Assembly: GCA_963749365.1 (NCBI GenBank)
Contig: CAVVME010000003.1
Location: forward strand, 718,603 to 782,602
From: an uncultured Solirubrobacterales bacterium
Lineage (GTDB): Bacteria > Actinomycetota > Thermoleophilia > Solirubrobacterales > 70-9
Reading direction: 5' to 3'
DNA length: 64,000 bases
Positions 1-64,000 of this stretch are shown one piece after another (position 1 is the stretch's first letter; each line of letters opens with the position of its first letter). A program made the position numbers and the translations under genes. The notes beneath the pieces are model-generated. The model saw only the letters and a program-made list of their open reading frames with translations. It was not told where the DNA came from and did no database searches.

Positions 1-221
1 AGCGCCGCGATGATCGCGGTCGAGTCGCCCACGTTCCGGCCCTCGAGCCCGAGCACGGGGAAGGTCTTCTGGGCGCCGCGGGTGAGCCAGAGCGCGATCG
101 CCATGTGAGCGCCGGGGATCAGGGCGTGCCGTTGGTGCTCGACGCGCTTGTGGGCGAGCGCCCAACGCGCCTTCTCGCTGTAGTGCGAGACGGGTATGTG
201 CCAAAGCACCGGCTCGCTCAT
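1..221 (-). CDS. glutathione S-transferase-like protein, N-terminal thioredoxin-fold part (gene runs off the left edge)
   Basis: Own reverse translation from ATG (complement of 219-221): MSEPVLWHIPVSHYSEKARWALAHKRVEHQRHALIPG...TFPVLGLEGRNVGDSTAIIAA, a GST N-terminal domain pattern. It is absent from the ORF track because it is truncated. ATGA overlap with the stop of the upstream gene. Confidence 0.6.
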   Translation of the reverse strand, partial: MSEPVLWHIPVSHYSEKARWALAHKRVEHQRHALIPGAHMAIALWLTRGAQKTFPVLGLEGRNVGDSTAIIAA

Positions 222-958
222 CCGACTTCGAGCTCCGAGATCCCGAGCGAGACCAGGGTCGGGCCCGCCAGCACCCGATCGCCAGGCCCGCGTGGTCGCA
301 CCCAGCGCCTGGTCGGGAACACCAGCCCACCGGCCTCGACGTGCCCGGCGCACATGTGCGCGGCCCGCGCCCAGCCTCCGACGACCTCGGCGACGTAGTC
401 GTGGCGGCGCAAGAGGCCGCCCTCGTCGAAGTAGAAGACCTGCGCTGGCGAGTGGGTGTCGAGGCCGGGCCGGAAGTCCGCGGCAAGCCGCCGCCAGCGC
501 CCTTCGCCCACGTCCCAGGGCTCGAGCTCGCGTGTGCGCACTTCCTCGCTGGCGAGCAGGTACGGCGTGTTGAGGTAGTTCCAGAGCGCGTAGCCGGCGA
601 AGTAGATGGCGTCGAGCGCGTCCCAGCGCAGGTTGCGGCGCAGGCCGGCGCGACCGAAGAACCACGACCGGGGATCCGACCGCGACTCGATCAGCTCGCC
701 GGCGTCGGTCTCGATCCGCGCCTCGCCGCGATCGAAGACGCCCCGTCGCCCGGGGCTCGGGAACGGCGTCGCGGTGGCGCGCGCCGTCCCGACCTCGGCC
801 TCGATCCTGTAGTCGGCGCGACCCCGGCCGGGAAACCGGGTCCGGACCAGAAGGCCGCCGGAGCGGATCCGGGCGCCGATGCGCTTCGCCGCCGCCCAGC
901 GCTCGCGACCACCGTGGGCCTCGAACACCTGGTCGAGCAAGGCCGCCATCACCGCCAC
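218..958 (-). CDS. conserved hypothetical protein
   Basis: 246-aa ORF with balanced composition (W/Y/F/D/E present) and GC-rich third positions, unlike the R/P/A-rich artefact frames. Its stop overlaps the next start. No family recognised. Confidence 0.55.
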   Translation of the reverse strand: MAVMAALLDQVFEAHGGRERWAAAKRIGARIRSGGLLVRTRFPGRGRADYRIEAEVGTARATATPFPSPGRRGVFDRGEARIETDAGELIESRSDPRSWFFGRAGLRRNLRWDALDAIYFAGYALWNYLNTPYLLASEEVRTRELEPWDVGEGRWRRLAADFRPGLDTHSPAQVFYFDEGGLLRRHDYVAEVVGGWARAAHMCAGHVEAGGLVFPTRRWVRPRGPGDRVLAGPTLVSLGISELEVG

Positions 959-965
959 CCTACGG

Positions 966-2588
966 CTACTGCGCGGCGATCAGCCAGGAGTAGTTCGGCG
1001 TCCCGCCGCGGTGCAGCTCGATCTCGATCCCGTCGGAGAGACCGAGCTCGAGCTCGCCGAGCGGGATCGACGACTCCGCGCCCTCGATCACGGTGACGAT
1101 CTCGGCGCCCTCGGCGAGCCGGGCGACCGTCTCGAGCAGGGTCGAGCCGGCGCCGCCCCAGGCGACCAGCTGATCGCCGGCGAACCCGACCGCATCGCCG
1201 CGACGAAACCTGCCCTCCGAATCGTCGCGGGCCGCGGGCGCCACGGCCCCGACACGGACGCCTGCGAGCGCGGCTTGCAGCCGCTCCCCGTTCGCCGCCG
1301 CGCCCTGGCGGGGATCGAACTCGACCAGTGCCACAAGCCCTGCCTGCTGGGCCTCGCAGTTGACCACGGTGACCGGCTTGGCCGCCAGCCGCGCCGCCTC
1401 ATCGGCGGCCATCAGCACGTCGGCGGAGTTGGGCAACAGGACGACCTCGGCGGCCGGACAGGCGTCGATCCCCTCGAGCAGGTCCTTGGTCGGCGGGTTG
1501 AGGGTCGGGCCGCCGTCGACGGCGAGCGCGCCGAGCTGCTCGTACAGGGACCGCAATCCGTCCCCGCTGGTGACCGCGACGACCGCCGCGATCCCGTCGC
1601 CGAGCCGCGCTCGCTGCCCGGCGACCTGCTCGTGCATGTCAGCGATGTCCTCGCGCTCGACGCGGCCCGCGGCGGCGAACAGCGCCTTCGCCGAATCGGG
1701 GTCGTCGGTGTGTACGTGCACCTTCAGCGTCGCCTCGTCGCCGACGACGAGGACCGAGTCGCCGAGTCGCTCGAGATCGCCGATGAACGCGTCGTGGTCG
1801 AGGCGTTCGCCGATGACGATGAAGTTGGTGCAGAAGCGAAAGCGCGAATCGACGTGATGGACGTCGTCGATCCGCGCCGCCGCGTAGTGCGGGATCTCGG
1901 GCAGGCTGACCGCCTCGCCGGCGAGGCCGGCGACCATGCCGCGGATGATCACGACCAGGCCGAGCGCGCCGGCGTCGACGACACCGGCCTCGGCGAGCAC
2001 GTCGAGCTGCTCGGGCGTGTGGCGGACCGCCTCCTCGCCGACGAACAGCGCCGTCGCCATCATCTCGGCGAGGAGCGCGTTCTGCTCGTCGTCGGTGGCG
2101 TCCGGCTCCAGCCGCAGCCAGTGCGAGCGGCGCTCGCTGACCGCATCGGCCATCGCCCGGATCACGGTCAGCATCGTGCCCTCGGCGGGCTCGCGCACCG
2201 ACGCGTAGGCGGCGTCGCTGGCGTGGCGAAGCGCGACCTCGATCAGTTCGGGGTCGATCAGGCGACCGGGCGGCGTCGCCACCTTCTCGGCCAGGCCGCG
2301 GACGATCTGGCTCAGGATCACGCCCGAGTTGCCGCGCGCGCCCATCAGCGCCGCGCGAGCGACCGCGCGCACGATCTCGGGCCGGGCAGGGTCGCCGTCG
2401 CCCTCGCGCTCGAGCCGATCGAGCTCCTCGAGCACGTAGCGCATCGTCAGCGCCATGTTGTCGCCCGTGTCGCCGTCGGCGACCGGGAACACGTTGAGGT
2501 CGTTGATCTCCTGCCGGCGCGCCTCGAGGTGCGTCAGCGCGACGCCGACGATCTGGCGAAAGCGATGGACGGAGGGGTCGGCAGCCAC
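966..2588 (-). CDS. yloV: DAK2 domain fusion protein YloV
   Basis: 540 aa with the DhaL/DAK2 motif VFPVADGDTGDNM near the N-terminus and a long YloV-type C-terminal half. It lies directly downstream of rpmB, as in many Gram-positives. GTG start. Confidence 0.85.
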   Translation of the reverse strand: MAADPSVHRFRQIVGVALTHLEARRQEINDLNVFPVADGDTGDNMALTMRYVLEELDRLEREGDGDPARPEIVRAVARAALMGARGNSGVILSQIVRGLAEKVATPPGRLIDPELIEVALRHASDAAYASVREPAEGTMLTVIRAMADAVSERRSHWLRLEPDATDDEQNALLAEMMATALFVGEEAVRHTPEQLDVLAEAGVVDAGALGLVVIIRGMVAGLAGEAVSLPEIPHYAAARIDDVHHVDSRFRFCTNFIVIGERLDHDAFIGDLERLGDSVLVVGDEATLKVHVHTDDPDSAKALFAAAGRVEREDIADMHEQVAGQRARLGDGIAAVVAVTSGDGLRSLYEQLGALAVDGGPTLNPPTKDLLEGIDACPAAEVVLLPNSADVLMAADEAARLAAKPVTVVNCEAQQAGLVALVEFDPRQGAAANGERLQAALAGVRVGAVAPAARDDSEGRFRRGDAVGFAGDQLVAWGGAGSTLLETVARLAEGAEIVTVIEGAESSIPLGELELGLSDGIEIELHRGGTPNYSWLIAAQ

Positions 2589-2644
2589 GACGAAGGCAGC
2601 CTACGCAGTGACTCGGCCCGAGAGCGAACCGGCGCCCCCGGACG

Positions 2645-2836
2645 CTATACGTGCTTCTGGACCTTGTTCGACTTCAGGCAGCGGGTGCAGACGTAGACCC
2701 GGCGTGGGCGGCCACCGTCGTCGATCCGCACCTTCTGCAGGTTCGGGTTGAAGCGGCGCCGGGTGGCGACCATCGAGTGGCTGCGCGAGTTGCCGAACGA
2801 GGGACCCTTGCCGCAGCTGTGGCAGACCTTGGCCAT
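2645..2836 (-). CDS. rpmB: 50S ribosomal protein L28
   Basis: Trimmed from the 148-aa ORF to the internal ATG (complement of 2834-2836). MAKVCHSCGKGPSFGNSRSHSMVATRRRFNPNLQKVR..., 63 aa, a textbook L28. Confidence 0.92.
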   Translation of the reverse strand: MAKVCHSCGKGPSFGNSRSHSMVATRRRFNPNLQKVRIDDGGRPRRVYVCTRCLKSNKVQKHV

Positions 2837-2856
2837 CGGACGCAGGATGGTAGCGC

Positions 2857-3303
2857 TCAGAAGCTCGAGCGAAGCTCGGCCATCCGGAGCACCGCGAGCG
2901 CCGCGTTGCGACCCTGATCGCGCTTGTCGCCGCCCGCGCGCGCCTCGGCCTGCTCCCGGGTATCGCTGGTGATCAGGCCGAATGCGCACGGCACGCCCGT
3001 CCGCAGCGCGACGTCCTGGATCCCACGCGCGGCCTCGGCGCAGACGAGGTCGTAGTGATCGGTCTCGCCGCGGATCACGACCCCGAGGCATGCGACCCCG
3101 CCGAAGCGCCCCGACTCCGCGCAGAGCTTCGCCGCCAACGGCAGCTCGAAGGCGCCCGGCACCTCGTAGGTGTGCAGCGAGGCGGCGCTGACACCGTGCT
3201 CGTCGAACGCCTCGGTGGCGCCGTTGACGAGTCGGGTGGCGAGATCCTCATAGAAGGTCGCGACGCAGATCGCGAACTCAGTCACCGCCACCTCTACGGT
3301 CAC
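2857..3303 (-). CDS. ribH: 6,7-dimethyl-8-ribityllumazine synthase
   Basis: 148 aa with [12 protein letters not shown] and [10 protein letters not shown] motifs; last gene of the rib operon. The start could instead be the GTG at 3285, giving a smaller overlap with ribBA. Confidence 0.9.
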
Positions 3304-4579
3304 CCGCGTCCTGCTCGTGCTCGGCGTGCAGCAGCTCCTCGTCGAGGGGGAGGCCCTGATGGTGGAGCACGTGGCCGAGCTTGTCGCGCTTGGCGTTCAG
3401 GTACTCCTCGTTGTGCGGGTTGGGCACCGACTGGATCGGCACCTGCTCGGCGACTGAGAGGCCGTAGCCCTCGAGCCCGTGGATCTTCTTCGGGTTGTTG
3501 GTCAGGATCCGGATCCGGCTCAGGCCCAGGTCGACCAGGATCTGCGCCCCGATCCCGTAATCGCGCAGGTCGGCCGGCAGGCCGAGCTTCAGGTTCGCGT
3601 CGACCGTGTCGAGTCCCTCCTCCTGGAGCTTGTAGGCGCGCAGCTTGTTCAGCAACCCGATCCCGCGCCCTTCCTGGGAGAGGTAGAGCAGCACGCCGGT
3701 GCCCTCGCGTTCGATCATCGCCATCGCCGCCTCGAGCTGCTCGCCGCAGTCGCAGCGCAGCGAGTGAAAGACGTCGCCGGTCAAGCACTCCGAGTGGACG
3801 CGGACCAGCACCGCGTCGGCGCTCGCGACGTCCCCCTTGACCATCGCGACGTGGTGCTTCTCGTCCAGCAGTGAGCGGTAGCCGACCGCGGTGAACTCGC
3901 CGAACGCGGTCGGCAGCTTGGTCGCCACGACGCGCTCGACCAGGCGCTCGGTGCGACGCCGGTAGGCGATCAGGTCGGCGACCGTGATCATCTTCAGCTG
4001 ATGGCGCTCGCAGTAGCCGACCAGGTCGGGCACCCGGGCCATCGTCCCGTCGTCGTTCATGATCTCGCAGATCACCCCTGCCGGATTGAGCCCGGCGAGG
4101 CGGGCGAGGTCGACCGCCGCCTCGGTTTGCCCGGCACGCTCGAGCACGCCGCCGTCCTTGGCCTTGAGCGGGAACACGTGCCCTGGCTGGACCAGGTCCC
4201 CTGGGACCGCGCCGTGGTCGATCGCGACCTGGATCGTGTGCGCGCGGTCGGCGGCCGAGATTCCGGTCGTCACCCCGTGGCGCGCCTCGACCGAGACCGT
4301 GAACGCGGTCTGCAGCGGCGCCTCGTTCTTGGCCGCCATCAGGTTGAGGTCGAGCTCGTCGCAGCGCTCGGGGCTGAGCGCGAGGCAGATCAATCCCCGC
4401 CCCTCCTTGGCCATGAAGTTGATCGCCTCGGGGGTGGCGAACTGTGCCGCGAGGGTCAGGTCGCCCTCGTTCTCGCGGTTCTCGTCATCGCAGACAACGA
4501 CCATCCGGCCACGACGGATCTCGTCGATCGCTTCCTCGATGGTTGCGAACTGGGTCTGGGTGGCGGTCTGCTCGGACAT
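3278..4579 (-). CDS. ribBA: bifunctional 3,4-dihydroxy-2-butanone-4-phosphate synthase / GTP cyclohydrolase II
   Basis: 433 aa. DHBP synthase half ([16 protein letters not shown]) and GCH II half ([24 protein letters not shown]). Confidence 0.93.
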
Positions 4580-4582
4580 CGG

Positions 4583-5185
4583 CTAGCTGCTCCCTTCCGG
4601 GTTGAAGCGTAGAAGGCGCTCGACGTAGCGGGCGACGAGGTCGAGCTCGACATTGACCAGGTCGCCCTCGCCGACCCGGCCGAGGGTGGTGCGGGCGAGC
4701 GTTTCGGGAACCAGCGAGACCTCGATCTCGCCGTCGCCGAGCCCCGCGACCGTGAGGCTGACCCCGGCCAGGGTCACCGACCCGTGCTCGACCGCGTAGC
4801 GATCGAGCCCGTCTCCGAGCCGCACCCTGAGCCTGGTCGCGATCCCGTCCTCGGTCACCGCGGCTACCTCGCCGAGCCCGTCGACGTGTCCCTGCACGAG
4901 ATGGCCGCCCAGCGGCTGGCCCGCGCGCAGCGCCGGCTCGAGGTTGACCCGGTCCCCGGCGGCGAGGCTGCCGAGCGTGGTCAGGCCAAGGGTCTGGTTC
5001 ATCACGTCGGCCTCGAACGCCTCGCCGTCGACCGCGGCGGCGGTCAGGCAGGCGCCCTCGACCGCGACCGAGTCACCCTCGGAGAGCCGGCCGGCGAGCC
5101 GGGCGCGGATGCGCAGCCGTGCGCCGGCGCCGGTGCGCTCCGCGCTCTCGACCGTTCCGAGCTCGTTGACGATTCCGGTGAACAT
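4583..5185 (-). CDS. ribE: riboflavin synthase alpha chain
   Basis: 200 aa. MFTGIVNELGTV N-terminus and the duplicated lumazine-binding halves (GDRVNLE / GDLVNVE). Confidence 0.9.
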   Translation of the reverse strand: MFTGIVNELGTVESAERTGAGARLRIRARLAGRLSEGDSVAVEGACLTAAAVDGEAFEADVMNQTLGLTTLGSLAAGDRVNLEPALRAGQPLGGHLVQGHVDGLGEVAAVTEDGIATRLRVRLGDGLDRYAVEHGSVTLAGVSLTVAGLGDGEIEVSLVPETLARTTLGRVGEGDLVNVELDLVARYVERLLRFNPEGSS

Positions 5186-5192
5186 CGATTCC

Positions 5193-6320
5193 TCACCACT
5201 CCCGCAGGCGGGCGCGAAGGAGGATGTCGTCCCCGCAACGCTCCCACTCGCTTGCCAGCGGGCGCTGGGCGCCGGTGACCGTCTCAGCGCCGCCCCCGGC
5301 GAGCAGCGGCCGGCCGGCGCCGAGCAGCAGCGGGGCGATGAACAGGCGCAGCTCGTCGAGCTCGCCGGCGTCGCGGAACGAGCCGGCGAGGCCCGCGCCG
5401 CCCTCGAGCAGCAGCGAGGCGATCTCGCGGCGACCGAGCTCGTCGAGCGCCGCCCGCACCCGTTCGGCCGCCCCTCCGCCGACCTCGATCACCTCGGCGC
5501 CGGCCTTGCGCAGCGCCTCGACGCGGTCGCCGGGCGCACCCGACGCCGCGATCACGAAGACCGGCGCCTGGTCCAGCGAGCCGAGCAGCCGCGAGTCCAG
5601 GGGCAGCCTCGCGCTCGAATCGAAGACCACCCGAGCCGGCTGGCGAGCCGTCGCCGGCTCGGTGTCCCGGGCCGTAAGCAGCGGGTCGTCGGCGAGCGCG
5701 GTGCCGATCCCGACCGCAACCGCGTCGGCCTCGGCGCGCCATGCGTGGACCAGGGCACGGCTCGATGCGCCCGAGATCCATTTCGACTCGCCCGACTCGG
5801 TGGCGGTGAAGCCGTCGACGCTGAGCGCCGACTTCAGGCACACCAGTGGCCTGCCGGTGCGCGCGTGCTTGCGAAACGGCTGCACCAGCAGTCGGGCGGC
5901 GGCCGCCTCGCCCCCGTCGACGAACGAAACCTCGACCCCGCCGTCGCGCAGCATTCCCGGGCCACGCCCCGAGGCCTTCTCGCTCGGGTCGTCGCAGCCG
6001 ATCACCACCCGCGCGATCCCAGCGGCGAGCACGACGTCGACGCAGGGGGGCTGCCGGCCATGGTGGGCGCACGGCTCGAGCGAGACGTAGAGGGTCGCTC
6101 CGGCCGGATCGTTGCCGCGCTCGGCGGCGTCGCGCAGCGCGGCGACCTCGGCGTGCAGCCCGCCGAGCTCGGCGTGATGGCCCGTCCCGAGCAACTCGCC
6201 GTCACGCACGATCACGGCTCCGACGAGCGGGTTCGGGCTCACCTTGCCGCGTCCGCCCTCGGCGAGCTCGAGGGCGTGCCGGAGGTGGATTCGATCTTCG
6301 GTCGTGGTCGCGGAACCCAT
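5193..6320 (-). CDS. ribD: bifunctional diaminohydroxyphosphoribosylaminopyrimidine deaminase / 5-amino-6-(5-phosphoribosylamino)uracil reductase
   Basis: ORF trimmed to the internal ATG (complement of 6318-6320; MGSATTTEDRIHLRHALELA...). Deaminase zinc motifs HAEV and LEPCAHHGRQPPC, followed by the reductase half. Confidence 0.9.
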   Translation of the reverse strand: MGSATTTEDRIHLRHALELAEGGRGKVSPNPLVGAVIVRDGELLGTGHHAELGGLHAEVAALRDAAERGNDPAGATLYVSLEPCAHHGRQPPCVDVVLAAGIARVVIGCDDPSEKASGRGPGMLRDGGVEVSFVDGGEAAAARLLVQPFRKHARTGRPLVCLKSALSVDGFTATESGESKWISGASSRALVHAWRAEADAVAVGIGTALADDPLLTARDTEPATARQPARVVFDSSARLPLDSRLLGSLDQAPVFVIAASGAPGDRVEALRKAGAEVIEVGGGAAERVRAALDELGRREIASLLLEGGAGLAGSFRDAGELDELRLFIAPLLLGAGRPLLAGGGAETVTGAQRPLASEWERCGDDILLRARLREW

Positions 6321-6356
6321 ACCGATTGACTCGTCAGTCAACAACCCGAGTGTACC

Positions 6357-8177
6357 TTGTCGCAGATCGGCGACCACGAGCTGATCCTGATCGGCGGCCT
6401 GCTGCTCGCGGCCGGCATCGCGGCTGCGAAGGTGGCCGACCGGGTCCGGGTGCCCGGGCTCCTGCTCTTCCTCGGCCTCGGGATGCTGGCCGGCTCGGAT
6501 GGAATCGGCGGGGTCGAGTTCAACGACGCCGAGCTGACCCGAACGCTGGGCACGATCGGCCTGGTCCTGATCCTCTTCGAGGGCGGTCTCAGCGCCGGCT
6601 GGAGCGCGATCCGGCCGGTGATCGGCACCGCCGTCTCGCTGGCCACCGCGGGCACTGTGATCACCGCCCTGATCACCGGCCTGGCCGCGATCCTGCTCTT
6701 CGACCTCGGCACGCTCGAGGGCCTGATCATCGGCTCCGCCGTGGCCGCGACCGACAGCGCCGCGATCTTCGCCGTCCTGCGTGGATCGCGGCTTCGCCGC
6801 CGGCTGGCGAGCGCGCTCGAGGGGGAGTCGGGGATGAACGACCCGGTCGCGCTGCTGCTGGTGACCGGGTTCATCGACTGGATCGAGCTGCCCGACTACG
6901 GCGCGCTCGACATGGCCGCCGCCCTGGTCGCGAAGCTGGCGCTCGGGCTCGCGACCGGATTGCTGATCGGGCTCGCCGCCCGCTGGGCCGTACGGAACCT
7001 CGACTTTCCGACCACCGGGCTCTACCCGGTCGCCTCGATCGCCACCGCCGCGCTCGCCTACGGCGTCCCGGAGCTGCTACATGGGTCCGGCTTCCTCTCG
7101 GTCTACATCGCGGCGCTCGTGCTCGGCACCGGCTGGCTGCCGGCGAAGCGAACCACGATCGCCTTTCACCAGGGCCTCGCATGGGTCTCGCAGATCTCGC
7201 TCTTCTTCCTCCTCGGCCTGCTCGTCTTCCCGAGCCAGCTGCTCGACGTCGCCGCGGAGGGCCTGCTGCTCTCCGCAGCGCTGATGTTCGTCGCCCGTCC
7301 CTTGGCGGCGGTCGTCTGCAGCGCCTTCGGCCCGTTCGAGATCCGCGAGCGGCTGATGCTCGGGTGGGCCGGGTTGCGCGGCGCGATCCCGATCTGGCTC
7401 GCGACCTTCCCGGTGATCGCGGGGGTCGCAGGCAACGAGCTGATCTTCAACTCGGTCTTCTTCGTCGTCGTCACCTCGACCCTGATCCAGGGGGCGAGCT
7501 TCGAGGCGCTCGCGCAGCGGCTTGGCGTCACCGCCGACGAGCCGGCGTTGCCCGAGCCGGTGATCGAGACCGGGATGATCCGCCAGCTCGGGGCCGAATC
7601 GCTTGTCTGGCGAGTCCGCGAGGGCGACGCGGCGGTCGGACGCCCGATCAAGGACCTCGGGCTGCCGCGTGAGGCGCTGGTCAACCTCCTGGTCCGAGAC
7701 GCGGGGGCGATCCCGCCCCGCGGCTCGACCGAGATCGAGGCCGGTGACGAGCTGCACGTCGTCGTCCGGCTCGAGCAGCTGGCCGAGTTCGAGCAGATCA
7801 CCGAGCGCTGGCGAAGCGGCCCGCTCGGCGATCCACCGGTCCCCGCCTTGCCGCCGCGCGGCACGCCGCAGGTGTTCTCGGTCCGCCGCTGGCGCGAGAC
7901 CGACGGCGACCCCGGCCACCCCGAGACGATCGAGGGGATCCAGGTCCTCGCCCGCCTGCGGGTGAGGCGCGACGGCGCCGGCGCGCTCGCCCTGCTCGCC
8001 GACGGCCGCTACGCGCTCAGCTCACCCGAGCTGCTCGCGATCGGGGGGCGCCACCAGCTCGCGCTGTGGACGGCACGGCGGCTGCGGGCACCGGGGCTGT
8101 CCGGCGCGGAGGTCGCCTGGTGGCAGGAGGTCGCCGGCGTGATCGCCGCCCCTCCCCCGCGCCCCGCCCCGCGCTGA
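6357..8177 (+). CDS. K+/H+ (cation:proton) antiporter, CPA1 NhaP2/CvrA type, with TrkA-C-like domain and an extra C-terminal extension
   Basis: 606 aa, TTG start. About 390 aa of multi-TM Na_H_exchanger-like sequence, then a TrkA-C-like segment (VWRVREGDAAVGRPIKDLGLPREALVNLLVRD...EAGDELHVVV), then about 110 further residues of unknown type. Confidence 0.85.
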   Translation: MSQIGDHELILIGGLLLAAGIAAAKVADRVRVPGLLLFLGLGMLAGSDGIGGVEFNDAELTRTLGTIGLVLILFEGGLSAGWSAIRPVIGTAVSLATAGTVITALITGLAAILLFDLGTLEGLIIGSAVAATDSAAIFAVLRGSRLRRRLASALEGESGMNDPVALLLVTGFIDWIELPDYGALDMAAALVAKLALGLATGLLIGLAARWAVRNLDFPTTGLYPVASIATAALAYGVPELLHGSGFLSVYIAALVLGTGWLPAKRTTIAFHQGLAWVSQISLFFLLGLLVFPSQLLDVAAEGLLLSAALMFVARPLAAVVCSAFGPFEIRERLMLGWAGLRGAIPIWLATFPVIAGVAGNELIFNSVFFVVVTSTLIQGASFEALAQRLGVTADEPALPEPVIETGMIRQLGAESLVWRVREGDAAVGRPIKDLGLPREALVNLLVRDAGAIPPRGSTEIEAGDELHVVVRLEQLAEFEQITERWRSGPLGDPPVPALPPRGTPQVFSVRRWRETDGDPGHPETIEGIQVLARLRVRRDGAGALALLADGRYALSSPELLAIGGRHQLALWTARRLRAPGLSGAEVAWWQEVAGVIAAPPPRPAPR

Positions 8178-8241
8178 GCGGAGCCTTGCGACGGGATGCG
8201 GGACGGAAACGTCCGCTCGGCGCGCCGGGCGGACCTCCGGC

Positions 8242-8934
8242 TCAGGTGTCGGCACCGGCGGCGGCGGCGATCCGGCGGTAGGCGTCCGCCGGGTCGGCGG
8301 TGCTGAAGATCGCTGAGCCGGCGACGAACAGCGACGCGCCCGCGTCGGCGGCGGAGGCGGCGGTTCGCTCGTCGATGCCACCGTCGACCTCGATCACGGT
8401 CCCCGGCAACCGCTCCCGCAACCGTGCCACCTTCGCCGGTGAGCCGGCGATGAAGCGTTGTCCGCCCCAGCCCGGGTTGACGGTCATGCAGAGCACGTGG
8501 TCGGCGGCTTCCTCGAGCTCGGAGACCGCGTCGACCGGGGTGGCCGGGTTGAGCGCGATCCCCGCCAGAGAGCCGGTCTCGCGGATCGCCGCCAGGGTCC
8601 GGTTCGCGTGCGGGTCGGCCTCGACATGGAAGCTGATGCAGTCGGCGCCGGCGCCGGCGAAGTCGGCGATCTGCTGCGCCGGTCGCTCGATCATCAGGTG
8701 CACGTCGAGAACCCCGCCGGCGTCGTGGACCTGGTCGGCGATCGAGGCCGCGATCAGCGGCCCGATCGTGATCGGGGGGACGAAGTGCCCGTCCATGACG
8801 TCGACGTGGATCACCCTCGCGCCGGCCGCCATCACCTCCTCCACCTGGGCCCCGAGGCGGGCGAAATCGGCGGCGAGTATCGAGGGCGCGACCCGCCGCC
8901 CCGAGAACGCCTCGGCTCGCGAACCGCTGCTCAT
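8242..8934 (-). CDS. rpe: ribulose-phosphate 3-epimerase
   Basis: The 451-aa ORF was trimmed to the internal ATG (complement of 8932-8934). APSILAADFARLG...HVDVMDGHFVPPIT...MTVNPGWGGQ motifs; 230 aa. Confidence 0.92.
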   Translation of the reverse strand: MSSGSRAEAFSGRRVAPSILAADFARLGAQVEEVMAAGARVIHVDVMDGHFVPPITIGPLIAASIADQVHDAGGVLDVHLMIERPAQQIADFAGAGADCISFHVEADPHANRTLAAIRETGSLAGIALNPATPVDAVSELEEAADHVLCMTVNPGWGGQRFIAGSPAKVARLRERLPGTVIEVDGGIDERTAASAADAGASLFVAGSAIFSTADPADAYRRIAAAAGADT

Positions 8935-9167
8935 ACCGGGGTCAGCATCGAGTGCCCGCATTGTTGGCAGATCAGGTCCTGCTCGTCGGTCATCCGGACC
9001 ATCGTCTGATGCTCGCCGCAGTCCGGACAGGCCGAGACGAGCTCGTAGCGGGAGAGGCAGTAGACGCAGCGGTAACGGCCCGGGAGCTGGGTCGGGCGCA
9101 GCCACGGCTCCCCGCAGCCGGGGCAGATCGGCCGGCGCAGCGCGGGTGCGGGCGGATCGGCGGCCAT
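8931..9167 (-). CDS. small double zinc-ribbon protein (four CxxC pairs), function unknown
   Basis: 78-aa tail of the 8931..10055 ORF starting at ATG (complement of 9165-9167): MAADPPAPALRRPICPGCGEPW...YRCVYCLSRYELVSACPDCGEHQ...LICQQCGHSMLTPV. ATGA overlaps at both ends (rsmB stop and rpe start). GC-rich third positions. Confidence 0.55.
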   Translation of the reverse strand: MAADPPAPALRRPICPGCGEPWLRPTQLPGRYRCVYCLSRYELVSACPDCGEHQTMVRMTDEQDLICQQCGHSMLTPV

Positions 9168-10543
9168 CAGCGCCCCGCGGCGCGCAATCGGGCGATGAAG
9201 AAGCCGCTGGTGCGGTCGCGCTGCGGCAGGAGCTGCAGGAAGCGGCCGTCGCGGCGCGATCGCAGCCTCGGATGGGCGGCGCCGAGGTCGTCGACGTCGA
9301 CGGCCGAGTACTCGGGCGCCCGCGCGACCACGGCCTCGTTCTCGCCGGCGGAGATCGTGCAGGTCGAATAGACCAGGGTCCCGCCGGGGGCCAGCGCCCG
9401 CGCGGCGCGGACCAGGAGCCGACGCTGAAGCGCGGCCAGCCGCGCACACGCCTCGGGCGACTTGCGCCAGCGCGCGTCGGGGCGCGAGGCGAGCGTGCCG
9501 AGATCGCTGCACGGGGGGTCCAAGAGGACGCGATCGTAACCCGCGCCGAGGTCGGCCTCGGCCGCGTCGGCGACCTCGACCCGCACACAGTCGGCACCCG
9601 CCCGGGCGCAGAGCTGGCGCAGCTCCTCGGCCCGGCGAGCGTCGATCTCGACCGAGACGATCTCGCCCCGGTCCTCGATCCTGGCCGCGATCGCGGTCGT
9701 CTTGATTCCGGGCCCGGCGCAGAGATCGAGCACCCGCTCGCCCGGGCGCGGGTCGAGCAGGGCGACCACCGCCTGCGAGGCCCGTGACTGCGGGATCAGC
9801 TCGCCGGTCGCGATCCGCGCCCCAACCGGGTCGCCGGCCTCGCCGACGACGATCCCCGCCGCCGGGTCGAGCAGCGTGCCCGATCCGGGCCCGGCGACCT
9901 CGACCCCGGCCTCGCGCAGCTCGGCTGCCAGCGCGCGCGGCTCGGCTCGGAGCGTGTTGACGCGGAAGGCGGCCTCGCGCGGCTCGTTCATCGCCGCCAT
10001 CAGCAGCCGTGCCTCTTCGGCCCCGAGCTCCTCCCACCACATCCGTACCAGCCACTCGGGGTAGGAATGGGCGATCGCCGCGCCCTGCACGGTCGAGTCG
10101 TCAAGCTCGGCGAGCAGCTGCTCGCGCTCGCTCGCGGCCCGGCGCAGGAGCGCGTTGACGAACCCAACTCCGGCCTCGGCGCGACCGCGGGGCACCCGAT
10201 CGCTGCGGGCGCCGGAGCGAGCGAGCTCGACCGCCTGGTCGACGGCGGCGTGCTCGGCCCGCCCCTCCGAGAACAGGAGCTCGAACAGCCCCAGCCGCAG
10301 CGCCGCGAGCGCGAACGAGTCCACCTTGCGCCGGCGGCGGGCGAGCACTGCGATCAGGTGGTCGGTGGTCCCGCGCCGCTGCACCGCGCCGTAGGCGAGC
10401 CGGCGGGCCCGGGCGAGGTCGCGGCCGGCGAGCTCGAGCCGCCCGGCGGTGGCGGTAAACGCCCGATCGGTCCAGGCGCCGTCGTCGAATGTGCGCCGCA
10501 GGACCTCGTAGGCGGCGCGCCGGTCCGGGGTCAGGGCGCTCAC
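9167..10543 (-). CDS. rsmB: 16S rRNA (cytosine967-C5)-methyltransferase
   Basis: 458 aa. NusB-like N-terminus, SAM motif DLCAGPGIKTT, and catalytic PPCSDLGT and YSTCT motifs. Conserved fmt-rsmB-rpe order. Confidence 0.88.
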   Translation of the reverse strand: MSALTPDRRAAYEVLRRTFDDGAWTDRAFTATAGRLELAGRDLARARRLAYGAVQRRGTTDHLIAVLARRRRKVDSFALAALRLGLFELLFSEGRAEHAAVDQAVELARSGARSDRVPRGRAEAGVGFVNALLRRAASEREQLLAELDDSTVQGAAIAHSYPEWLVRMWWEELGAEEARLLMAAMNEPREAAFRVNTLRAEPRALAAELREAGVEVAGPGSGTLLDPAAGIVVGEAGDPVGARIATGELIPQSRASQAVVALLDPRPGERVLDLCAGPGIKTTAIAARIEDRGEIVSVEIDARRAEELRQLCARAGADCVRVEVADAAEADLGAGYDRVLLDPPCSDLGTLASRPDARWRKSPEACARLAALQRRLLVRAARALAPGGTLVYSTCTISAGENEAVVARAPEYSAVDVDDLGAAHPRLRSRRDGRFLQLLPQRDRTSGFFIARLRAAGR

Positions 10544-11445
10544 GCGAGGCGCGGAGGCCGGTGGCCGCGCAGGTAGGCGTCCGCGTCCATCGCCCGGCCG
10601 CCGGCCGGGCGCACCCGGCGCAGCCGCAGGGCGCCTTCGGCGCAGCCGACCAGCAGCTCGTCGGGACCGGCGATCTCCCCCTGCGCGAGCCTCCCTTGGG
10701 GCTCGGCCTCGGCGGCCAGGACCGCGAGCGGATCGCCGCCCTCGAGCTCGAGGTAGGCGCCGATGTGCGGGGTCAGCGCCCTGACCACGCGCTCGAGCTC
10801 GATCGCCGGCCGGCCCGGGTCGAGCCGGCGCTCGCCCGGCTCGACCTTCTCCGCGTAGGTCGCCCCGACGTCGTCCTGGGCGACCAGCTCGAGCCGCCCC
10901 TTGGCGAGCCGGTCGAGCGCCTGCATGAGCAGCTCGCCGCCGAGTCGCCCGAGACGGGCCGCGAGCGCGCCGTAGTCCTCGGACCCGGTCGGGATCGACT
11001 CCTGGAGCGCGATCGGGCCCGAGTCGAGCCGCTCGGAGACCCGCATGATCGTCACCCCGGTCTCCAAGTCCCCGGCCATGATCGCGCGCTCGATCGGCGC
11101 CGCACCACGCCAGCGCGGCAGCAGCGAGGGATGGACGTTGAGCAGCTCGAGCTTGCTCAGCAGCGGCTCGCGCAGGAGCTGGCCGAACGCGCAGACGACC
11201 CCGACCTGCGCCCCGGACGCGAGGATTCGCTCGCAGGCAGCCGGGTCGCTGGCGTCGGCGGTCTGCAACAGCTCGATTCCCAGCTCCCTCGCCCCCCGGG
11301 CGACCGGTGGCGGCGCGCTGCGGCGCCCCCGGCCCCGGGGCCGGTCCGGCGGCGCGACCGCGAGCGCCGGCCGGTGCTCACCCGCGGCAAGCCGCTCGAG
11401 GACCGCGACCGCGAACTCGGAGGTGCCGAGAAAGGCGGTCCGCAC
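10540..11445 (-). CDS. fmt: methionyl-tRNA formyltransferase
   Basis: 301 aa. MRTAFLGTSEFAV N-terminus and HPSLLPRWRGAAPI motif. 4-nt overlap with rsmB. Confidence 0.92.
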   Translation of the reverse strand: MRTAFLGTSEFAVAVLERLAAGEHRPALAVAPPDRPRGRGRRSAPPPVARGARELGIELLQTADASDPAACERILASGAQVGVVCAFGQLLREPLLSKLELLNVHPSLLPRWRGAAPIERAIMAGDLETGVTIMRVSERLDSGPIALQESIPTGSEDYGALAARLGRLGGELLMQALDRLAKGRLELVAQDDVGATYAEKVEPGERRLDPGRPAIELERVVRALTPHIGAYLELEGGDPLAVLAAEAEPQGRLAQGEIAGPDELLVGCAEGALRLRRVRPAGGRAMDADAYLRGHRPPRLA

Positions 11446-11448
11446 CCA

Positions 11449-12090
11449 TCAGTCCCCGGGCGCATCCTCGGGCTCTGGCTCGCGCTCGGGGCTGAAACTC
11501 GTCCCCTCGCGCAGCGCCCGGAGCGCCTCCTTGCGCTGGTCGGCCTCGGTGCGGTCGAGGATCAGGACGCCGTCGAGATGATCAATCTCGTGCTGGAGCA
11601 CGCGCGCCTCCAGGCCCGAGGCCTCGACCATGAGCGGCTCGCCGTGCACGTCGCATCCGCGCACCCGCGCGTGCAGGGGGCGCTCGACGTCGAGCCCGAT
11701 CCCGGGCAGGCTGAGACAGCCCTCCTCGGCGACCGCCAGTTCGTCGGAGACCCATTCGAGCTCGGGGTTCGCAATCGCGGTCGGCCGCGCATCGGGCGCA
11801 GCCTGGAAGACGAGCAGGCGGCGGAGCAAGCCGAGCTGGGTCGCCGCCAGACCCACACCCAGCGCCCCGCCCATGATCTCGATCATCCGCTCAGCCTCCG
11901 CCGCGAGCGGCTCGCCGAACTCGCTCACCTCCGAGGCGCGCGAGCGCAGCACCGGGTCGCCGAAGGTGCGCACCTCCGCCAGCGCCTGCGCGCGGCGCTC
12001 CCGTTCGGCGTCCGTGAGTCCGTCATCGGACGCAGGCCCCTCGACCTCCGCCGACCGGGGCTCGGCCTCGTGCTCGGCCGTCTCGCTCAT
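11449..12090 (-). CDS. def: peptide deformylase (with about 40-aa acidic N-terminal extension)
   Basis: 213 aa carrying all three PDF motifs: GVGLAATQ, EGCLS, QHEIDH. Confidence 0.9.
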   Translation of the reverse strand: MSETAEHEAEPRSAEVEGPASDDGLTDAERERRAQALAEVRTFGDPVLRSRASEVSEFGEPLAAEAERMIEIMGGALGVGLAATQLGLLRRLLVFQAAPDARPTAIANPELEWVSDELAVAEEGCLSLPGIGLDVERPLHARVRGCDVHGEPLMVEASGLEARVLQHEIDHLDGVLILDRTEADQRKEALRALREGTSFSPEREPEPEDAPGD

Positions 12091-12129
12091 CGTCGCGAGT
12101 CTAGATGGGCCCGGACCGGCGAGCCGGCG

Positions 12130-14304
12130 CTACTGCGGGTCGACGTCGACCGCGAGCGCGAGCTCGCGCAGGCTGCGAGTCGCCGCCGCCTCCTCGACCA
12201 CCGCGCGGACCGCGGTGACGGCGGGGGCGCGCTCGCGCGCCTTGATCATCACCTGGCGGCGCTCGCGTCCGCGGAGCCGAAATCGAGGCGCCGGCCCCAG
12301 CGCCCGGTCGCCCGCCGGAAGCGCGGCGACGAGGGCGTCGCGCAGCTGTTCGGCAGCGGCGTGTACCCGCTCGGCGCCGGATCCGCTGAGCTCGACTCGG
12401 ATCAAGTGCGAAAAGGGCGGGTAGCCGAGCTCGCGCCGGCGCTCGAGCTCGCCGGCGAGAAACCCGGGGGCGTCGTGATCGGCCGCGTGCCGGATCGCCG
12501 CCGCCTCGGGGGCAAGGGTCTGGACCAGGACCCGGCCGCCACCGGCGCCGCGGCCGCTGCGACCGGCGAGCTGGGAGACGAGCGCAAACGTGCGCTCCTC
12601 GGCTCGCAGGTCGGGAAAGCGCAGCGTCGCGTCAGCGTCGAGCACGACCCCGAGCACGACGTCGGGGAAGTCGTGTCCCTTGGCGACCATCTGGGTGCCG
12701 ACCAGCACCCCGGCGGGCGCCGCCTGGAACTCGGCCAGGATCTCGAGGTGGCCGCCGGCGCGCGCAGCGCTGTCGGAGTCGAGCCGCAGCACCGGAAGCG
12801 GAGCGACCGCCGCCGCGATCAGCTCCTCGACCCGCTCGCTCCCGGCGCCGGCGCGTGCGAGCGTCACCGAGCCGCAGCCCGGGCACGAGCCCGGGGTCGG
12901 CTCCCCGTGTCCGCAGTGATGGCAGTGCAACCCGCTGACCCGATGCAGGACGAGTGAGACGTCGCAGTCGGGGCATTCCCAGGTGTGGCCGCACTCGCGA
13001 CAGGAGAGGTGCGGCGCCCAGCCGCGCCGGTTGATCAGCACGATCCCCTTGCCCCCGCGCCGGCGGAGCTCGCCGAGCGCCTCCCGGGTGCGGGCATGCA
13101 GCGGTCCCGCGGCGCCGTCGCGGTCGCGCATGTCGATCACCTCGACCTCGGGCAGCGAGCGGCCGTCGACTCGATCGGGCAGCTCGAGCCGCTCGAGCCC
13201 GTGCCAGCTCTCGGGCCGCGGGGTGGCCGAGCCGAGCACCAGCGCGGCGGCGGCGGACACCGCCCGGCGGCGGGCGACCTCGCGGGCGTCGTAGCGAGGA
13301 TCCCCCTCCTGCTTGTAGGAGCCGTCGTGCTCTTCGTCGCAAACGATCAGCCCCGGGCGCGCGACCGGGGCGAAGATCGCCGAGCGGGGGCCGACGCAGA
13401 TCGTCGCCTCGCCGCTGCGCAGCCGTTGCCACTCGTCGCGGCGCTCGCCGGCCGCCAGCCGGGAGTGAAGGATCGCGACCCGCTCGCCGAACCGCGACTC
13501 GAACCGCGCCAGCGCCTGCGGTGTCATCCCGATCTCGGGCACGAGCACGATCGCCCCACGCCCGCGCTCGTGCGCGGCCGCGGCGGCGGCGAGATAGACC
13601 TCGGTCTTGCCCGAACCGGTGACGCCGTGCAGGAGCAGCTCCGCGCCGCCGGCGTCGATCCCGGCGACGATCCGCTCGACCGCGCTCCGCTGGGCATGGT
13701 CGAGGGTCACCGGGACAGCCGGTGCGCCGATCGCCGCCGCGGGCGGACGCCGGCGCACCTCGCGCTCGCCGAGCCGGACGAGGCCGCGGCGCTCGAGCCG
13801 GCGCAGCGCGTCGCGACCGACACCCCGCTCGGCGAGAGCGGCCGCCGCGACCGGGACTCGGGACTCGGAGAGCAGCTCCAGCGCCCGGCGCTGGCGCGGG
13901 CCGAGCCCGGCCGGCTCGGTCGCGGTAGCGCTTGGGACCGCCTCGACGACGGTTTCGGTCCGCGCCCTGGGGTGCCCGCGCGAGCTCCCCGTCCCCGGGG
14001 GCAGGACCAATTCGAGCCCACGTGCCGGGGTCGAGCAGTACTCGCGACCGACCCAGAGCCCGAGCTCGATCAGCTCCGGCGAGGCCCCCGCCTCGAGCGC
14101 CTCGAGCGGCTCGGCGAGACGCTCCGGCGCCAGCTCGCTGCGCTCGGCGATCTCGACCACGACCCCGAGCAGCCGTCGGCTGCCGAAGGGCACCACGAGC
14201 ACCGTGCCGACCCCGACCGCGGCCAGGCGCTCGGGCAGGCGGTAGTCGAACGGCCCGCGCAGTGAGCGAGCGGTGGTCAGCGGCTCGACCTTGGCGATCG
14301 ACAT
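12130..14304 (-). CDS. priA: primosomal protein N' (replication restart helicase PriA)
   Basis: The 905-aa ORF was trimmed to ATG (complement of 14302-14304; MSIAKVEPLTTARSLRGPFDYRLP). Walker A GVTGSGKTEVY, DEEH box CDEEHDGSYKQ, and Cys-rich zinc region CRECGHTWECPDC...CHHCGH. Confidence 0.9.
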   Translation of the reverse strand: MSIAKVEPLTTARSLRGPFDYRLPERLAAVGVGTVLVVPFGSRRLLGVVVEIAERSELAPERLAEPLEALEAGASPELIELGLWVGREYCSTPARGLELVLPPGTGSSRGHPRARTETVVEAVPSATATEPAGLGPRQRRALELLSESRVPVAAAALAERGVGRDALRRLERRGLVRLGEREVRRRPPAAAIGAPAVPVTLDHAQRSAVERIVAGIDAGGAELLLHGVTGSGKTEVYLAAAAAAHERGRGAIVLVPEIGMTPQALARFESRFGERVAILHSRLAAGERRDEWQRLRSGEATICVGPRSAIFAPVARPGLIVCDEEHDGSYKQEGDPRYDAREVARRRAVSAAAALVLGSATPRPESWHGLERLELPDRVDGRSLPEVEVIDMRDRDGAAGPLHARTREALGELRRRGGKGIVLINRRGWAPHLSCRECGHTWECPDCDVSLVLHRVSGLHCHHCGHGEPTPGSCPGCGSVTLARAGAGSERVEELIAAAVAPLPVLRLDSDSAARAGGHLEILAEFQAAPAGVLVGTQMVAKGHDFPDVVLGVVLDADATLRFPDLRAEERTFALVSQLAGRSGRGAGGGRVLVQTLAPEAAAIRHAADHDAPGFLAGELERRRELGYPPFSHLIRVELSGSGAERVHAAAEQLRDALVAALPAGDRALGPAPRFRLRGRERRQVMIKARERAPAVTAVRAVVEEAAATRSLRELALAVDVDPQ

Positions 14305-14363
14305 CGGTCCCAGGCTAGGACGGACCACGGACACGCCGCTCGCGTCGGCACGAGTGGCGCGGA

Positions 14364-14369
14364 TATATT
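14364..14369 (+). promoter_or_regulatory. candidate -10 hexamer TATATT, 7 nt upstream of the GTG start at 14377 (leaderless-type arrangement)
   Basis: The sequence ggaTATATTccgccccGTG is the only AT-rich patch in the 72-nt priA/PH-gene divergent spacer. There is no Shine-Dalgarno sequence before the GTG. No convincing -35 element. Confidence 0.3.
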
Positions 14370-14376
14370 CCGCCCC

Positions 14377-14904
14377 GTGGCGCCGAAGCTGCACCCCGGG
14401 GAGCGGGTCCTCTATGAAGGCCACCCGTCGTGGCGGGCGATCCTCGACTTCTACCTCAAGGGGTTGCTCGCGACCGCTGTGATCTGCCTGCTGGTCGCGC
14501 TGGCGACCGGCGTCTTCGGCGACGAGACCGACAGCGGGCTGGTCGTGATCGTCGCCGTGATCGGCGTCGCGGTGACGATCCTGGCCGGCTTCGTGATCCG
14601 GGTGGCGACCAACTACACGATCACCGACCGGCGGCTGCACATCAAGCGCGGGATCATCTCGCGGACGATTCAGGAGACGCGGCTCGAGCGGGTTCAGAAC
14701 GTCAACTACTCCCAGACCGTGGCCCAGCGAATGCTCCAGGTCGGTGACGTCGACTTCGACACCGCGGCGGGTGACGACTACAACTTCGTCTTCAACGGGG
14801 TCGCCGAGCCGGCCGACGTCGTGCACATGGTCGACCAGGCCACCCACCGCGGCGGCGCCGAGGGTCTCGGCGACACCCCGGCGCCCACCTCGCCCCGGGG
14901 CTAG
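14377..14904 (+). CDS. PH-domain (bPH_2 / YdbS-like) membrane protein
   Basis: 175 aa. Two predicted TM helices, then YTITDRRLHIKRGIISRTIQETRLERVQNV, typical of bacterial PH-domain membrane proteins. Confidence 0.75.
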   Translation: MAPKLHPGERVLYEGHPSWRAILDFYLKGLLATAVICLLVALATGVFGDETDSGLVVIVAVIGVAVTILAGFVIRVATNYTITDRRLHIKRGIISRTIQETRLERVQNVNYSQTVAQRMLQVGDVDFDTAAGDDYNFVFNGVAEPADVVHMVDQATHRGGAEGLGDTPAPTSPRG

Positions 14905-16161
14905 TCAGGCCCCTGCCGGCGACGCCGCGGGCTCGCCGATTCCCGCCGCGGCGCGCAAGGCGTCGGCGCGATCGGTGCGCTCCCAGGTGAAGTCGTGGTC
15001 GTCGCGGCCGAAATGGCCGTAGGCGGCGGTCTTCTTGTAGATCGGGCGGTGCAGGTCGAGCTCGGTCCGAAACGACCCCGGGCGGAGGTCGAAGTGCTCC
15101 TCGATCAGGCGCTTGATCTCGGCTCGGGTGATCTTCTCGGTGCCGAAGGTCTCGACCATCAGCGAGACGGGATGGGCGACGCCGATCGCGTAGGCGACCT
15201 GGACCTCGCAGCGCTCGGCGAGCCCGGCGGCGACGACGTTCTTGGCCACCCAGCGCGCGGCATAGGCGGCCGAGCGATCGACCTTGGAGGGGTCCTTGCC
15301 CGAGAACGCCCCGCCGCCGTGACGGGCCATGCCGCCGTAGGTATCGACGATGATCTTGCGCCCGGTCAGCCCCGCATCGCCGACCGGCCCGCCAATCACG
15401 AAGCGTCCGGTCGGGTTGACGAGCAGGTTCTGCTTCGTGTTCAGCTTGCGCTCGTCATAGAGCTCGGCCGGGAGCACCGGGTGCAGGACGTGCTCCCAGA
15501 GGTCGGGCCGGATCAGGGTGTCGGCGTCGATTCCGTCGCGGTGCTGGGTCGAGACGAGGACCTTCTCGATCTCGATCGGCCGGCCCGACTCATAGCGGAT
15601 GGTGACCTGGGTCTTGCCGTCCGGTCGCAGGTAGGGCATCACCTCGCCCTTGCGCACCGCGGCGAGCCGGTGAGCGAGCTTGTGGGCGAGCGAGATCGGC
15701 AGCGGCATCAGCTCGGGCGTCTCGCGAGTCGCGTAGCCGAACATCATCCCCTGGTCGCCTGCCCCGGCGACGTCGAGCTCGTCGTCGTCAGCCGGGTCGG
15801 TGCGCGCCTCGAGCGCCGTGTCGACGCCCTGAGCGATGTCGGGCGACTGCTTGTCGATCGCGTTGATCACCGCGCAGGAGTCGGCCGAGAAGCCGAGGTC
15901 GGCGTCGGTGTAGCCGATCTCGCGGATCGTCTCGCGCGCGATCTCGGGGATGTCGACCCAGGTCTCGGTCGAGATCTCGCCCGAGACGACGACGAGCCCG
16001 GTGTTGACCAGCGTCTCGCACGCCACCCGGCCGCCCTCGTCCTCGGCCAGGACGGCGTCGAGCACGCCGTCGGAGATCTGGTCGGCGATCTTGTCGGGAT
16101 GGCCCTCGGTGACCGACTCGGATGTGAACAGGTAGGAGTCCGCGTCGCGCTCGTCGTTCAT
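14905..16161 (-). CDS. metK: S-adenosylmethionine synthase
   Basis: The 517-aa ORF was trimmed to ATG (complement of 16159-16161; [31 protein letters not shown]). [12 protein letters not shown] and [16 protein letters not shown] motifs. Confidence 0.93.
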
Positions 16162-16171
16162 CGGCGCAAGG

Positions 16172-18007
16172 TTAGTCGGGCGGTGCGTTCGGTTGCGGAG
16201 CCGCTGGATCGTCCTCGGGCCCGGCGACCAGCAGTCGGGCGTCGGTGCCGAGCAGCTCGTCGGAGCTCGAAACCGCGAACCCAAGCGCCTCGAGCCTTCG
16301 CAGCTCCGCCGCGAAGGTGACGTAGGCGGGGTCTTCGGCGAGCCCGAGCTGCTCGCCGATCGCCACCAGCTCGCCGAGGTCGAGGTAGCCGACCAGCGAG
16401 CCCTGGGCGTCGTCGCCGAGATCGTCGGTCGCCCGCCGGAAGAGCTCCGCATCGGCAAGGCGGCCCTGGTCGGCGGCGAGGGCGCGAAGCGCTGCCGGGT
16501 CGGTCGCGATCACCGCCAGACCGCCGAAGACCGCGGTCGTGAGCTCGACCGTGGGCGAGATCCGCAGGCTGCGCGCCTTGACCCCGCCGACCTGCAGCTC
16601 GCCGAACACAGGCGCCTGCAAGTCGCTGCCGGGATCCACGGCAGCGGCCAGCGGTGACTGCAGCGCCGCCAGCGCTCGGCGGGCGCGCTGCTCGTCGACC
16701 CCGGCTGCGATCAGCGCCAGGTAAGGCCGGGCGGCGGTCTCGGGCGGTGCGCCGACCACCAGCGCCGCCTCGCCGCCAAGCGCGTCGAGCAGGTCTCGCT
16801 CGAGATCGACGCCTCCCTCGCGTCGCAGGCGGCTGACGAGCTGCTCGAAGCCGGCCGCAACCCCCGGCGCCTGAGCGCTGGCCTGGGCGAGCAGTGTTCG
16901 GACGGTCGCCCCGGGATCGCCGAAGCCGAGGTAGGCGAGCGATCGCCCCGGCAGCAGCTCGGGCAGGCTCGCCTCAAAATCCGGGAAGGCGGCGAAGAAC
17001 CCCGGCTCGGACGCTGTCCGCTCGGGATCGAGCTCGCTGCGCACGGCGAGCTCGAGGCCGTCCTCGGTCGCGGTCAGCGCCGCCGCCGCTCCGCGACTCG
17101 CGCCCGGCGAGACGAAGGGCGCCAGCGAGCCGAGAGCGCCACGATCGCCGACGAGCCCCGCCACCCCCTCCTCGCTCAGATAGGCCTCGGCCAGACGCTG
17201 CTCGGGGAGCTCATCCCGCAGCTCTTCGGTGGTCGAGTCGCCCGCCAGCGAGCTCGCCCCGTCGGCCTCGGTGGCGACGTCGATCACCGCCCGCAGCGAC
17301 TCGGCCCTGCCGATTGCCAGGAACCCGTCGATGCTCGCGGTCGCGATCCCGCGCTGATCGGTCGCGATCTCGATCCCGCGGTAGTCCTCGCCCTGCACCT
17401 GCCCGGCCGCAATCGAGACCGCGTAGCGTGCCGCCGCCTCGCCGTCGGTCGCCTCGAGCAGCTCGACCCGGCTCGCGCTCGTGGCGCCGGTGCCGAGCAA
17501 CGCGATCGCCGCCTCGCCCCCAAACCAGGGGGCGAGCTGGCCGCCGAAGTCCGGTGGGCGGCCGCCGGGCCCGGGAACCAGCGCCAGTGCGCGGGACGTG
17601 ATCTGCCCGGACAGCAGCGGCGCCGCCGCGGCCGTTTCGCGGGCGAGCCGGTACTGCTCGGTCTCGGGGTCGAGGTTGACGTGCACGTAGGCGATCGCGT
17701 CGGCCGGGATCAGCTCTGCCGCGTCGTCGGCGGCGGGGCAGGAGTCGCCGCCCGGAAGCTGGCAGGGCAGATTGGAGGCGAGGAGGGCGAGCAGCAGCGT
17801 CGCCGCCAGCGCCGCACCCGCGGCCAGCGGCAGCCGGCGCCTCGCCTCCGGCGAGAGCCCCGCCCAGAAGTCCGAGGCCCCGAGCGCCAGCGAGTCGGCG
17901 AAGCCGCGCAGCGCCCGGCCGGCGACGAAGGCGAGGTCCGAGATCGCGTAGCGGACCGAGCGCAGGCGACGGCCGAGCGCGGCGAGGATCTCGCTGCCCC
18001 ACCCCAC
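16172..18007 (-). CDS. large membrane-anchored hypothetical protein (resembles DUF3352-type proteins; tentative)
   Basis: 611 aa. One N-proximal TM helix ([22 protein letters not shown]), then a long Ala/Leu/Glu/Asp-rich extracytoplasmic region. Wedged between der (1-nt gap) and metK (10-nt gap). Confidence 0.6.
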
Positions 18008-18008
18008 C

Positions 18009-19418
18009 TCAGCGCGGTGCGCCCGAGCGGCGCCGGGCGCGCTTCGGGACCAGATCGATGATCAAGGGGACCCCCTCGAGCCCGTAGTGCTCGCGGAGCC
18101 GGTTCTCGAGGTGATATGCCCAGTCGCGGGTGATCAGCCGGCGGTCGTTGACCTGGATCGCGATCCGGGGCGGGCCGGTGCCGACCTGCGCCGAGTAGTA
18201 GAGGCGGAGGCGCTTCCCGCGCCGCTGTGGCGGCGGGCGGCTGGCGACGATCTCGCCGACGACGCGGTTCAGGTCCGGGGTCGGGATCCGCTCGGCGCGC
18301 CGATCGGCGAGTGCGACCGCCCGCGCGAGCAGCTTCGCGACCCCTCGCCCCGTCTTCGCCGAGCATGCGATCACCGGAGGGCGCTGGCGGATCCGCTTCG
18401 CCAGCCGCGCCTTCGCGTCCTCGAGCATCACACCGGCGACGTCCTCGGCTTCGCGGCCGGGGGTGTCCGGATCTCTGGCGAGATCCCACTTGTTGAGCGC
18501 GACCAGGGTGGCGCAGCCGGTTCGCATCGCCAGCTCGCCGATCCGCAGGTCCTCCGACGTGATCCCGGCGCTCGCTTCGCAGACCAGCAGCGCGACGTCG
18601 GCGCGCTCGGCGGCGCGCTCGGAACGAAGCTGGGCGTAGTAGTCGACCGTGCCGGCGACCTTGGTCCGGCGCCTGATCCCGGCGGTGTCGATCAGGATCA
18701 GCGGACGGCCGTCGAACTCGAGCGGGGTGTCGATCGCGTCCCGGGTCGTCCCCGCTCGCTCGTCGACGATCACCCGCTCGGTGCCGAGGAACGCGTTGAC
18801 CAGCGACGACTTGCCGACATTGGGGCGGCCGATCACCGCCAAGCGAACAACTCCGTCCGCCTCCTCCGCTTCGCGTCCGGGGGCGGCCGGGTGGAGTTCC
18901 GGACGGGCACGGACGAGCTCTGAGACCAAGCGGTCGAGCAGGTCGCCGGTGCCGCGGCCGTGGGTGGCCGAGACGCCGACCGGCTCGCCGAGCCCGATCG
19001 CGTACAGGTCGGCGACCAGCGGCTCGTCGGCGTCCGAGTCGACCTTGTTCGCGACCACGACAACGGGCAGCTCGGACCGGCGCAGGATCTCGGCCACCTC
19101 GGCGTCGCCCTGGCGCAGCCCGGCGCGGGCGTCGAGCACGAGCGCGACGACGTTGGCGTCGGCGATCGCCTCCCGGGCCTGTGTCTGGACCGCCCGCGAG
19201 AGCGAGTCCTCGGCGGCCAGGTCGACGCCACCGGTGTCGATGAGCTCGAACCGGACCCCGTTCCACTCGCAATCCAGAGCCTTGCGGTCCCGGGTCACGC
19301 CGGCCTGCTCGTGGACGACCGCGTCGCGCCCACCGCTGAGCCGATTGGCAAGCGTCGACTTGCCGACGTTGGGAAAGCCGACGATCGCGACTCGCGGCGA
19401 GCGACCGATCGCGCTCAC
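18009..19418 (-). CDS. der: ribosome biogenesis GTPase Der (EngA)
   Basis: 469 aa. Two tandem G domains (GFPNVGKST...DTGG; GRPNVGKSS...DTAG) plus a KH-like C-terminus. Confidence 0.93.
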
Positions 19419-20053
19419 GCCAGCCCGCGTTCACGTGCGATCCCGGCCAGCAACTCGATCACCGCCTCGGGCTCGAGCCCGGTCGTGTCGATCTCGACCG
19501 CGTCGGTGGCGGCCTGAAGCGGGCTGTGCCTGCGGGTGCGATCGCGCGCGTCGCGCTTTGCCTGCGCCGCCCGCACCTCCGCCGGCGGCTCGCCCGTCTG
19601 CGCGGCACGGCGGCGGGCTCGCTCCTCGCCGGTGGCGACGAGGAAAACCTTCAGCGCCGCGTCCGGGCTGACCACGGTGCCGATGTCGCGCCCCTCGGCG
19701 ACGTAGCGCCCGGCGGCGATCAGCTCGCGCTGGCGCTCGACCATCGCCTGCCGCACTTGAGGATGGACCGAGACGCGCGAGGAAGCGGCGGTGACGTCGG
19801 CGGCGCGGATCGCCTCGCTCACATCCTCACCGTCGAGCCGGACGATCGAGCCGTGGAGCTCGATCCGCGCCGCGCGCGCGATCGCGGCGCAGGCGTCGGG
19901 GTCGTCGGGATCCGCTCCCGCGCGGAGCGCGGCCAAGGCGACGCTCCGGTACATCGCCCCCGAATCGAGGTAGGTGAAGCCGAGTGCCGCGGCGAGGCCG
20001 CGGGCGACGGTGGACTTGCCGGCCCCGGCGGGGCCGTCGATCGCGATCACCAT
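19415..20053 (-). CDS. cmk: cytidylate kinase
   Basis: The 297-aa ORF was trimmed to ATG (complement of 20051-20053; [21 protein letters not shown]...YLDSGAMYR). The rejected upstream part is S/T/P-rich and antisense to a good cupin ORF. Confidence 0.9.
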
Positions 20054-20078
20054 GCGGCGCGGAATATATGGTTGCGAC

Positions 20079-20429
20079 ATGCAGACCTGGGACATCTCCG
20101 CGCTCGACGTAGACCGACACCATCCCGAGGTGCTGAGCTCGGACGAGGAGGGCAGGGCGATCGTGCTCGAGCTGCCGGCGGGCGAGCGGCTGTCCGAGCA
20201 CCAGGTCCACGAACGCGCCTGGCTCGTCGTCGTCTCGGGTGCGGTCGAGATCACCGGGCCCGACGGCGAGGCCGTAAGCGGCGGGCCCGGCCTGCTCGCC
20301 ACCTTCAAGCCCAGCGAGCGCCACGAGGTCGCGGCGACCGCCGACGCCCGTCTCCTGCTCGTGCTCTCCCCCTGGCCCGGCGAGGGTCACCCGAGCAACG
20401 CCGCCAGGTTCGCGCCGAATCCCGGATAG
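20079..20429 (+). CDS. cupin domain protein
   Basis: ATG at 20079 within the 19974..20429 ORF; 116 aa. Cupin_2-like core (EHQVHERAWLVVVSGAVEI...FKPSERHEV) and strongly GC-rich third positions. The 3' end overlaps the aroA 3' end convergently by 43 nt. Confidence 0.65.
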   Translation: MQTWDISALDVDRHHPEVLSSDEEGRAIVLELPAGERLSEHQVHERAWLVVVSGAVEITGPDGEAVSGGPGLLATFKPSERHEVAATADARLLLVLSPWPGEGHPSNAARFAPNPG

Positions 20430-21760
20430 CTGATTGCGGCGGCCTCGAAGCCGGCCACCTCGACTCCCTCGTCCGACGCCAGGCCCGCGATCGCGCCGAG
20501 CATCGCCAGGCGATGATCTCCGGCCGCGTCGAGCACGCCGCCGCGCAGCCGGCCGGCGCCGGCAATCGTGAAGCCGTCAGGGGTCGCCTCGATCTCGGCG
20601 CCGAGACCGCGCAGGCCGCCGACCACGGTCGCGATCCGGTCCGATTCCTTGTGGCGCAGCTCCTCGGCGCCCGTGACCACCGTCTCGCCCTCGGCGAAGC
20701 AGGCGGTGAGCGCCACCAGGGGCAGCTCGTCGATCGCCAGCGGCACCTCGCCCGCCCCGACCCGCGTGCCCTGCAGCGGTCCCGAGCGGGCGACGATCGT
20801 CGCCATCGGCTCGCGCCCCGCCGCGGCTGTCTCGATCACCTCGACGGCGGCGCCCATCCTGGTCAGGATCCCGAGCAGCCCGATCCGGCCCGGATTGATC
20901 CCGACCCGCTCGATCCGGACGTTGCTGCCGGCGACGAGCAGCGCCCCGACGATCGGGAACGCGGCCGAGGAGAAGTCCCCCGGGACCACGATCGCCTCGG
21001 GCTCGAGTCGCCCCGCCGGCTCGACGGTGACCCGCTGCGCGGGCAGCTCGCCGCGGATCGTCACCGCGGTGCCGGCGTTCTCGGTCCGCAGCGTGGCGCC
21101 GGCGCCGCGCAGGATGCGCTCCGTGTGGTCGCGGGTCGGGCGCCGTTCGACCACGCTCGTCGGCCCGTCGGCGAGCAGGCCCGCGAGCAGCAGGCACGAC
21201 TTCACCTGGGCGCTGGCGACCGGAAGCCGGTACTCGATCCCGCGCAGGCGCGCCCCGCGGACCGTGACCGGGGCCAGGCGATCCTCGCGGGCGCTGAGCT
21301 CGGCGCCCATCAGCCGCAGTGGCTCGACCACCCGGTCGACCGGACGCCGGCGGATCGAGCGGTCACCGTCGAGCGTCCACTCACCGCCCGGCTGGCCGGC
21401 CAGCCAGCCCGGCAACAGACGCAACAGCGTGCCGGCGTTGCCGACGTCGATCGCCGCTGTCCTCGCCCCGCGCAGGCCGACGCCGCGGATCCGAAGCTCG
21501 AGCGCGCTCGACGCGTTGTTCGCGTCATCCGCGATCTTCGCGTCAACCGCCTCCGCCGCCGGTCTCTCATCGACCGTCGCCCCAAGCGCCCGCACCGCGG
21601 CGAGGGTCGAACGGGTGTCGGCCGCGTCGAGGTAGCCGTGGACGCTGGTCTCCCCCTCCCCGATCGCGGCGACGATCGCCGCCCGGTGGGAGATCGACTT
21701 GTCGGGCGGCGGCGCCAGCGACCCGCGCAGCGGCCCCGCGGCGCCGAAGCGGGCGCTCAT
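20387..21760 (-). CDS. aroA: 3-phosphoshikimate 1-carboxyvinyltransferase (EPSP synthase)
   Basis: 457 aa with the PPDKSISHRA motif and EPSP synthase architecture throughout. Confidence 0.92.
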   Translation of the reverse strand: MSARFGAAGPLRGSLAPPPDKSISHRAAIVAAIGEGETSVHGYLDAADTRSTLAAVRALGATVDERPAAEAVDAKIADDANNASSALELRIRGVGLRGARTAAIDVGNAGTLLRLLPGWLAGQPGGEWTLDGDRSIRRRPVDRVVEPLRLMGAELSAREDRLAPVTVRGARLRGIEYRLPVASAQVKSCLLLAGLLADGPTSVVERRPTRDHTERILRGAGATLRTENAGTAVTIRGELPAQRVTVEPAGRLEPEAIVVPGDFSSAAFPIVGALLVAGSNVRIERVGINPGRIGLLGILTRMGAAVEVIETAAAGREPMATIVARSGPLQGTRVGAGEVPLAIDELPLVALTACFAEGETVVTGAEELRHKESDRIATVVGGLRGLGAEIEATPDGFTIAGAGRLRGGVLDAAGDHRLAMLGAIAGLASDEGVEVAGFEAAAISYPGFGANLAALLG

Positions 21761-22851
21761 CGCTCGCCCGGCGTCACCAGAGCTGCGGTGTGGCCGAGCT
21801 CGCGCACCAGCTCGGCGGCCCGCTCGACCTCCTGCTCGCCCGCGATCCAGACCGAGATCGCTCCGGTGCGCATGTCGGGCGCCGGGTAGAGGGCCATGTC
21901 CTCGATATTGACCTGGGCGTGGCCGAGGGCGAGCGCGATCTCGGCGACGGTGCCGGGCCTGTTCTCGACTCCGATCCGCAGCTCGCGCAGGCCGCCGCCG
22001 ATCAGGTCCGCCTCGAGCAGCCGGCGCCGGGCGTCGGCGGCGTCTCGGTGCCAGCTCGCAACCGCGTCGAGGTCGCCGGCGCGGATCAGCCGCGCCGCCT
22101 CGCGCAGTCGCTCGCCGACGGCGTCGATCTCGCCAGCGACCGTTTCCGCGTTGGTGGCGAAGATGTCCGCCCAGATCGAAGGGTTCGCCCCGGCGACCCG
22201 GGTCGTGTCGCGAAAGCTGGTCCCGACCTCGGGCAGCCGCTCGGACTCCTCGCTGAGCGCGCCGGCGGCCTCCTGGACGAGCACGTTCGCGAGCACATGC
22301 GGAAGGTGGCTGACAGTGGCCATGACCCGGTCGTGAGTCTCGGCGTCGATCGCCTGCGGGCGGGCGCCGAGCTCGGAGATCGTGCGTTGCAGGCGGTCGT
22401 AGAGCAGGCCGCTGGCCGACTCGCCCGGGGTCAGGTACCAGCGCGCTCCCTCGAGTAGCTCCGCGCGGGCGTTCTCGACCCCGGAGGTCTCGGCGCCCGC
22501 GAGCGGATGACCGCCGATGAAGCGCTCGATCCCGGCGCGCGGCAGGCTCTCGATCAGCGCCCGTTTGGTCGAGCCGACGTCGGTGACGATCGCCCGCTCC
22601 CCGCTCGCCCCGAGCGCCGTGGCGACGAGCGCCGGCAGGGCGCGCACCGGCGCGGCGCAGAAGACGACCTCGGCCCCGGCGACCGCGTCGGCGACGGAGT
22701 CGGCGCCGGCGTCGAGCGCCTCGAGCTCGATCGCGCGGGCGAGGTTGGCGCGATCGGGATCGAAGCCGCTGACCTCGGCGCCGAGTCGCCGCCGCGCGGC
22801 GAGGCCGATCGAGCCGCCGATCAGGCCGACGCCGAGGACGGCGATCTTCAC
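21757..22851 (-). CDS. tyrA: prephenate dehydrogenase with C-terminal ACT domain
   Basis: ORF trimmed to the GTG (complement of 22849-22851), giving MKIAVLGVGLIGGSIG (Rossmann motif). ACT-like tail (IGVENRPGTVAEIALALGHAQVNIEDM). The start is uncertain by a few codons. 4-nt overlap with aroA. Confidence 0.85.
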   Translation of the reverse strand: MKIAVLGVGLIGGSIGLAARRRLGAEVSGFDPDRANLARAIELEALDAGADSVADAVAGAEVVFCAAPVRALPALVATALGASGERAIVTDVGSTKRALIESLPRAGIERFIGGHPLAGAETSGVENARAELLEGARWYLTPGESASGLLYDRLQRTISELGARPQAIDAETHDRVMATVSHLPHVLANVLVQEAAGALSEESERLPEVGTSFRDTTRVAGANPSIWADIFATNAETVAGEIDAVGERLREAARLIRAGDLDAVASWHRDAADARRRLLEADLIGGGLRELRIGVENRPGTVAEIALALGHAQVNIEDMALYPAPDMRTGAISVWIAGEQEVERAAELVRELGHTAALVTPGER

Positions 22852-22873
22852 CGTGACCGGAGCACCGGGCCGC

Positions 22874-23899
22874 TCAGACGGCCGTCGGCTGCTTGCCCGC
22901 GACCTCCGCTGCGCGCCTGACCTGCTCCGCATACTCGGCGAAGGTCTCGGTCGGCAGCGCCTGCGGCCCGTCGCAGATCGCCTCCTCGGGCTCGTTGTGG
23001 ACCTCGACCATGATCCCGTCGGCGCCCGCCGCCGCGGCCGCGAGCGACATCGGCGCGACCCAGTCGCGCCGACCGGCAGCGTGGCTCGGGTCGACGACGA
23101 TCGGCAGGTGGGTGAGCTCGCGCAAGGCCGGGATCGCGAGCAGGTCGAGGGTGAAGCGGTAGGTGGTCTCGAAGGTGCGGATCCCCCGCTCGCAGAGCAT
23201 CACGTTCGGGTTGCCCTCCTTGAGCACGTACTCGGACGCCATCAGCAGCTCGTCCAGGGTCGCCGAGAGCCCGCGCTTGAGCAGCACCGCCTTGCCGGTC
23301 CGCCCCGCCTCCGCCAGCAGGGTGTAGTTCTGCATGTTGCGGGCGCCGATCTGGATCACGTCGGCGACCTCGACCACGTCCTCGACGTCGCGCGCGTCCA
23401 TCAGCTCGGTGACCACCGGCAGGCCGGTCTGCTGCTTGGCCTCCTCGAGCAGCCGCAGGCCCTCGGCCCCGAGGCCCTGGAAGCTGTACGGGGAGGTGCG
23501 GGGCTTGTACGCGCCGCCGCGCAACATCGTCGCGCCGGCGTCGGCGACGACCTGGGCCACCTCGAGCGTCTGCTCGCGGCCCTCGACCGTGCACGGGCCG
23601 GCGATCAGGCCGAAGTGCTCGCCGCCGAGCCTGCGCCCGTCAATCTCGATCACCGTCCGCTCGCCCTTGCGGAACTGGGTCGAAGCGAGCTTGTAGGGCT
23701 TCAGGATCGGAACCAGGTGGTCGACCCCCGGCGCCCCCTCGAGCCCCAGCGAGGAGACCCGCTCGCGGTCTCCGATCGCCCCGATCACGGTCAGCAGATC
23801 ACCCTGCGAGACGTGCGCCGCGCAGCCGACCTCCTCAATGCGTTCGACGACGTGGGAGATCTGCTCCTCGGTCGCCCCCTCTTTCATCACGATCATCAT
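22874..23899 (-). CDS. aroF: 3-deoxy-7-phosphoheptulonate (DAHP) synthase, class I-beta, with N-terminal ferredoxin/ACT-like regulatory domain
   Basis: 341 aa. An N-terminal domain of about 70 aa ([25 protein letters not shown]...), then [10 protein letters not shown] and [11 protein letters not shown] motifs of the KDO8PS-like DAHPS family. Confidence 0.9.
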
Positions 23900-23948
23900 C
23901 TTGCGACTTGGCCTTTCGGTCTCAACACACGCGGATCAGTGGTGCTAC

Positions 23949-24004
23949 GGCGTCCGGCGGGGGGTTTCCTTCTCGCTCACGGGCCTCGCGGCCGGCCGGA
24001 CGCC
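23949..24004 (-). promoter_or_regulatory. perfect 10-bp stem (GGCGTCCGGC / GCCGGACGCC) with 36-nt loop, starting at the last base of the leader-ORF stop codon; candidate attenuator/terminator element in the aroF leader
   Basis: Read directly. On the minus strand the sequence is ...AGC TAG|GCGTCCGGC-36 nt-GCCGGACGCC, then about 49 nt to the aroF ATG. There is no U-tract after it (GTAGCACC...GTGTGTT). Confidence 0.4.
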
Positions 24005-24093
24005 TAGCTAAATCGCCAGTAGTAGGTAAACCACGCGCACGGCTGCGGACCCTTGCGGGCGCTCAAAGCAGCGGTCGCGAGCTCGCGGTTCAC
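24004..24093 (-). CDS. putative aromatic-rich leader peptide upstream of aroF (29 aa from GTG 24093, or 20 aa from TTG 24066)
   Basis: This is the tail of the 24004..24312 ORF: (M)NRELATAALSARKGPQPCAWFTYYWRFS*. Six of the last nine codons are Trp/Phe/Tyr (TGG TTT ACC TAC TAC TGG CGA TTT). TTT is used although genes here nearly always use TTC. The stop abuts the 10-bp stem. Confidence 0.4.
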   Translation of the reverse strand: MNRELATAALSARKGPQPCAWFTYYWRFS

Positions 24094-24100
24094 GCCGAAG

Positions 24101-24129
24101 GTTTTACCACGGAGCCCCCGAAAGCGCAA
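24101..24129 (-). promoter_or_regulatory. candidate promoter for the leader ORF: -35 TTGCGC (24124-24129), 17-nt spacer, extended -10 TGgTAAAAC (24101-24109), 7 nt before GTG 24093
   Basis: Read by eye on the minus strand. The geometry would make the leader ORF leaderless. Both hexamers are imperfect. Confidence 0.25.
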
Positions 24130-24160
24130 ACTCCGCCCACGATCCGGGTAGATTCGGCCG

Positions 24161-24796
24161 ATGCTCGCGACCGCCCTCGCAATCGCCGCCGGGACGCTCG
24201 CCGGCGCCGGAGAGCCGTCGTTCGACGGCCATTCGGAGCCGATCCGCGGCCGCATCGAGGAGCGGGTCGTGGGCAGCTCCTGGCATCGCGGCTGCCCGGT
24301 CGGGCTGGGCAAGCTGCGCCTGCTCGAGCTCGATCACTGGGGCTTCGACGGTGACCCGCACCGCGGGCGGCTGATCGTCCACCGAAGCCAGGACCGCCAG
24401 GTGCTGGCGGCGATGAAGCGGCTGTTCCGGATCGAGTACCCGATCCGGCGCATGGAGCTGATCGACCGCTACGGCGCCGACGATCAGCGCTCGATGAACG
24501 CCGACAACACCTCGGCCTTCAACTGCCGCTTCGTCGCCGGGACCCAGCGCTGGTCGATGCACGCATACGGGCGGGCGATCGACATCAACCCGATCGAGAA
24601 CCCGTACGTTTCGGGCTCCCACGTCTCGCCATCCGCCGGCGCCCCGTTCGCCGACCGATCCCGCGACGCCGAGGGAATGATCCACGCGGGCGACGCGGTC
24701 GTGCGCGCGTTCGCCCGCCGCGCCGGCTGGCAGTGGGGCGGCTCCTGGCCCGGCGGCACCCGCGACTACCAGCACTTCTCGAGCAACGGGCAGTAG
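24161..24796 (+). CDS. M15-family zinc D-Ala-D-Ala carboxypeptidase-like peptidase (secreted)
   Basis: 211 aa. Signal-like N-terminus, metal/catalytic motifs SMHAYGRAIDINP and DYQHF. A TAGATT hexamer (24149-24154) lies 6 nt upstream of the ATG, and there is no SD. Confidence 0.8.
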   Translation: MLATALAIAAGTLAGAGEPSFDGHSEPIRGRIEERVVGSSWHRGCPVGLGKLRLLELDHWGFDGDPHRGRLIVHRSQDRQVLAAMKRLFRIEYPIRRMELIDRYGADDQRSMNADNTSAFNCRFVAGTQRWSMHAYGRAIDINPIENPYVSGSHVSPSAGAPFADRSRDAEGMIHAGDAVVRAFARRAGWQWGGSWPGGTRDYQHFSSNGQ

Positions 24797-24799
24797 GGC

Positions 24800-25348
24800 G
24801 TGCCCACGTTCGAGCTCTCGGCGCGAGCCCGGCTGAGGCCGCTGGCGGAGGCGGATGCGAAGGAGCTCTACGAGCTGATCGAGGAGAACCGCTCGCATCT
24901 GCAGCCCTGGCTGCCATGGGCGGCCGAGCAGACGCTCGATCGAACGAGCGAGTTCATCCGCGAGGCGATCAAGCAAGAAGCGGAGGACGACGGCTTTCAG
25001 GTCGCACTCGTCGTCGACGGCCGGATCGCCGGCGTCCTCGGCTACCACGAGATCGAGCGCAAGAACCGGATCACGACGATCGGCTACTGGCTCGCGGCGG
25101 AACACCAGGGAGGAGGCCTGATGACCGCCGCGGTCGCATGCCTGACGGGCCATGCCTTCGACGAGTGGCGCCTGAATCGAGTCGAGATCGGCGTCGGCCC
25201 CGACAACCGCCGCAGCCGCGCAATCCCGGAGCGGCTCGGCTACCGAGAGGAAGGCGTCCTGCGGAGCGCCGAGCGATTCGACGAGAACGACTATCGCGAC
25301 CTGGTGCTGTACGCCATCCTTGCCTCGGAATGGCGCGCGAAGCGCTAG
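24800..25348 (+). CDS. GNAT family N-acetyltransferase (RimJ/RimL-like)
   Basis: 182 aa, GTG start. LRPLAEADAKELYELI..., acetyl-CoA motif region IGYWLAAEHQGGGLMTAAV. Confidence 0.85.
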   Translation: MPTFELSARARLRPLAEADAKELYELIEENRSHLQPWLPWAAEQTLDRTSEFIREAIKQEAEDDGFQVALVVDGRIAGVLGYHEIERKNRITTIGYWLAAEHQGGGLMTAAVACLTGHAFDEWRLNRVEIGVGPDNRRSRAIPERLGYREEGVLRSAERFDENDYRDLVLYAILASEWRAKR

Positions 25349-26436
25349 ATCGCGTCCGCGAGCGCGGCGAGGAAGCGGCGGTTCTGGTCCGCGGTGCCGT
25401 AGCTGACCCGGATGTGGTCGGGGCCGCCGAGCGGGGTCCCGGCGCGAACGACGATCCCCTGCTCGGCCAGGCTCGCCACCAGCTCGCCCTCGTCGGCGTC
25501 GCCGAGCGCAATCCAGGAGAAGTTGGCGTGCGAGTCGGGCGTTCGCAGGCCAAGCTCGCGAACGCCCTCCTGCACCCCCACGCGCTCGACGATCGTGCGC
25601 TCGACCCTGCTCGCGACGTCGTCCTGGTGGCGGATCGCTTCGGCGGCGGCCGCCTGAGCGATCGCGTTGACGCTGAACGGCTGGCGGACGGCGTCGACGG
25701 CGGCGCGAAACGCCGGCGCGCAGAGCGCGTAGCCGACCCGCAGCCCGGCGAGCCCGTAGACCTTGGAGAAGGTGCGCAGTAGGACCAGGTTCGGGAACCG
25801 GCGCCGGAGGTCGACCGTCGCGTCGGGATCGTCGTCGAGCTGGAACTCGACGTAGGCCTCGTCGACGATCACGGTGACGTGGTCGGGGACCCGCTCGAGC
25901 AGCTCCCCGATCCGCGCCGCCGGCAGGTGGGTGGCGGTCGGGTTGTTGGGGTTGCAGACGATCAGGATCTGGGTCGCGGCGGTGAGCTCGGCGACCATCG
26001 CGTCGAGATCGTGGGCGTCATCGCCGTCGAGCGGCACGCGGATCTCGCGCGCCCCCGAGAGCGGTGCCAGGTAGGGGTAAATCGAGAACGAGGGCCAGGC
26101 GTAGACGAGCTCGGCGCCGGGCTCACAGAGGGCCAGGGCCGCCGCGAGCAAGATCTCGCAGGAGCCGTTCGCGACCGCGACCTGGGCCGGATCGGTCTCG
26201 TGACGATCGGCGATCCGGCCCCGGAGCAGGGTCGCCGCCGGATCGGGGTAGCGGTTGCTCGCCCCGGCGGCGCGCGCGATCGCCTCCGCCACCTGCGGAT
26301 GTGGCCCCCACGGCGACTCGTTCGAGGCGAGCTGGGCGATCCCGGACTCGACGATCGCCTCGGGCGCCTTGCCCGCGGGCACCCCGGCGGAGTAGCCCGG
26401 GATCGCGGCGAGCTTGTGCGCGAAGCTGACGCTCAT
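25345..26436 (-). CDS. hisC: histidinol-phosphate / aromatic aminotransferase (class II)
   Basis: The 434-aa ORF was trimmed to ATG (complement of 26434-26436; MSVSFAHKLAAIPGYSAG...LASNESPWGP). PLP-lysine motif FSKVYGLAGLRVGYA. Confidence 0.88.
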   Translation of the reverse strand: MSVSFAHKLAAIPGYSAGVPAGKAPEAIVESGIAQLASNESPWGPHPQVAEAIARAAGASNRYPDPAATLLRGRIADRHETDPAQVAVANGSCEILLAAALALCEPGAELVYAWPSFSIYPYLAPLSGAREIRVPLDGDDAHDLDAMVAELTAATQILIVCNPNNPTATHLPAARIGELLERVPDHVTVIVDEAYVEFQLDDDPDATVDLRRRFPNLVLLRTFSKVYGLAGLRVGYALCAPAFRAAVDAVRQPFSVNAIAQAAAAEAIRHQDDVASRVERTIVERVGVQEGVRELGLRTPDSHANFSWIALGDADEGELVASLAEQGIVVRAGTPLGGPDHIRVSYGTADQNRRFLAALADAI

Positions 26437-26500
26437 CGCGCCTATTCTGCGGCGGCGCGTGCTCGCGCGTCGCCAGGCCGCGCCGGCGGCGACCCGGCTC

Positions 26501-26704
26501 TCAGCCCGCCAGCGCCGGGCGCTCGACCGGGGTCGGCGTCGAGCGGCCGAGCTCGTCGCACATCCACGCCCAGACCCAGATCGCCGACCGCGCCTCGACG
26601 TCGAGTCCCTCGATCGCCTCGATCTCCTCCTCGATCCGCTCGAAGCCATAGCCGCGCTCCAGCATCCGCTGCACGCGTGGACGCGCCTCTTCGACCGTGG
26701 TCAC
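26501..26704 (-). CDS. small hypothetical protein (67 aa)
   Basis: A GTG (complement of 26702-26704) is preceded by a clear SD (GAGGAGAAATC-GTG). VTTVEEARPRVQRMLERGYGFERIEEEIEAIEGLDVEARSAIWVWAWMCDELGR... has a non-artefact composition. No family recognised. Confidence 0.45.
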   Translation of the reverse strand: MTTVEEARPRVQRMLERGYGFERIEEEIEAIEGLDVEARSAIWVWAWMCDELGRSTPTPVERPALAG

Positions 26705-26835
26705 GATTTCTCCTCGGGGGGTTGCGGTCAGTCCGTGGTTCGGCCCACTCAGGGTACGCCTGCTCGCGCGGTGCCCTCGCACGAGAATCCCGCAAACTGC
26801 GGCATTCGTTCCTCTCGGCTGGCCGATTGTCCGAG

Positions 26836-27057
26836 CTACGGGGCCGAATCGTCGCGCCCCGGCCCCGCCCCGGGACCCGGGGCGCGCAGCATGACCACGA
26901 CACCGATCAGCGCAACCACGATCCCGACGCCGAGCAGCAGCCCCTGCTTCCACTGAAAGCCCGGGTTGCCGATCCCGAGTGGGTTGGCGAGCGCGGCGAG
27001 CAGCGCGGCGGCGATTCCGATGACGATCAGGAGCACTCCTATGCCTCTCGCGGACAC
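26836..27057 (-). CDS. small two-TM membrane protein (73 aa)
   Basis: MSARGIGVLLIVIGIAAALLAALANPLGIGNPGFQWKQGLLLGVGIVVALIGVVVML...: two clean hydrophobic helices. Lies 21 nt downstream of aroH. Confidence 0.5.
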   Translation of the reverse strand: MSARGIGVLLIVIGIAAALLAALANPLGIGNPGFQWKQGLLLGVGIVVALIGVVVMLRAPGPGAGPGRDDSAP

Positions 27058-27078
27058 GCAGGCAGGCTACCCGGTCGC

Positions 27079-27456
27079 CTACTGGGCGGAATGCAGGTCG
27101 GCGCGCAGCTTCTGCGTCTCGCCGAGGTAGACGTGGGCGGGGGTGTGCGGGGCCGGGGCGTAGTAGTGGGCCAGCACCCTGATCACCCGCGGCATCGCGC
27201 CGGGCACGTCGATCTCGCGATTGCAGAGCAGCGGCACCCGGTCGAGGCCGAGCTCGCGCGCAGCGACGGCCGGGAACTCGGCGTCGAGGTCGGCGGTGCA
27301 GGTGAAGATGATGCTCACCAGGCGGTCAGCGTCGAGCCGGTTGCGCGCGGTCAGCTCGTCGAGCAGCTCGCGGGTCGCGGCGAGAATCGAGTCGGCGTCA
27401 TTGCGATCGACCTGCACCGCGCCCCGCACGCCCCAGATGCGCTCGGCCTCGCTCAT
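27079..27456 (-). CDS. aroH: chorismate mutase, AroH class
   Basis: 125 aa. IWGVRGAVQV (IRGA-type motif), ...IIFTCTADL..., and C-terminal RVLAHYY, typical of monofunctional AroH. Confidence 0.85.
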   Translation of the reverse strand: MSEAERIWGVRGAVQVDRNDADSILAATRELLDELTARNRLDADRLVSIIFTCTADLDAEFPAVAARELGLDRVPLLCNREIDVPGAMPRVIRVLAHYYAPAPHTPAHVYLGETQKLRADLHSAQ

Positions 27457-28148
27457 CGCGCGGCATCCTTCCAGAGCCGGCGCACCTCGGTCGCGCTCAA
27501 CCGGCGCGACCTGCCCTCGCCCAGCTCCCCGAGCCGCAGCGGGCCGAACGCCGTCCGGCTCAGCGCCACGATCTCGTTGCCGACCGCCTCGGCCATCCGG
27601 CGCACCTGGCGGTTGCGACCCTCGCGGATCGTCAGCTCGATCACCCGGGGCGAGAGCCGGCGTACGCGCGCCGGCGCGGTCGGCCCGTCCTCGAGCTCGA
27701 CGCCGGCGCGCAACCGGCGCAGCTCGGGGTCGCCGGGCGGGCGGCGCAGCCGGGCGCGATAGGTCCGCGGGACCTCGTAGCGAGGGTGGGTGAGCCGGTT
27801 GGCGAGCTCGCCGTCGTTGGTGAGCAGGATCAATCCGGTCGAATCGGCGTCGAGGCGTCCCACCGGGTACAGGCGAGCGCGCGACTCGATCAGGTCCGTG
27901 ACCGCGCGCCGGCGTCCGGGCTCGCGCGCGGTCGAGACCACTCCGGCCGGCTTGTTGAGCATCCAGACCTCGCGCCGCTCAGGGCTCACCGGGCGCCCGT
28001 CGACGGTTACCCCGCTGCCCTCGTCGACGTCGCGGGCAGGGTCGATGACGACCTCGCCCGCGACCGCGACCCGCCGCGCCGCGATCATCTCCTCCGCCCG
28101 GCGGCGTGAGGCGACGCCGCAATGGGCGAGGTACTTGCCGAGGCGCAC
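27453..28148 (-). CDS. rluB: rRNA pseudouridine synthase (RluB/RsuA family)
   Basis: 231 aa. S4 domain (RLGKYLAHCGVASRR) and catalytic motif YPVGRLDADSTGLILLTNDG. Confidence 0.88.
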   Translation of the reverse strand: MRLGKYLAHCGVASRRRAEEMIAARRVAVAGEVVIDPARDVDEGSGVTVDGRPVSPERREVWMLNKPAGVVSTAREPGRRRAVTDLIESRARLYPVGRLDADSTGLILLTNDGELANRLTHPRYEVPRTYRARLRRPPGDPELRRLRAGVELEDGPTAPARVRRLSPRVIELTIREGRNRQVRRMAEAVGNEIVALSRTAFGPLRLGELGEGRSRRLSATEVRRLWKDAAR

Positions 28149-28167
28149 GCCAGCCCCGGGGAGCCCG

Positions 28168-28731
28168 TCAGCTCGCGCGCTGCTCGCCGGCGCGCAGCAG
28201 GCGCTCGCGCAGCTCGGCCTCGTCCTCGGGCGAGGGGTCGAAGCGAGCCGGGTCGGGCAGCGAGTCGAGCCCGGAGAGCCCGAAGAGGCGCTCGAAGAGC
28301 GGCGTCGTCCGATGGATCACGGCGCCGAAGCGCGAGCGCCCGGACTCCTCGATCAGGCCCCGCTCGGTCAACGTCTGCACCGCCGACTCCGACGCGACGC
28401 CGCGGATCCGGGCGATCTCCGGCCGCGAGACCGGTTGCAGATAGGCGATGATCGCCAGCGTCTCCGCCTGCGCCTGGGTCAGCGGCGGCGTCTTCGGCTT
28501 CGCCAGCAATCGCCGTGCGGCGGCCTCCGCGTCGGGATGGGCGGCGAGCGAGTGGCCGCCGGCGACCCGGCGCAGGACGACGCCGCGCTCGGCCAGCGAG
28601 CCTTCGAGCAGGTCGAGCGCCCGGTCGACCTCGGCCTCCGAGGCCTCGCAGGCCTCGGCGAGCTCAGCCGTGCCGACCGGCTCGGGCGAGAGGAAGAGCA
28701 GCGCCTCGACGATGCGCTCGAGCCCGCTCAT
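28168..28731 (-). CDS. scpB: SMC-Scp complex subunit ScpB
   Basis: 187 aa. IVEALLFLSPEPV N-terminus and tandem winged-helix pattern, downstream of scpA. Confidence 0.9.
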   Translation of the reverse strand: MSGLERIVEALLFLSPEPVGTAELAEACEASEAEVDRALDLLEGSLAERGVVLRRVAGGHSLAAHPDAEAAARRLLAKPKTPPLTQAQAETLAIIAYLQPVSRPEIARIRGVASESAVQTLTERGLIEESGRSRFGAVIHRTTPLFERLFGLSGLDSLPDPARFDPSPEDEAELRERLLRAGEQRAS

Positions 28732-28783
28732 ATGTGCTGCCTCAACGGCGGCCGGGCTCGGCTTCGTCCTCTCGGACTCCGCC

Positions 28784-29512
28784 TCACGCCGCCTCGATCG
28801 TGATCCGGCCGAAGGTGTCGGACTGGCTCCAGGTCGCCTCGCCGCGCTTGTGCATCTCGAGCAACGCGAACAGGGTGACCGCCTGGGTGAGCCGGTCCTG
28901 GTCGCCGAACGCCTCGTCGAAGTCGAGCGTGCTGCGGGTCGAAATCAGCTCGCGCAGGACGCGCAGCCGCTTCTCGAGCGAGACGGTCGGTCGGATGTGG
29001 CTCAGATCGGGTCGCGGCGGGCTGCGCAGCAGGTCGCCGATCGATGCGGCGAGCAGGTCGGGCTCGTAGGCGGGACGGGCGGCGTCGAGCGCGACCCGGC
29101 GCAGCTCGGGCGGCAGCGGAGCGGAGCGGTAGTGATAACGGCGACCGTCGGCGAACAGCTCGGCGAGGTGTGCGGCGGCATCGCGGTAGCGGCGGTACTC
29201 GAGCATCCGGGCGAGCAGCTCGTCGGCGGCCTGCTCGGGCGCCAGCGCCAGCTCCGCCTCCTCGGGTGCCGGGAGCAGGAGGCGCGACTTGAGCTCGAGC
29301 AGCGAGGCGATCAGGACGAGGAACTCGGTCGCCGCCTCGAGCTCGAGCTCGCCCTGTTCCTCGACGTGCTCGAGATAGGCGATCACGATCTCGCCCAGCT
29401 CGACCTCGGCGAGCGCGATCTCCTCGCGCAGGACCACGGTCATCAGCAGGTCGAACGGCCCGGCGAAGACGTCGAGGTCGAGGTCGAGGTCGGCAGCGCT
29501 CATCGCCGGCAA
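28784..29512 (-). CDS. scpA: segregation and condensation protein A (kleisin)
   Basis: 242 aa. LDLDVFAGPFDLLMTVVLREEI... is a canonical ScpA N-terminus. Confidence 0.9.
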   Translation of the reverse strand: MPAMSAADLDLDLDVFAGPFDLLMTVVLREEIALAEVELGEIVIAYLEHVEEQGELELEAATEFLVLIASLLELKSRLLLPAPEEAELALAPEQAADELLARMLEYRRYRDAAAHLAELFADGRRYHYRSAPLPPELRRVALDAARPAYEPDLLAASIGDLLRSPPRPDLSHIRPTVSLEKRLRVLRELISTRSTLDFDEAFGDQDRLTQAVTLFALLEMHKRGEATWSQSDTFGRITIEAA

Positions 29513-29514
29513 GC

Positions 29515-29928
29515 CTAAAGAGGCGGCCCGACGACCTCGACCCCGTGGGTGCCGAGGAGCTCCTGGAAGCGCTGTGGGTCGGCGAAGGCCTCCTCGAGTC
29601 CTCCCGGCAGCAGCATGACCAGCACCCGGGCGGGCCGTTCGCTGATCCCGAGAAAGGTGTGCGGGATGCCTCGCGGCAGGTAGGCAAAGGCACCGGTCTC
29701 GGCCCGGAACCGCTCCTCGCCGCAGATGAAGTCGACGGTGCCGGAAAGGACGTAGAAGGCCTCGTCCTCCCTGCGATGGACGTGCAACGGCGCGCTGTGG
29801 CCGGGCGGGATCACGGTCTCGACCAGGCCCAGTGGGCCGCCGGTGGTGGCGGCCGTCGCGATCACCCCCGGCTCGCCCGCCCGGGGTTCGGCGAACAGCG
29901 GCCGTGGGCCCTCGGACACGTCGCTCAC
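29515..29928 (-). CDS. cupin domain protein
   Basis: 137 aa. PPGHSAPLHVHRREDEAFYVLSGTVDF cupin motif 1, and YLPRGIPHTF motif 2. GTGA overlap with the trpS stop. Confidence 0.7.
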   Translation of the reverse strand: MSDVSEGPRPLFAEPRAGEPGVIATAATTGGPLGLVETVIPPGHSAPLHVHRREDEAFYVLSGTVDFICGEERFRAETGAFAYLPRGIPHTFLGISERPARVLVMLLPGGLEEAFADPQRFQELLGTHGVEVVGPPL

Positions 29929-30926
29929 CCGCGACTCGGAGGCCCGATTCCCATCGCCTCGCGGACCTCGGCCAGCGTCGTCGAGGCGATCGCGCGCGCC
30001 TTCTCGGCGCCCGCCTCGAGCGCCGCCTCGAGCGCCGCCTCGTCCGGTCGCAGGGCCTGGTAGCGCTCGCGGACCGGGGCCAGGTACTCGACCACCTGAT
30101 CGGCTACCGCGCGCTTGAAGTCGCCGTAGCCCGTGTCGGCGAACTCGGCCTCGACCCGGCCGGGGTCGACGCCGCGGATCACGGCGAGGATCTCGATCAG
30201 GTTGGCGATCCCCTCCTTGCCCTCGCCCCGAGCGACCTCGCGCCCCGAGTCGGTGACCGCGCCGATCACCTTCTTGCGCGCGGTGTCGGGCTCGTCGAGG
30301 ACGTAAAGCGTCCCCTGCTCGCTGCCGCCGGTGGTCGTCATCTTCGCCCCCGGGTCCTGGAGGTCCATGATCCGCGCCCCGACCTCGGGGATTCGGTGGC
30401 CGGGCTCGACCAGCAGCTCGCCGAAGCGCTCGTTGAAGCGCCGCGCGATCTCGCGCATCAGCTCGACGTGCTGGCGCTGATCCTCGCCGACCGGAACCTC
30501 CTCGGCCTTGTAGGCGAGCACGTCGGCGGCCTGGAGCACCGGGTAGAGGAACAGCGCCGCTGAGACCAGCTCGCGCTGCTTGGCCGACTTGTCCTTGAAC
30601 TGGTGCATCCGGTTGAGGTCGCCGTGCGCGGTGACGGCGGAGAGCAGCCAGCAGAGCTCGGTGTGCTCGCGGACGTCGGACTGGCGAAAGAGGATGCAGC
30701 GTTCCGGGTCGAGCCCGGCGGCGAGCAGGATCGCGGTCGTGTCGTGGACGCGCTCACGCAGCTCCGCCGGGTCGTAGGCGACCGAGATCGCGTGCAGGTC
30801 GACGATGCAGTAGATCGCCTCGCCGACGCCGGCCCGGTCCTGGCCCTCTACGTACTGGCGGATCGCGCCGATGTAGTTGCCGAGGTGCTTGCGCCCGGTC
30901 GGCTGGATGCCGCTGAAGATCCTCAC
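29925..30926 (-). CDS. trpS: tryptophan--tRNA ligase
   Basis: 333 aa. MRIFSGIQPTGRKHLGNYIGA (HIGH-type region) and a KMTTT... (KMSKS-equivalent) loop. Confidence 0.93.
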   Translation of the reverse strand: MRIFSGIQPTGRKHLGNYIGAIRQYVEGQDRAGVGEAIYCIVDLHAISVAYDPAELRERVHDTTAILLAAGLDPERCILFRQSDVREHTELCWLLSAVTAHGDLNRMHQFKDKSAKQRELVSAALFLYPVLQAADVLAYKAEEVPVGEDQRQHVELMREIARRFNERFGELLVEPGHRIPEVGARIMDLQDPGAKMTTTGGSEQGTLYVLDEPDTARKKVIGAVTDSGREVARGEGKEGIANLIEILAVIRGVDPGRVEAEFADTGYGDFKRAVADQVVEYLAPVRERYQALRPDEAALEAALEAGAEKARAIASTTLAEVREAMGIGPPSRG

Positions 30927-30937
30927 CCGGCGGGAAT

Positions 30938-32578
30938 CTAGATGGTGCCCGGGACGGGGCTGGGCTCGAACTGCTCACTCGGCCGACCGCATTCGCCGGC
31001 CGTCGCGGCGGCACCCGGGCCGCGCTCCGGCGCGCGCTCGGCCGGCTGTCTCGGGTTGCGCACCAGGGCGAGGGCGATCGCGCCGCCGAGCAGCATCAGG
31101 CCGGCCCCGATCAGCATCCCGAGGTGAAAGGCCGACTCCGAGGAGGCGACGATCTCCGAGCCGAGGGCGGCCGCCTCCGGCCCGGAGACGCCGCTGACGT
31201 CGCCGCCGGAGAGCGGCTGTGCCTTCGCGTCGTCGATCGCCGCCCTTGCCTGCGTGCCGGTCGCGCGGTCGCCGATCCGCTCGTCGAGCGAGCTCGCGAA
31301 CTGCGCCGAGACGATCGCCCCGAGGGCGGCGATCGCGAGCACGCCGGCGACCCGCGAGACGGCGTTGTTGACCCCTGACGCCACCCCGACGTGGCGCTCC
31401 TCGACCGAGTCGAGCACGGTCGTGGTCAGCGGTGCCACGGTCATCGCCAGCCCGAGCCCGAAGAGCAGCATCGAGGGGAGCACGTCGGCGAGGTAGCTCG
31501 GATCGCTGTCCAGGCGCGCGAGCAGCGCCAGGCCGACGGCGGCGATGATCGGCCCGACACCCATCACCAGGCGCGGCCCGATCCGGCTTGCGAGGGCGCC
31601 AAAGCGCCCAGAGAGCACGAACATGACGATCGTGATCGGGGTCGTCGCGGCGCCCGCCTGAAAGGCGGTGAAGCCGGCGACCTGCTGCAGGAACAGGGTG
31701 ATGAAGAACGAGCCCCCGATCAGCCCGGCGTAGACGCACAGCGTCGCCAGGTTGACGGCGCTGAAGTTGTGCGATCGAAACAGCTCCAGCGGCAGCATCG
31801 GCGCCCGCGCCCGCGACTCCCACCAAACGAAGGCCGCGAACGAAAGCACCCCGAGCAGCAGCGGCGCCCAGACGAGCGGGTCGCCCCAGCCGTGGGCCGG
31901 CTGCTCGATCAGCGCGAAGACCGGCCCGGCGAGGCCGATCGCCGAGAGGCAGATGCCGACCCCGTCGATCCCCGGACAGGCCTCCGGGTCGCGGCTCTCG
32001 TCGACCGAACGCATGGTCAGCCACAGGGTCGCGGCGATCAACGGGATGTTGACCCAGAAGATCCAGCGCCAGTCGAGCTCGACCAGCAGCCCACCGCCGG
32101 CGGGCCCGGCGAGCGTCGAGATCCCGGCCCAGGCCGTCCACAGGCCGACTGCCCGGCCCCGCGCCTCGCCCTCGAAAGTGGCGGCGAGGATCGCCAGCGA
32201 GCCGGGGACGAGGAGTGCGCCGGCGATCCCCTGCAGCGCCCGGGCAGCGACCAGGGTCTCGTCGGTCGGCGCGATCGCGCAGAGGACCGAGGTGACCGCG
32301 AACCCCGAGAGGCCGATCACGAACATCCGCCGGCGCCCGTAGAGGTCGCCCAGCGACCCGCCGACGAGCAGCAGCGAGACCAGGGTCAGCATGTAGGCCT
32401 CGACCACCCACTGCTGCCCGGCCAGCCCGGTGTCCAGGTCGGCCTGGATCGCCGGCAGCGCGACGTTGACCACGGTCGAGTCGAGGAAGACGACGGTCGA
32501 GCCGAGGATCGTCGCGATCAAGGTCAGGCGCTGCGGCCGGGTCACCCGGCTGAGTCTGGCAGGGCCCCCTCGATCCAC
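30938..32578 (-). CDS. MFS transporter, DHA2 (EmrB/QacA-like, 14-TM) family
   Basis: 546 aa. STVVNVALPAIQADL and GGSLGDLYGRRRMF motifs, many TM segments. The start could be the downstream GTG (VTRPQRL). Confidence 0.85.
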   Translation of the reverse strand: MDRGGPARLSRVTRPQRLTLIATILGSTVVFLDSTVVNVALPAIQADLDTGLAGQQWVVEAYMLTLVSLLLVGGSLGDLYGRRRMFVIGLSGFAVTSVLCAIAPTDETLVAARALQGIAGALLVPGSLAILAATFEGEARGRAVGLWTAWAGISTLAGPAGGGLLVELDWRWIFWVNIPLIAATLWLTMRSVDESRDPEACPGIDGVGICLSAIGLAGPVFALIEQPAHGWGDPLVWAPLLLGVLSFAAFVWWESRARAPMLPLELFRSHNFSAVNLATLCVYAGLIGGSFFITLFLQQVAGFTAFQAGAATTPITIVMFVLSGRFGALASRIGPRLVMGVGPIIAAVGLALLARLDSDPSYLADVLPSMLLFGLGLAMTVAPLTTTVLDSVEERHVGVASGVNNAVSRVAGVLAIAALGAIVSAQFASSLDERIGDRATGTQARAAIDDAKAQPLSGGDVSGVSGPEAAALGSEIVASSESAFHLGMLIGAGLMLLGGAIALALVRNPRQPAERAPERGPGAAATAGECGRPSEQFEPSPVPGTI

Positions 32579-32693
32579 CCGCGAGTTGACCCCCGTATGC
32601 GGCGCGAACTCGAAGTTCGACCGGCAGCTGGGACCTCCGCGGCGTCCGGGCCCGTATCAGCAGCAGTCGGACTCGACGAGCGAAGGGAGCGCG

Positions 32694-33776
32694 ATGTCTT
32701 GGAAGCTGATCTCGGTGAGCGTGTTGATGTACGTCGTCGCCCTGGCCGCACTCGCAGTGCCGGCGACAGCCCAGAAGGGGGTGCTCGGGATCGGTGCTGA
32801 TCCTGCCCAGGGCGTCACTGATGTCGACGACGGCGCGCGCTACACCGCGTTGCCGGCCGGAGCGGGCACGCTGATCACCAAGCTCGACACCAATGGCGCC
32901 GGGGTCGAGCAGTACACCTACGTCGACCGGCGCCTCTCGGTGCCTGCCGTCGCCTACGACGGATCGCCGGGTGGTCTCTCGGCCGATGGGCGAACGCTCG
33001 TGCTCACCCAGCCGGGCATCCGCTTCCCGCAGACGACGAGCGAATTCACTCGCCTCGACACGCGCCGCCTCAAGGTTCTCGACACGGTGACCCTGGACGG
33101 AACCTTCACCTTCGACGCGCTCTCGCCGGACGGCCGGCAGATGTACCTGATCGAGTACACGTCGCCGCGGGATCTGACGCAGTACCTCGTCCGCGCCTAC
33201 GACCTCGAACGCGAGCGGCTGTTGCCCGAGCCGATCATCGACCCGAACGAGAGCGGCGAGGAGATGGCCGGGTTCCCGCAGACGCGCGCGACGAGTCCGG
33301 ATGGCCGTTGGGCGTACACGCTTTACGAATCCGCCGAGCGAGACCACCCGCCGTTCATCCACGCACTCGACACCAAGCGTGGGACGGCGGTCTGCATCGA
33401 CCTCGACCCGCTCGCCGACCAGCGGGGGATATGGCGGCTCGGCCTGCAGCCGAGCTTCGACGGGTCGAGCCTCGCGGTGGTCGATCGCGGCAACCCTGTC
33501 GCCCTGGTGGACCTCGCGGACTTCCAGGTCAGCGAGCCCGAGCCGCCGGCCCCGCCCGCGGACGCCGACGGCGGCGGGCCGCCGTGGGCGGCGCTCGGTG
33601 CCGGGGTCGCGCTGCTGCTCGTCGCCGGCTCGCTGGTCGCGGTGCGGCGACGTCGACGCTCGGTGCCCGGCGAGGAAGAGCTCGAGCGACTCGTCGCGAC
33701 CGAGGACAAGAGCGCCGACCCGGATCGGCCCGAGGTCGAACGCGACCGTGACCGGGAGTGCGAGCCGGTCCGCTGA
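32694..33776 (+). CDS. exported, C-terminally membrane-anchored protein with beta-propeller-like repeats
   Basis: ATG at 32694 with SD (GAAGGGAGcgcgATG). Signal peptide MSWKLISVSVLMYVVALAALAVPATA. Repeated S-x-DG-x blades (LSADGRTLVL, LSPDGRQMYL, TSPDGRWAYT, SFDGSSLAVV). C-terminal TM helix plus a charged tail. Confidence 0.6.
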   Translation: MSWKLISVSVLMYVVALAALAVPATAQKGVLGIGADPAQGVTDVDDGARYTALPAGAGTLITKLDTNGAGVEQYTYVDRRLSVPAVAYDGSPGGLSADGRTLVLTQPGIRFPQTTSEFTRLDTRRLKVLDTVTLDGTFTFDALSPDGRQMYLIEYTSPRDLTQYLVRAYDLERERLLPEPIIDPNESGEEMAGFPQTRATSPDGRWAYTLYESAERDHPPFIHALDTKRGTAVCIDLDPLADQRGIWRLGLQPSFDGSSLAVVDRGNPVALVDLADFQVSEPEPPAPPADADGGGPPWAALGAGVALLLVAGSLVAVRRRRRSVPGEEELERLVATEDKSADPDRPEVERDRDRECEPVR

Positions 33777-34585
33777 TCGTGCTCGCGCTTGCCGGGCTGG
33801 CGTTGGCCGCCCTCGGCGTCGCGGACGTCAGGGGCACCGCCGCGCCCACCGCGTCGTCGGGAGCCCTGGCGGAGCTCGAGCGCGTTGTCATGCCACGCCG
33901 CCCGGTGCTGCGGAAGGCGACCGAGACGATCGGCCGCTCGAGCGCCGGAAGGCCGATCCGCGCGATCGCGCAGAACGGCGTCCCGAACCGCGGCACCCAG
34001 CGACGCGAAGGCCCCCTCGTACTTGCGATCGGCTGCATCCACGGCGACGAGTGCGCGGGGATCGACGCGCTTGCGAGGTCCGAGCGAGGCTGTCCTCCTC
34101 CCGGCGATGGACTGGTCACGGTCCCCAACCTCAACCCCGACGGTCTCGCCCTTGGCACCCGCCTCAACGGCCGCGGCGTCGACCTGAACCGCAACTTCGC
34201 CACCGACTGGCGGCCGCTCGGCGTCCGCGGCGACCCGGAGCACTCGGGGCCGGCGCCGTTCTCCGAGCCCGAGTCGCAGATCGCGCGCCAGCTGATCCGG
34301 ACGCTGCGCCCCGACGTCACGATCTGGTTTCACCAGCAGGCCGAACCGCTGGTGCGCGCCTGGGGGCCGAGCATCCCGGCGGCACGCGTCTACGCGCGCC
34401 TCGCCGGGCTTCCCTTCCACCGCCTGCCGTGGATGGACGGGACGGCGCCGAACTGGCAGAACAACCACTTCCCGGGGACGAGCTCGTTCGTCGTCGAGCT
34501 GCCCGCGGCCGGCACTGTCGATGCCGACCGCCACGGTGCGGCGATCCTCGCCCTCGCCGGCGAGCTGATGCGGGGATCGCGATGA
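33758..34585 (+). CDS. M14-family zinc carboxypeptidase (MpaA / gamma-D-Glu-mDAP peptidase-like), secreted
   Basis: 275 aa, GTG start, signal-like N-terminus. Motifs HGDE, NPDG, NRNF, a later H (IWFHQ), and an acidic residue in FVVELP. Confidence 0.75.
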   Translation: MRAGPLIVLALAGLALAALGVADVRGTAAPTASSGALAELERVVMPRRPVLRKATETIGRSSAGRPIRAIAQNGVPNRGTQRREGPLVLAIGCIHGDECAGIDALARSERGCPPPGDGLVTVPNLNPDGLALGTRLNGRGVDLNRNFATDWRPLGVRGDPEHSGPAPFSEPESQIARQLIRTLRPDVTIWFHQQAEPLVRAWGPSIPAARVYARLAGLPFHRLPWMDGTAPNWQNNHFPGTSSFVVELPAAGTVDADRHGAAILALAGELMRGSR

Positions 34586-35205
34586 GCGAGGCCGTGGCGC
34601 TGCGGTTCGCGGGACAATCGTGGCCGAGGATGAGCGCGAACCAGGCCTCCGAGCGCCTCCCCGGGCTCCCCCGGGGCCTGCTGCGCGCGCGCCGCGAACC
34701 GGCGCTGGTTCGCGACGCCCAGCGGGGCTCCTCGGAGGCGCTCGAGGAGCTGTTTCGTCGCCACTGGCGCCGTGCCCATCGCGCCGCCTACCTCGTCGTC
34801 GCCGACCCGAGCGCCGCCGAGGACATCGCCCAAGAGTCGTTCCTGGCCGCGATCCGGGCGCTCGACCGGTTCGACCGCGGGCGCCCGTTCGGCCCCTGGC
34901 TGCACCGGATCACCGTCAACCGGGCGATCGACCACGCCCGAGCCCGGGCGCTGCGGCGCGAGAGCGCCCTCTCTCCCGCCGCCGAGCCCGCCGCTCCGGA
35001 TCCCGACGTGATCTCGGACCAGGTCCTCGCCGCGCTCGCCGGGCTTCCCCCCGAGCACAGGGCGGTGGTCGTACTCCGCTACGTGCTCGAGTACACGCCC
35101 GGCGAGATCGCCGAGATGCTGGGGCTCCCGCGCGGGACCGTGAACTCGCGCCTGCGCCGTGGCCTCGACCGACTCCGGCCGGCCGTCGAGGAGGGCGAGC
35201 GATGA
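34582..35205 (+). CDS. ECF-type RNA polymerase sigma-70 factor
   Basis: ATGA overlap with the M14 gene. Region 2 (DIAQESFLAAIRALDRFD...WLHRITVNRAID) and region 4 (YTPGEIAEMLGLPRGTVNSRLRRGLDRL). The start may be the second ATG at 34630. Confidence 0.85.
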   Translation: MSEAVALRFAGQSWPRMSANQASERLPGLPRGLLRARREPALVRDAQRGSSEALEELFRRHWRRAHRAAYLVVADPSAAEDIAQESFLAAIRALDRFDRGRPFGPWLHRITVNRAIDHARARALRRESALSPAAEPAAPDPDVISDQVLAALAGLPPEHRAVVVLRYVLEYTPGEIAEMLGLPRGTVNSRLRRGLDRLRPAVEEGER

Positions 35206-36290
35206 GCCGCGGGCCTGATCCAGGCGGCCGCCTGCGCGACGTCCGCGTCCCGGGCGAGGAGGCGGCCGAGCAGCGCTCGTGGGAGATCGTGCGGACCGCC
35301 TACGAGGAGCGGACGCCGGTTCGACCCGCTCACCGGGCTCGCCGACTCGCGCTCGCCCTCGGCGGCGGCCTGGCGGCGCTTGCGATCGTGCTCAGCCCGG
35401 CCGGGGCGAAGGTCGGCGAGCTGGTCTCGGATGTGGTCGGGATCGGCGAGGAGGACGCGAAGCCGGCGCTGCGCTCGCTGCCCGCCGCGGGCGAGCTCCT
35501 GGTCGAGTCCGAGCAGGGGCCATGGATCGTGCGCGAGGACGGCTCGAAGCGGCTGCTCGGCGACTACGAGGAGGCGAGCTGGTCGCAGCCGCGCGGCCTC
35601 TACGTCGCGGCGACGGACGGGCGAACGCTGCTCGCGGTCGAGCCCGACGGGACCGTGCGATGGACGATCACCGCGCCCGCGCCGGTGCACGATCCGCGCT
35701 GGGCGCCGAGTGGCGTTCGGGTCGCCTACCGCTCGGCCGGGGACCTCTGGGTCGTCAACGGCGACGGCAGCGATCCGCGACGGATCGCCCGCGACGTCGC
35801 ACCGACAGCGCCGCAATGGCTGCCGCCATCGGCGAAGGCCAAACTCGCTCCCGCGGAGGCTGTCGACCTGGTTGCCTACATCGACCGACGAGGCAAGGTC
35901 CAGGTTGTTAGCGGCGACAACGGCACACCGATTCCCAATTCGAAGACGCACCAGCCGTCCCTGCACGAGCTGAAAACCGATTGGGCGATCGGTCCCGACG
36001 GCGCCGCCCGGATCGAACGACGGCGGGGTCGCTCGAGAGTCGTGGTCGCCGGCGGTGGGACGCGCTCGGTTCTGCTCGCGAAGCCCGGCCGGCTCACCGG
36101 CCCGACATGGTCGCCCGACGGCCACTGGCTGCTCGTCGGTTGGCCAGCGGCCGATCAATGGCTGTTCATCCCGATCAAGCGCTCGGACAAGGTGATCCCG
36201 ATCGACTCGATCTCCGAGCAGTTCGCCCCGGGCGCCACCGGCGCCGCCTCCTTCCCCCGCATCAGCGGCTGGATCCTGCCGCAACGCTGA
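35202..36290 (+). CDS. putative anti-sigma factor: short cytoplasmic N-terminus, one TM helix, extracytoplasmic TolB/PD40-like beta-propeller
   Basis: ATGA overlap with the sigma gene. TM helix LALALGGGLAALAIVL. Blades with ATDGRTLLAV, APSGVRVAYRS, NGDGSDPRRIA, SPDGHWLLVG. Confidence 0.6.
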   Translation: MSRGPDPGGRLRDVRVPGEEAAEQRSWEIVRTAYEERTPVRPAHRARRLALALGGGLAALAIVLSPAGAKVGELVSDVVGIGEEDAKPALRSLPAAGELLVESEQGPWIVREDGSKRLLGDYEEASWSQPRGLYVAATDGRTLLAVEPDGTVRWTITAPAPVHDPRWAPSGVRVAYRSAGDLWVVNGDGSDPRRIARDVAPTAPQWLPPSAKAKLAPAEAVDLVAYIDRRGKVQVVSGDNGTPIPNSKTHQPSLHELKTDWAIGPDGAARIERRRGRSRVVVAGGGTRSVLLAKPGRLTGPTWSPDGHWLLVGWPAADQWLFIPIKRSDKVIPIDSISEQFAPGATGAASFPRISGWILPQR

Positions 36291-36294
36291 CCGG

Positions 36295-37074
36295 CTACGG
36301 CTCGGGCGGCTCGCGGAGCTGGTGCGCGGAGGTGAAGAAGTTGCGGTAGGCGAGCGAGGTGGCGATCAGGGCGGAGAGCGCGACGCTGCCGAGCAGCACC
36401 CAGAGCAGGATCAGCTGCAGGCGCACGGCGTCGATCGGATCGGCGCCGGCGAGCAGCATCCCGACCATCGTGCCGGGGAAGAAGATCAGCCCGGTGGTCT
36501 TGGTCGAGTCGATCAGCGCGATCGTCCCCGAGCGCAGGCTGCGGCGCAGGCTGGGGGCCGCGGCGACCGTGGCGGTCGCCCCGAGGGCCAGGGTCGCCTC
36601 GATCTCACGCGCCCGGTCGGTCATCTCGTCGCCGAGCCGGTTCAGCGCCACCGCCGCCGCGGTCATCGAGTTGCCGATCACCATCCCGCCCACCGGGACC
36701 AGGTAGCGAGGCTCGGGCTCGAAGACGCCCAAGGCGACCACCAGCGCCAGGGTCGCCGCTCCCGCGACGCCGAGGGCGATCAGCAGCGGCCCGAGCGCGC
36801 CGGGCACCCGTCTCGCCCGCCGGCGCGCCGTGAAGGCCCCGAAGACGACCATGACCGCGATCAGCGCGAAGACGAGCAGCAGGCTGTCCTGGTCGAAGAT
36901 CGCCTGGATCACGTAGCCGATCGCCACCAGCTGCACGAACGAGCGCAGGACCGCGACCGCGATCTCGTCCTCGAGCCCGGTCCGGCGCCAGAGCGAGACC
37001 CCGATTGCGACCGCGACCAGGACCAGGCTCGCCGCGACCTCGCCGAGGCTGACGTCGATCCCGACCGCGTCCAT
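36295..37074 (-). CDS. fetB: iron export ABC transporter permease FetB (UPF0014/YbbM family)
   Basis: 259 aa, multi-TM. ...RSFVQLVAIGYVIQAIF... and ...IDSTKTTGLIFFPGTMVGMLLAG... are typical FetB motifs. Confidence 0.8.
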   Translation of the reverse strand: MDAVGIDVSLGEVAASLVLVAVAIGVSLWRRTGLEDEIAVAVLRSFVQLVAIGYVIQAIFDQDSLLLVFALIAVMVVFGAFTARRRARRVPGALGPLLIALGVAGAATLALVVALGVFEPEPRYLVPVGGMVIGNSMTAAAVALNRLGDEMTDRAREIEATLALGATATVAAAPSLRRSLRSGTIALIDSTKTTGLIFFPGTMVGMLLAGADPIDAVRLQLILLWVLLGSVALSALIATSLAYRNFFTSAHQLREPPEP

Positions 37075-37742
37075 CAGCCGATCGCCCCGGCGAGCAGCTC
37101 GGCGGTCGGCCCCTGGCCGGCCGCCCGCCCGGCGTCGATCCGGACCAGCCAGTCCGACATCCGCCGCGCCTGATCGAGGTCATGGGTGACCAGCACCAGG
37201 GAGAGGTCGAGCCGCTCGCGCAGCTCGGTCAGCGTCTCCTCGACGGCGCCGGTCGCCGCCGCGTCGAGGGCGGAGGTCGGCTCGTCGAGCAGCAGGGTCG
37301 ACGGCTCGAGCGCGAGCGCACGGGCAAGCATCACCCGCTGCTGCTCGCCGACAGAGAGCCTCGCCGCGTCGCGCCCAGCGAACCCGGCGTCGAGGCCGGC
37401 GAGGTCGAGCAGGCGATCGGGGTCGGGCTCGCGGCCAGCGAGCCGAGCCGCGAAGCGCAGGTTGTCGGCCACGGTCCCGGCGAGCAGCGCGGGAAGCTGT
37501 GGCACCAGCCCGACCTCACGCCGGAGCGCGAGCGGGTCGCGCTCGCGCAGATCGGCGCCGAGGTGGCGGACGACACCCGAGTCCGGGTCGGCGAGCCGGT
37601 CGAGCAGCCGCAGCACGGTCGATTTGCCCGAGCCCGACGGTCCGGCGAGGCAGGTCGCCCCGGCGGGAATCCGGGCGCTGAGCCCGTCCAGCACCAAGCT
37701 GCCCGCCCGTGTGAGGACGACTCGCTCGAGCTCGAACAGCAT
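37074..37742 (-). CDS. fetA: ABC transporter ATP-binding protein FetA
   Basis: The 720-aa ORF was trimmed to ATG (complement of 37740-37742; MLFELERVVLTR...). Walker A GPSGSGKST, signature LSVGEQQR, Walker B LLLDEPTSALD. Confidence 0.85.
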   Translation of the reverse strand: MLFELERVVLTRAGSLVLDGLSARIPAGATCLAGPSGSGKSTVLRLLDRLADPDSGVVRHLGADLRERDPLALRREVGLVPQLPALLAGTVADNLRFAARLAGREPDPDRLLDLAGLDAGFAGRDAARLSVGEQQRVMLARALALEPSTLLLDEPTSALDAAATGAVEETLTELRERLDLSLVLVTHDLDQARRMSDWLVRIDAGRAAGQGPTAELLAGAIG

Positions 37743-37760
37743 GCTGCGATTATCGGGCGT

Positions 37761-38810
37761 ATGGCGCCAGACGAGTCGATCCCGAGCGGGCTCGAGCCGA
37801 TGCGGGCGACCCCAGCCGCCTTGCCCCCGCGCGACGACGACTGGGCGTTCGAGGTCAAGTGGGACGGAGTGCGGGCGCTCGCCTTCGCCGACGCCGGCGA
37901 GCTCCGCATCCGCCAGGGGCGCCGAACCGACGCCACCGCCCGCTACCCCGAGCTCGCGACCCCGCCACCCGAGCTCGCGGCCCATCGGGCCGTCCTCGAC
38001 GGGGAGGTGGTCGCCTTCGACGACTCGGCGCGGCCGAGCTTTCAGCTCCTGCAGCGGCGGATGGGGCTCGCAACCGAGGCGACGATCCGCGCCCGAGCAT
38101 CCGAGGTGCCGATCGCCTACGTCGCCTTCGACCTGCTCTGGCTCGACGGACGCTCGCTGCTCGACCGCCCGTACGAGGAGCGCCGCGAGCTGCTCGCCGG
38201 GCTCGGTCTCGACGACGTGCACTGGCAGACGCCGCGCCACCACGTCGGCGAGGGCGAGGCGCTGTGGCAGGTGGTGCGCGAGCGCAACCTGGAAGGAATC
38301 GTCGCCAAGCGGCTCGGCTCGCCCTACCGACCGGGGCGGCGCAGCCGCGACTGGGTCAAGGTCCGCAACCGAAGCGGCCAGGAGCTCGTGATCGGCGGCT
38401 GGATGCCCGGCGAGGGAACCCGAGGTGGCCGGGTCGGCTCGCTGCTGGTCGGGCACTGGGACGCGACGCCGGAGGAAGCCGACCGGCTGGGTCGCCCGCA
38501 GCGGCTCGTCTACGCGGGCGGCGTGGGAACGGGCTTCACCCAGGCGATGCTCGAGCGGCTGACGGCGATGCTGGCGCCGCTCCGGCGCGAGCGGAGCCCG
38601 TTCGAGCTCGGCGAGGACCCGGGGGCCAAGTACGCGCAGCGAGCCCGTGCGCGCGGCGCCGGCCCGATCTGGGTCGAGCCGGAGCTGGTCTGCGAGGTCG
38701 AGTTCAGTGAGTGGACGCGCGAGGGAACCCTGCGCCAGTCCTCGTTTAAGGGGTTGCGCGACGACAAGGACCCGCGTGAGGTGGTCCGCGAGGCGATTGC
38801 CGGACGCTGA
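37761..38810 (+). CDS. ligD: ATP-dependent DNA ligase (stand-alone LigD ligase domain)
   Basis: ATG at 37761 within the 37182..38810 ORF; 349 aa. Motif I FEVKWDGVRA, EGIVAKRLGSPY, RDWVKVRNRS, and an OB-fold C-terminus. A GATTAT hexamer lies 7 nt upstream of the ATG, and there is no SD. Confidence 0.88.
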   Translation: MAPDESIPSGLEPMRATPAALPPRDDDWAFEVKWDGVRALAFADAGELRIRQGRRTDATARYPELATPPPELAAHRAVLDGEVVAFDDSARPSFQLLQRRMGLATEATIRARASEVPIAYVAFDLLWLDGRSLLDRPYEERRELLAGLGLDDVHWQTPRHHVGEGEALWQVVRERNLEGIVAKRLGSPYRPGRRSRDWVKVRNRSGQELVIGGWMPGEGTRGGRVGSLLVGHWDATPEEADRLGRPQRLVYAGGVGTGFTQAMLERLTAMLAPLRRERSPFELGEDPGAKYAQRARARGAGPIWVEPELVCEVEFSEWTREGTLRQSSFKGLRDDKDPREVVREAIAGR

Positions 38811-38840
38811 TCGATCGTCTACGTTGCCGGGGAGGATGCG

Positions 38841-39344
38841 ATGACGGACGGCAGCACCTACGCCGAAGCGAACCCGGTCCAGAAGGTGCTGCGGCGCTTC
38901 GCCGCCAGCGGCCCCGGCTCCTGGCTCTTCGCCCGCGTCCTGCACCACATCGATCGCCCCGTCTACCGGCTGACCGGAGGCCGCCACACCTTCGCCAGCC
39001 TGGTCTCGGGCCTCGACGTCGTGATGCTGACGACGACCGGGGCGCGCAGCGGCCTGCCGCGCACGGTCCCCGTGCTCGGGCTGCCGACCGCCGACGGCCT
39101 GGCGGTGATCGCCTCCAACTACGGCCAGCGCAGCCATCCGGCCTGGTACTACAACCTGCGCGCCGACCCGACCGGCGAGGTGACGGTCGACGGCAACACC
39201 CGCCCCTTCCGCGCCGTCGAGGCGAGCGGCGCCCAACGGGAGCGGATCTGGGCGCAGGGGCTGCAGGTCTATCCGGGTTGGTCGCAGTACGAGCGCCGCG
39301 CCTCGGAGCGCCGGATCGCGGTCTTCGTGCTCACGCCGCCGTGA
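38841..39344 (+). CDS. nitroreductase-family deazaflavin (F420)-dependent oxidoreductase (DDN/DUF385-like)
   Basis: 167 aa with a strong SD (GGGGAGGAtgcgATG). TTGARSGLPRTVPV...VIASNYGQRSHPAWYYNLRADP is the DDN-family signature. Confidence 0.8.
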   Translation: MTDGSTYAEANPVQKVLRRFAASGPGSWLFARVLHHIDRPVYRLTGGRHTFASLVSGLDVVMLTTTGARSGLPRTVPVLGLPTADGLAVIASNYGQRSHPAWYYNLRADPTGEVTVDGNTRPFRAVEASGAQRERIWAQGLQVYPGWSQYERRASERRIAVFVLTPP

Positions 39345-39414
39345 GCCTTGGGCACGCCGAGCCGCAAGATCGCGTTCGGGGGCCCGCAGGAAGCAGGATT
39401 GCGCCGCTAGTCTC

Positions 39415-39429
39415 GGGTACTAGGTACCC
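39415..39429. repeat. inverted repeat GGGTAC-tag-GTACCC ending 1 nt before the ku ATG
   Basis: Read directly: tctcGGGTACtagGTACCCaATG, 6-bp arms and a 3-nt spacer. There is no SD in front of ku. Confidence 0.5.
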
Positions 39430-39430
39430 A

Positions 39431-40345
39431 ATGGCTCGCGCGATCTGGTCAGGCTCTATCTCCTTCGGGCTCCTAAACGTGCCCGTGAAGCTCTACTCCG
39501 CGGTCTCGAAGAAGTCGGTCAGCTTCCGCGAGCTGCGCGAGTCCGACGGTTCGCGGATCCGCCACAAGCGCGTCGCCGAGTCCGACGGCGAGGAGGTCCC
39601 CTACGAGGAGATCGTCAAGGGCTATGAGGTCGCGCCCGAGCAGTACGTCGTCATCACCCGCGACGAGCTCGAGCAGCTCGACCCGAAGAAGACCCGCGCG
39701 ATCGAGATCAAGGACTTCGTCGATCTCGACGACATCGACCCGATCTACTTCGATCACCCGTACTACCTCGGACCCGACAAGGGGGCCGAGAAGGCGTACG
39801 GGCTGCTGGTCAAGGCGATGGAGGACTCGCGCAAGGTCGCGATCGCGCGCTTCGTCCTCCGCAACAAGGAGAACCTCGCCGCGCTACGGCCGATGGACGG
39901 GGTGATGACGATGGCGACGATGCGGTTCGCCGACGAGGTCGTGACCCCCGACGAGATCGCCGACTCGATCGAGGGCGACCCGGGCAAGCCGACCAAGAAG
40001 GAGCTCGAGATGGCGAAGGCGCTGATCGACTCCCTCGCCGGCGAGTTCGACGCCGATGAGTACCGCGACGAGTATCGCGAGGAGGTGCTGGCGCTGATCG
40101 AGCGCAAGGCGAAGGGCGAGAGCGTCGTCGCGGCGAAGTCCGAGGCGCCGACGCCGACCAAGGCCCCGGACCTGATGGCGGCACTCGAGGAGTCGCTGGC
40201 GGCGGTCAAGGGCGAGGACCTCGCCAAGGGCGACGACGGGGCGACCAAGCGGGCGCCCGCGCGCTCGAAGTCGAAGCCGAAGTCCGCGTCGAAGTCGAAG
40301 AGCGGCTCGAGCCGATCGCGAAGCAAGGCCAAGGCAAGCAAGTAG
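39431..40345 (+). CDS. ku: Ku protein (NHEJ DNA end-binding) with S/K-rich basic C-terminal tail
   Basis: ATG at 39431; 304 aa. MARAIWSGSISFGLLNVPVKLYSA is the canonical bacterial Ku N-terminus. The tail is ...RSKSKPKSASKSKSGSSRSRSKAKASK. Confidence 0.92.
   Translation: MARAIWSGSISFGLLNVPVKLYSAVSKKSVSFRELRESDGSRIRHKRVAESDGEEVPYEEIVKGYEVAPEQYVVITRDELEQLDPKKTRAIEIKDFVDLDDIDPIYFDHPYYLGPDKGAEKAYGLLVKAMEDSRKVAIARFVLRNKENLAALRPMDGVMTMATMRFADEVVTPDEIADSIEGDPGKPTKKELEMAKALIDSLAGEFDADEYRDEYREEVLALIERKAKGESVVAAKSEAPTPTKAPDLMAALEESLAAVKGEDLAKGDDGATKRAPARSKSKPKSASKSKSGSSRSRSKAKASK
40265..40300 (+). repeat. imperfect tandem hexamer repeat (TCGAAG)n inside the ku 3' end
   Basis: tcgaag tcgaag ccgaag tccgcg tcgaag tcgaag, encoding the SK-repeat tail. 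Confidence 0.6.
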
Positions 40346-40386
40346 AGGTCGACGGGCGCGAGATCGCGCTCACCAACCTCGACAAG

Positions 40387-41271
40387 GTGCTCTGGCCGGC
40401 TCGGCGCGGCGGCCGGGGCGGCGGCGGCCGGCCCGGCTTCACCAAGGCGCACGCGCTCGACTACTACGCCCGAATCGCGGAGACGATCCTCCCTCACCTC
40501 CGCGACCGGCCGCTGACCCGGGTCCGCTTCCCCGACGGGGTCGAGTCACAACGCTTCTTCGAGAAGCGCGCCCCCTCGCACACCCCGGACTGGGTGCGGA
40601 CGGCGCCGATCGAGATGGGGACCGCCGGGGTGCTCGACTTCATCGTCTGTGACGACCGCGCGACCCTGGTCTGGCTCGCCCAGCTCGCGGCGCTCGAGCT
40701 GCACCCCTCATTGGCGCTCGCCGAGCGTCCCGAGCGCCCGACCGTGATCGCCTTCGACCTCGACCCCGGCCCGCCGGCGAGCGCGGTCGAGTGCGCGCAG
40801 GTCGCGCTGCGGCTGCGCGGGCTGTTCGGCGAGCTCGGGCTCGAGTGCTTTCCCAAGCACTCCGGGTCGAAGGGGATCCAGGTCTACGTGCCGCTCAACT
40901 CCGAGGTCGGATACGAGCAGACGAAGACCTACGCGCGCGCCGTCGCCCAGGCGCTCGAGCGAGCCGAGCCCGAGCTGGTGGTCTCACAGCAGAAGAAGGA
41001 GCTGCGCAAGGGCAAGGTGCTGGTCGACTGGAGCCAGAACGACTACTCGAAGACCACGGTCGCGGCCTACTCGCTGCGCTGTCGCGAGCGGCCCTGGGCG
41101 TCGGCGCCGTTGCGCTGGGACGAGGTCGACGCACTCGCCGACGGCGGCGACCCCGAGTCGGTGCGGTTCGAGGCCTCGCAGGTACTCGAGCGGGTCGCCG
41201 AGCACGGCGACCTGTTCGCGCCGGTGCTCACGCTCGAGCAGGAGCTGCCAGAAGCGCCGACCACCGCGTAG
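40387..41271 (+). CDS. LigD polymerase/primase (AEP) domain protein; true start probably upstream of the first canonical start codon
   Basis: 294 aa from the GTG at 40387. FFEKRAP, IAFDLDPG (catalytic Asp pair), KHSGSKGIQVYVPL, VLVDWSQND. The same frame reads VEVDGREIALTNLDK directly upstream (40342-40386). That is the conserved LigD-Pol N-terminus, yet it contains no ATG/GTG/TTG. Confidence 0.8.
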   Translation: MLWPARRGGRGGGGRPGFTKAHALDYYARIAETILPHLRDRPLTRVRFPDGVESQRFFEKRAPSHTPDWVRTAPIEMGTAGVLDFIVCDDRATLVWLAQLAALELHPSLALAERPERPTVIAFDLDPGPPASAVECAQVALRLRGLFGELGLECFPKHSGSKGIQVYVPLNSEVGYEQTKTYARAVAQALERAEPELVVSQQKKELRKGKVLVDWSQNDYSKTTVAAYSLRCRERPWASAPLRWDEVDALADGGDPESVRFEASQVLERVAEHGDLFAPVLTLEQELPEAPTTA

Positions 41272-41281
41272 GATCGCCCAG

Positions 41282-42088
41282 ATGAGCGACCGCGAGCAGA
41301 GGGAGCGGGCGAGGGCCACCTGGGCCGCCGGGGACTTCGACGCGATCGCCGAGCGGATCTGGGGCGTCGGCGACGATCTCGTCGGGCGGGTCGAGGTCAA
41401 ATCCGGGGACACCGCCCTCGACATCGCCTGCGGGACCGGCAACTGCGCGATCCCGGCGGCGGTCGCGGGGGCCGCGGTGACCGGGCTCGACATCACCCCG
41501 GAGTTGTTCGAGGCGGCCCGCCGGCGGGCCGCCGAGGCCGGGGTCGAGGTCGAGTGGGTCGAGGGGGACGCCGAGGAGCTGCCCTTCGAGGACGCCGGCT
41601 TCGACGTCGTCGTCTCCAGCTTCGGGATCATGTTCGCACCGGATCACCGCCGGGCGGCGCTGGAGGCGGTGCGCGTGCTTCGTCCGGGCGGCCGGCTCGG
41701 GCTCGCCTGCTGGCGGACCGACGGCGCGATCGGTCAGTTCTTCGCCACGATCGCCGCCCACGCCCCGCCCCCGCCGCCGGGATTCCAGCCGCCGCCGCTG
41801 TGGGGCTCGCGCGATCACGTCACCGAGCTGTTCGCCGAGACGGGGCTCGCGCTCGAGTTCGTCGACAGCGCCGCCCACTGGCACTTCGAATCGATCGACG
41901 AGATGGTCGAGGAGTACGGAAGCAAATTCGGTCCGATCGTGATGCTGCGCTCGGTGCTCGAGCCCGAGGGGCGCTGGGAGCCGCTTCGCGACGACCTTGC
42001 CGAGACCTTCGGGCGGCTCACCTACCCCGAGCGGGGAGGGGTCGCCTTCGACGGCGAGTACCTGATCACGCTGGCGACGAGGCCCTAG
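41282..42088 (+). CDS. class I SAM-dependent methyltransferase
   Basis: 268 aa. Motif I LDIACGTGN, motif II/III region DVVVSSFGIMF...LRPGGRLGLACW. Confidence 0.8.
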   Translation: MSDREQRERARATWAAGDFDAIAERIWGVGDDLVGRVEVKSGDTALDIACGTGNCAIPAAVAGAAVTGLDITPELFEAARRRAAEAGVEVEWVEGDAEELPFEDAGFDVVVSSFGIMFAPDHRRAALEAVRVLRPGGRLGLACWRTDGAIGQFFATIAAHAPPPPPGFQPPPLWGSRDHVTELFAETGLALEFVDSAAHWHFESIDEMVEEYGSKFGPIVMLRSVLEPEGRWEPLRDDLAETFGRLTYPERGGVAFDGEYLITLATRP

Positions 42089-42093
42089 AAACG

Positions 42094-43650
42094 CTACTCG
42101 TCCGCCGGCTGGCGGATCAACGGTCGGCGGCTCGCCGCCGCCTCGTCGAGCCGCCGGACCGGGGTCGTGTAGGGCGCCTCGAGCAGGATCCGCGGGTCGG
42201 CCTCGGCCTCGGCCAGGATCTGGTCGAAGGCCTCGGCGAGCTCGTCGAGCGACTCCCTGGTCTCGGTCTCCGTCGGCTCAACCATCAGCGCCTCCTCGAC
42301 CAGCAGCGGGAAGTAGACGGTCGGCGGGTGAAAGCCGTAGTCGAGCAGCCGCTTGGCGATGTCGAGGGTGCGAACGCCGAGCTCGCGCTTCGCGGGCGCG
42401 CCGGAGAGCACGAACTCGTGCATCGGCAGGCGCTCGAAGCCGAGCGGCAGGTAGCGCGCGGCGCGGCCCTGGCGCAGCTTCGCGAGCAGGTAGTTGGCGT
42501 TCAGGACCGCGGTCTCGGAGGCCTCGGCGAGCCCGTCGGAGCCGAGGCCGCAGATGTAGGCGTAGGTGCGGACGAAGACCCCGAAGTTGCCCTGGAAGCC
42601 GCGCAGCCGTCCGATCGAGCGCGGCTGCTCGTAGTCGAGCCCGAAGCTCGGCCCGGCGCCGTTGCCGGACTCGTTGCGGACCACCCGCGGCACCGGCAGG
42701 AAGGGGGCGATCCGATCCGATACGGCGATCGGCCCCGAGCCCGGGCCCCCTCCCCCGTGCGGCTGGGAAAAGGTCTTGTGCAGGTTGAGGTGGACGATGT
42801 CGAAGCCCATGTCGCCCGGGCGCGCGTGGCCCATGATCGCGTTCAGGTTGGCGCCGTCGTAGTAGACCGTGGCGCCCGCGTCGTGGACGATCTCGGCGAT
42901 CTCGGCGATCTCGGGATCGAAGAGACCGAGGGTGTTCGGGTTCGTCAGCATCAGCGAGGCGACGTCGCCGGTCGCCTTCGCGCGCAGGTCGTCGAGGTCG
43001 ACCCCGCCCCGTTCGTCGGTGGCGAGCTTGACCACCTCAAAGCCCGCCATCGTCACCGTCGCCGGGTTGGTCCCGTGGGCGGTGTCGGGGGTGAGGACCT
43101 TGTGCCGGGTCTCGCCACGCTCGGCGAGATAAGCCCGGGTGAGCAGCAGCCCGGCCAGCTCCCCGTGCGAGCCCGCCGAGGGCTGGAGACTGACGTGGGG
43201 CAGGCCGCAGATCTCGGCCAGGGCGCGCTCGAGCAGCCAGATCAGCTCCAGCGCCCCCTGGGCGCGCTTCGGATCCTGGGCGGGGTGAAGGCGGGCGTGA
43301 CCCGGCAGCGCCGCGACCCGCTCGTTGAGGCGCGGGTTGTGCTTCATCGTGCACGAGCCGAGCGGATACGGGCCTGTATCGAGGTCGAAGTTGCGGCGCG
43401 AAAGGCGGGTGTAGTGACGGACGATCTCGGGTTCTGAGACCTCGGGCAGGGCCGGGGCGCGCTCGCGCAGCAGCTCCGCCGGCACCAGTTCGGAGAGCGC
43501 GACGTCGTCAAACTCTCCGGCGTCGGCGGCGGGCAGCGTCGCCGCGCGGCGGCCGGGCGCCGAGCGCTCGTAGATCGTCACCGCGGCCTCGCGCTGCTGC
43601 GGGGTCTCCTCCGCGGCACTGGTCGGTGGGGGCGATGTCGGGCGGGTCAC
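42094..43650 (-). CDS. gcvPB: glycine dehydrogenase (decarboxylating) subunit 2
   Basis: The 739-aa ORF was trimmed to the GTG (complement of 43648-43650) that overlaps the gcvPA stop (GTGA). GSCTMKHNP motif and PLP-lysine motif HLNLHKTFSQPHGGGGPG. Confidence 0.92.
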   Translation of the reverse strand: MTRPTSPPPTSAAEETPQQREAAVTIYERSAPGRRAATLPAADAGEFDDVALSELVPAELLRERAPALPEVSEPEIVRHYTRLSRRNFDLDTGPYPLGSCTMKHNPRLNERVAALPGHARLHPAQDPKRAQGALELIWLLERALAEICGLPHVSLQPSAGSHGELAGLLLTRAYLAERGETRHKVLTPDTAHGTNPATVTMAGFEVVKLATDERGGVDLDDLRAKATGDVASLMLTNPNTLGLFDPEIAEIAEIVHDAGATVYYDGANLNAIMGHARPGDMGFDIVHLNLHKTFSQPHGGGGPGSGPIAVSDRIAPFLPVPRVVRNESGNGAGPSFGLDYEQPRSIGRLRGFQGNFGVFVRTYAYICGLGSDGLAEASETAVLNANYLLAKLRQGRAARYLPLGFERLPMHEFVLSGAPAKRELGVRTLDIAKRLLDYGFHPPTVYFPLLVEEALMVEPTETETRESLDELAEAFDQILAEAEADPRILLEAPYTTPVRRLDEAAASRRPLIRQPADE

Positions 43651-45074
43651 CGCGTCACCTCGGCACCGACCGGAGCGGCCTCTGGAGCTTTGTGGTCGGG
43701 ATCCGACGGCTTGGCTCCATGCGCCGCCTCGATCGCGCACTCGAGCGCGTCGGCGAGTCGGTCGATCTCGGCCCGCGAGCGCCGCTCGGTGATCGCGATC
43801 AGCAGCCCGTCGGGGTGCTCGGGGTACTCGCGGGCGAGCGGATAGCCGGCGGCGATCCCCTCCTCGCTGACCCGGTCGAGCACCTCGGCCACCGGCGCGT
43901 CGAGGCGGACGGCGAACTCGCGCGCGACCGGCGCCGAGTGCAGGAGCTCGACCCCATCGACCTCGGTCAACCGCCGGCGCGCGTACGCGGTCCGGCGAAC
44001 CAGCAGCTCGCCGAGCTCGACGATCCCCGCGCGGCCGAGCCAGGCGAGGTAGATCGTCGCGGCGAGCGCGTTGAGCTGCTGTGAGGTGCAGATGTTGTGG
44101 GTCGCCTTCTCGCGCCGGATGTGCTGCTCGCGCGTCTGCAGCGCGAGCACGAAGCCGCGCCGGCCGTCGGCGTCGGTGGTCTCGCCGGCGATCCGGCCCG
44201 GCATCCGCCGCAGGTGCTCCTCGGTGGCGGCGAAAAAGCCGAACGAGGGACCGCCGAAGTCCAGGCGCCCGCCGAGCGGCTGGCCCTCGCCGACGCAGAC
44301 GTCGACCCCACACGCGCCGGGCGGGCGCAGGACGCCGAGCGTGATCGGGTCGACCGAGGCGACGCAGAGAGCGCCGGCGCCGTGGGCTGCGTCGGCGAGC
44401 GCCGCGAGGTCCTCGATCGCGCCGAGGAAGTTCGGGTTGGCGACGAACACCGCCGCGGTCTGATCGTCGACCGCCGTCGCGAGCTCGCCGGCGTCGGTGC
44501 GGCCGTCAGCGAGCCCGACCTCGACCACGTCGGCGCCGAAGCCGCGCGAGTAGGTGACCAGCGCCTCGCGCGCATGCGGATGAAGGCCGCGCGAGACGAC
44601 CAGGCGCCGGCGCCCCTTGCCGGCGCCGAGCGCCAGGTAGGCGGCAGAGGCGACCGACGACGGACCCTCGTACATCGAGGCGTTGGCGACCGGGAGCGCG
44701 GTCAGCTCGGAGATCGCGGTCTGGAACTCGAACATCGCCTGCAGCCCCCCCTGCGAGACCTCCGGCTGATAGGGCGTGTATGGGGTGAGGAACTCAGAGC
44801 GCGAGACGATCGCGTCGATCAGCGCCGGCGCGTAGTGGTCGTACATGCCGGCGCCTATGAAGCAGGCTTCGGAGTCGGCGTCGGCGTTTCGGCGCGCCAG
44901 CGCCGCCAGTCGGTCGAAGACCTCCGACTCGCTCTCGCCCGCCGGCAGATCGAGCGGCTGTTCGAGCCGCAGCTCGGCGGGGATCTCGGCGAACAGCTCC
45001 TCGACCGAGGAGATCCCGATCGCCTCCAGCATCGCGGCGCGGTCGGCCTCGGTCACAGAGGTGTATCTGCTCAC
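43647..45074 (-). CDS. gcvPA: glycine dehydrogenase (decarboxylating) subunit 1
   Basis: 475 aa, GTG start. FIGAGMYDHYAP and TPYQPEVSQGGLQAMFEFQT motifs. Confidence 0.92.
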   Translation of the reverse strand: MSRYTSVTEADRAAMLEAIGISSVEELFAEIPAELRLEQPLDLPAGESESEVFDRLAALARRNADADSEACFIGAGMYDHYAPALIDAIVSRSEFLTPYTPYQPEVSQGGLQAMFEFQTAISELTALPVANASMYEGPSSVASAAYLALGAGKGRRRLVVSRGLHPHAREALVTYSRGFGADVVEVGLADGRTDAGELATAVDDQTAAVFVANPNFLGAIEDLAALADAAHGAGALCVASVDPITLGVLRPPGACGVDVCVGEGQPLGGRLDFGGPSFGFFAATEEHLRRMPGRIAGETTDADGRRGFVLALQTREQHIRREKATHNICTSQQLNALAATIYLAWLGRAGIVELGELLVRRTAYARRRLTEVDGVELLHSAPVAREFAVRLDAPVAEVLDRVSEEGIAAGYPLAREYPEHPDGLLIAITERRSRAEIDRLADALECAIEAAHGAKPSDPDHKAPEAAPVGAEVTR

Positions 45075-45154
45075 TCGCCTGAGGCTAGCGAGGCGCGCGG
45101 CGCTCGCCGCTCAGCCGCAGCGCCGACACGCCCAGTGATTAACTACAAGATCAA

Positions 45155-46696
45155 GTGGCAGTCGAGGGGGCTGAGCGCAGCAGGACGGCGCCGCGCCCGC
45201 GGACCCTCGCGGTGGCCGCGGCTGTCGTCGTCGCCCTGCTCTCGTTCGCCGGCTGCGACCTCGGCGGCGACGATCAGCCCGAGACGGCATCCGCGCCGGC
45301 GCAGGGCGATCCGATGCGCCTCGACCTGCTCGTCTACAACGTCGAGTACGGCGGCGGGCCGGAGACCGACCGGGTGATCCGCCGCCTCGACGCTGACGTG
45401 GTCGGAGTGCTCGAGTCATACGAGCGCCTGCCGGAGATCGCCCGCAAAACGGGTTATCCGTACTACAACACCTCGCTGCAGCTGCTGTCGAAGTACCCGA
45501 TCCTCGAGCCGTCCGGGGGCGACGGGCTCTATGCGCTGATCGAGGTCGAGCCCGGCTACGTGGTCCCGTTCTTCAACGTCCACCTCGACTACGTCGCGTG
45601 GGGTCCGCGGATGCTGCGCAACGGCCACCCCGTCGAGGCCGTGATCGAGAGCGAGAACGAGGTTCGGACGTCTGCGATGGAGGAACCGTTCGCCGCGATG
45701 TCAGAACTGCTTGAAAACGGCTACCCGATCTTCCTCACCGGGGACTTCAACCAGCCGTCGAGCCTCGACTACGTCGAGGAGACGGCCGGCAGCCGTCCGG
45801 AGATCCCCGAACCAGTTGCGTGGCCCGTCAGCGAGAAGCTGTTCGAGCTCGGGTTCCGCGACAGTTACCGGGAGGCGCATCCTGACCCGGTCGAGGACCC
45901 CGGCACCACTCACCGCAGCGGCGAGCGCATCGACTACGTCTACGCCGCCGGCCCGTCGACCACGCTCGACTCGAAGCTCGTCGGCGAGCCTGACGGTGAG
46001 GGCGTGGAGATCGAGGCGTCCCCGTGGACCTCGGACCACCGCGCGGTGCTCTCAAGCTTCGAGGTGACACCGGTGGCGATGCCGGCCCTGATCGCGGTCG
46101 ACGCGAGTCTGCGAACGCTCGGCGACGAGGTCACGGTGACCCACAACGTCCCCGGGTCCGACAGCAACCGGGTCGTGATCGTGCCCGAGGGCGGCGATCC
46201 GGCGGAAGCGGTCGAGACGCTCGAGGCCGCGGGCGAGCGCGGCACGACGGGGCTCGACACCGAGGGCTGGGACCCGGGGGCCTACGAGGTGGTATTGACG
46301 GACGGCGACGACGCCGAGGTCGCCCGCGTCTCGCTCTACCTTCGCGATCCGGAGGCGCAGCTCGAGCTCTCGACCGACCGGCGGAGCTACGAGCGCGGCG
46401 AGCCGATCGAGGCCTCCTGGACGCAGGCTCCCGCCAACCGCTGGGACTGGCTCGGCGTCTTCGAGGCGTCGGCGTCGGACCCCGAGAAGGACTCCTACCT
46501 GATCTGGACCTACGCGGCCGGCCATTCGGCCGGCACCCTCCCACCGACGACCGACGGCGGGGTCTCTCTCGGCCCCGGGAGCCAGGGCGCCCCGTGGCCG
46601 CTGCCCGCGGGCGATTACGTGCTCCACTACCTGCTCGCCGACCAGTACGAGTCGGCGGGCCAGACCGAGTTCAGCGTTCGCGGCGGCGGGCAGTAG
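45155..46696 (+). CDS. endonuclease/exonuclease/phosphatase (EEP) family lipoprotein with about 220-aa C-terminal duplicated beta-sandwich-like region
   Basis: 513 aa. Arg-rich n-region plus lipobox-like LLSFAGC. EEP motifs (LLVYNVEYGG, FLTGDFNQPS, IDYVYA, SDHRAV). The C-terminal half shows two similar modules of about 100 aa. Confidence 0.75.
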   Translation: MAVEGAERSRTAPRPRTLAVAAAVVVALLSFAGCDLGGDDQPETASAPAQGDPMRLDLLVYNVEYGGGPETDRVIRRLDADVVGVLESYERLPEIARKTGYPYYNTSLQLLSKYPILEPSGGDGLYALIEVEPGYVVPFFNVHLDYVAWGPRMLRNGHPVEAVIESENEVRTSAMEEPFAAMSELLENGYPIFLTGDFNQPSSLDYVEETAGSRPEIPEPVAWPVSEKLFELGFRDSYREAHPDPVEDPGTTHRSGERIDYVYAAGPSTTLDSKLVGEPDGEGVEIEASPWTSDHRAVLSSFEVTPVAMPALIAVDASLRTLGDEVTVTHNVPGSDSNRVVIVPEGGDPAEAVETLEAAGERGTTGLDTEGWDPGAYEVVLTDGDDAEVARVSLYLRDPEAQLELSTDRRSYERGEPIEASWTQAPANRWDWLGVFEASASDPEKDSYLIWTYAAGHSAGTLPPTTDGGVSLGPGSQGAPWPLPAGDYVLHYLLADQYESAGQTEFSVRGGGQ

Positions 46697-46738
46697 GCCA
46701 CCCGCGCCACGAGTGGCGTCTCTCGGCCTGGAATCAGC

Positions 46739-47131
46739 TCAGCTGCCGGCGAGCAGCTCGCGATAGGCGGCGACGTCGAGCAGCGACTCGACCTCGCCCG
46801 GATCGGCCAGCCGTACCTTGACCAGCCAGCCCTCGCCGTAGGGGTCCTCGTTGATCTGCTCGGGGCTGTCGGCGAGCGCCTCGTTGACCGCCACCACTTC
46901 TCCCGCGAGCGGTGCGATCACGTCCGAGACCGCCTTCACCGACTCGACCTCGGCGTAGGCTTCGTCGCTGACGAGCTGCCTGCCGAGCTCGGGCGGATCG
47001 AAGAAGACGACCTCGCCGAGCGCGTCCTGCGCGTACCAGGTGATCCCCAGGGTCGCCTGATCGCCCTCGACCCGCGCCCAGTCGTGCTCGGGGTGGTACT
47101 TGAGGTCGCCCGGATAGCTCTCGTCTGCCAA
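46739..47131 (-). CDS. gcvH: glycine cleavage system protein H
   Basis: 130 aa with the lipoyl-lysine motif VESVKAVSD. Confidence 0.93.
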   Translation of the reverse strand: MADESYPGDLKYHPEHDWARVEGDQATLGITWYAQDALGEVVFFDPPELGRQLVSDEAYAEVESVKAVSDVIAPLAGEVVAVNEALADSPEQINEDPYGEGWLVKVRLADPGEVESLLDVAAYRELLAGS

Positions 47132-47203
47132 ACCTCGCTCCTGTCTTTCAGCGGGTGGTTTCGGCGCAGGCTAACGCGCGACGACTGGGCCGGCCCGGCG
47201 ACC

Positions 47204-48301
47204 TCAGCGCGAGGCTGCGACCAGCGGCCGGGGCTCGACCCGCGCCGCGCGCCGCTTGCCGCGGACGTCGATCTCGATCTCGATCCCGGGCTCGGCAAGC
47301 TCGGAGCGCAGGTAGGCCATCCCGATCCCGCGCTCGAGCGAGGGCGAGAAGCTGCCGCTGGTCACCGCGCCGACCGGCTCGCCACCGGCGAGCACCGGGT
47401 TTCCCTGCCTCGGGATGCCGCGCTCGGTGAGCGCGAACGGCGCCAGCCGCTCGGCGGTGCCCGCGGCCCGCGCGGCGGCGACCGCCTCGGAGCCGATGAA
47501 GCCGGTCCGCTCGGCGCAGGCCCAGCCGAGGCCGGCCTCGATCGGGTTGCGCTCGGTCGAGACGTCTGAGCCGTAGAGGCAGAAGCAGGCCTCGAGCCGC
47601 AGCGTGTCGCGAGCCGCGAGCCCGGCGGGAACGGCGCCGGCGGCGAGCAGCTCGCCCCAGAGCGAGACGGCGAGGCCGGGCTCGACCAGGATCTCGACCC
47701 CGTCCTCGCCGGTGTAGCCGGTGCCGCAGACGAGCGCCTCGGCGCCGTTCGCCCACACCCGCCCCGGCAGGGCCGCGGACTGCATCCGCGGCGGCAACTG
47801 GCCCGCGAACAGGCCGGCGACAACCGCCCGCGCCCGTGGTCCCTGGACGGCGAGCATCGCGTAGTCGGCGAGCCGGTCCGACACCTCGGCGTCGAGGTCG
47901 GCGCCGTGATCGCGAAACCAGGCCAGATCGCGCTCGTGGTTGGCGGCGTTGGTGACGGTCAGGTAGCGCTCGGGCGCGAGCCGGTAGGTGATCAGGTCGT
48001 CGAGCACGCCGCCGTCCTCGCGGCAGAGGAGCGAGTACTGCGCCCCGCCCGGCTCGAGCTCGGTCAGGTCGTTGGAGAGCAGCCGCTGGAGCAGCTCGCC
48101 GGCGGCGGGGCCGGCGGTCTCGATCTCGCCCATGTGCGAGACGTCGAAGACCCCGCACGCCGAGCGCACCGCGAGGTGCTCGGGCCGCACACCCTCATAT
48201 GAGACCGGCATCTCCCAGCCCGCGAACTCGACCAGCCGTGCTCCGGCGTCGACGTGTGCCTGGTGCAGGGGCGTGCGCCGCAGCGCCGCGGTGGCGTCCA
48301 C
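47204..48301 (-). CDS. gcvT: glycine cleavage system aminomethyltransferase T
   Basis: 365 aa, GTG start. RTPLHQAH...FAGWEMPVSY...VFDVSHMGE motifs. Confidence 0.93.
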   Translation of the reverse strand: MDATAALRRTPLHQAHVDAGARLVEFAGWEMPVSYEGVRPEHLAVRSACGVFDVSHMGEIETAGPAAGELLQRLLSNDLTELEPGGAQYSLLCREDGGVLDDLITYRLAPERYLTVTNAANHERDLAWFRDHGADLDAEVSDRLADYAMLAVQGPRARAVVAGLFAGQLPPRMQSAALPGRVWANGAEALVCGTGYTGEDGVEILVEPGLAVSLWGELLAAGAVPAGLAARDTLRLEACFCLYGSDVSTERNPIEAGLGWACAERTGFIGSEAVAAARAAGTAERLAPFALTERGIPRQGNPVLAGGEPVGAVTSGSFSPSLERGIGMAYLRSELAEPGIEIEIDVRGKRRAARVEPRPLVAASR

Positions 48302-48321
48302 GCGCTCAGGCTATCGGCCGC

Positions 48322-49044
48322 TCAGCCGATCGCCTCGCCGCCGAACAGGCAGACGCCGCCGTCGCCGAAGACGCCGTTGCCGCCGACGCTGCCGTTCTTC
48401 GCCGCCGCCGCGACCGTGCCCCCGAGACCGGTGCCGTCGGGCGCCATCGCGTACCAGCGCCCGGTGTCGAGCGCCGAGGCATCGGGCTCGGCGACGGTCG
48501 CCAGCAGCTCGCGCTCGTTCTCGTCGGTCGCGACGTCCAGATACCCGCCCGTCCCTTCGAGCTGATCGGTGTCGCTCTCGAAGACGGCGCCGTCGGCGCT
48601 GGTCTCGACGTAGACGCGAGCGAAGACGGTGTCGGTATCGGTGCTGCGAAAGCACTTCGCATAGACGGTGAGCTGGCCCTCGCTCGCCAGGACCAGCTTC
48701 GGCGCGCTCGCGCGGGCGCTGACGGCGTCGGGACCATCGATCGCGCCGGCTCGCTCGAAGGAGTCGCCGAACGGGCGCACGGTCTGCACGCCCACGGCCT
48801 CGGGCACGGCCTCGAGCTTCTCCTCGAACACCTGCTTGCCCTTGAGCGCGTCGTTCTCGACATCGGAGCCGCGCACGGCCTTGCTCTGGATGTGCTTCGA
48901 GCGCACGGCGTTGCGCTTCAGGTCGACTGAGCCGACGGTGCTCTTGCCGGGCAGGGCGATCGCGGCCCCCGACATCGCGACGACCAGGGCGATCAGGGCG
49001 ACGATCAGCGCCGGCGAGGGTCGATAGGTGCGCGGCCGGTCCAT
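48322..49044 (-). CDS. N-terminally anchored extracytoplasmic hypothetical protein
   Basis: ORF trimmed to ATG (complement of 49042-49044). MDRPRTYRPSPALIVALIALVVAMSGAAIALPGKSTVGSVDLKRNAVRSKHIQSKAVRGSDV..., 240 aa. This anchor-plus-KxNAV pattern recurs in uncharacterised actinobacterial proteins (from memory). 37 nt after ftsZ and 20 nt before gcvT. Confidence 0.55.
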   Translation of the reverse strand: MDRPRTYRPSPALIVALIALVVAMSGAAIALPGKSTVGSVDLKRNAVRSKHIQSKAVRGSDVENDALKGKQVFEEKLEAVPEAVGVQTVRPFGDSFERAGAIDGPDAVSARASAPKLVLASEGQLTVYAKCFRSTDTDTVFARVYVETSADGAVFESDTDQLEGTGGYLDVATDENERELLATVAEPDASALDTGRWYAMAPDGTGLGGTVAAAAKNGSVGGNGVFGDGGVCLFGGEAIG

Positions 49045-49081
49045 CAGCCTGGCAAACCGCCGGCGGGCGGCGGAGTTGCGA

Positions 49082-50167
49082 TCAGCCCCCGCGCAGGAAG
49101 GGCGGCACGTCGATCTCGTCATCGGAGACGGTGAGCTCGCGCCGCTCGCGATCGCCGAGCGCCTCGACCTGGCGCCGACGGGCGCGCTCCCGGACCGGGA
49201 TCGGGCTCCGCGCCAGCGTCTCGAAGCCCTCGAAGCCGGTCGCGATCACGGTCACCCTGACCTCGTCCCCGAGGGTGGAGTCGATCACCGTGCCGAAGAT
49301 GATGTTGGCGCCCTTGTCGGCCGTCGAGACGATGATGTCGGCGGCCTCGTTGACCTCGAACAGGTTCAGGTCCTCCGAGCCGGTGAAGTTGAGCAGCATC
49401 CCGGTCGCGCCCTCGATCGACTCCTCCATCAGCGGCGAGTTGATCGCCATCTTCGCCGCCTCCTGGGCCCGGTTCTCGCCCGAGGCGGTGCCGATGCCCA
49501 TCATCGCCGAGCCGGCGTCGGACATCACCGTCCGCACGTCGGCGAAGTCGAGGTTGATCTGACCGGGGGTGGTGATCAGGTCAGTGATCCCCTGCACGCC
49601 CTGGCGCAGGATGTCGTCGGCCATCCGGAACGCCTCCTGCACGGAGGTGCGCCGCTCGACCACCTCGAGCAGCTTCTGGTTCGGGACGATGATCAGGGTG
49701 TCGACCTTGGCCCGCAGCTTGTCGATCCCGTCGAGCGCCTGCTGCATGCGTCGGTTGCCCTCGAAGTCGAACGGCTTGGTGACCACGCCGACGGTCAGTG
49801 CACCGATTTCCTCCTTGGCGATCTCGGCGATCACCGGCGCCGCGCCGGTGCCGGTCCCTCCGCCCTCCCCGGCGGTGACGAAGACCATGTCGGCGCCCTT
49901 GAGCGCCTCCTTGATGTCGTCGCGGGACTCGGCAGCGGCGCCGGCGCCGACGTCGGGATTCGCTCCCGCGCCGAGGCCCTTGGTCAGGTTGTGGCCGACC
50001 GCGAGCTTGATGTCGGCCTCGCAGGCCTGAAGCGCCTGCACATCGGTGTTGACGGCGATGAATTCGACGCCCTTGAGCCCGGCGTCGACCATGCGGCTGA
50101 CAGCGTTGGTGCCGCCGCCGCCGGCGCCCACCACCTTGATCACCGCGAGGTAGGACGACTCGACCAT
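49082..50167 (-). CDS. ftsZ: cell division protein FtsZ
   Basis: 361 aa. [14 protein letters not shown] and tubulin signature [18 protein letters not shown]. Confidence 0.95.
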
Positions 50168-50267
50168 TTCTCCCAGATGCTCCTAAGCGTTGACCCGTTC
50201 GGTTTCCGTCCGAGGTTGAAGCGAAGCTTGAGCGTTTGCCACTTCACTCAGCCTAGACGTCAACGCG

Positions 50268-50296
50268 ACCGTAGGGCATTGCGGCTTCGGTGTCAA
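50268..50296 (-). promoter_or_regulatory. candidate sigma-70-type ftsZ promoter: -35 TTGACA (50291-50296), 17-nt spacer, -10 TACGGT (50268-50273)
   Basis: Read on the minus strand: cgaTTGACAccgaagccgcaatgcccTACGGTcgcg. Consensus -35 and a TAnnnT -10. It would give a leader of about 95 nt. Confidence 0.4.
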
Positions 50297-50346
50297 TCGA
50301 AGCGCCCCGGCTCGGCACGGAATCGTGCAGCCGCCATACTCTGGAC

Positions 50347-50390
50347 TCCAAGTCGAGGGTTCAGATCGGCATCGAAACCCTCGACCTGGA
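50347..50390 (-). terminator. strong hairpin (15-bp stem with 1 mismatch, 14-nt loop) 22 nt downstream of the ftsQ stop; candidate terminator/processing element ahead of the ftsZ promoter
   Basis: Plus strand TCCAAGTCGAGGGTT-14 nt-AACCCTCGACCTGGA, paired base by base. No U-tract follows it. Confidence 0.35.
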
Positions 50391-50411
50391 CTGGAGACTG
50401 GGGGCGTGCGC

Positions 50412-51404
50412 CTACACCCCGCCGCCGACCGCGGGACGCTCCGGCACCCGCACGTCGACGTAGCCGGCCGCGGTCAATTTCGGGTCCGCGAGCACGGCCG
50501 CGGCGGCGTTCCACTTCTCGACCACCCGCTCGCCGGTGCCGAAGCGGATCGAGATCCCGCCCCGCAGGGTCAGCTCGACCCCGTAGTCGTCCCCGAGCTT
50601 GACCTCCTCGATCAGCGGTCGCAGCGGAGCCGGCGCCGCGCCCAGCACCAGCGCCTGCTCGAGCGCCTCTCCCGTGAGCGAGCCGGCGGCGGGGATCTGC
50701 TCGAGCTCGAGCACCGGCAGGCCCTCCTCGGGTGCCGGGACCCCGGCGAGCACCGTCCCGTCGGCCGCGATCGGCACCTGCTCGCCGGCGGCGCTGGCGA
50801 CCAGGCGCGGCGGACGTTCGTTGATCTCGATTCGCAGACCGTGAGGGAAGTTGGGATCGACGCTGACCGAGTCGACGGTCGGGAACCGGGCCGCCGCGCG
50901 CTCGATCCGCTCGGGGTCGGCGTGCAGGGTGGTCATCTGCTCGCCGACCTGGGTCAGCTCGGCGACGACCTGCTCGCGCTCGGGGCCGATCACGCCGACC
51001 ACCTCGACGTCGCTGACCGCGACCAGCGAGGAGTCGCGCAGCCAGAACAGATACCCGGCCCCGAGCGCGACGAGGGCGACGATCGCGATCACGATCCGGT
51101 AGCGCCAGCGAATCCGGCGCCGCGATCGTGCCGCCCCCCGGCGTGGGGAGGGGCGTCGACGCGGCCGCGGCCGCGCCTGCGAGCTCCGGCGCTGCGGCGG
51201 ACGCCGCGCGGAGCCGCGCTTCGGCTTCGTCTTCGTCTTGCTGCGCCGCGTCGCCGTGCCGCCGGCAGAGGAGCGCTTGCTCCGCGAGCGTTGCGTGGAG
51301 CGCGCCGCGCCCGACTTCGAGCGGCTGCGGCCGGCGGCGGTCGAGGCGCGCGATCTGCCCATCGCGGTTGGATTCGCCGTCAGAGCTTCCAGCCCTGCGG
51401 CCAC
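50412..51404 (-). CDS. ftsQ: cell division protein FtsQ/DivIB (POTRA domain) with long basic N-terminal extension
   Basis: 330 aa. An R/S/K-rich N-terminus of about 95 aa, a TM helix (IVIAIVALVALGAGYLFWL), then POTRA (VSDVEVVG...). The GTG at 51404 has GGTGAGG 4 nt upstream. An alternative ATG lies at 51362. Confidence 0.8.
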   Translation of the reverse strand: MAAGLEALTANPTAMGRSRASTAAGRSRSKSGAARSTQRSRSKRSSAGGTATRRSKTKTKPKRGSARRPPQRRSSQARPRPRRRPSPRRGAARSRRRIRWRYRIVIAIVALVALGAGYLFWLRDSSLVAVSDVEVVGVIGPEREQVVAELTQVGEQMTTLHADPERIERAAARFPTVDSVSVDPNFPHGLRIEINERPPRLVASAAGEQVPIAADGTVLAGVPAPEEGLPVLELEQIPAAGSLTGEALEQALVLGAAPAPLRPLIEEVKLGDDYGVELTLRGGISIRFGTGERVVEKWNAAAAVLADPKLTAAGYVDVRVPERPAVGGGV

Positions 51405-52291
51405 TCGACCTCACCCAGGACCTGGACCTCGGGCTCGAGCTCGACGCCGAACTGCGCGTGCACGCGGCGCCGACCCTCGGCCATCACCGCGAGCACCTCG
51501 GCCGTGCTCGCCGAGCCCGTGTTCTCGACGAAGTTGGCGTGCTTGAGCGAGAGCCGAGCGCCGCCGACGGCCAGCCCCCGGCAGCCGGCGGCATCGAGCA
51601 GCTGGCCTGCGCTGCGGCCCTCGGCGCGTGGGTCGTCGGGGTTCTTGAAGGTCGAGCCGAACGTCTTGATCCCCGACGGCTGGGCCTCGCGCCGCATGCC
51701 GCGCATCTCGGCCAGGATCGCCTTGACCGCGGCGGGCTCGGCCTCGGTGAGCGAGAACCCGGCACGCGAGACGACCTCGCCCGGGCGCAGGGACGAGCGC
51801 CGATAGGCGAATCCCAGCTCGCCGGGCGCCCGGCGCTCGGGACCGGTCGCGGTACAGATCGTCACCCAGTCGAGCACGGCACCGAGCTCGCCGCCGTATG
51901 CGTTCGCGTTCATCCGCACGGCGCCGCCGACCGTGCCCGGGATGTTGATCCCGAACTCGAGCCCCGCCAGCCCCCACCCCGCCGCCTTCGCCGCCGCGGA
52001 GGGAAGCCGGGCGCCGCCGCCGCACTCGACCCTCGTCCCCCGGCGTTCGATCGCGGCCAGCTCGCCACCCAGCTTCAGGACCAGGCCGCGGACCCCGGCA
52101 TCGGCGACCAGCAGGTTCGAGCCCGAGCCGACAACCTCGACCTCGACCCCCTCGGATCGCGCCCAGTCGAGCACCTCGACGAGCTCGGGCTCGGACGCCG
52201 GTCGGGCGAAGAGCTCCGCCGCTCCCCCGGCCCGGATCGTGGTCAAGCGGGCGAGCGAGTAGTCGCGCTCGATCCCAGCGGGCAGCGTCAC
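51380..52291 (-). CDS. murB: UDP-N-acetylenolpyruvoylglucosamine reductase
   Basis: ORF trimmed to the GTG (complement of 52289-52291) with GGAG 5 nt upstream and a GTGA overlap with the murC stop. LARLTTIRAGG and VVGSGSNLLVAD motifs. Confidence 0.9.
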   Translation of the reverse strand: MTLPAGIERDYSLARLTTIRAGGAAELFARPASEPELVEVLDWARSEGVEVEVVGSGSNLLVADAGVRGLVLKLGGELAAIERRGTRVECGGGARLPSAAAKAAGWGLAGLEFGINIPGTVGGAVRMNANAYGGELGAVLDWVTICTATGPERRAPGELGFAYRRSSLRPGEVVSRAGFSLTEAEPAAVKAILAEMRGMRREAQPSGIKTFGSTFKNPDDPRAEGRSAGQLLDAAGCRGLAVGGARLSLKHANFVENTGSASTAEVLAVMAEGRRRVHAQFGVELEPEVQVLGEVEWPQGWKL

Positions 52292-53610
52292 GCCGACTCC
52301 TCGATCAGCGCCTCGGCGAGCTCGTGGATGTCCCCGGCTCCGATCGTCACCAGCAGGTCGCCGGGCCCGAGCCGGTCCGCGAGCGCCCTGTGGGCCGTCT
52401 CCGCGTCCCGCAGCCACCAGACCGGCCGGCCACTAGCGCGGTCCGCCGTCGCCCGGGCGACGTCGAGGCCGCTGACACCGGCCAGCTCGCCGCGCGGCTG
52501 CTCGCGAGCCGCGTAGACATCGAGCACGCCGACCTCGTCGGCGCCGGCGAGGGCGGCCCCGAAACGCCCCGCGAGCGCCTTCGTGCGCGAGTAGAGGTGC
52601 GGCTGAAAGACGGCGATCAGGCGCCGAGGCCCGAGCTGGCGCAGCGCCGCAAGGGTCGCCGCGACCTCGGTCGGGTGATGGGCGTAGTCGTCGTAGATCT
52701 CGGCGCCCGACCTGCTGCCGCGCCGCTGTTGGCGACGCAGCATCCCGGGGAAGGAGTCGAGCGCGGTCGCCGCTCGATCGAGCGCGAAGCCGGCGAGCTC
52801 GAGCGCCGCCAGAGCCGCCCGCGCGTCGAGCACGTTGTGGGCGCCGGGGACCCGCAGGTCCAGGGGCGGGCCCGGGCGCTCGAGATCGAAGCGCACGGTT
52901 CGCTCGCCGCCACCGAGCGCCTCGACCTCGGGCCCGTCCGCGACCGCCGCCGCGGGCGCCTGGGCGGCGAAGCGGACAAAGGCCTCGCGCAGCTCCGCCA
53001 GCGAGCCCCAATCGGAGTGGTGGTCGAGCTCGACGTTGGTGACCACGGCGATCTCGGGGCGCAGAGAGAGGAAGCTGCGATCCGACTCGTCGGCCTCGGC
53101 GACGATCCACTCCCCCGCGCCCCAGTCGGCGTTGGCGGGTTCGCCCGCGGGCCCGGCCCCGGGCAGCTCGCCGCCGAGTAGGAAGCACGGGTCGGCGCCG
53201 AGCTCGCGCAGCGTGTGGACGAGCATCCCGGCCGTGGTCGTCTTGCCGTGGGTGCCGGCGACGGCGATCAGGCGCCGCAGGCCGCAGAGCTCGGCGAGCA
53301 GCTCGCCGCGGTGGATGATCCGCTGGCCGCGCTCGCGAGCGCGGGCGAGCTCGGGGTTGTCGTCGGCGATCGCGGTCGAGACGATCACCTCGGCGCCCAC
53401 CGGCACCAGCTCGGCGTCGTGCCCGACCCGCGGCTCGAGCCCGAGCTCGCGCAGCCGGCGCAGGTAGGAGCCCTCGGCGCGGTCGGAGCCGGTGACCCGG
53501 GCGCCGAGCTGCGCGCAGACGGCCGCCAGCCCGCTCATCCCGGCGCCGCCGATAGCGATGAAGTGAAGCTCGCGGTCGCGCCACGACCGCTCTGCGGAGC
53601 TCGCGCTCAC
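52288..53610 (-). CDS. murC: UDP-N-acetylmuramate--L-alanine ligase
   Basis: ORF trimmed to the GTG (complement of 53608-53610) that overlaps the murG stop. HFIAIGGAGMSGLA and AGTHGKTTT motifs. Confidence 0.92.
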   Translation of the reverse strand: MSASSAERSWRDRELHFIAIGGAGMSGLAAVCAQLGARVTGSDRAEGSYLRRLRELGLEPRVGHDAELVPVGAEVIVSTAIADDNPELARARERGQRIIHRGELLAELCGLRRLIAVAGTHGKTTTAGMLVHTLRELGADPCFLLGGELPGAGPAGEPANADWGAGEWIVAEADESDRSFLSLRPEIAVVTNVELDHHSDWGSLAELREAFVRFAAQAPAAAVADGPEVEALGGGERTVRFDLERPGPPLDLRVPGAHNVLDARAALAALELAGFALDRAATALDSFPGMLRRQQRRGSRSGAEIYDDYAHHPTEVAATLAALRQLGPRRLIAVFQPHLYSRTKALAGRFGAALAGADEVGVLDVYAAREQPRGELAGVSGLDVARATADRASGRPVWWLRDAETAHRALADRLGPGDLLVTIGAGDIHELAEALIEESA

Positions 53611-54707
53611 GGCCGGGAAGCTTTCCCGATCGCGGCCAGGACCTCCGTGGCGACCAGCCTGGCCGCGTCCGGGCGGGCGCGCGAGCGCGCCGCCGCGGCC
53701 ATCGCCGCGAGCCGCCCTTGGTCGGCGATCAGCTCGGCGACCAGGGTCCGCAGCCGGGCCGGCTCGAGCTCTGAGTCCTCGATCACCGCGGCGGCGCCGG
53801 CCGCCGCCATCCACTCGGCGTTGGCGTGCTGGTGGCGGCCGGCGGCGTGCGGGTAGGGGACCAGGATCGCGGGCTTGCCGGCGGCGGCGATCTCGAAGAT
53901 CGAGCCGCCCGCCCGGGCAAGGACGAGGTCGCAGGCGGCCAGCGCGTCGGCGAGCCCGGGCTCGTAGGCGAGCAGCGTGTAGCGGGGCGTCCCCTCCCCC
54001 GCGCCGACCCGCTCGGCGGCGACCGCGTGGTCACGGGCGCCCGAGAGATGGAGGACGTGGAAGGGGCGCTCGGCCGCGTCCGCGCCGGCGAACGCATCGA
54101 GCGCGCAGAGGTTGATCGAGCGTGCGCCCTGGCTGCCGCCGAAGACGAGCAGGCAGCGGTCGCCGGCGGCGATCCCGAACCGCGCCCGTGCCGCGTCGCG
54201 GTCGGCGCTCCCGACCGCCGCCGGCACCGGCCGTCCGGTGACCAGGTAGCGCTCGCCGGTGCGGCCCGCGATCGGGAACGCGAGGCAGACGCGCGTGGCG
54301 TGCCGGGCGAGCAGCCGGTTGGTCAGGCCGAGGTGTCGATCGGCCTCGGTGAGGACGAGCGGCAGCCGCAGCGAGATCGCGGCCAGGCCGGCCGGGCCGG
54401 CGACGTAGCCGCCACCGCCGAGCAGCGCCTCGGCGCCGCGCTCGCGCAAGATCCGGCGCGCGCGCGGGAGCGCGGCGCCGGCTCGCACGAGCGCCCCGGC
54501 CGCCCGCAGCGGATCGCCGCGGTCCAGCCCGCGGACGTCGAGCAGCTCGATCTCATAGCCGGCCCGGGGCACGAGCTCGGCCTCGGCACGGTCGCGCGCG
54601 CCGAGGAAGACGACGTCGGCACCCTCAGCTCGAAGCGCGTCGGCTACGGCGAGCGCCGGAACGACGTGCCCCGCCGTTCCGCCCGCGGCTATCGCGACCC
54701 TTGGCAA
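53607..54707 (-). CDS. murG: undecaprenyldiphospho-muramoylpentapeptide beta-N-acetylglucosaminyltransferase
   Basis: ORF trimmed to the TTG (complement of 54705-54707), which is preceded by GGAGAcagg. (M)PRVAIAAGGTAGHVVPALAVADAL. This start overlaps the ftsW 3' end by 83 nt. Confidence 0.88.
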   Translation of the reverse strand: MPRVAIAAGGTAGHVVPALAVADALRAEGADVVFLGARDRAEAELVPRAGYEIELLDVRGLDRGDPLRAAGALVRAGAALPRARRILRERGAEALLGGGGYVAGPAGLAAISLRLPLVLTEADRHLGLTNRLLARHATRVCLAFPIAGRTGERYLVTGRPVPAAVGSADRDAARARFGIAAGDRCLLVFGGSQGARSINLCALDAFAGADAAERPFHVLHLSGARDHAVAAERVGAGEGTPRYTLLAYEPGLADALAACDLVLARAGGSIFEIAAAGKPAILVPYPHAAGRHQHANAEWMAAAGAAAVIEDSELEPARLRTLVAELIADQGRLAAMAAAARSRARPDAARLVATEVLAAIGKASRP

Positions 54708-55932
54708 CCTGTCTCCTGCTGGTGGCGGAAGGCCCCCGCCCGGCGCGGCGCCGGTCCGGGTGGCCGCCCTCGACGACCCGCAGTCTCGCATCGGTGCTCG
54801 ACGGCCTCGCGGCCGAGCCGACGCTGCCGCCGCGGGCGATGTTGAGCAGCAGGCCGACCGCGGCCAGCATCACCAGCATGCTCGCGTTGCCGTAGGAGAC
54901 GAACGGCAGCGGCACCCCGGTCAGTGGCGCCATCCCGAACACCGCCAGCAGGTTGATCAGCGCCTGGACGAGAACCAGCGAGGTGAGCCCGGCGGCGAGC
55001 AGCTTCCCGTAGCGATCGCGCGCGCCTTGGGCGATCTTCAGCCCCGCGTAGGCGAACATCCCGTAGAGGCCGACGAGGGCGCCGATGCCGAGCATCCCGA
55101 GCTCCTCGCCGATCACTGCGGCGATCATGTCGGTGTGCGCCTCGGGTAGGTAGAACGCCTTCTGCAGGCTCTCCCCCAGCCCGACGCCGAAGAGGCCACC
55201 CGAGCCAAGCGCGATCTTGGCCTGGATCAGCTGGAATCCGGCCCCGGCGGGATCGCCCGACGGATCGAGAAAGGTGGTGATCCGCGCCACCCGGTAGGGC
55301 TCGATCGCGACCGCGAGCAGGATCAAGGCGCCGACGCCGACGGCGAGCAGCCCGAGATCGCGCAGCCGCGCTCCGGCGGCGAGCAGCAGGGTCGCAATCG
55401 CGAGGCAGATCACCAGCGCGGTGCCGAGGTCGGCGACCGCGACCAGCAAGAGCCCGGCGCCGACCATTCCGAGCACCGGCATCATCTCGCCGATCCCGCC
55501 GGCGCTGACCCGCGGCCGGGTGGCGAGCAGATGGGCGGCGAAGAGGATCAGCGCCAGCTTCATCAGCTCCGACGGCTGGACCTGGACGGGGCCGGCCGCG
55601 ATCCAGGCTCGCGAGCCGTTCACCTCGCGACCGATCCCGGGCACCAGCACCGCGAGGCAGAGGACGAAGGCGATCGCGAGCAACGCCGGGGTCAGCGGGC
55701 GCAGCGCCCGCACGCCGCGGCCGGCGAGCACATGCATCAACAGCAGCCCGGCGGCGCCGAAGAGCAGCGTGCGCTTGAGGTAGTAGGCGCCGTCCCCGGA
55801 CTCGCCGAGCAGTGAGGTGGTCGAGCTGGCGCTGAACACCATCACCGCGCCGAAGGCGAGCAGGCAGAGGGTCGCGGTGAGCAGCAGCGAGTACTCGAGC
55901 GAATGCGCGCCGCCGCCGCGCCCGCCGCTCAC
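54625..55932 (-). CDS. ftsW: SEDS-family cell division protein FtsW
   Basis: 435 aa, GTG start overlapping the murD stop (GTGA). Multi-TM, LPEAHTDMIAAVIGEELG motif, and a basic C-terminal tail. Confidence 0.9.
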   Translation of the reverse strand: MSGGRGGGAHSLEYSLLLTATLCLLAFGAVMVFSASSTTSLLGESGDGAYYLKRTLLFGAAGLLLMHVLAGRGVRALRPLTPALLAIAFVLCLAVLVPGIGREVNGSRAWIAAGPVQVQPSELMKLALILFAAHLLATRPRVSAGGIGEMMPVLGMVGAGLLLVAVADLGTALVICLAIATLLLAAGARLRDLGLLAVGVGALILLAVAIEPYRVARITTFLDPSGDPAGAGFQLIQAKIALGSGGLFGVGLGESLQKAFYLPEAHTDMIAAVIGEELGMLGIGALVGLYGMFAYAGLKIAQGARDRYGKLLAAGLTSLVLVQALINLLAVFGMAPLTGVPLPFVSYGNASMLVMLAAVGLLLNIARGGSVGSAARPSSTDARLRVVEGGHPDRRRAGRGPSATSRRQVAKGRDSRGRNGGARRSGARRSRRASS

Positions 55933-57299
55933 CGCAGGCCCCCGACCAGGGCGCGAAAGTGCTCGCCGCGCGCCTCGAAGTCGGGGTAGGCGTCAAAGCT
56001 CGCGCAGGCGGGCGCGAGCAGGACGACCTCGCCCGGACGCGCGGCCTCGGCGGCGGCGTCGACCGCGGCCGCGAGGCCGGCGCAGCGGCGGTGTGCGACC
56101 CCGGCCCCCCAGGCCGGGTCGAGATCGCGCTCGAGCGCCTCGGCCGCCTCGCCGATCAGATAGCAGGCAGTGCAGCGCTCGGCGACGGCGACGGCCAGCT
56201 CGGCGAAGCCGCCGCCCTTGAGCGAGCCGCCGAGAATCGCATGGACGCCGGTGTCGAAGGAGCGCAGGGCGGCGACGGCGGCGGCGACGTTGGTCGCCTT
56301 GGAGTCGTTTACGTACAGCACCCCGACCAGCTCGGCGATCCGCTCGAGCCGGTGCGGTGACCCCCGGAAACGACGCAGCGCGCTGGCGATCGCATCGCGC
56401 TCGATCCCCATCGCCGCCGCCGCCGCGGCGGCGGCAGCGGCGTTGTCGGCGTTGTGGGGACCGATCAGCCCGAGCTCGGCGGTCTCGATCAGCGGCTCGC
56501 CGCCCAGGCTGAGAATCCCGGACTCGACCACAGCGTCGCACTCGGCGGTGGCTGTCCCGCCCGGCCGGCGGCAGAAGGCGACCCGGCGACCGGCTCCGCC
56601 GAGCTCGATCCCCGCCAGGGCCGGGTCGGAGCCGTTGAAGACGCAGATGTCGTCGGCCTGCTGGTTGCGGAAGATGCGCAGCTTCGCCTCCAGGTACCGC
56701 ACGAGGCCGGCGTGACGGTCGAGGTGATCGGGCGAGATGTTGAGCAGCACTCCGCACTCGGGGGCGAACGCGTCGCTGTCCTCGAGCTGAAAGCTCGAGG
56801 CCTCACAGACGATCGTCGCCGAGGCCGCAACCGATCCGGGCAGCGAGGCAAGCGGCGTGCCGACGTTCCCGGCGATCGCGACCGGTTCGCCGGCGGCGCG
56901 CCAGACCTCGCCCAGCAGCTCGGTGACCGTGGTCTTGCCGTTGGTGCCGGTCACAGCACAGAAGCGGTTCGGCAGCAGCCGCCAGGCGAGCTCGAGCTCG
57001 CCGATGACCGGCAGCCCCCGCTCGCGGGCGACCGCGACCGGTGGGGCCTCGGCGGGCACGCCGGGGCTCTTGACCACGCAGCGCACGCGCTCGAGCGGCT
57101 CGATCGTGTCCCCATCCAGGATCACTTCGACGCCCGCCCCGGCAAGACCTTCCGTGCCCGGCGGACGCGCCGCGTCGATCCCGATCACGCGCTCGCCGAG
57201 GGCGGCCAGCAGCCCAGCGGCGGCCTGGCCTGAGCGGGCCAGCCCGACGACCAGGTAGGGGCCGGGCGGAAGCGGCGGTCGGCGCTCGATCTCGGGCAC
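55929..57299 (-). CDS. murD: UDP-N-acetylmuramoylalanine--D-glutamate ligase
   Basis: 456 aa, GTG start. VVGLARSGQAAA and VTGTNGKTTV motifs. Confidence 0.92.
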   Translation of the reverse strand: MPEIERRPPLPPGPYLVVGLARSGQAAAGLLAALGERVIGIDAARPPGTEGLAGAGVEVILDGDTIEPLERVRCVVKSPGVPAEAPPVAVARERGLPVIGELELAWRLLPNRFCAVTGTNGKTTVTELLGEVWRAAGEPVAIAGNVGTPLASLPGSVAASATIVCEASSFQLEDSDAFAPECGVLLNISPDHLDRHAGLVRYLEAKLRIFRNQQADDICVFNGSDPALAGIELGGAGRRVAFCRRPGGTATAECDAVVESGILSLGGEPLIETAELGLIGPHNADNAAAAAAAAAAMGIERDAIASALRRFRGSPHRLERIAELVGVLYVNDSKATNVAAAVAALRSFDTGVHAILGGSLKGGGFAELAVAVAERCTACYLIGEAAEALERDLDPAWGAGVAHRRCAGLAAAVDAAAEAARPGEVVLLAPACASFDAYPDFEARGEHFRALVGGLR

Positions 57300-57382
57300 A
57301 AGCAGTAGTTTCGCGCCGCCCTGGACCGCCCCTGCGGCCGAGACGCGCTCGGGTCGCGGCGGGCGCGCCCGCTACCTTCTGC

Positions 57383-57808
57383 GTGATGGGCGAGCGAGTC
57401 AAGCGTGCGTCCGGAAAGACCGGCCGCTTCCTGGTCGAGATCGTCGCCGCGATCTTCGTCGGCATCGGGGTACCGCTGTTCTGGATCTGGCTCGGGTCGC
57501 AGATCCAGGGCGCCCGCGGCGTCAGCACCACGGTCGAGACCAGCACCGCCGCGATCATGATCGTCGGCATCCTGGTCAGCTACCTGGTGATCCTGATCAT
57601 CGCCGGCGCGATCCAGGCCCGCGAGCAGGGAGCGCGGCGGCCGCCGACTCGCCACCCGTGGACGCGCAGCATGCGCGACGAGCCCTACCGACCCGGAGAC
57701 GACAAGCTGAGCTCGGTCGAGGTGGTGTTCGTCGGCACCGCGGTCGTCGCCTCGATCGCGATGCTGATCTGGTTCTTCGGCTTCGCCGGCTCGCCGCTCC
57801 CGTCGTAG
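57383..57808 (+). CDS. small three-TM membrane protein, unknown function; ends at a TAG that is in frame with the following SRPBCC domain
   Basis: 141 aa. Three hydrophobic helices (FLVEIVAAIFVGIGVPLFWIWL; AAIMIVGILVSYLVILIIAGAI; VVFVGTAVVASIAMLIWFFGFA). Opposite strand to the surrounding dcw genes. Confidence 0.55.
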   Translation: MMGERVKRASGKTGRFLVEIVAAIFVGIGVPLFWIWLGSQIQGARGVSTTVETSTAAIMIVGILVSYLVILIIAGAIQAREQGARRPPTRHPWTRSMRDEPYRPGDDKLSSVEVVFVGTAVVASIAMLIWFFGFAGSPLPS

Positions 57809-57811
57809 GCG

Positions 57812-58237
57812 ATCGGCGAGTCCCTGTTCGAGGCAGCTCACAGCGACCGCTGCGTCGCGTCGCCCGCCGATCTCTGGGCGCTGTGGGCGGACCCGGAGCG
57901 CTGGCCGGACTGGAACCGCCAGCTCGAACGCGTCGAGGCCGACGGCGAGCTGCGGGTCGGCGCCGAGCTGCGGGCGAAGATGCGCCGCGGCGGCACGGTG
58001 GCATTCCGGGTGGTCGAGCTCGAGCCCGAGCGCCTGCTGCGGCTCGAGGCACGCTTCCCGGGCGCCCGGCTCGGCCACGAGCAGCGGCTGGCGGCGGGGC
58101 GCTCGAGCGTCGAGATCACCCACCGCGTGTATCTCGATGGCCCGTTGGCGGGCTTCTGGGCGCTGATGATGGGACGCGGGCGCCTCCGCGGGTCGGTGGT
58201 CGGCTTCGTCGAGCGCGAGCGCGAGCTGGCCGAGTAG
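57812..58237 (+). CDS. SRPBCC (START/polyketide-cyclase-like) domain protein lacking a canonical start codon (coordinates assume ATC 57812; only M-type start is 57980)
   Basis: Own translation after TAG 57806-57808: AIGESLFEAAHSDRCVASPADLWALWADPERWPDWNRQLERVEADGELRVGAELRAKMRRGGTVAFRVVELEPERLL... shows the typical SRPBCC N-terminal pattern (V-x-A-x-P-x-x-L/V-W...D-x-x-x-W-P-x-W). The track ORF 57980..58237 would remove about 55 N-terminal residues of the fold. Confidence 0.5.
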   Translation: MGESLFEAAHSDRCVASPADLWALWADPERWPDWNRQLERVEADGELRVGAELRAKMRRGGTVAFRVVELEPERLLRLEARFPGARLGHEQRLAAGRSSVEITHRVYLDGPLAGFWALMMGRGRLRGSVVGFVERERELAE

Positions 58238-58258
58238 CTCGCCGCTCGCCGCTCGCCG
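58238..58258. repeat. three tandem copies of CTCGCCG filling the gap between the convergent stop codons of the SRPBCC gene and mraY
   Basis: TAG ctcgccg ctcgccg ctcgccg ccggcg CTA, read directly. Confidence 0.6.
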
Positions 58259-58264
58259 CCGGCG

Positions 58265-59287
58265 CTACGGGATCGAGTTCTGGTACAGGGTGAAGCCGAT
58301 CCCCGAGCAGACGGCGGCGATGATCCAGAAGCGCAGCATGATCTTCGTCTCCGACCAGGCCAGCAGCTCGAAGTGATGGTGGACCGGCGCCATCAGCAGC
58401 ACCCGACGGCGAAAGAGCTTGAAGCTGATCACCTGCACGGCGACCGAGAGCGCCTCGATGACGAAGATCCCGCCGAGAATGATCAACAGCAGCTCGGTCT
58501 GCGTCATCACCGCCAGCGCCCCGATCGCCCCGCCGAGGCCCAGTGAGCCGGTGTCACCCATGAAGATCGAGGCGGGAAACGAGTTGAACCAGAGAAACCC
58601 GACCGAGGCGCCGACGAGGCAGGCCGAGAGCACCGCCAGACCCTCCTGGCCGTTGGTGATCGTGATCGCCGTGTAGGCAAGCAGGACCGTCGCGCACGAC
58701 CCGGCGGCGAGCCCGTCGAGGCCGTCGGTGAGGTTGACCGCGTTCGAGGCGCCGGCGATAACGAAGTAGACGAAGACCAGGTAGACGACCGGGCCGAGGT
58801 AGATCTCGGCGTCGAAGACACGGGCCTCGAGCGAGGGGGCGAGCCCGAGCTCGTCGTAGGCGACCCACCAGAGCGCCAGCGCGAGCCCGATCTGGACCAG
58901 CAGCTTGTAGCGGGCCCCGAGCCCGAGCGAGCGCCGCTTGGTGATCTTGATCCAGTCGTCGGCGAAGCCGAGCGCCGCGCAACCGAGAGCGACCCCGAAC
59001 ACCGCCAGGCTGGCGGTGTCGAGGCCGGAGAGCACCAGGTATGGGATCGCGATCCCGAGAAAGACGATCAGCCCGCCCATCGTCGGCGTCCCCGCCTTGC
59101 CGTGGTGTCCCTCGGGGCCCTCCTCGCGGATCTGCTGGCCGAACTCCTTTACCCGCAGGTACTCGATGAACCGCGGGCCGAGAAAGATCGTGATCAGCAT
59201 TGCCGCCATCCCGGCGATCAGCACCTCGCCGCGGTCGATCGCGGTTGAGGCGACCTCGGTCACGACCTGGCCCGGGGGCAGGCTCAC
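58265..59287 (-). CDS. mraY: phospho-N-acetylmuramoyl-pentapeptide-transferase
   Basis: The 615-aa ORF was trimmed to the GTG (complement of 59285-59287) that overlaps the murF stop. GTPTMGGL and NAVNLTDGLDGLA motifs; 340 aa. Confidence 0.93.
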   Translation of the reverse strand: MSLPPGQVVTEVASTAIDRGEVLIAGMAAMLITIFLGPRFIEYLRVKEFGQQIREEGPEGHHGKAGTPTMGGLIVFLGIAIPYLVLSGLDTASLAVFGVALGCAALGFADDWIKITKRRSLGLGARYKLLVQIGLALALWWVAYDELGLAPSLEARVFDAEIYLGPVVYLVFVYFVIAGASNAVNLTDGLDGLAAGSCATVLLAYTAITITNGQEGLAVLSACLVGASVGFLWFNSFPASIFMGDTGSLGLGGAIGALAVMTQTELLLIILGGIFVIEALSVAVQVISFKLFRRRVLLMAPVHHHFELLAWSETKIMLRFWIIAAVCSGIGFTLYQNSIP

Positions 59288-60642
59288 GAGCGCGCCTCGA
59301 GCCTCGCCACCAGGCCGGCGGTGAACGCCTCGAGCCCGACCGAGCGGGAACCCTTGACCAGGACCCCGTCGCCGTCGCCGAGTAGCTCGGCAACCACCTC
59401 GACCGCGGCATCGGGGTCGGGCGCCCAGCGGTCGGCTCCGTAGTCGCGGGCGAGCTCGCCGACCCCGACGATCGGCTCGATCCCGAGCGCCCGCGCCGAC
59501 TCGGCCGCCTGGCGATGGTAGGTACCCCCGCCCGGCCCGAGCTCGGCCATCCCGCCGAGCACGGCGATCCGCCGGCCACCGACCTCGAGTGAGGCGAGGT
59601 ACTCGAGCGCCGCGCGCATCGAGATCGGATTGGCGTTGTAGCAATCGTTGACGAGCACCGCGCCTCCGGGCAGCTCGACCAGCTCGCCCCGCAGCCGCGA
59701 GAAGGATATGTCGGGCGCCCGACGGGCCATCTCGGCCGGCTCGGCGCCGAGGGCGACGCCGATCGCGACCGCGCAGGCGGCGTTGAGCAGGTTGTGGGCG
59801 CCGCCGAACGGCAGCTCGAAGGTCGCCTCCCCGCGGGGCGTCGCGATCCGCGCCACCAGGCCCAGCCCGCGGGGCTCGGCCGAGCGCACCTCGACCTCGC
59901 CGCCGGGTCCGAAGCTGATCGTCGCCAGGCGCTGGTCGAGATGCGGCGCCAGCGCCGGCTCGTCGGCCGGAACCACCGCCCGCCCGTGGTCGCCCAGCCC
60001 TGCCAGGATCTCGGCCTTGGCCGCGGCGACGGCCTGCTCGCTGCCGAGCAGCTCGAGATGGACCGGGCCGACGTTGGTGATCGCGGCCACGTCGGGCTCG
60101 GCGATCGCACACAGCTCGGCGATCTGGCCGCGACCGCGCATCGCCATCTCGAGCACCAGGAGCTCGGTCTCGGTCGGGGCCGAGAGGATCGCCAGGGGCA
60201 GGCCGATCTCGGTGTTGAAGTTCTCGGGGCTGGCGTGGAGGCGGAACGGGAGGATCGCCCGGCAGATGTCCTTGACCGACGTCTTGCCGGTCGAGCCGGT
60301 GATCCCGACCACTCGACAGCCGAGCTCGCGACGCCAGGCGCGTGCCAGCGACTGCAGCGAGCCGAGCGGGTCAGACGAGACGAGCACCCAGCCCGCGAGC
60401 TCTGCGGTCGCGAGCTCGTCGGCGTGACCGGGCTCGACCACCGCACCCCAGGCGCCGGCTCGCAGTGCCTCGGCCGCGTGCTCGCCGCCGTCGGCGCGCT
60501 CACCGCGAAGGCCGAAGAACAGATCGCCGGAGGCGACCTCGCGGGAGTCGATCAGCGCCCGGGTCGGCGGGCCGGCCGCGCCCTCGCGGACGATCGCCGC
60601 ATCCGCGGCCGCGGCGATCCGCGCCGGCTCGAGCTCGATCAC
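59284..60642 (-). CDS. murF: UDP-N-acetylmuramoyl-tripeptide--D-alanyl-D-alanine ligase
   Basis: 452 aa. GITGSTGKTS motif and Mur ligase middle and C-terminal domains. 4-nt overlap with murE. Confidence 0.92.
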   Translation of the reverse strand: MIELEPARIAAAADAAIVREGAAGPPTRALIDSREVASGDLFFGLRGERADGGEHAAEALRAGAWGAVVEPGHADELATAELAGWVLVSSDPLGSLQSLARAWRRELGCRVVGITGSTGKTSVKDICRAILPFRLHASPENFNTEIGLPLAILSAPTETELLVLEMAMRGRGQIAELCAIAEPDVAAITNVGPVHLELLGSEQAVAAAKAEILAGLGDHGRAVVPADEPALAPHLDQRLATISFGPGGEVEVRSAEPRGLGLVARIATPRGEATFELPFGGAHNLLNAACAVAIGVALGAEPAEMARRAPDISFSRLRGELVELPGGAVLVNDCYNANPISMRAALEYLASLEVGGRRIAVLGGMAELGPGGGTYHRQAAESARALGIEPIVGVGELARDYGADRWAPDPDAAVEVVAELLGDGDGVLVKGSRSVGLEAFTAGLVARLEARS

Positions 60643-62117
60643 TGGCCGGCGCGCGCCGGCGCGGCGAGCCGGCGCAGCTCCTCGCGCGCTACGTCGCGAT
60701 CGTCGAACGGGATCTTGCGACCCGCCTCGAACTCCTGGCCCTGCTCGTGGCCCTTGCCGGCGATCACGACCGCGTCACCGCCGCTCGCCGCCTCGAGCGC
60801 GAGCCCGATCGCCGCCCGGCGATCGGGCTCGACCTCGATCTCCGCCGTGCCCCCGGTCATCCCGGCGCGGATCTCGGCGACGATCGCCAGCGGGTCCTCC
60901 GAGCGTGGGTTGTCGGAGGTGACCACCGCCAGATCGGCGAGCCGGGCGGCGATCTCGCCCATCAGCGGCCGCTTCTCGCGGTCGCGATCGCCGCCGCAGC
61001 CGAAGACGCAGACCACTCGCCCGTCGGTCAGCTGCCGGGCGGCGTCGAGGACGTTCTCGAGCGAGTCCGGGGTGTGCGCGTAATCGACGATCACTGCAAA
61101 CGGCTGGCCCTCGTCGACCGGCTCGAAGCGGCCCGGAACACGATCGGCGCTCGCCAGCCGCGCGACCGCGTCGGCGAGCGGGATGCCGAGCGCGCCCGCG
61201 CAGGCGATCGCACAGAGCGCGTTCTCGATGTTGAACCGGCCCGGGAGCGGCAGCGCCACCTCGGCCTCGCCGTCCGGCGCCAGGCAGCGAAAGCGCGCGC
61301 CTGCAGGTCCGAACGACGGCTCCAGGGCACGGTAGGCGGCGCGCTCGTCGCCGCGAGCCGAGAAGGTCAGCGCCTCGAACTCGGCCGCGAGCCGATCGCC
61401 GTAGGGATCGTCGAGGTTGATCACACCGCGCTCCGGCCGCCCGGCCTCGAACAGGCGGCGTTTGGCGAGAAAGTAGTCGTCCATGTCGGCGTGGAAGTCG
61501 AGGTGGTCCTGGGTCAGGTTCGTGAACGCGGCGACCGCGAACCGGATCCCGTCCGCCCGGCGCAGGGCCAGCGCGTGCGAGGAGACCTCCATCGCGCAGG
61601 CGCGGTCGCCGCCTTCGACCATGCGGCGGAAGGTCGCCTGCAGGTCGATCGCCTCCGGAGTCGTGCGCTCGACCTCCTCCTCGACCCCGCCGACGACCCG
61701 CTTCACCGTCCCCAGCAGGCCTGTCTGGACCCCGGCGCTCTCGAGCAGCTGACGGACCAGGAACGCGGTCGTCGTCTTCCCGTTCGTGCCCGTGATCCCG
61801 ACCACGCGCAGCTCCGCGGTCGGGTCGTCGTAGAAGCGGACCGCCGCATGGGCCATCGCCGCGCGGCCGTCGGCGACCACGGCTTGCACGACCCATGGCT
61901 CGAGCTCGAGCCGGTGCTCGACCGCGACCGCGGCAGCGCCTGCCTGGACGGCGAGTGGCGCGAATCGATGCCCGTCGGCGACCGAGCCCGGGTAGCAGAA
62001 GAACATCGACCCCTCCCGCACCCGCCGGCTGTCGTAGGCGAGGCCGGTGATCTCGACCTCAGCGTCGCCGACGACCTCGGTCACGTCGGCGCCGGCGAGC
62101 AGCTCGCGAAGCTTCAC
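60639..62117 (-). CDS. murE: UDP-N-acetylmuramoyl-L-alanyl-D-glutamate--2,6-diaminopimelate ligase
   Basis: ORF trimmed to the GTG (complement of 62115-62117; VKLRELLAGADV...). GITGTNGKTTT motif. The DNPR motif indicates the meso-DAP-adding type. Confidence 0.92.
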   Translation of the reverse strand: MKLRELLAGADVTEVVGDAEVEITGLAYDSRRVREGSMFFCYPGSVADGHRFAPLAVQAGAAAVAVEHRLELEPWVVQAVVADGRAAMAHAAVRFYDDPTAELRVVGITGTNGKTTTAFLVRQLLESAGVQTGLLGTVKRVVGGVEEEVERTTPEAIDLQATFRRMVEGGDRACAMEVSSHALALRRADGIRFAVAAFTNLTQDHLDFHADMDDYFLAKRRLFEAGRPERGVINLDDPYGDRLAAEFEALTFSARGDERAAYRALEPSFGPAGARFRCLAPDGEAEVALPLPGRFNIENALCAIACAGALGIPLADAVARLASADRVPGRFEPVDEGQPFAVIVDYAHTPDSLENVLDAARQLTDGRVVCVFGCGGDRDREKRPLMGEIAARLADLAVVTSDNPRSEDPLAIVAEIRAGMTGGTAEIEVEPDRRAAIGLALEAASGGDAVVIAGKGHEQGQEFEAGRKIPFDDRDVAREELRRLAAPARAGQ

Positions 62118-62154
62118 GCCGGCGATTCTAGGAAGGGGACTCGACGCCCAGCGC

Positions 62155-63846
62155 TCAGCCTCCGTCCGGTGCGATCCCCAGGTGCGGCAGCGCGTAGCGG
62201 GCGATCTCGCCGAACGCCGGCGCCGCCACGGTCCCACCGTAGTAATCGCCCTTCGGGTTGTCGACCACCACCGCGACCAGCAGCCGCGGGTCCTCGGCCG
62301 GGGCGAAGCCGACGAAGGAGGCGACGAACTCACTCTCCGAGTAGGTCCCGGTCTCGGGGTCGACCTTCTGCGCGGTGCCGGTCTTGCCGGCCAGCGTGTA
62401 GCCGGGGACCTCCACCGCCGATGCGGTGCCGCCGGCCTCGAGCACGCCCTCCAACATCTCGCGAAGCTCGGCAGCGTGGCCGTCGCTGATCACCCGCTCG
62501 CCGGGATCGCGAGCGACCCGGACCCCGTCCTGCGCGGCCACCAGCCGCGGAGCGCGGAGGACCCCGTCGCCGGCGATCGCCGAGTACGCGGCGGCGATCT
62601 GGATCGGGGTCACCGAGAGGCCCTGGCCAAGCGGCAGGTTGCCCATCGTCGAGCCCGAGTAGTCATCGGGGTCGGGGATGATCCCCTGCTCGTCGCCGGC
62701 AAACTGGATCCCGGTCGGGCGACCGAACCCGAACCGTCGCACCCAGAGGTCGAATCTGCCGCCGTACTTCGAGTCGCCGAACTCGTCGTTGAGCGTCAGC
62801 CCAATGAGCACGGCGCCGACGTTCGAGGACTGCTGGATGATCTCCGAGACCGAAGCGCTGATGTACCCGCGCGGATGCGACTCCTCGATCGTTCGGTCGG
62901 CGACCCGCAGCGTCGGTGGCAGGTCGAAGCTGGTCTGCGGCGTGACCACGCCGTCCTCGAGCGCGCCCGCGACCGTGAACGCCTTGAACGTCGAGCCGGG
63001 CTCGTAGGTGAACCCGGTGGCCATGTTGCGCAGCTCGTCGGGGCTCGCGGAGTCGAGCTCGGTCGGGTCGAAGGGCGGCCAGTTGGCCATCGCCAGCACG
63101 TCGGAGCTGCGCGGGTCCATGACCACGGCGGTGGCCCCGTCGGGCTGGTAGGCGGTGCCGATCCCCGCCAGGACGCTCTCGGTCTCGGCCTGCAGGTCGG
63201 CGTCGAGGGTCAGTTGCAGGTCCGACCCGGCCTCGGCGCCGGCGATCGTCTGCCGCTCGAGCTCGTCGCCGAGCGCGTCGCGGACGACCTCACGCTCGCC
63301 GTCGGTGCCGTGCAGAAGCTCGTCCTCGGACGCCTCGAGCCCGGTCAGGCCCTGGTTCTCGACCCCGACCGTGCCGATCACCTGCGAGGCCAGCTCGCCC
63401 TGCGGATAGATCCTGCGGCTGTCGGGCAGCAGTGCGATCCCGGGCAGGTCGAGCTTTTCGATCTTCGCCGCCGCGTCGAGGCTCGCCTTGCGCTCGATGT
63501 AGGCGAAGCCCGACTCCCGATCGGCGAGCGCCGCCAGGATCGGCTTCTCCTCCGACTCCAGCGCTCGCGCGAGCTTGCGCGCCGTCGACTCGGGGTCGGT
63601 GACCTGATACGGCGTCGCGATCACCGTCGCCGCGTCCTCGGAGACGGCGAGCGACTTGCCGTCGCGATCGGAGATCGTCCCGCGCGAGCCGGGGACGACA
63701 ACCGACTCGACCTGCTGGCTCTGGGCCTCGGCGCTGTAGCGGCCGCCGTTGACTCCCTGGACCCAGCCCGCGCGGACGAGGACGATCAACAGCAGGGCGA
63801 TGAATCCGGCGAACAGCAGGCCGACGCGGCGGTCGATCAGGCTCAC
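62155..63846 (-). CDS. ftsI: penicillin-binding protein 2 / FtsI-type peptidoglycan D,D-transpeptidase
   Basis: 563 aa. N-terminal TM anchor, PBP dimerisation domain, and transpeptidase motifs STFK, SSN, KTGT. Confidence 0.9.
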   Translation of the reverse strand: MSLIDRRVGLLFAGFIALLLIVLVRAGWVQGVNGGRYSAEAQSQQVESVVVPGSRGTISDRDGKSLAVSEDAATVIATPYQVTDPESTARKLARALESEEKPILAALADRESGFAYIERKASLDAAAKIEKLDLPGIALLPDSRRIYPQGELASQVIGTVGVENQGLTGLEASEDELLHGTDGEREVVRDALGDELERQTIAGAEAGSDLQLTLDADLQAETESVLAGIGTAYQPDGATAVVMDPRSSDVLAMANWPPFDPTELDSASPDELRNMATGFTYEPGSTFKAFTVAGALEDGVVTPQTSFDLPPTLRVADRTIEESHPRGYISASVSEIIQQSSNVGAVLIGLTLNDEFGDSKYGGRFDLWVRRFGFGRPTGIQFAGDEQGIIPDPDDYSGSTMGNLPLGQGLSVTPIQIAAAYSAIAGDGVLRAPRLVAAQDGVRVARDPGERVISDGHAAELREMLEGVLEAGGTASAVEVPGYTLAGKTGTAQKVDPETGTYSESEFVASFVGFAPAEDPRLLVAVVVDNPKGDYYGGTVAAPAFGEIARYALPHLGIAPDGG

Positions 63847-64000
63847 GGCGCGGCGACCCCGCCGCCGGCCGGTGCCGCCGGCGCGGCCGGAGCGACGGGG
63901 GCGGTCGCGACCGCGGTCTCGGGCGCGACGGTCGGCGCGACCGCGGCAGCATCCTCGGCGACCGGCGGCACCGTGGGGGCCGTCTCCACCGGCGCCACGG
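63843..64000 (-). CDS. C-terminal Pro/Ala/Val-rich tail of the gene upstream of ftsI (FtsL-like / proline-rich membrane protein position); 5' part off-window
   Basis: Own translation: ...VAPVETAPTVPPVAEDAAAVAPTVAPETAVATAPVAPAAPAAPAGGGVAAP*, with GC-rich third positions. GTGA overlap with the ftsI start. Identity is inferred from position only. Confidence 0.4.
   Translation of the reverse strand, partial: VAPVETAPTVPPVAEDAAAVAPTVAPETAVATAPVAPAAPAAPAGGGVAAP

Follow-up and report, generated by a model that had tools for sequence, protein, structure and literature searches.

The aroF gene of the uncultured Solirubrobacterales bacterium examined here is preceded by a short open reading frame (uORF) whose final codons are crowded with Trp, Phe and Tyr, whose stop codon lies within a nearly invariant nucleotide motif, and whose last base begins a covarying stem. 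Since the uORF, the motif and the stem are all conserved in front of DAHP synthase genes, a ribosome-based sensor of aromatic amino acids is very likely. Specifically, we assign a probability of about 75% to the reading that the supply of aromatic aminoacyl-tRNA is sensed by this leader peptide through the translating ribosome, with control being exerted in cis upon aroF together with the co-directional tyrA and aroA genes. Judging from sequence comparisons, it seems highly probable that the element is a translated aromatic leader ORF regulating DAHP synthase, and the leader family very likely constitutes a known kind of sensor in an undescribed form. Our proposal for its output is tentative: this may proceed through translation or RNA structure, as in the mycobacterial polycysteine leaderless sORFs, rather than through a terminator.

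Results

All coordinates (Table 1) are those of the window, i.e. the entire 64-kb stretch of DNA that was analyzed, and the leader ORF is found on its minus strand, where 29 codons encode VNRELATAALSARKGPQPCAWFTYYWRFS*. The leader codons, start, -10-like box and stem had all been described previously from the letters of the DNA (hereafter, the sequence-only reading), and the minus strand matches that description exactly. Six of the last eight sense codons are aromatic and the last ten include 2 Trp, 2 Phe and 2 Tyr, with ACC following the first TTT, CGA preceding the second TTT, and AGC preceding the stop codon. Among the 117,187 stop-free windows of eight codons in the six frames of the 64 kb, WFTYYWRF is the sole one with six aromatics, and the only three with five aromatics all overlap it; chance can be excluded as the source of this cluster. 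The sequence-only reading was equally accurate in noting that the neighboring genes shun TTT (aroF, tyrA and aroA use TTT once vs. 17 times for TTC, and both leader Phe codons are TTT), that the spacer is locally richer in AT (a slight drop in GC to 0.61-0.68 vs. 0.70-0.76 in the flanks), and that no Shine-Dalgarno sequence precedes GTG 24093. The leader frame remains open for 102 codons upstream because of the high GC content (72.7% in the window). On the other side of the spacer, a gene encoding a Peptidase_M15_4 protein (Pfam) starts with ATG 24161 on the plus strand; its orientation is divergent, and 23900-24160 is therefore a divergent promoter region. When folded as a whole, the 221-nt spacer is of ordinary stability compared to shuffles (z = -0.42).

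Table 1. Features of the aromatic leader and the genes downstream of it, in window coordinates.
Feature	Coordinates	Strand	Basis
Extended -10-like box TGGTAAAAC, putative leader promoter	24101..24109	-	Sequence
Leader ORF (GTG, 28 codons and TAG), VNRELATAALSARKGPQPCAWFTYYWRFS*	24004..24093	-	Sequence; present in related aroF loci and metagenome contigs
Leader start codon GTG	24091..24093	-	Sequence
H0 5' strand, start-codon region GUGAACCGCG, pairs with aromatic tract	24084..24093	-	MFE fold; RNAalifold on closest relatives
Tract of aromatic codons, W F T Y Y W R F	24010..24037	-	Sequence
H0 3' strand CGCGUGGUUUAC, within the tract	24026..24037	-	MFE fold; RNAalifold
Trp codons TGG	24031..24033; 24016..24018	-	Sequence
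Phe codons TTT	24028..24030; 24010..24012	-	Sequence
Tyr codons TAC	24022..24024; 24019..24021	-	Sequence
Motif TGG CGA TTT AGC TAG GCG (last four sense codons, stop, first P1 bases)	24001..24018	-	Sequence
Leader stop codon TAG	24004..24006	-	Sequence
P1 domain (10-bp stem, internal hairpin, purine-rich linker)	23949..24004	-	Sequence; fold
P1 5' arm GGCGTCCGGC / GGCGUCCGGC	23995..24004	-	Sequence
P1 internal hairpin GGCC-GCGA-GGCC	23982..23993	-	Sequence; fold
P1 3' arm GCCGGACGCC	23949..23958	-	Sequence
Shine-Dalgarno-like GAAAGG of aroF, 12 nt before ATG	23912..23917	-	Sequence
aroF, class I-beta DAHP synthase with N-terminal ferredoxin-like regulatory domain	22874..23899	-	Pfam DAHP_synth_1 and DAHP_snth_FXD; NCBIfam NF006421, TIGR01361
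tyrA (prephenate dehydrogenase and ACT domain) and aroA (EPSP synthase)	20387..22932	-	ORF list; Pfam

The hexamer of TGGTAAAAC is separated from GTG 24093 by 7 nt, which implies a leaderless or near-leaderless mRNA and fits the leaderless arrangement suggested by the sequence-only reading. Of 174 distinct leaders across the family, 154 have a TGnTAcAAn box, whose distance to the next ATG or GTG ranges from 3 to 17 nt, most often 7-10 nt. On these grounds, the leader mRNA is probably leaderless or nearly so. A sigma-70 consensus scan of the leader region returned no promoter match, such a scan being uninformative for this promoter.

The idea that relatives would carry an aromatic-rich uORF and a following stem upstream of their aroF orthologues is strongly borne out. 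Of 81 Solirubrobacterales/Thermoleophilia aroF loci, 62 combine the uORF with both the stop-codon motif and the stem (AroF identity of ~59-87% to the window among these 62), the exact 18-mer of the motif is found in at least 120 soil-metagenome contigs, and at least 177 distinct related leaders were collected. Invariance counts for the motif refer to the 62 leaders retrieved through the AroF protein, while the codon profile was derived from the 177 distinct leaders. Although the uORF varies in length from 11 to 47 codons, 144 of 150 leaders keep the first ATG or GTG that follows the -10-like box in the frame of the WRFx stop. The sequence-only reading had also envisioned one leader for all three aromatic amino acids. 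Trp is present in 98%, Phe in 100% and at least one Tyr in 98% of the leaders; therefore, sensing of all three would be a family property. Throughout the family, Tyr, Phe and Trp are concentrated in the final ~10 codons: the aromatic fraction rises from ≤3% per codon at positions -20 to -16 to as much as 57% at -6, with Trp occupying codon -4 in 98% and Phe codon -2 in 100%. Rare codons are also in roughly 10-fold excess relative to the aroF coding sequences (TAT 41% vs. 3.0%; TTT 21% vs. 2.4%). Within the tract, the positions and nucleotides of the aromatic codons vary between leaders, the enrichment being at the codon level.

Downstream of the leader, aroF, tyrA and aroA lie on one strand and overlap or abut each other, and their spacing alone suggests that tyrA and aroA are probably distal genes of an aroF operon. 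A DAHP synthase gene follows the leader in every locus having a readable downstream ORF, and a GAAAGG(A) ahead of it is kept in most leader-bearing loci. Three kinds of DAHP synthase are found behind the leader, namely I-beta enzymes with or without the ferredoxin-like domain and I-alpha enzymes. The same is true of metagenomic copies of the exact 18-mer: whenever the ORF behind them is readable, it encodes a DAHP synthase, including the distantly related I-alpha type. As the leader is common to all three kinds, the module tracks the enzymatic step and not one gene lineage. In 33 of 58 family members, though not in the window, a second -10-like element (TAnnnT) is located 30-40 nt before the DAHP synthase start, and it could drive DAHP synthase independently of the leader. 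In one I-alpha clade, RNAalifold pairs this element with the aromatic tract (CCUAUUU:AAGUAGG), the family-wide signal being weak (z = -2.4); having variable middle bases, TAnnnT appears to be a better fit to a -10 box than to an RNA partner.

The family version of the motif surrounding the stop codon is TGG CGA TTT AnC TAG GCG. CGATTT, TAG and GGCG are identical in 62/62 leaders, synonymous sites included, whereas TGG is replaced in 4, and the motif occurs once in the window when up to 3 mismatches are allowed. Its GAUUUA is predicted to be unpaired (pairing probability of 0.17-0.41), and a search for a cis partner of the invariant motif found none. Several candidates were considered and rejected. 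Pairing with the aroF initiation region (RNAalifold GCGAUU:GAUCGU) was no better than for permuted motifs (p = 0.10), ATGATGATCGTG opens aroF in loci lacking a leader as well, and the identical motif fronts I-alpha genes having other starts. For the P1 loop and the downstream leader, permuted motifs bind better than the real one, while CCUAGC or UAGC partners are confined to one sub-clade and were dismissed as a family feature. A mini-hairpin proposed by the energy model (UGGC/GCUA with a GAUUUA loop) is broken by all of the natural variants and compensated by none. Programmed frameshifting at A-UUU-A was set aside, the sequence showing neither a slippery heptamer nor a conserved alternative frame.

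The perfect 10-bp stem reported by the sequence-only reading is exact: the G of the TAG stop codon is the first base of its 5' arm, and the two arms of P1 are 36 nt apart. The motif together with the stem domain folds at -34.4 kcal/mol (z = -2.26 vs. shuffles). Across the 62 leaders, 94.3% of the P1 cells are paired, as opposed to 34-48% with the 3' arm slid, and 35 cells have changes on both sides, a number matched by 0/500 shuffles. Pairs 5 and 6 alternate between C:G and U:A, and thus the compensatory changes anticipated for the stem are present. The interior of P1 is variable, spanning from 17 to ~100 nt with no conserved core, and the distance from P1 to the gene ranges from 43 to 211 nt and is not conserved between clades (49 nt with no obvious hairpin in the window). 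For other partners of the P1 5' or 3' arm, whether upstream or downstream, cis and trans energies were equal, a comparison of low power due to the near invariance of the arms. The 3' footprint of a ribosome is assumed to extend ~13 nt past the first base of the A-site codon, and P1 begins 14 nt, i.e. one such footprint, downstream of the near-invariant UGG. The earlier proposal that a paused ribosome occludes the 5' arm holds only for A-site positions from CGA/UUU onward; with the assumed footprint, a pause on most of the aromatic codons, being earlier, would leave the stem intact. The alternative pairing of TGGTTTACC with GGAAACC did not survive comparison, as it is not conserved and the tract shows no co-evolution with the P1 interior (z = +2.0).

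The tract appears to have two other partners. Family-wide, the first 14 nt of the uORF and the 30 nt before the motif pair better in cis than in trans (-11.25 vs. -9.60 kcal/mol, z = -8.2), and co-evolution of the start region with the aromatic tract was evident in a separate test (z = -4.3); the RNAalifold consensus also draws this pairing, here named H0. The tract additionally co-evolves with the aroF Shine-Dalgarno (SD) region (z = -3.5; z = -4.6 on 114 leaders), but the effect is small, ~1 kcal/mol, and z = -2.1 (p = 0.019) after de-replication to 40 leaders. Control segment pairs were not significant in these tests. In the window, the most stable duplex between the tract and the SD has an energy of -11.4 to -12.0 kcal/mol. 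Under an equilibrium model, opening energies of the window's aroF initiation region are 6.8 kcal/mol with no ribosome, 8.2 with a ribosome at the stop codon, and 7.4 with a stalled one, whereas the family means (6.6, 6.7 and 6.4 kcal/mol, respectively) are not significantly different. Comparing an initiating ribosome with a stalled one gave only a weak accessibility difference (+0.66 kcal/mol, p = 0.023).

An Rfam 15 cmscan of 23600-24500 at E ≤ 10 yielded four matches only, all at chance level (E 1.6-7.5) and far under their gathering scores. The sole minus-strand match near the leader, whalefall-1 (24101-24151, 12.5 bits vs. a 37-bit gathering score), sits upstream of the uORF and touches neither the motif nor P1.

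Discussion

In the mechanism that we infer, which extends to the transcription start, translation of the uORF, stalling, and both the direction and level of regulation, transcription would start ~7 nt after TGGTAAAAC and place the mRNA 5' end at or beside GTG 24093. A 70S ribosome would load onto this free 5' end and read the 29 codons. Should Trp-, Phe- or Tyr-tRNA be scarce, the ribosome would stall on the tract at 24033-24010 and sit over it with P1 remaining intact, thereby blocking the tract from pairing with both the uORF start region (H0) and the aroF ribosome-binding region, which would favor aroF translation. When charged tRNAs are plentiful, the ribosome would instead reach UAG 24006-24004, melting P1 on the way, and following its release, the tract would re-pair and aroF expression would be low. 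Co-evolution of the tract with the uORF start and, weakly, with the aroF ribosome-binding region favors such translational attenuation. The attenuator idea of the sequence-only reading is supported by the conserved aromatic leader, motif and stem, though not in the trp/phe sense of a terminator vs. antiterminator switch, as there is no terminator-like site. The stall model gives no role to the invariant CGAUUU-AnC-UAG.

If the leader were instead a trp/phe-type transcription attenuator, the position of the pioneer ribosome would decide P1 formation; a ribosome on UAG would hold the 5' arm, and the 3' arm thus freed would nucleate, ahead of aroF, a terminator or some other signal for RNA polymerase release. 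The stop codon adjoins the stem just as in trpL, P1 begins one assumed footprint after UGG, and H0 would hide the 5' start codon once the tract has been transcribed, which would limit sensing to a co-transcriptional pioneer ribosome. Regulation of C. glutamicum aroR-aroF is also described as transcription-level. Nonetheless, there is no terminator-like hairpin with a T-run on either strand of 23500-24600, and the search for an alternative partner of the P1 arms came up empty. The short P1-aroF interval in the window has no obvious hairpin, the corresponding interval is unconserved across clades, and T-runs are sporadic in relatives with none after the P1 of the window. As such, we regard transcription attenuation as unlikely. 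It is harder still to reconcile the data with nascent-peptide arrest of the TnaC/SpeFL type, in which a free aromatic amino acid or some other ligand would cause W-R-F-x to stall the ribosome at termination, UAG occupying the A site. The invariance of R and F, the 98% conservation of W, a stop codon that is always the RF1-specific UAG, and a strong P1 stem in the mRNA entry channel at termination would all suit an arrest peptide, yet this logic runs the wrong way for a biosynthetic gene, where a ligand-induced stall would have to repress. The peptide alone also cannot account for invariance at synonymous sites, whereas the variable enrichment of W/F/Y and the rare codons are the signature of hungry-codon sensing. 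Peptide arrest is accordingly a very improbable explanation.

The motif itself invites a further explanation, in which RNase E/J, Rho or an RNA-binding protein would enter at, or recognize, the single-stranded CGAUUU-AnC-UAG between H0 and P1, and a ribosome stalled on the last aromatic codons would mask it, such that starvation would stabilize or extend the transcript. This would explain a motif that is fixed even at synonymous sites (CGA, TTT and TAG always, in the 62 leaders obtained via the protein), that has an unpaired GAUUUA, that is less complementary to the rest of the leader than its permuted versions, and that is the same before I-alpha and I-beta genes having different initiation regions. 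It would require neither a terminator nor SD pairing, would be compatible with a second basal promoter, and the single C of the unpaired stretch comes right after the only variable base. However, the site is a candidate based on sequence, with cleavage or binding being hypothetical; the motif is not C-rich, unlike rut sites and the contexts favored by mycobacterial RNase E, and fifteen invariant bases exceed the needs of known RNase or Rho signals. We therefore consider a ribosome-gated trans factor of this kind improbable. The somewhat broader notion that CGAUUU-AnC-UAG is the actual switch, either as a trans-factor site gated by the ribosome or through a released leader RNA acting in trans, is a doubtful though conceivable one, in which the motif may be read by an RNase, Rho, an RNA-binding protein or the terminating ribosome. 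If true, it would amount to terminator-free attenuation serving three DAHP synthase kinds in a whole actinobacterial class. Lastly, the leader could be a non-coding structured RNA (a riboswitch or sRNA) or a protein operator with an ORF that is incidental in a high-GC genome. The 102-codon open frame is due simply to GC, the most conserved part is kept at the nucleotide rather than the peptide level, and attenuator-derived RNAs are reported to act in trans in other bacteria (PMC6614838). Even so, the start codon is in frame in nearly all leaders regardless of their length, the aromatic residues are enriched as codons while their positions and nucleotides vary, the P1 interior is unlike an aptamer in having no conserved core, and no Rfam model matches the leader at E ≤ 10, all of which make a non-coding element exceedingly unlikely.

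As the preferred reading, a ribosome-mediated sensor of charged aromatic tRNAs would have several implications. The shikimate pathway begins with DAHP synthase, which is known to be controlled by allosteric feedback, by TyrR/TrpR-type repressors, by T-boxes and, in a single genus, by the aroR leader. The present family is large, with at least 177 distinct leaders among the abundant soil Thermoleophilia, and would employ one leader peptide for Trp, Phe and Tyr together, thus providing a natural case in which a single uORF, probably leaderless, senses several amino acids in high-GC bacteria without canonical terminators. The 15-18 invariant nucleotides at the stop codon offer a defined target for learning how ribosome position could be converted into expression without a terminator. 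Thermoleophilia genomes are available almost exclusively as MAGs, and the family is a candidate RNA family for databases as well as for the annotation of these genomes.

When compared to known systems, the leader has what generally characterizes leader-peptide attenuators: a short 5' ORF rich in end-product codons ahead of a biosynthetic operon. A mechanistic parallel may be the leaderless polyCys sORFs of mycobacteria, the "Cys ribulon" translational attenuators, in which the codon tract pairs with the downstream SD, as shown by compensatory mutations, and a stalled ribosome frees the SD with no terminator involved (Canestrari et al., bioRxiv 10.1101/834739). In both cases, the sORF is first in its operon and the regulatory codons are at its 3' end; the present sORF is putatively leaderless, and its aromatic tract shows a weak co-evolution signal with the aroF SD region. 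The differences are that the codons here are aromatic and not Cys, that the P1 domain and 43-211 nt separate the tract from the SD, and that the pairing is statistical and weak, with a thermodynamic model showing no consistent effect. In addition, the invariant stop-codon motif and the start-tract helix have no described counterpart among the polyCys sORFs.

The sequence-only reading had mentioned an aromatic leader before aroF in Corynebacterium, and this is real: C. glutamicum aroR is a Phe-Tyr-Phe leader upstream of aroF, and the operon is induced under Phe limitation (PMC11802643, PMC4046766). The leader peptide is credited by PMC11802643 and PMC7356990 to Neshat et al. 2014 and was first noted in PMC4046766; ribosome stalling at low Phe is reported to raise operon expression, and Tyr to have no effect. 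Like aroR, the present leader is a short ORF with clustered aromatic codons directly upstream of an actinobacterial DAHP synthase gene, although aroR is represented in this comparison only by its Phe-Tyr-Phe content and position, and the lineages are distant (Corynebacteriales vs. Thermoleophilia). Whereas the aroR described there has no Trp, about 98% of the Thermoleophilia leaders carry Trp, Phe and Tyr, and they are further distinguished by the invariant end motif, a probably leaderless mRNA, a covarying stop-codon stem and no recognizable terminator. The ilvB-II motif of Corynebacterium, described in PMC10272879 as a conserved regulatory uORF in ilvBNC mRNA, also belongs to the conserved 5' leaders of actinobacteria and might be mistaken for a structured non-coding RNA. 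It differs in both pathway and sequence.

Enterobacterial trpL and pheL are short ORFs with tandem regulatory codons near their ends, which place biosynthetic operons under the control of charged tRNA. The aromatic leader shares with them the location of the regulatory codons near the ORF end and a stop codon beside a stem. Unlike trpL and pheL, no 2:3/3:4 alternative set and no hairpin plus U-tract were found in it, its first helix has the regulatory codons on its 3' strand, its mRNA is probably leaderless, and one Thermoleophilia leader would read three amino acids.

The aroF leader in the window

The 261-nt spacer between the divergent Peptidase_M15_4 gene and aroF appears to encode a leader-peptide sensor of all three aromatic aminoacyl-tRNAs, which would act in cis on DAHP synthase and, in the window, on tyrA and aroA as well; we place the probability of this reading at about 80%. 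The sequence-only reading had proposed a Trp/Phe/Tyr attenuator at this site, and every one of its coordinates proved correct when the minus strand was read again. Among the 117,187 8-codon windows in all six frames of the window, WFTYYWRF at the end of the leader ORF is the most aromatic. The leader encodes both of its Phe residues with TTT, a codon said to be rare in the neighboring genes, and aroF-tyrA-aroA indeed use TTT once and TTC 17 times. The stop-codon motif together with the stem P1 forms a domain with a predicted folding energy of -34.4 kcal/mol (z = -2.26), and the predicted stability of the whole spacer is ordinary (z = -0.42).

Features of the aroF leader region in the window
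Feature	Position	Strand	Remarks
Box TGGTAAAAC	24109-24101	minus	then 7-nt spacer to GTG
Leader ORF, GTG start	24093	minus	29 codons, peptide VNRELATAALSARKGPQPCAWFTYYWRFS, then stop
Leader ORF stop, TAG	24006-24004	minus	
Perfect 10-bp stem P1	24004-23995 with 23958-23949	minus	first base is the stop-codon G
GAAAGG	23917-23912	minus	inside the 49 nt between P1 and aroF
aroF ATG	23899	minus	
Divergent Peptidase_M15_4 gene ATG	24161	plus	

The aroF product, a DAHP synthase of class I-beta, has a ferredoxin-like domain at its N-terminus, and its gene is followed on the same strand by tyrA (ACT domain), aroA, and cmk. The longest tyrA ORF (21757-22932) shares 59 nt with the 3' end of aroF and therefore probably has its real start at a more downstream site. 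A 4-nt overlap of the aroA ORF (20387-21760) with the tyrA stop points to translational coupling, and cmk begins 79 nt after aroA.

Conservation of the leader

A protein-guided scan of one genome per species yielded 80 aroF loci with 55-87% AroF identity, nearly all from MAGs labelled Solirubrobacterales, Solirubrobacteraceae or Thermoleophilia. With the window included, 62 of 81 loci encode a short ORF with an aromatic-rich end no more than 400 nt upstream of aroF, each ending W-R-F-(S/I/T)-stop, and all 62 have P1 opening in the stop codon; the proposed ORF and stem are thus conserved among relatives. The ORF end is maintained at the nucleotide level as well as in the peptide, as the 18-mer TGG CGA TTT AnC TAG GCG. 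CGATTT, TAG, and GGCG are identical throughout, with no synonym of the rare codons CGA and TTT or of the stop TAG in any leader, and the TGG is substituted in only 4. A single copy of the motif is present in the whole 64-kb window, and likewise in each 7-kb locus. In the alignment of the P1 arms, 94.3% of cells are standard pairs, versus 34-48% when the 3' arm is slid, while changes on both sides are found in 35 cells, a number matched by none of 500 shuffles; pairs 5 and 6, for example, switch between C:G/U:A and U:A/C:G. The P1 interior varies from about 17 to 100 nt and has no conserved core, and is therefore not an aptamer-like domain.

Several individual loci (L-numbers) differ in their surroundings. 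At L055, a decayed variant lies ~150-190 nt upstream of aroF, with TACATT, then an ATG ORF ending ...YLRWRF, in which CCCCGGGTGCTCGGG comes after TGGCGATTT, the stop codon is missing, and the stem differs. Five aroF loci without the module (L060, L062, L063, L070, L078) lack a Shine-Dalgarno sequence and show a TAnnnT some 10 nt ahead of the ATG, such that their aroF mRNAs themselves look leaderless; in three others (L066, L079, L080), aroF starts a few bases past the stop of the upstream gene. Upstream of the leader, L014, L015, L018, L027, L047, L048, L065, and others carry a co-directional, HisC-like class I/II aminotransferase gene (Pfam Aminotran_1_2; e.g. L047:1634-2713), whose stop codon lies a few bases before the leader -10 box, where the window instead has the divergent M15 peptidase. 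L032 and L058 encode Solirubrobacterales-like aroF (73% and 62% identity) in MAGs labelled 'Chlamydiae bacterium' and 'Bifidobacterium breve', and L032 also bears a typical leader; both contigs are probably mis-binned.

An exact 18-mer search found at least 120 metagenome contigs, which together with the genome loci provide at least 177 distinct leaders. Among the matches listed, the I-beta start ATGATGATCGTG lies downstream in approximately two-thirds of the contigs long enough to judge. The next gene in the remainder is an I-beta DAHP synthase with a variant start-codon context (e.g. L148, L150, L174), an I-beta enzyme without the ferredoxin-like domain (L086, L099, L169, L171, L191), or, in soil metagenome contigs, a class I-alpha DAHP synthase (AroF/G/H-type, TIGR00034; L085, L090-L092, L096-L098, L100, L106, L108, L109, L121, L124, L131, L135, L139, L140, L142, L146, L152, L153, L162-L164, L167, L180, L181, L190, L193, L197, L199). 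Leaders of these non-ATGATGATCGTG genes have the same layout: a TGnTACAA box, GTG or ATG after 7-10 nt, an aromatic-rich end, the 18-mer, and P1. As this layout precedes all three kinds of DAHP synthase, the module tracks the enzymatic step rather than one gene lineage, which is the strongest comparative argument that it would regulate DAHP synthase expression. The I-alpha enzymes of L100, L106, L135, L139, L140, and L167 start MMIGMK, MFIGM or MIIGM (ATGATGATCGGGATG), resembling the MMIVMK (ATGATGATCGTGATG) of I-beta enzymes (window 23885-23899), although the N-termini are otherwise unrelated; the likeness may be coincidental or may reflect joint transfer of the leader and the opening codons.

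Probable translation and co-evolving pairings

Among the matches listed, 154 of 174 distinct leaders have an upstream box similar to TGCTACAAA, and ORF length spans 11 to 47 codons. In 144 of 150, the first ATG or GTG 3-19 nt past the box shares the reading frame of the WRFx stop, where chance would give one-third. Box-to-start distances of 7-10 nt are the most frequent, as expected of leaderless or near-leaderless mRNAs, and longer spacers often include AGGA or GGAG. Across at least 177 distinct leaders, the aromatic fraction per codon rises from no more than 3% at positions -20 to -16 to 57% at -6, with Trp at -4 in 98%, Phe at -2 in 100%, and at least one Tyr in 98%. The upstream aromatic codons differ between leaders in both position and nucleotides, indicating selection on them as codons. 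Furthermore, TAT accounts for 41% of Tyr codons in leaders versus 3.0% in the adjacent aroF genes, and TTT for 21% versus 2.4% of Phe codons. The start frame, aromatic gradient, and codon bias are evidence that ribosomes probably read the leader ORF, and an RNA acting without translation is accordingly highly improbable.

Because the leaders are not alignable end to end, duplex energies of segments were compared within one leader (cis) and between leaders (trans). The opening 14 nt of the ORF, start codon included, pair with the 30 nt before the motif at -11.25 kcal/mol in cis versus -9.60 in trans (z = -8.2; z = -4.3 in a separate comparison), as in GUGAACCGCG/CGCGUGGUUUAC of the window and GUGAGGU/ACCUCAC and GUGAAGCG/CGCUUC of two I-alpha clades. 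This excess argues for a helix (H0) between the aromatic tract and the 5' end of the message. The tract also complements the Shine-Dalgarno region of its own gene more than those of other leaders (z = -3.5; z = -4.6 with 114 leaders; z = -2.1, p = 0.019 with 40 de-replicated), and ten control segment pairs gave no signal in the same comparison. Striking single cases are CUUCUCCUA/UAGGAGAAG (L012) and GUCGUCCU/AGGAUGAC (L016); in the window, GCGCG-UGGUUU is predicted to pair with AGGCCAAGUCGC at -11.4 to -12.0 kcal/mol.

Proposed mechanism and alternatives

We tentatively favor an output through RNA structure or translation over its rivals. A ribosome stalled on the tract would prevent the tract from pairing with either the start region or the ribosome-binding region of aroF, whereas one reaching UAG would melt P1 and then depart, allowing the tract to pair again. 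The geometry is suggestive: if a ribosome is assumed to protect ~13 nt past the first base of the A-site codon, the 14-nt distance from the UGG to P1 means that stalling at the UGG or earlier would leave P1 intact, and that P1 would have to melt for CGA, UUU, AnC, and the stop to be decoded. Modelled mean opening energies of the aroF initiation region are the same in three ribosome states (6.6 kcal/mol without a ribosome, 6.7 with one on the stop codon, 6.4 with one on the aromatic codons), and initiating and stalled ribosomes differ only slightly (+0.66 kcal/mol, p = 0.023).

Several observations fit poorly with a classical attenuator: no hairpin with a T-run was found between the leader ORF and aroF in the window, the cis/trans comparison detected no alternative partner for the P1 arms, and the suggested GGAAACC pairing is not conserved across leaders. 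The stretch from P1 to the gene is 43-211 nt and clade-specific. A non-canonical transcription attenuator is rather unlikely. We consider similarly doubtful a trans-acting factor that reaches the invariant motif when the ribosome permits access. No cis partner for the motif was found at the aroF start, in the P1 interior or in the downstream leader, and its GAUUUA is predicted to be unpaired; it may be read by Rho, an RNase, a binding protein or the ribosome as it terminates. Ribosome arrest at the stop codon by the WRFx peptide is less likely still, the motif being kept in its nucleotides as well as its peptide.

Pairing of the motif with the aroF start was no better than for permuted motifs, and the I-alpha leaders likewise exclude it; permuted motifs were more complementary to the P1 interior and downstream leader than the real one, and a small UGGC/GCUA hairpin suggested by the energy model is only broken by natural variation. 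In the window's sub-clade alone, rather than family-wide, the motif's GCUAGG has either a perfect complement CCUAGC in the P1 loop (L002, L107, L128, L196) or UAGC directly after the P1 3' arm (window 23947-23944, L005, L006, L168, L177).

Exactly one TAnnnT (TAAGAT, TAACAT, TAGGAT, TACGAT, and others), often followed by TCCCAGGC, is present between -40 and -30 relative to the start of the DAHP synthase gene in 33 of 58 leader-bearing loci (L004, L008-L014, L016, L022-L025, L029, L030, L033-L035, L038-L043, L045, L048, L050, L052, L053, L056, L057, L065, L071), against a background of ~2% per locus. It is absent from window 23900-23948 and takes the form GAAAGTAnnnT in I-alpha leaders. The element probably serves as an additional promoter close to the gene, although for one clade RNAalifold predicts pairing with the Tyr-Phe codons instead.

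Relation to known systems

The leader region has no match in Rfam 15, and full-text literature on Thermoleophilia/Solirubrobacter RNA motifs and aromatic leaderless sORFs yielded no description, although the silence of such libraries is not proof of absence. The proposed translational output would mirror that of mycobacterial leaderless polycysteine sORFs, in which compensatory mutations showed that the codon tract pairs with the downstream SD (bioRxiv 10.1101/834739). The closest functional precedent is the aromatic leader of Corynebacterium glutamicum, aroR, which lies upstream of aroF, encodes Phe-Tyr-Phe, and is reported to raise operon expression under Phe limitation (PMC4046766, PMC11802643, PMC7356990). 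Compared with aroR as described, the present family belongs to another lineage, also encodes Trp, has an invariant stop-codon motif and a covarying stem, is probably leaderless, and precedes three DAHP synthase types.
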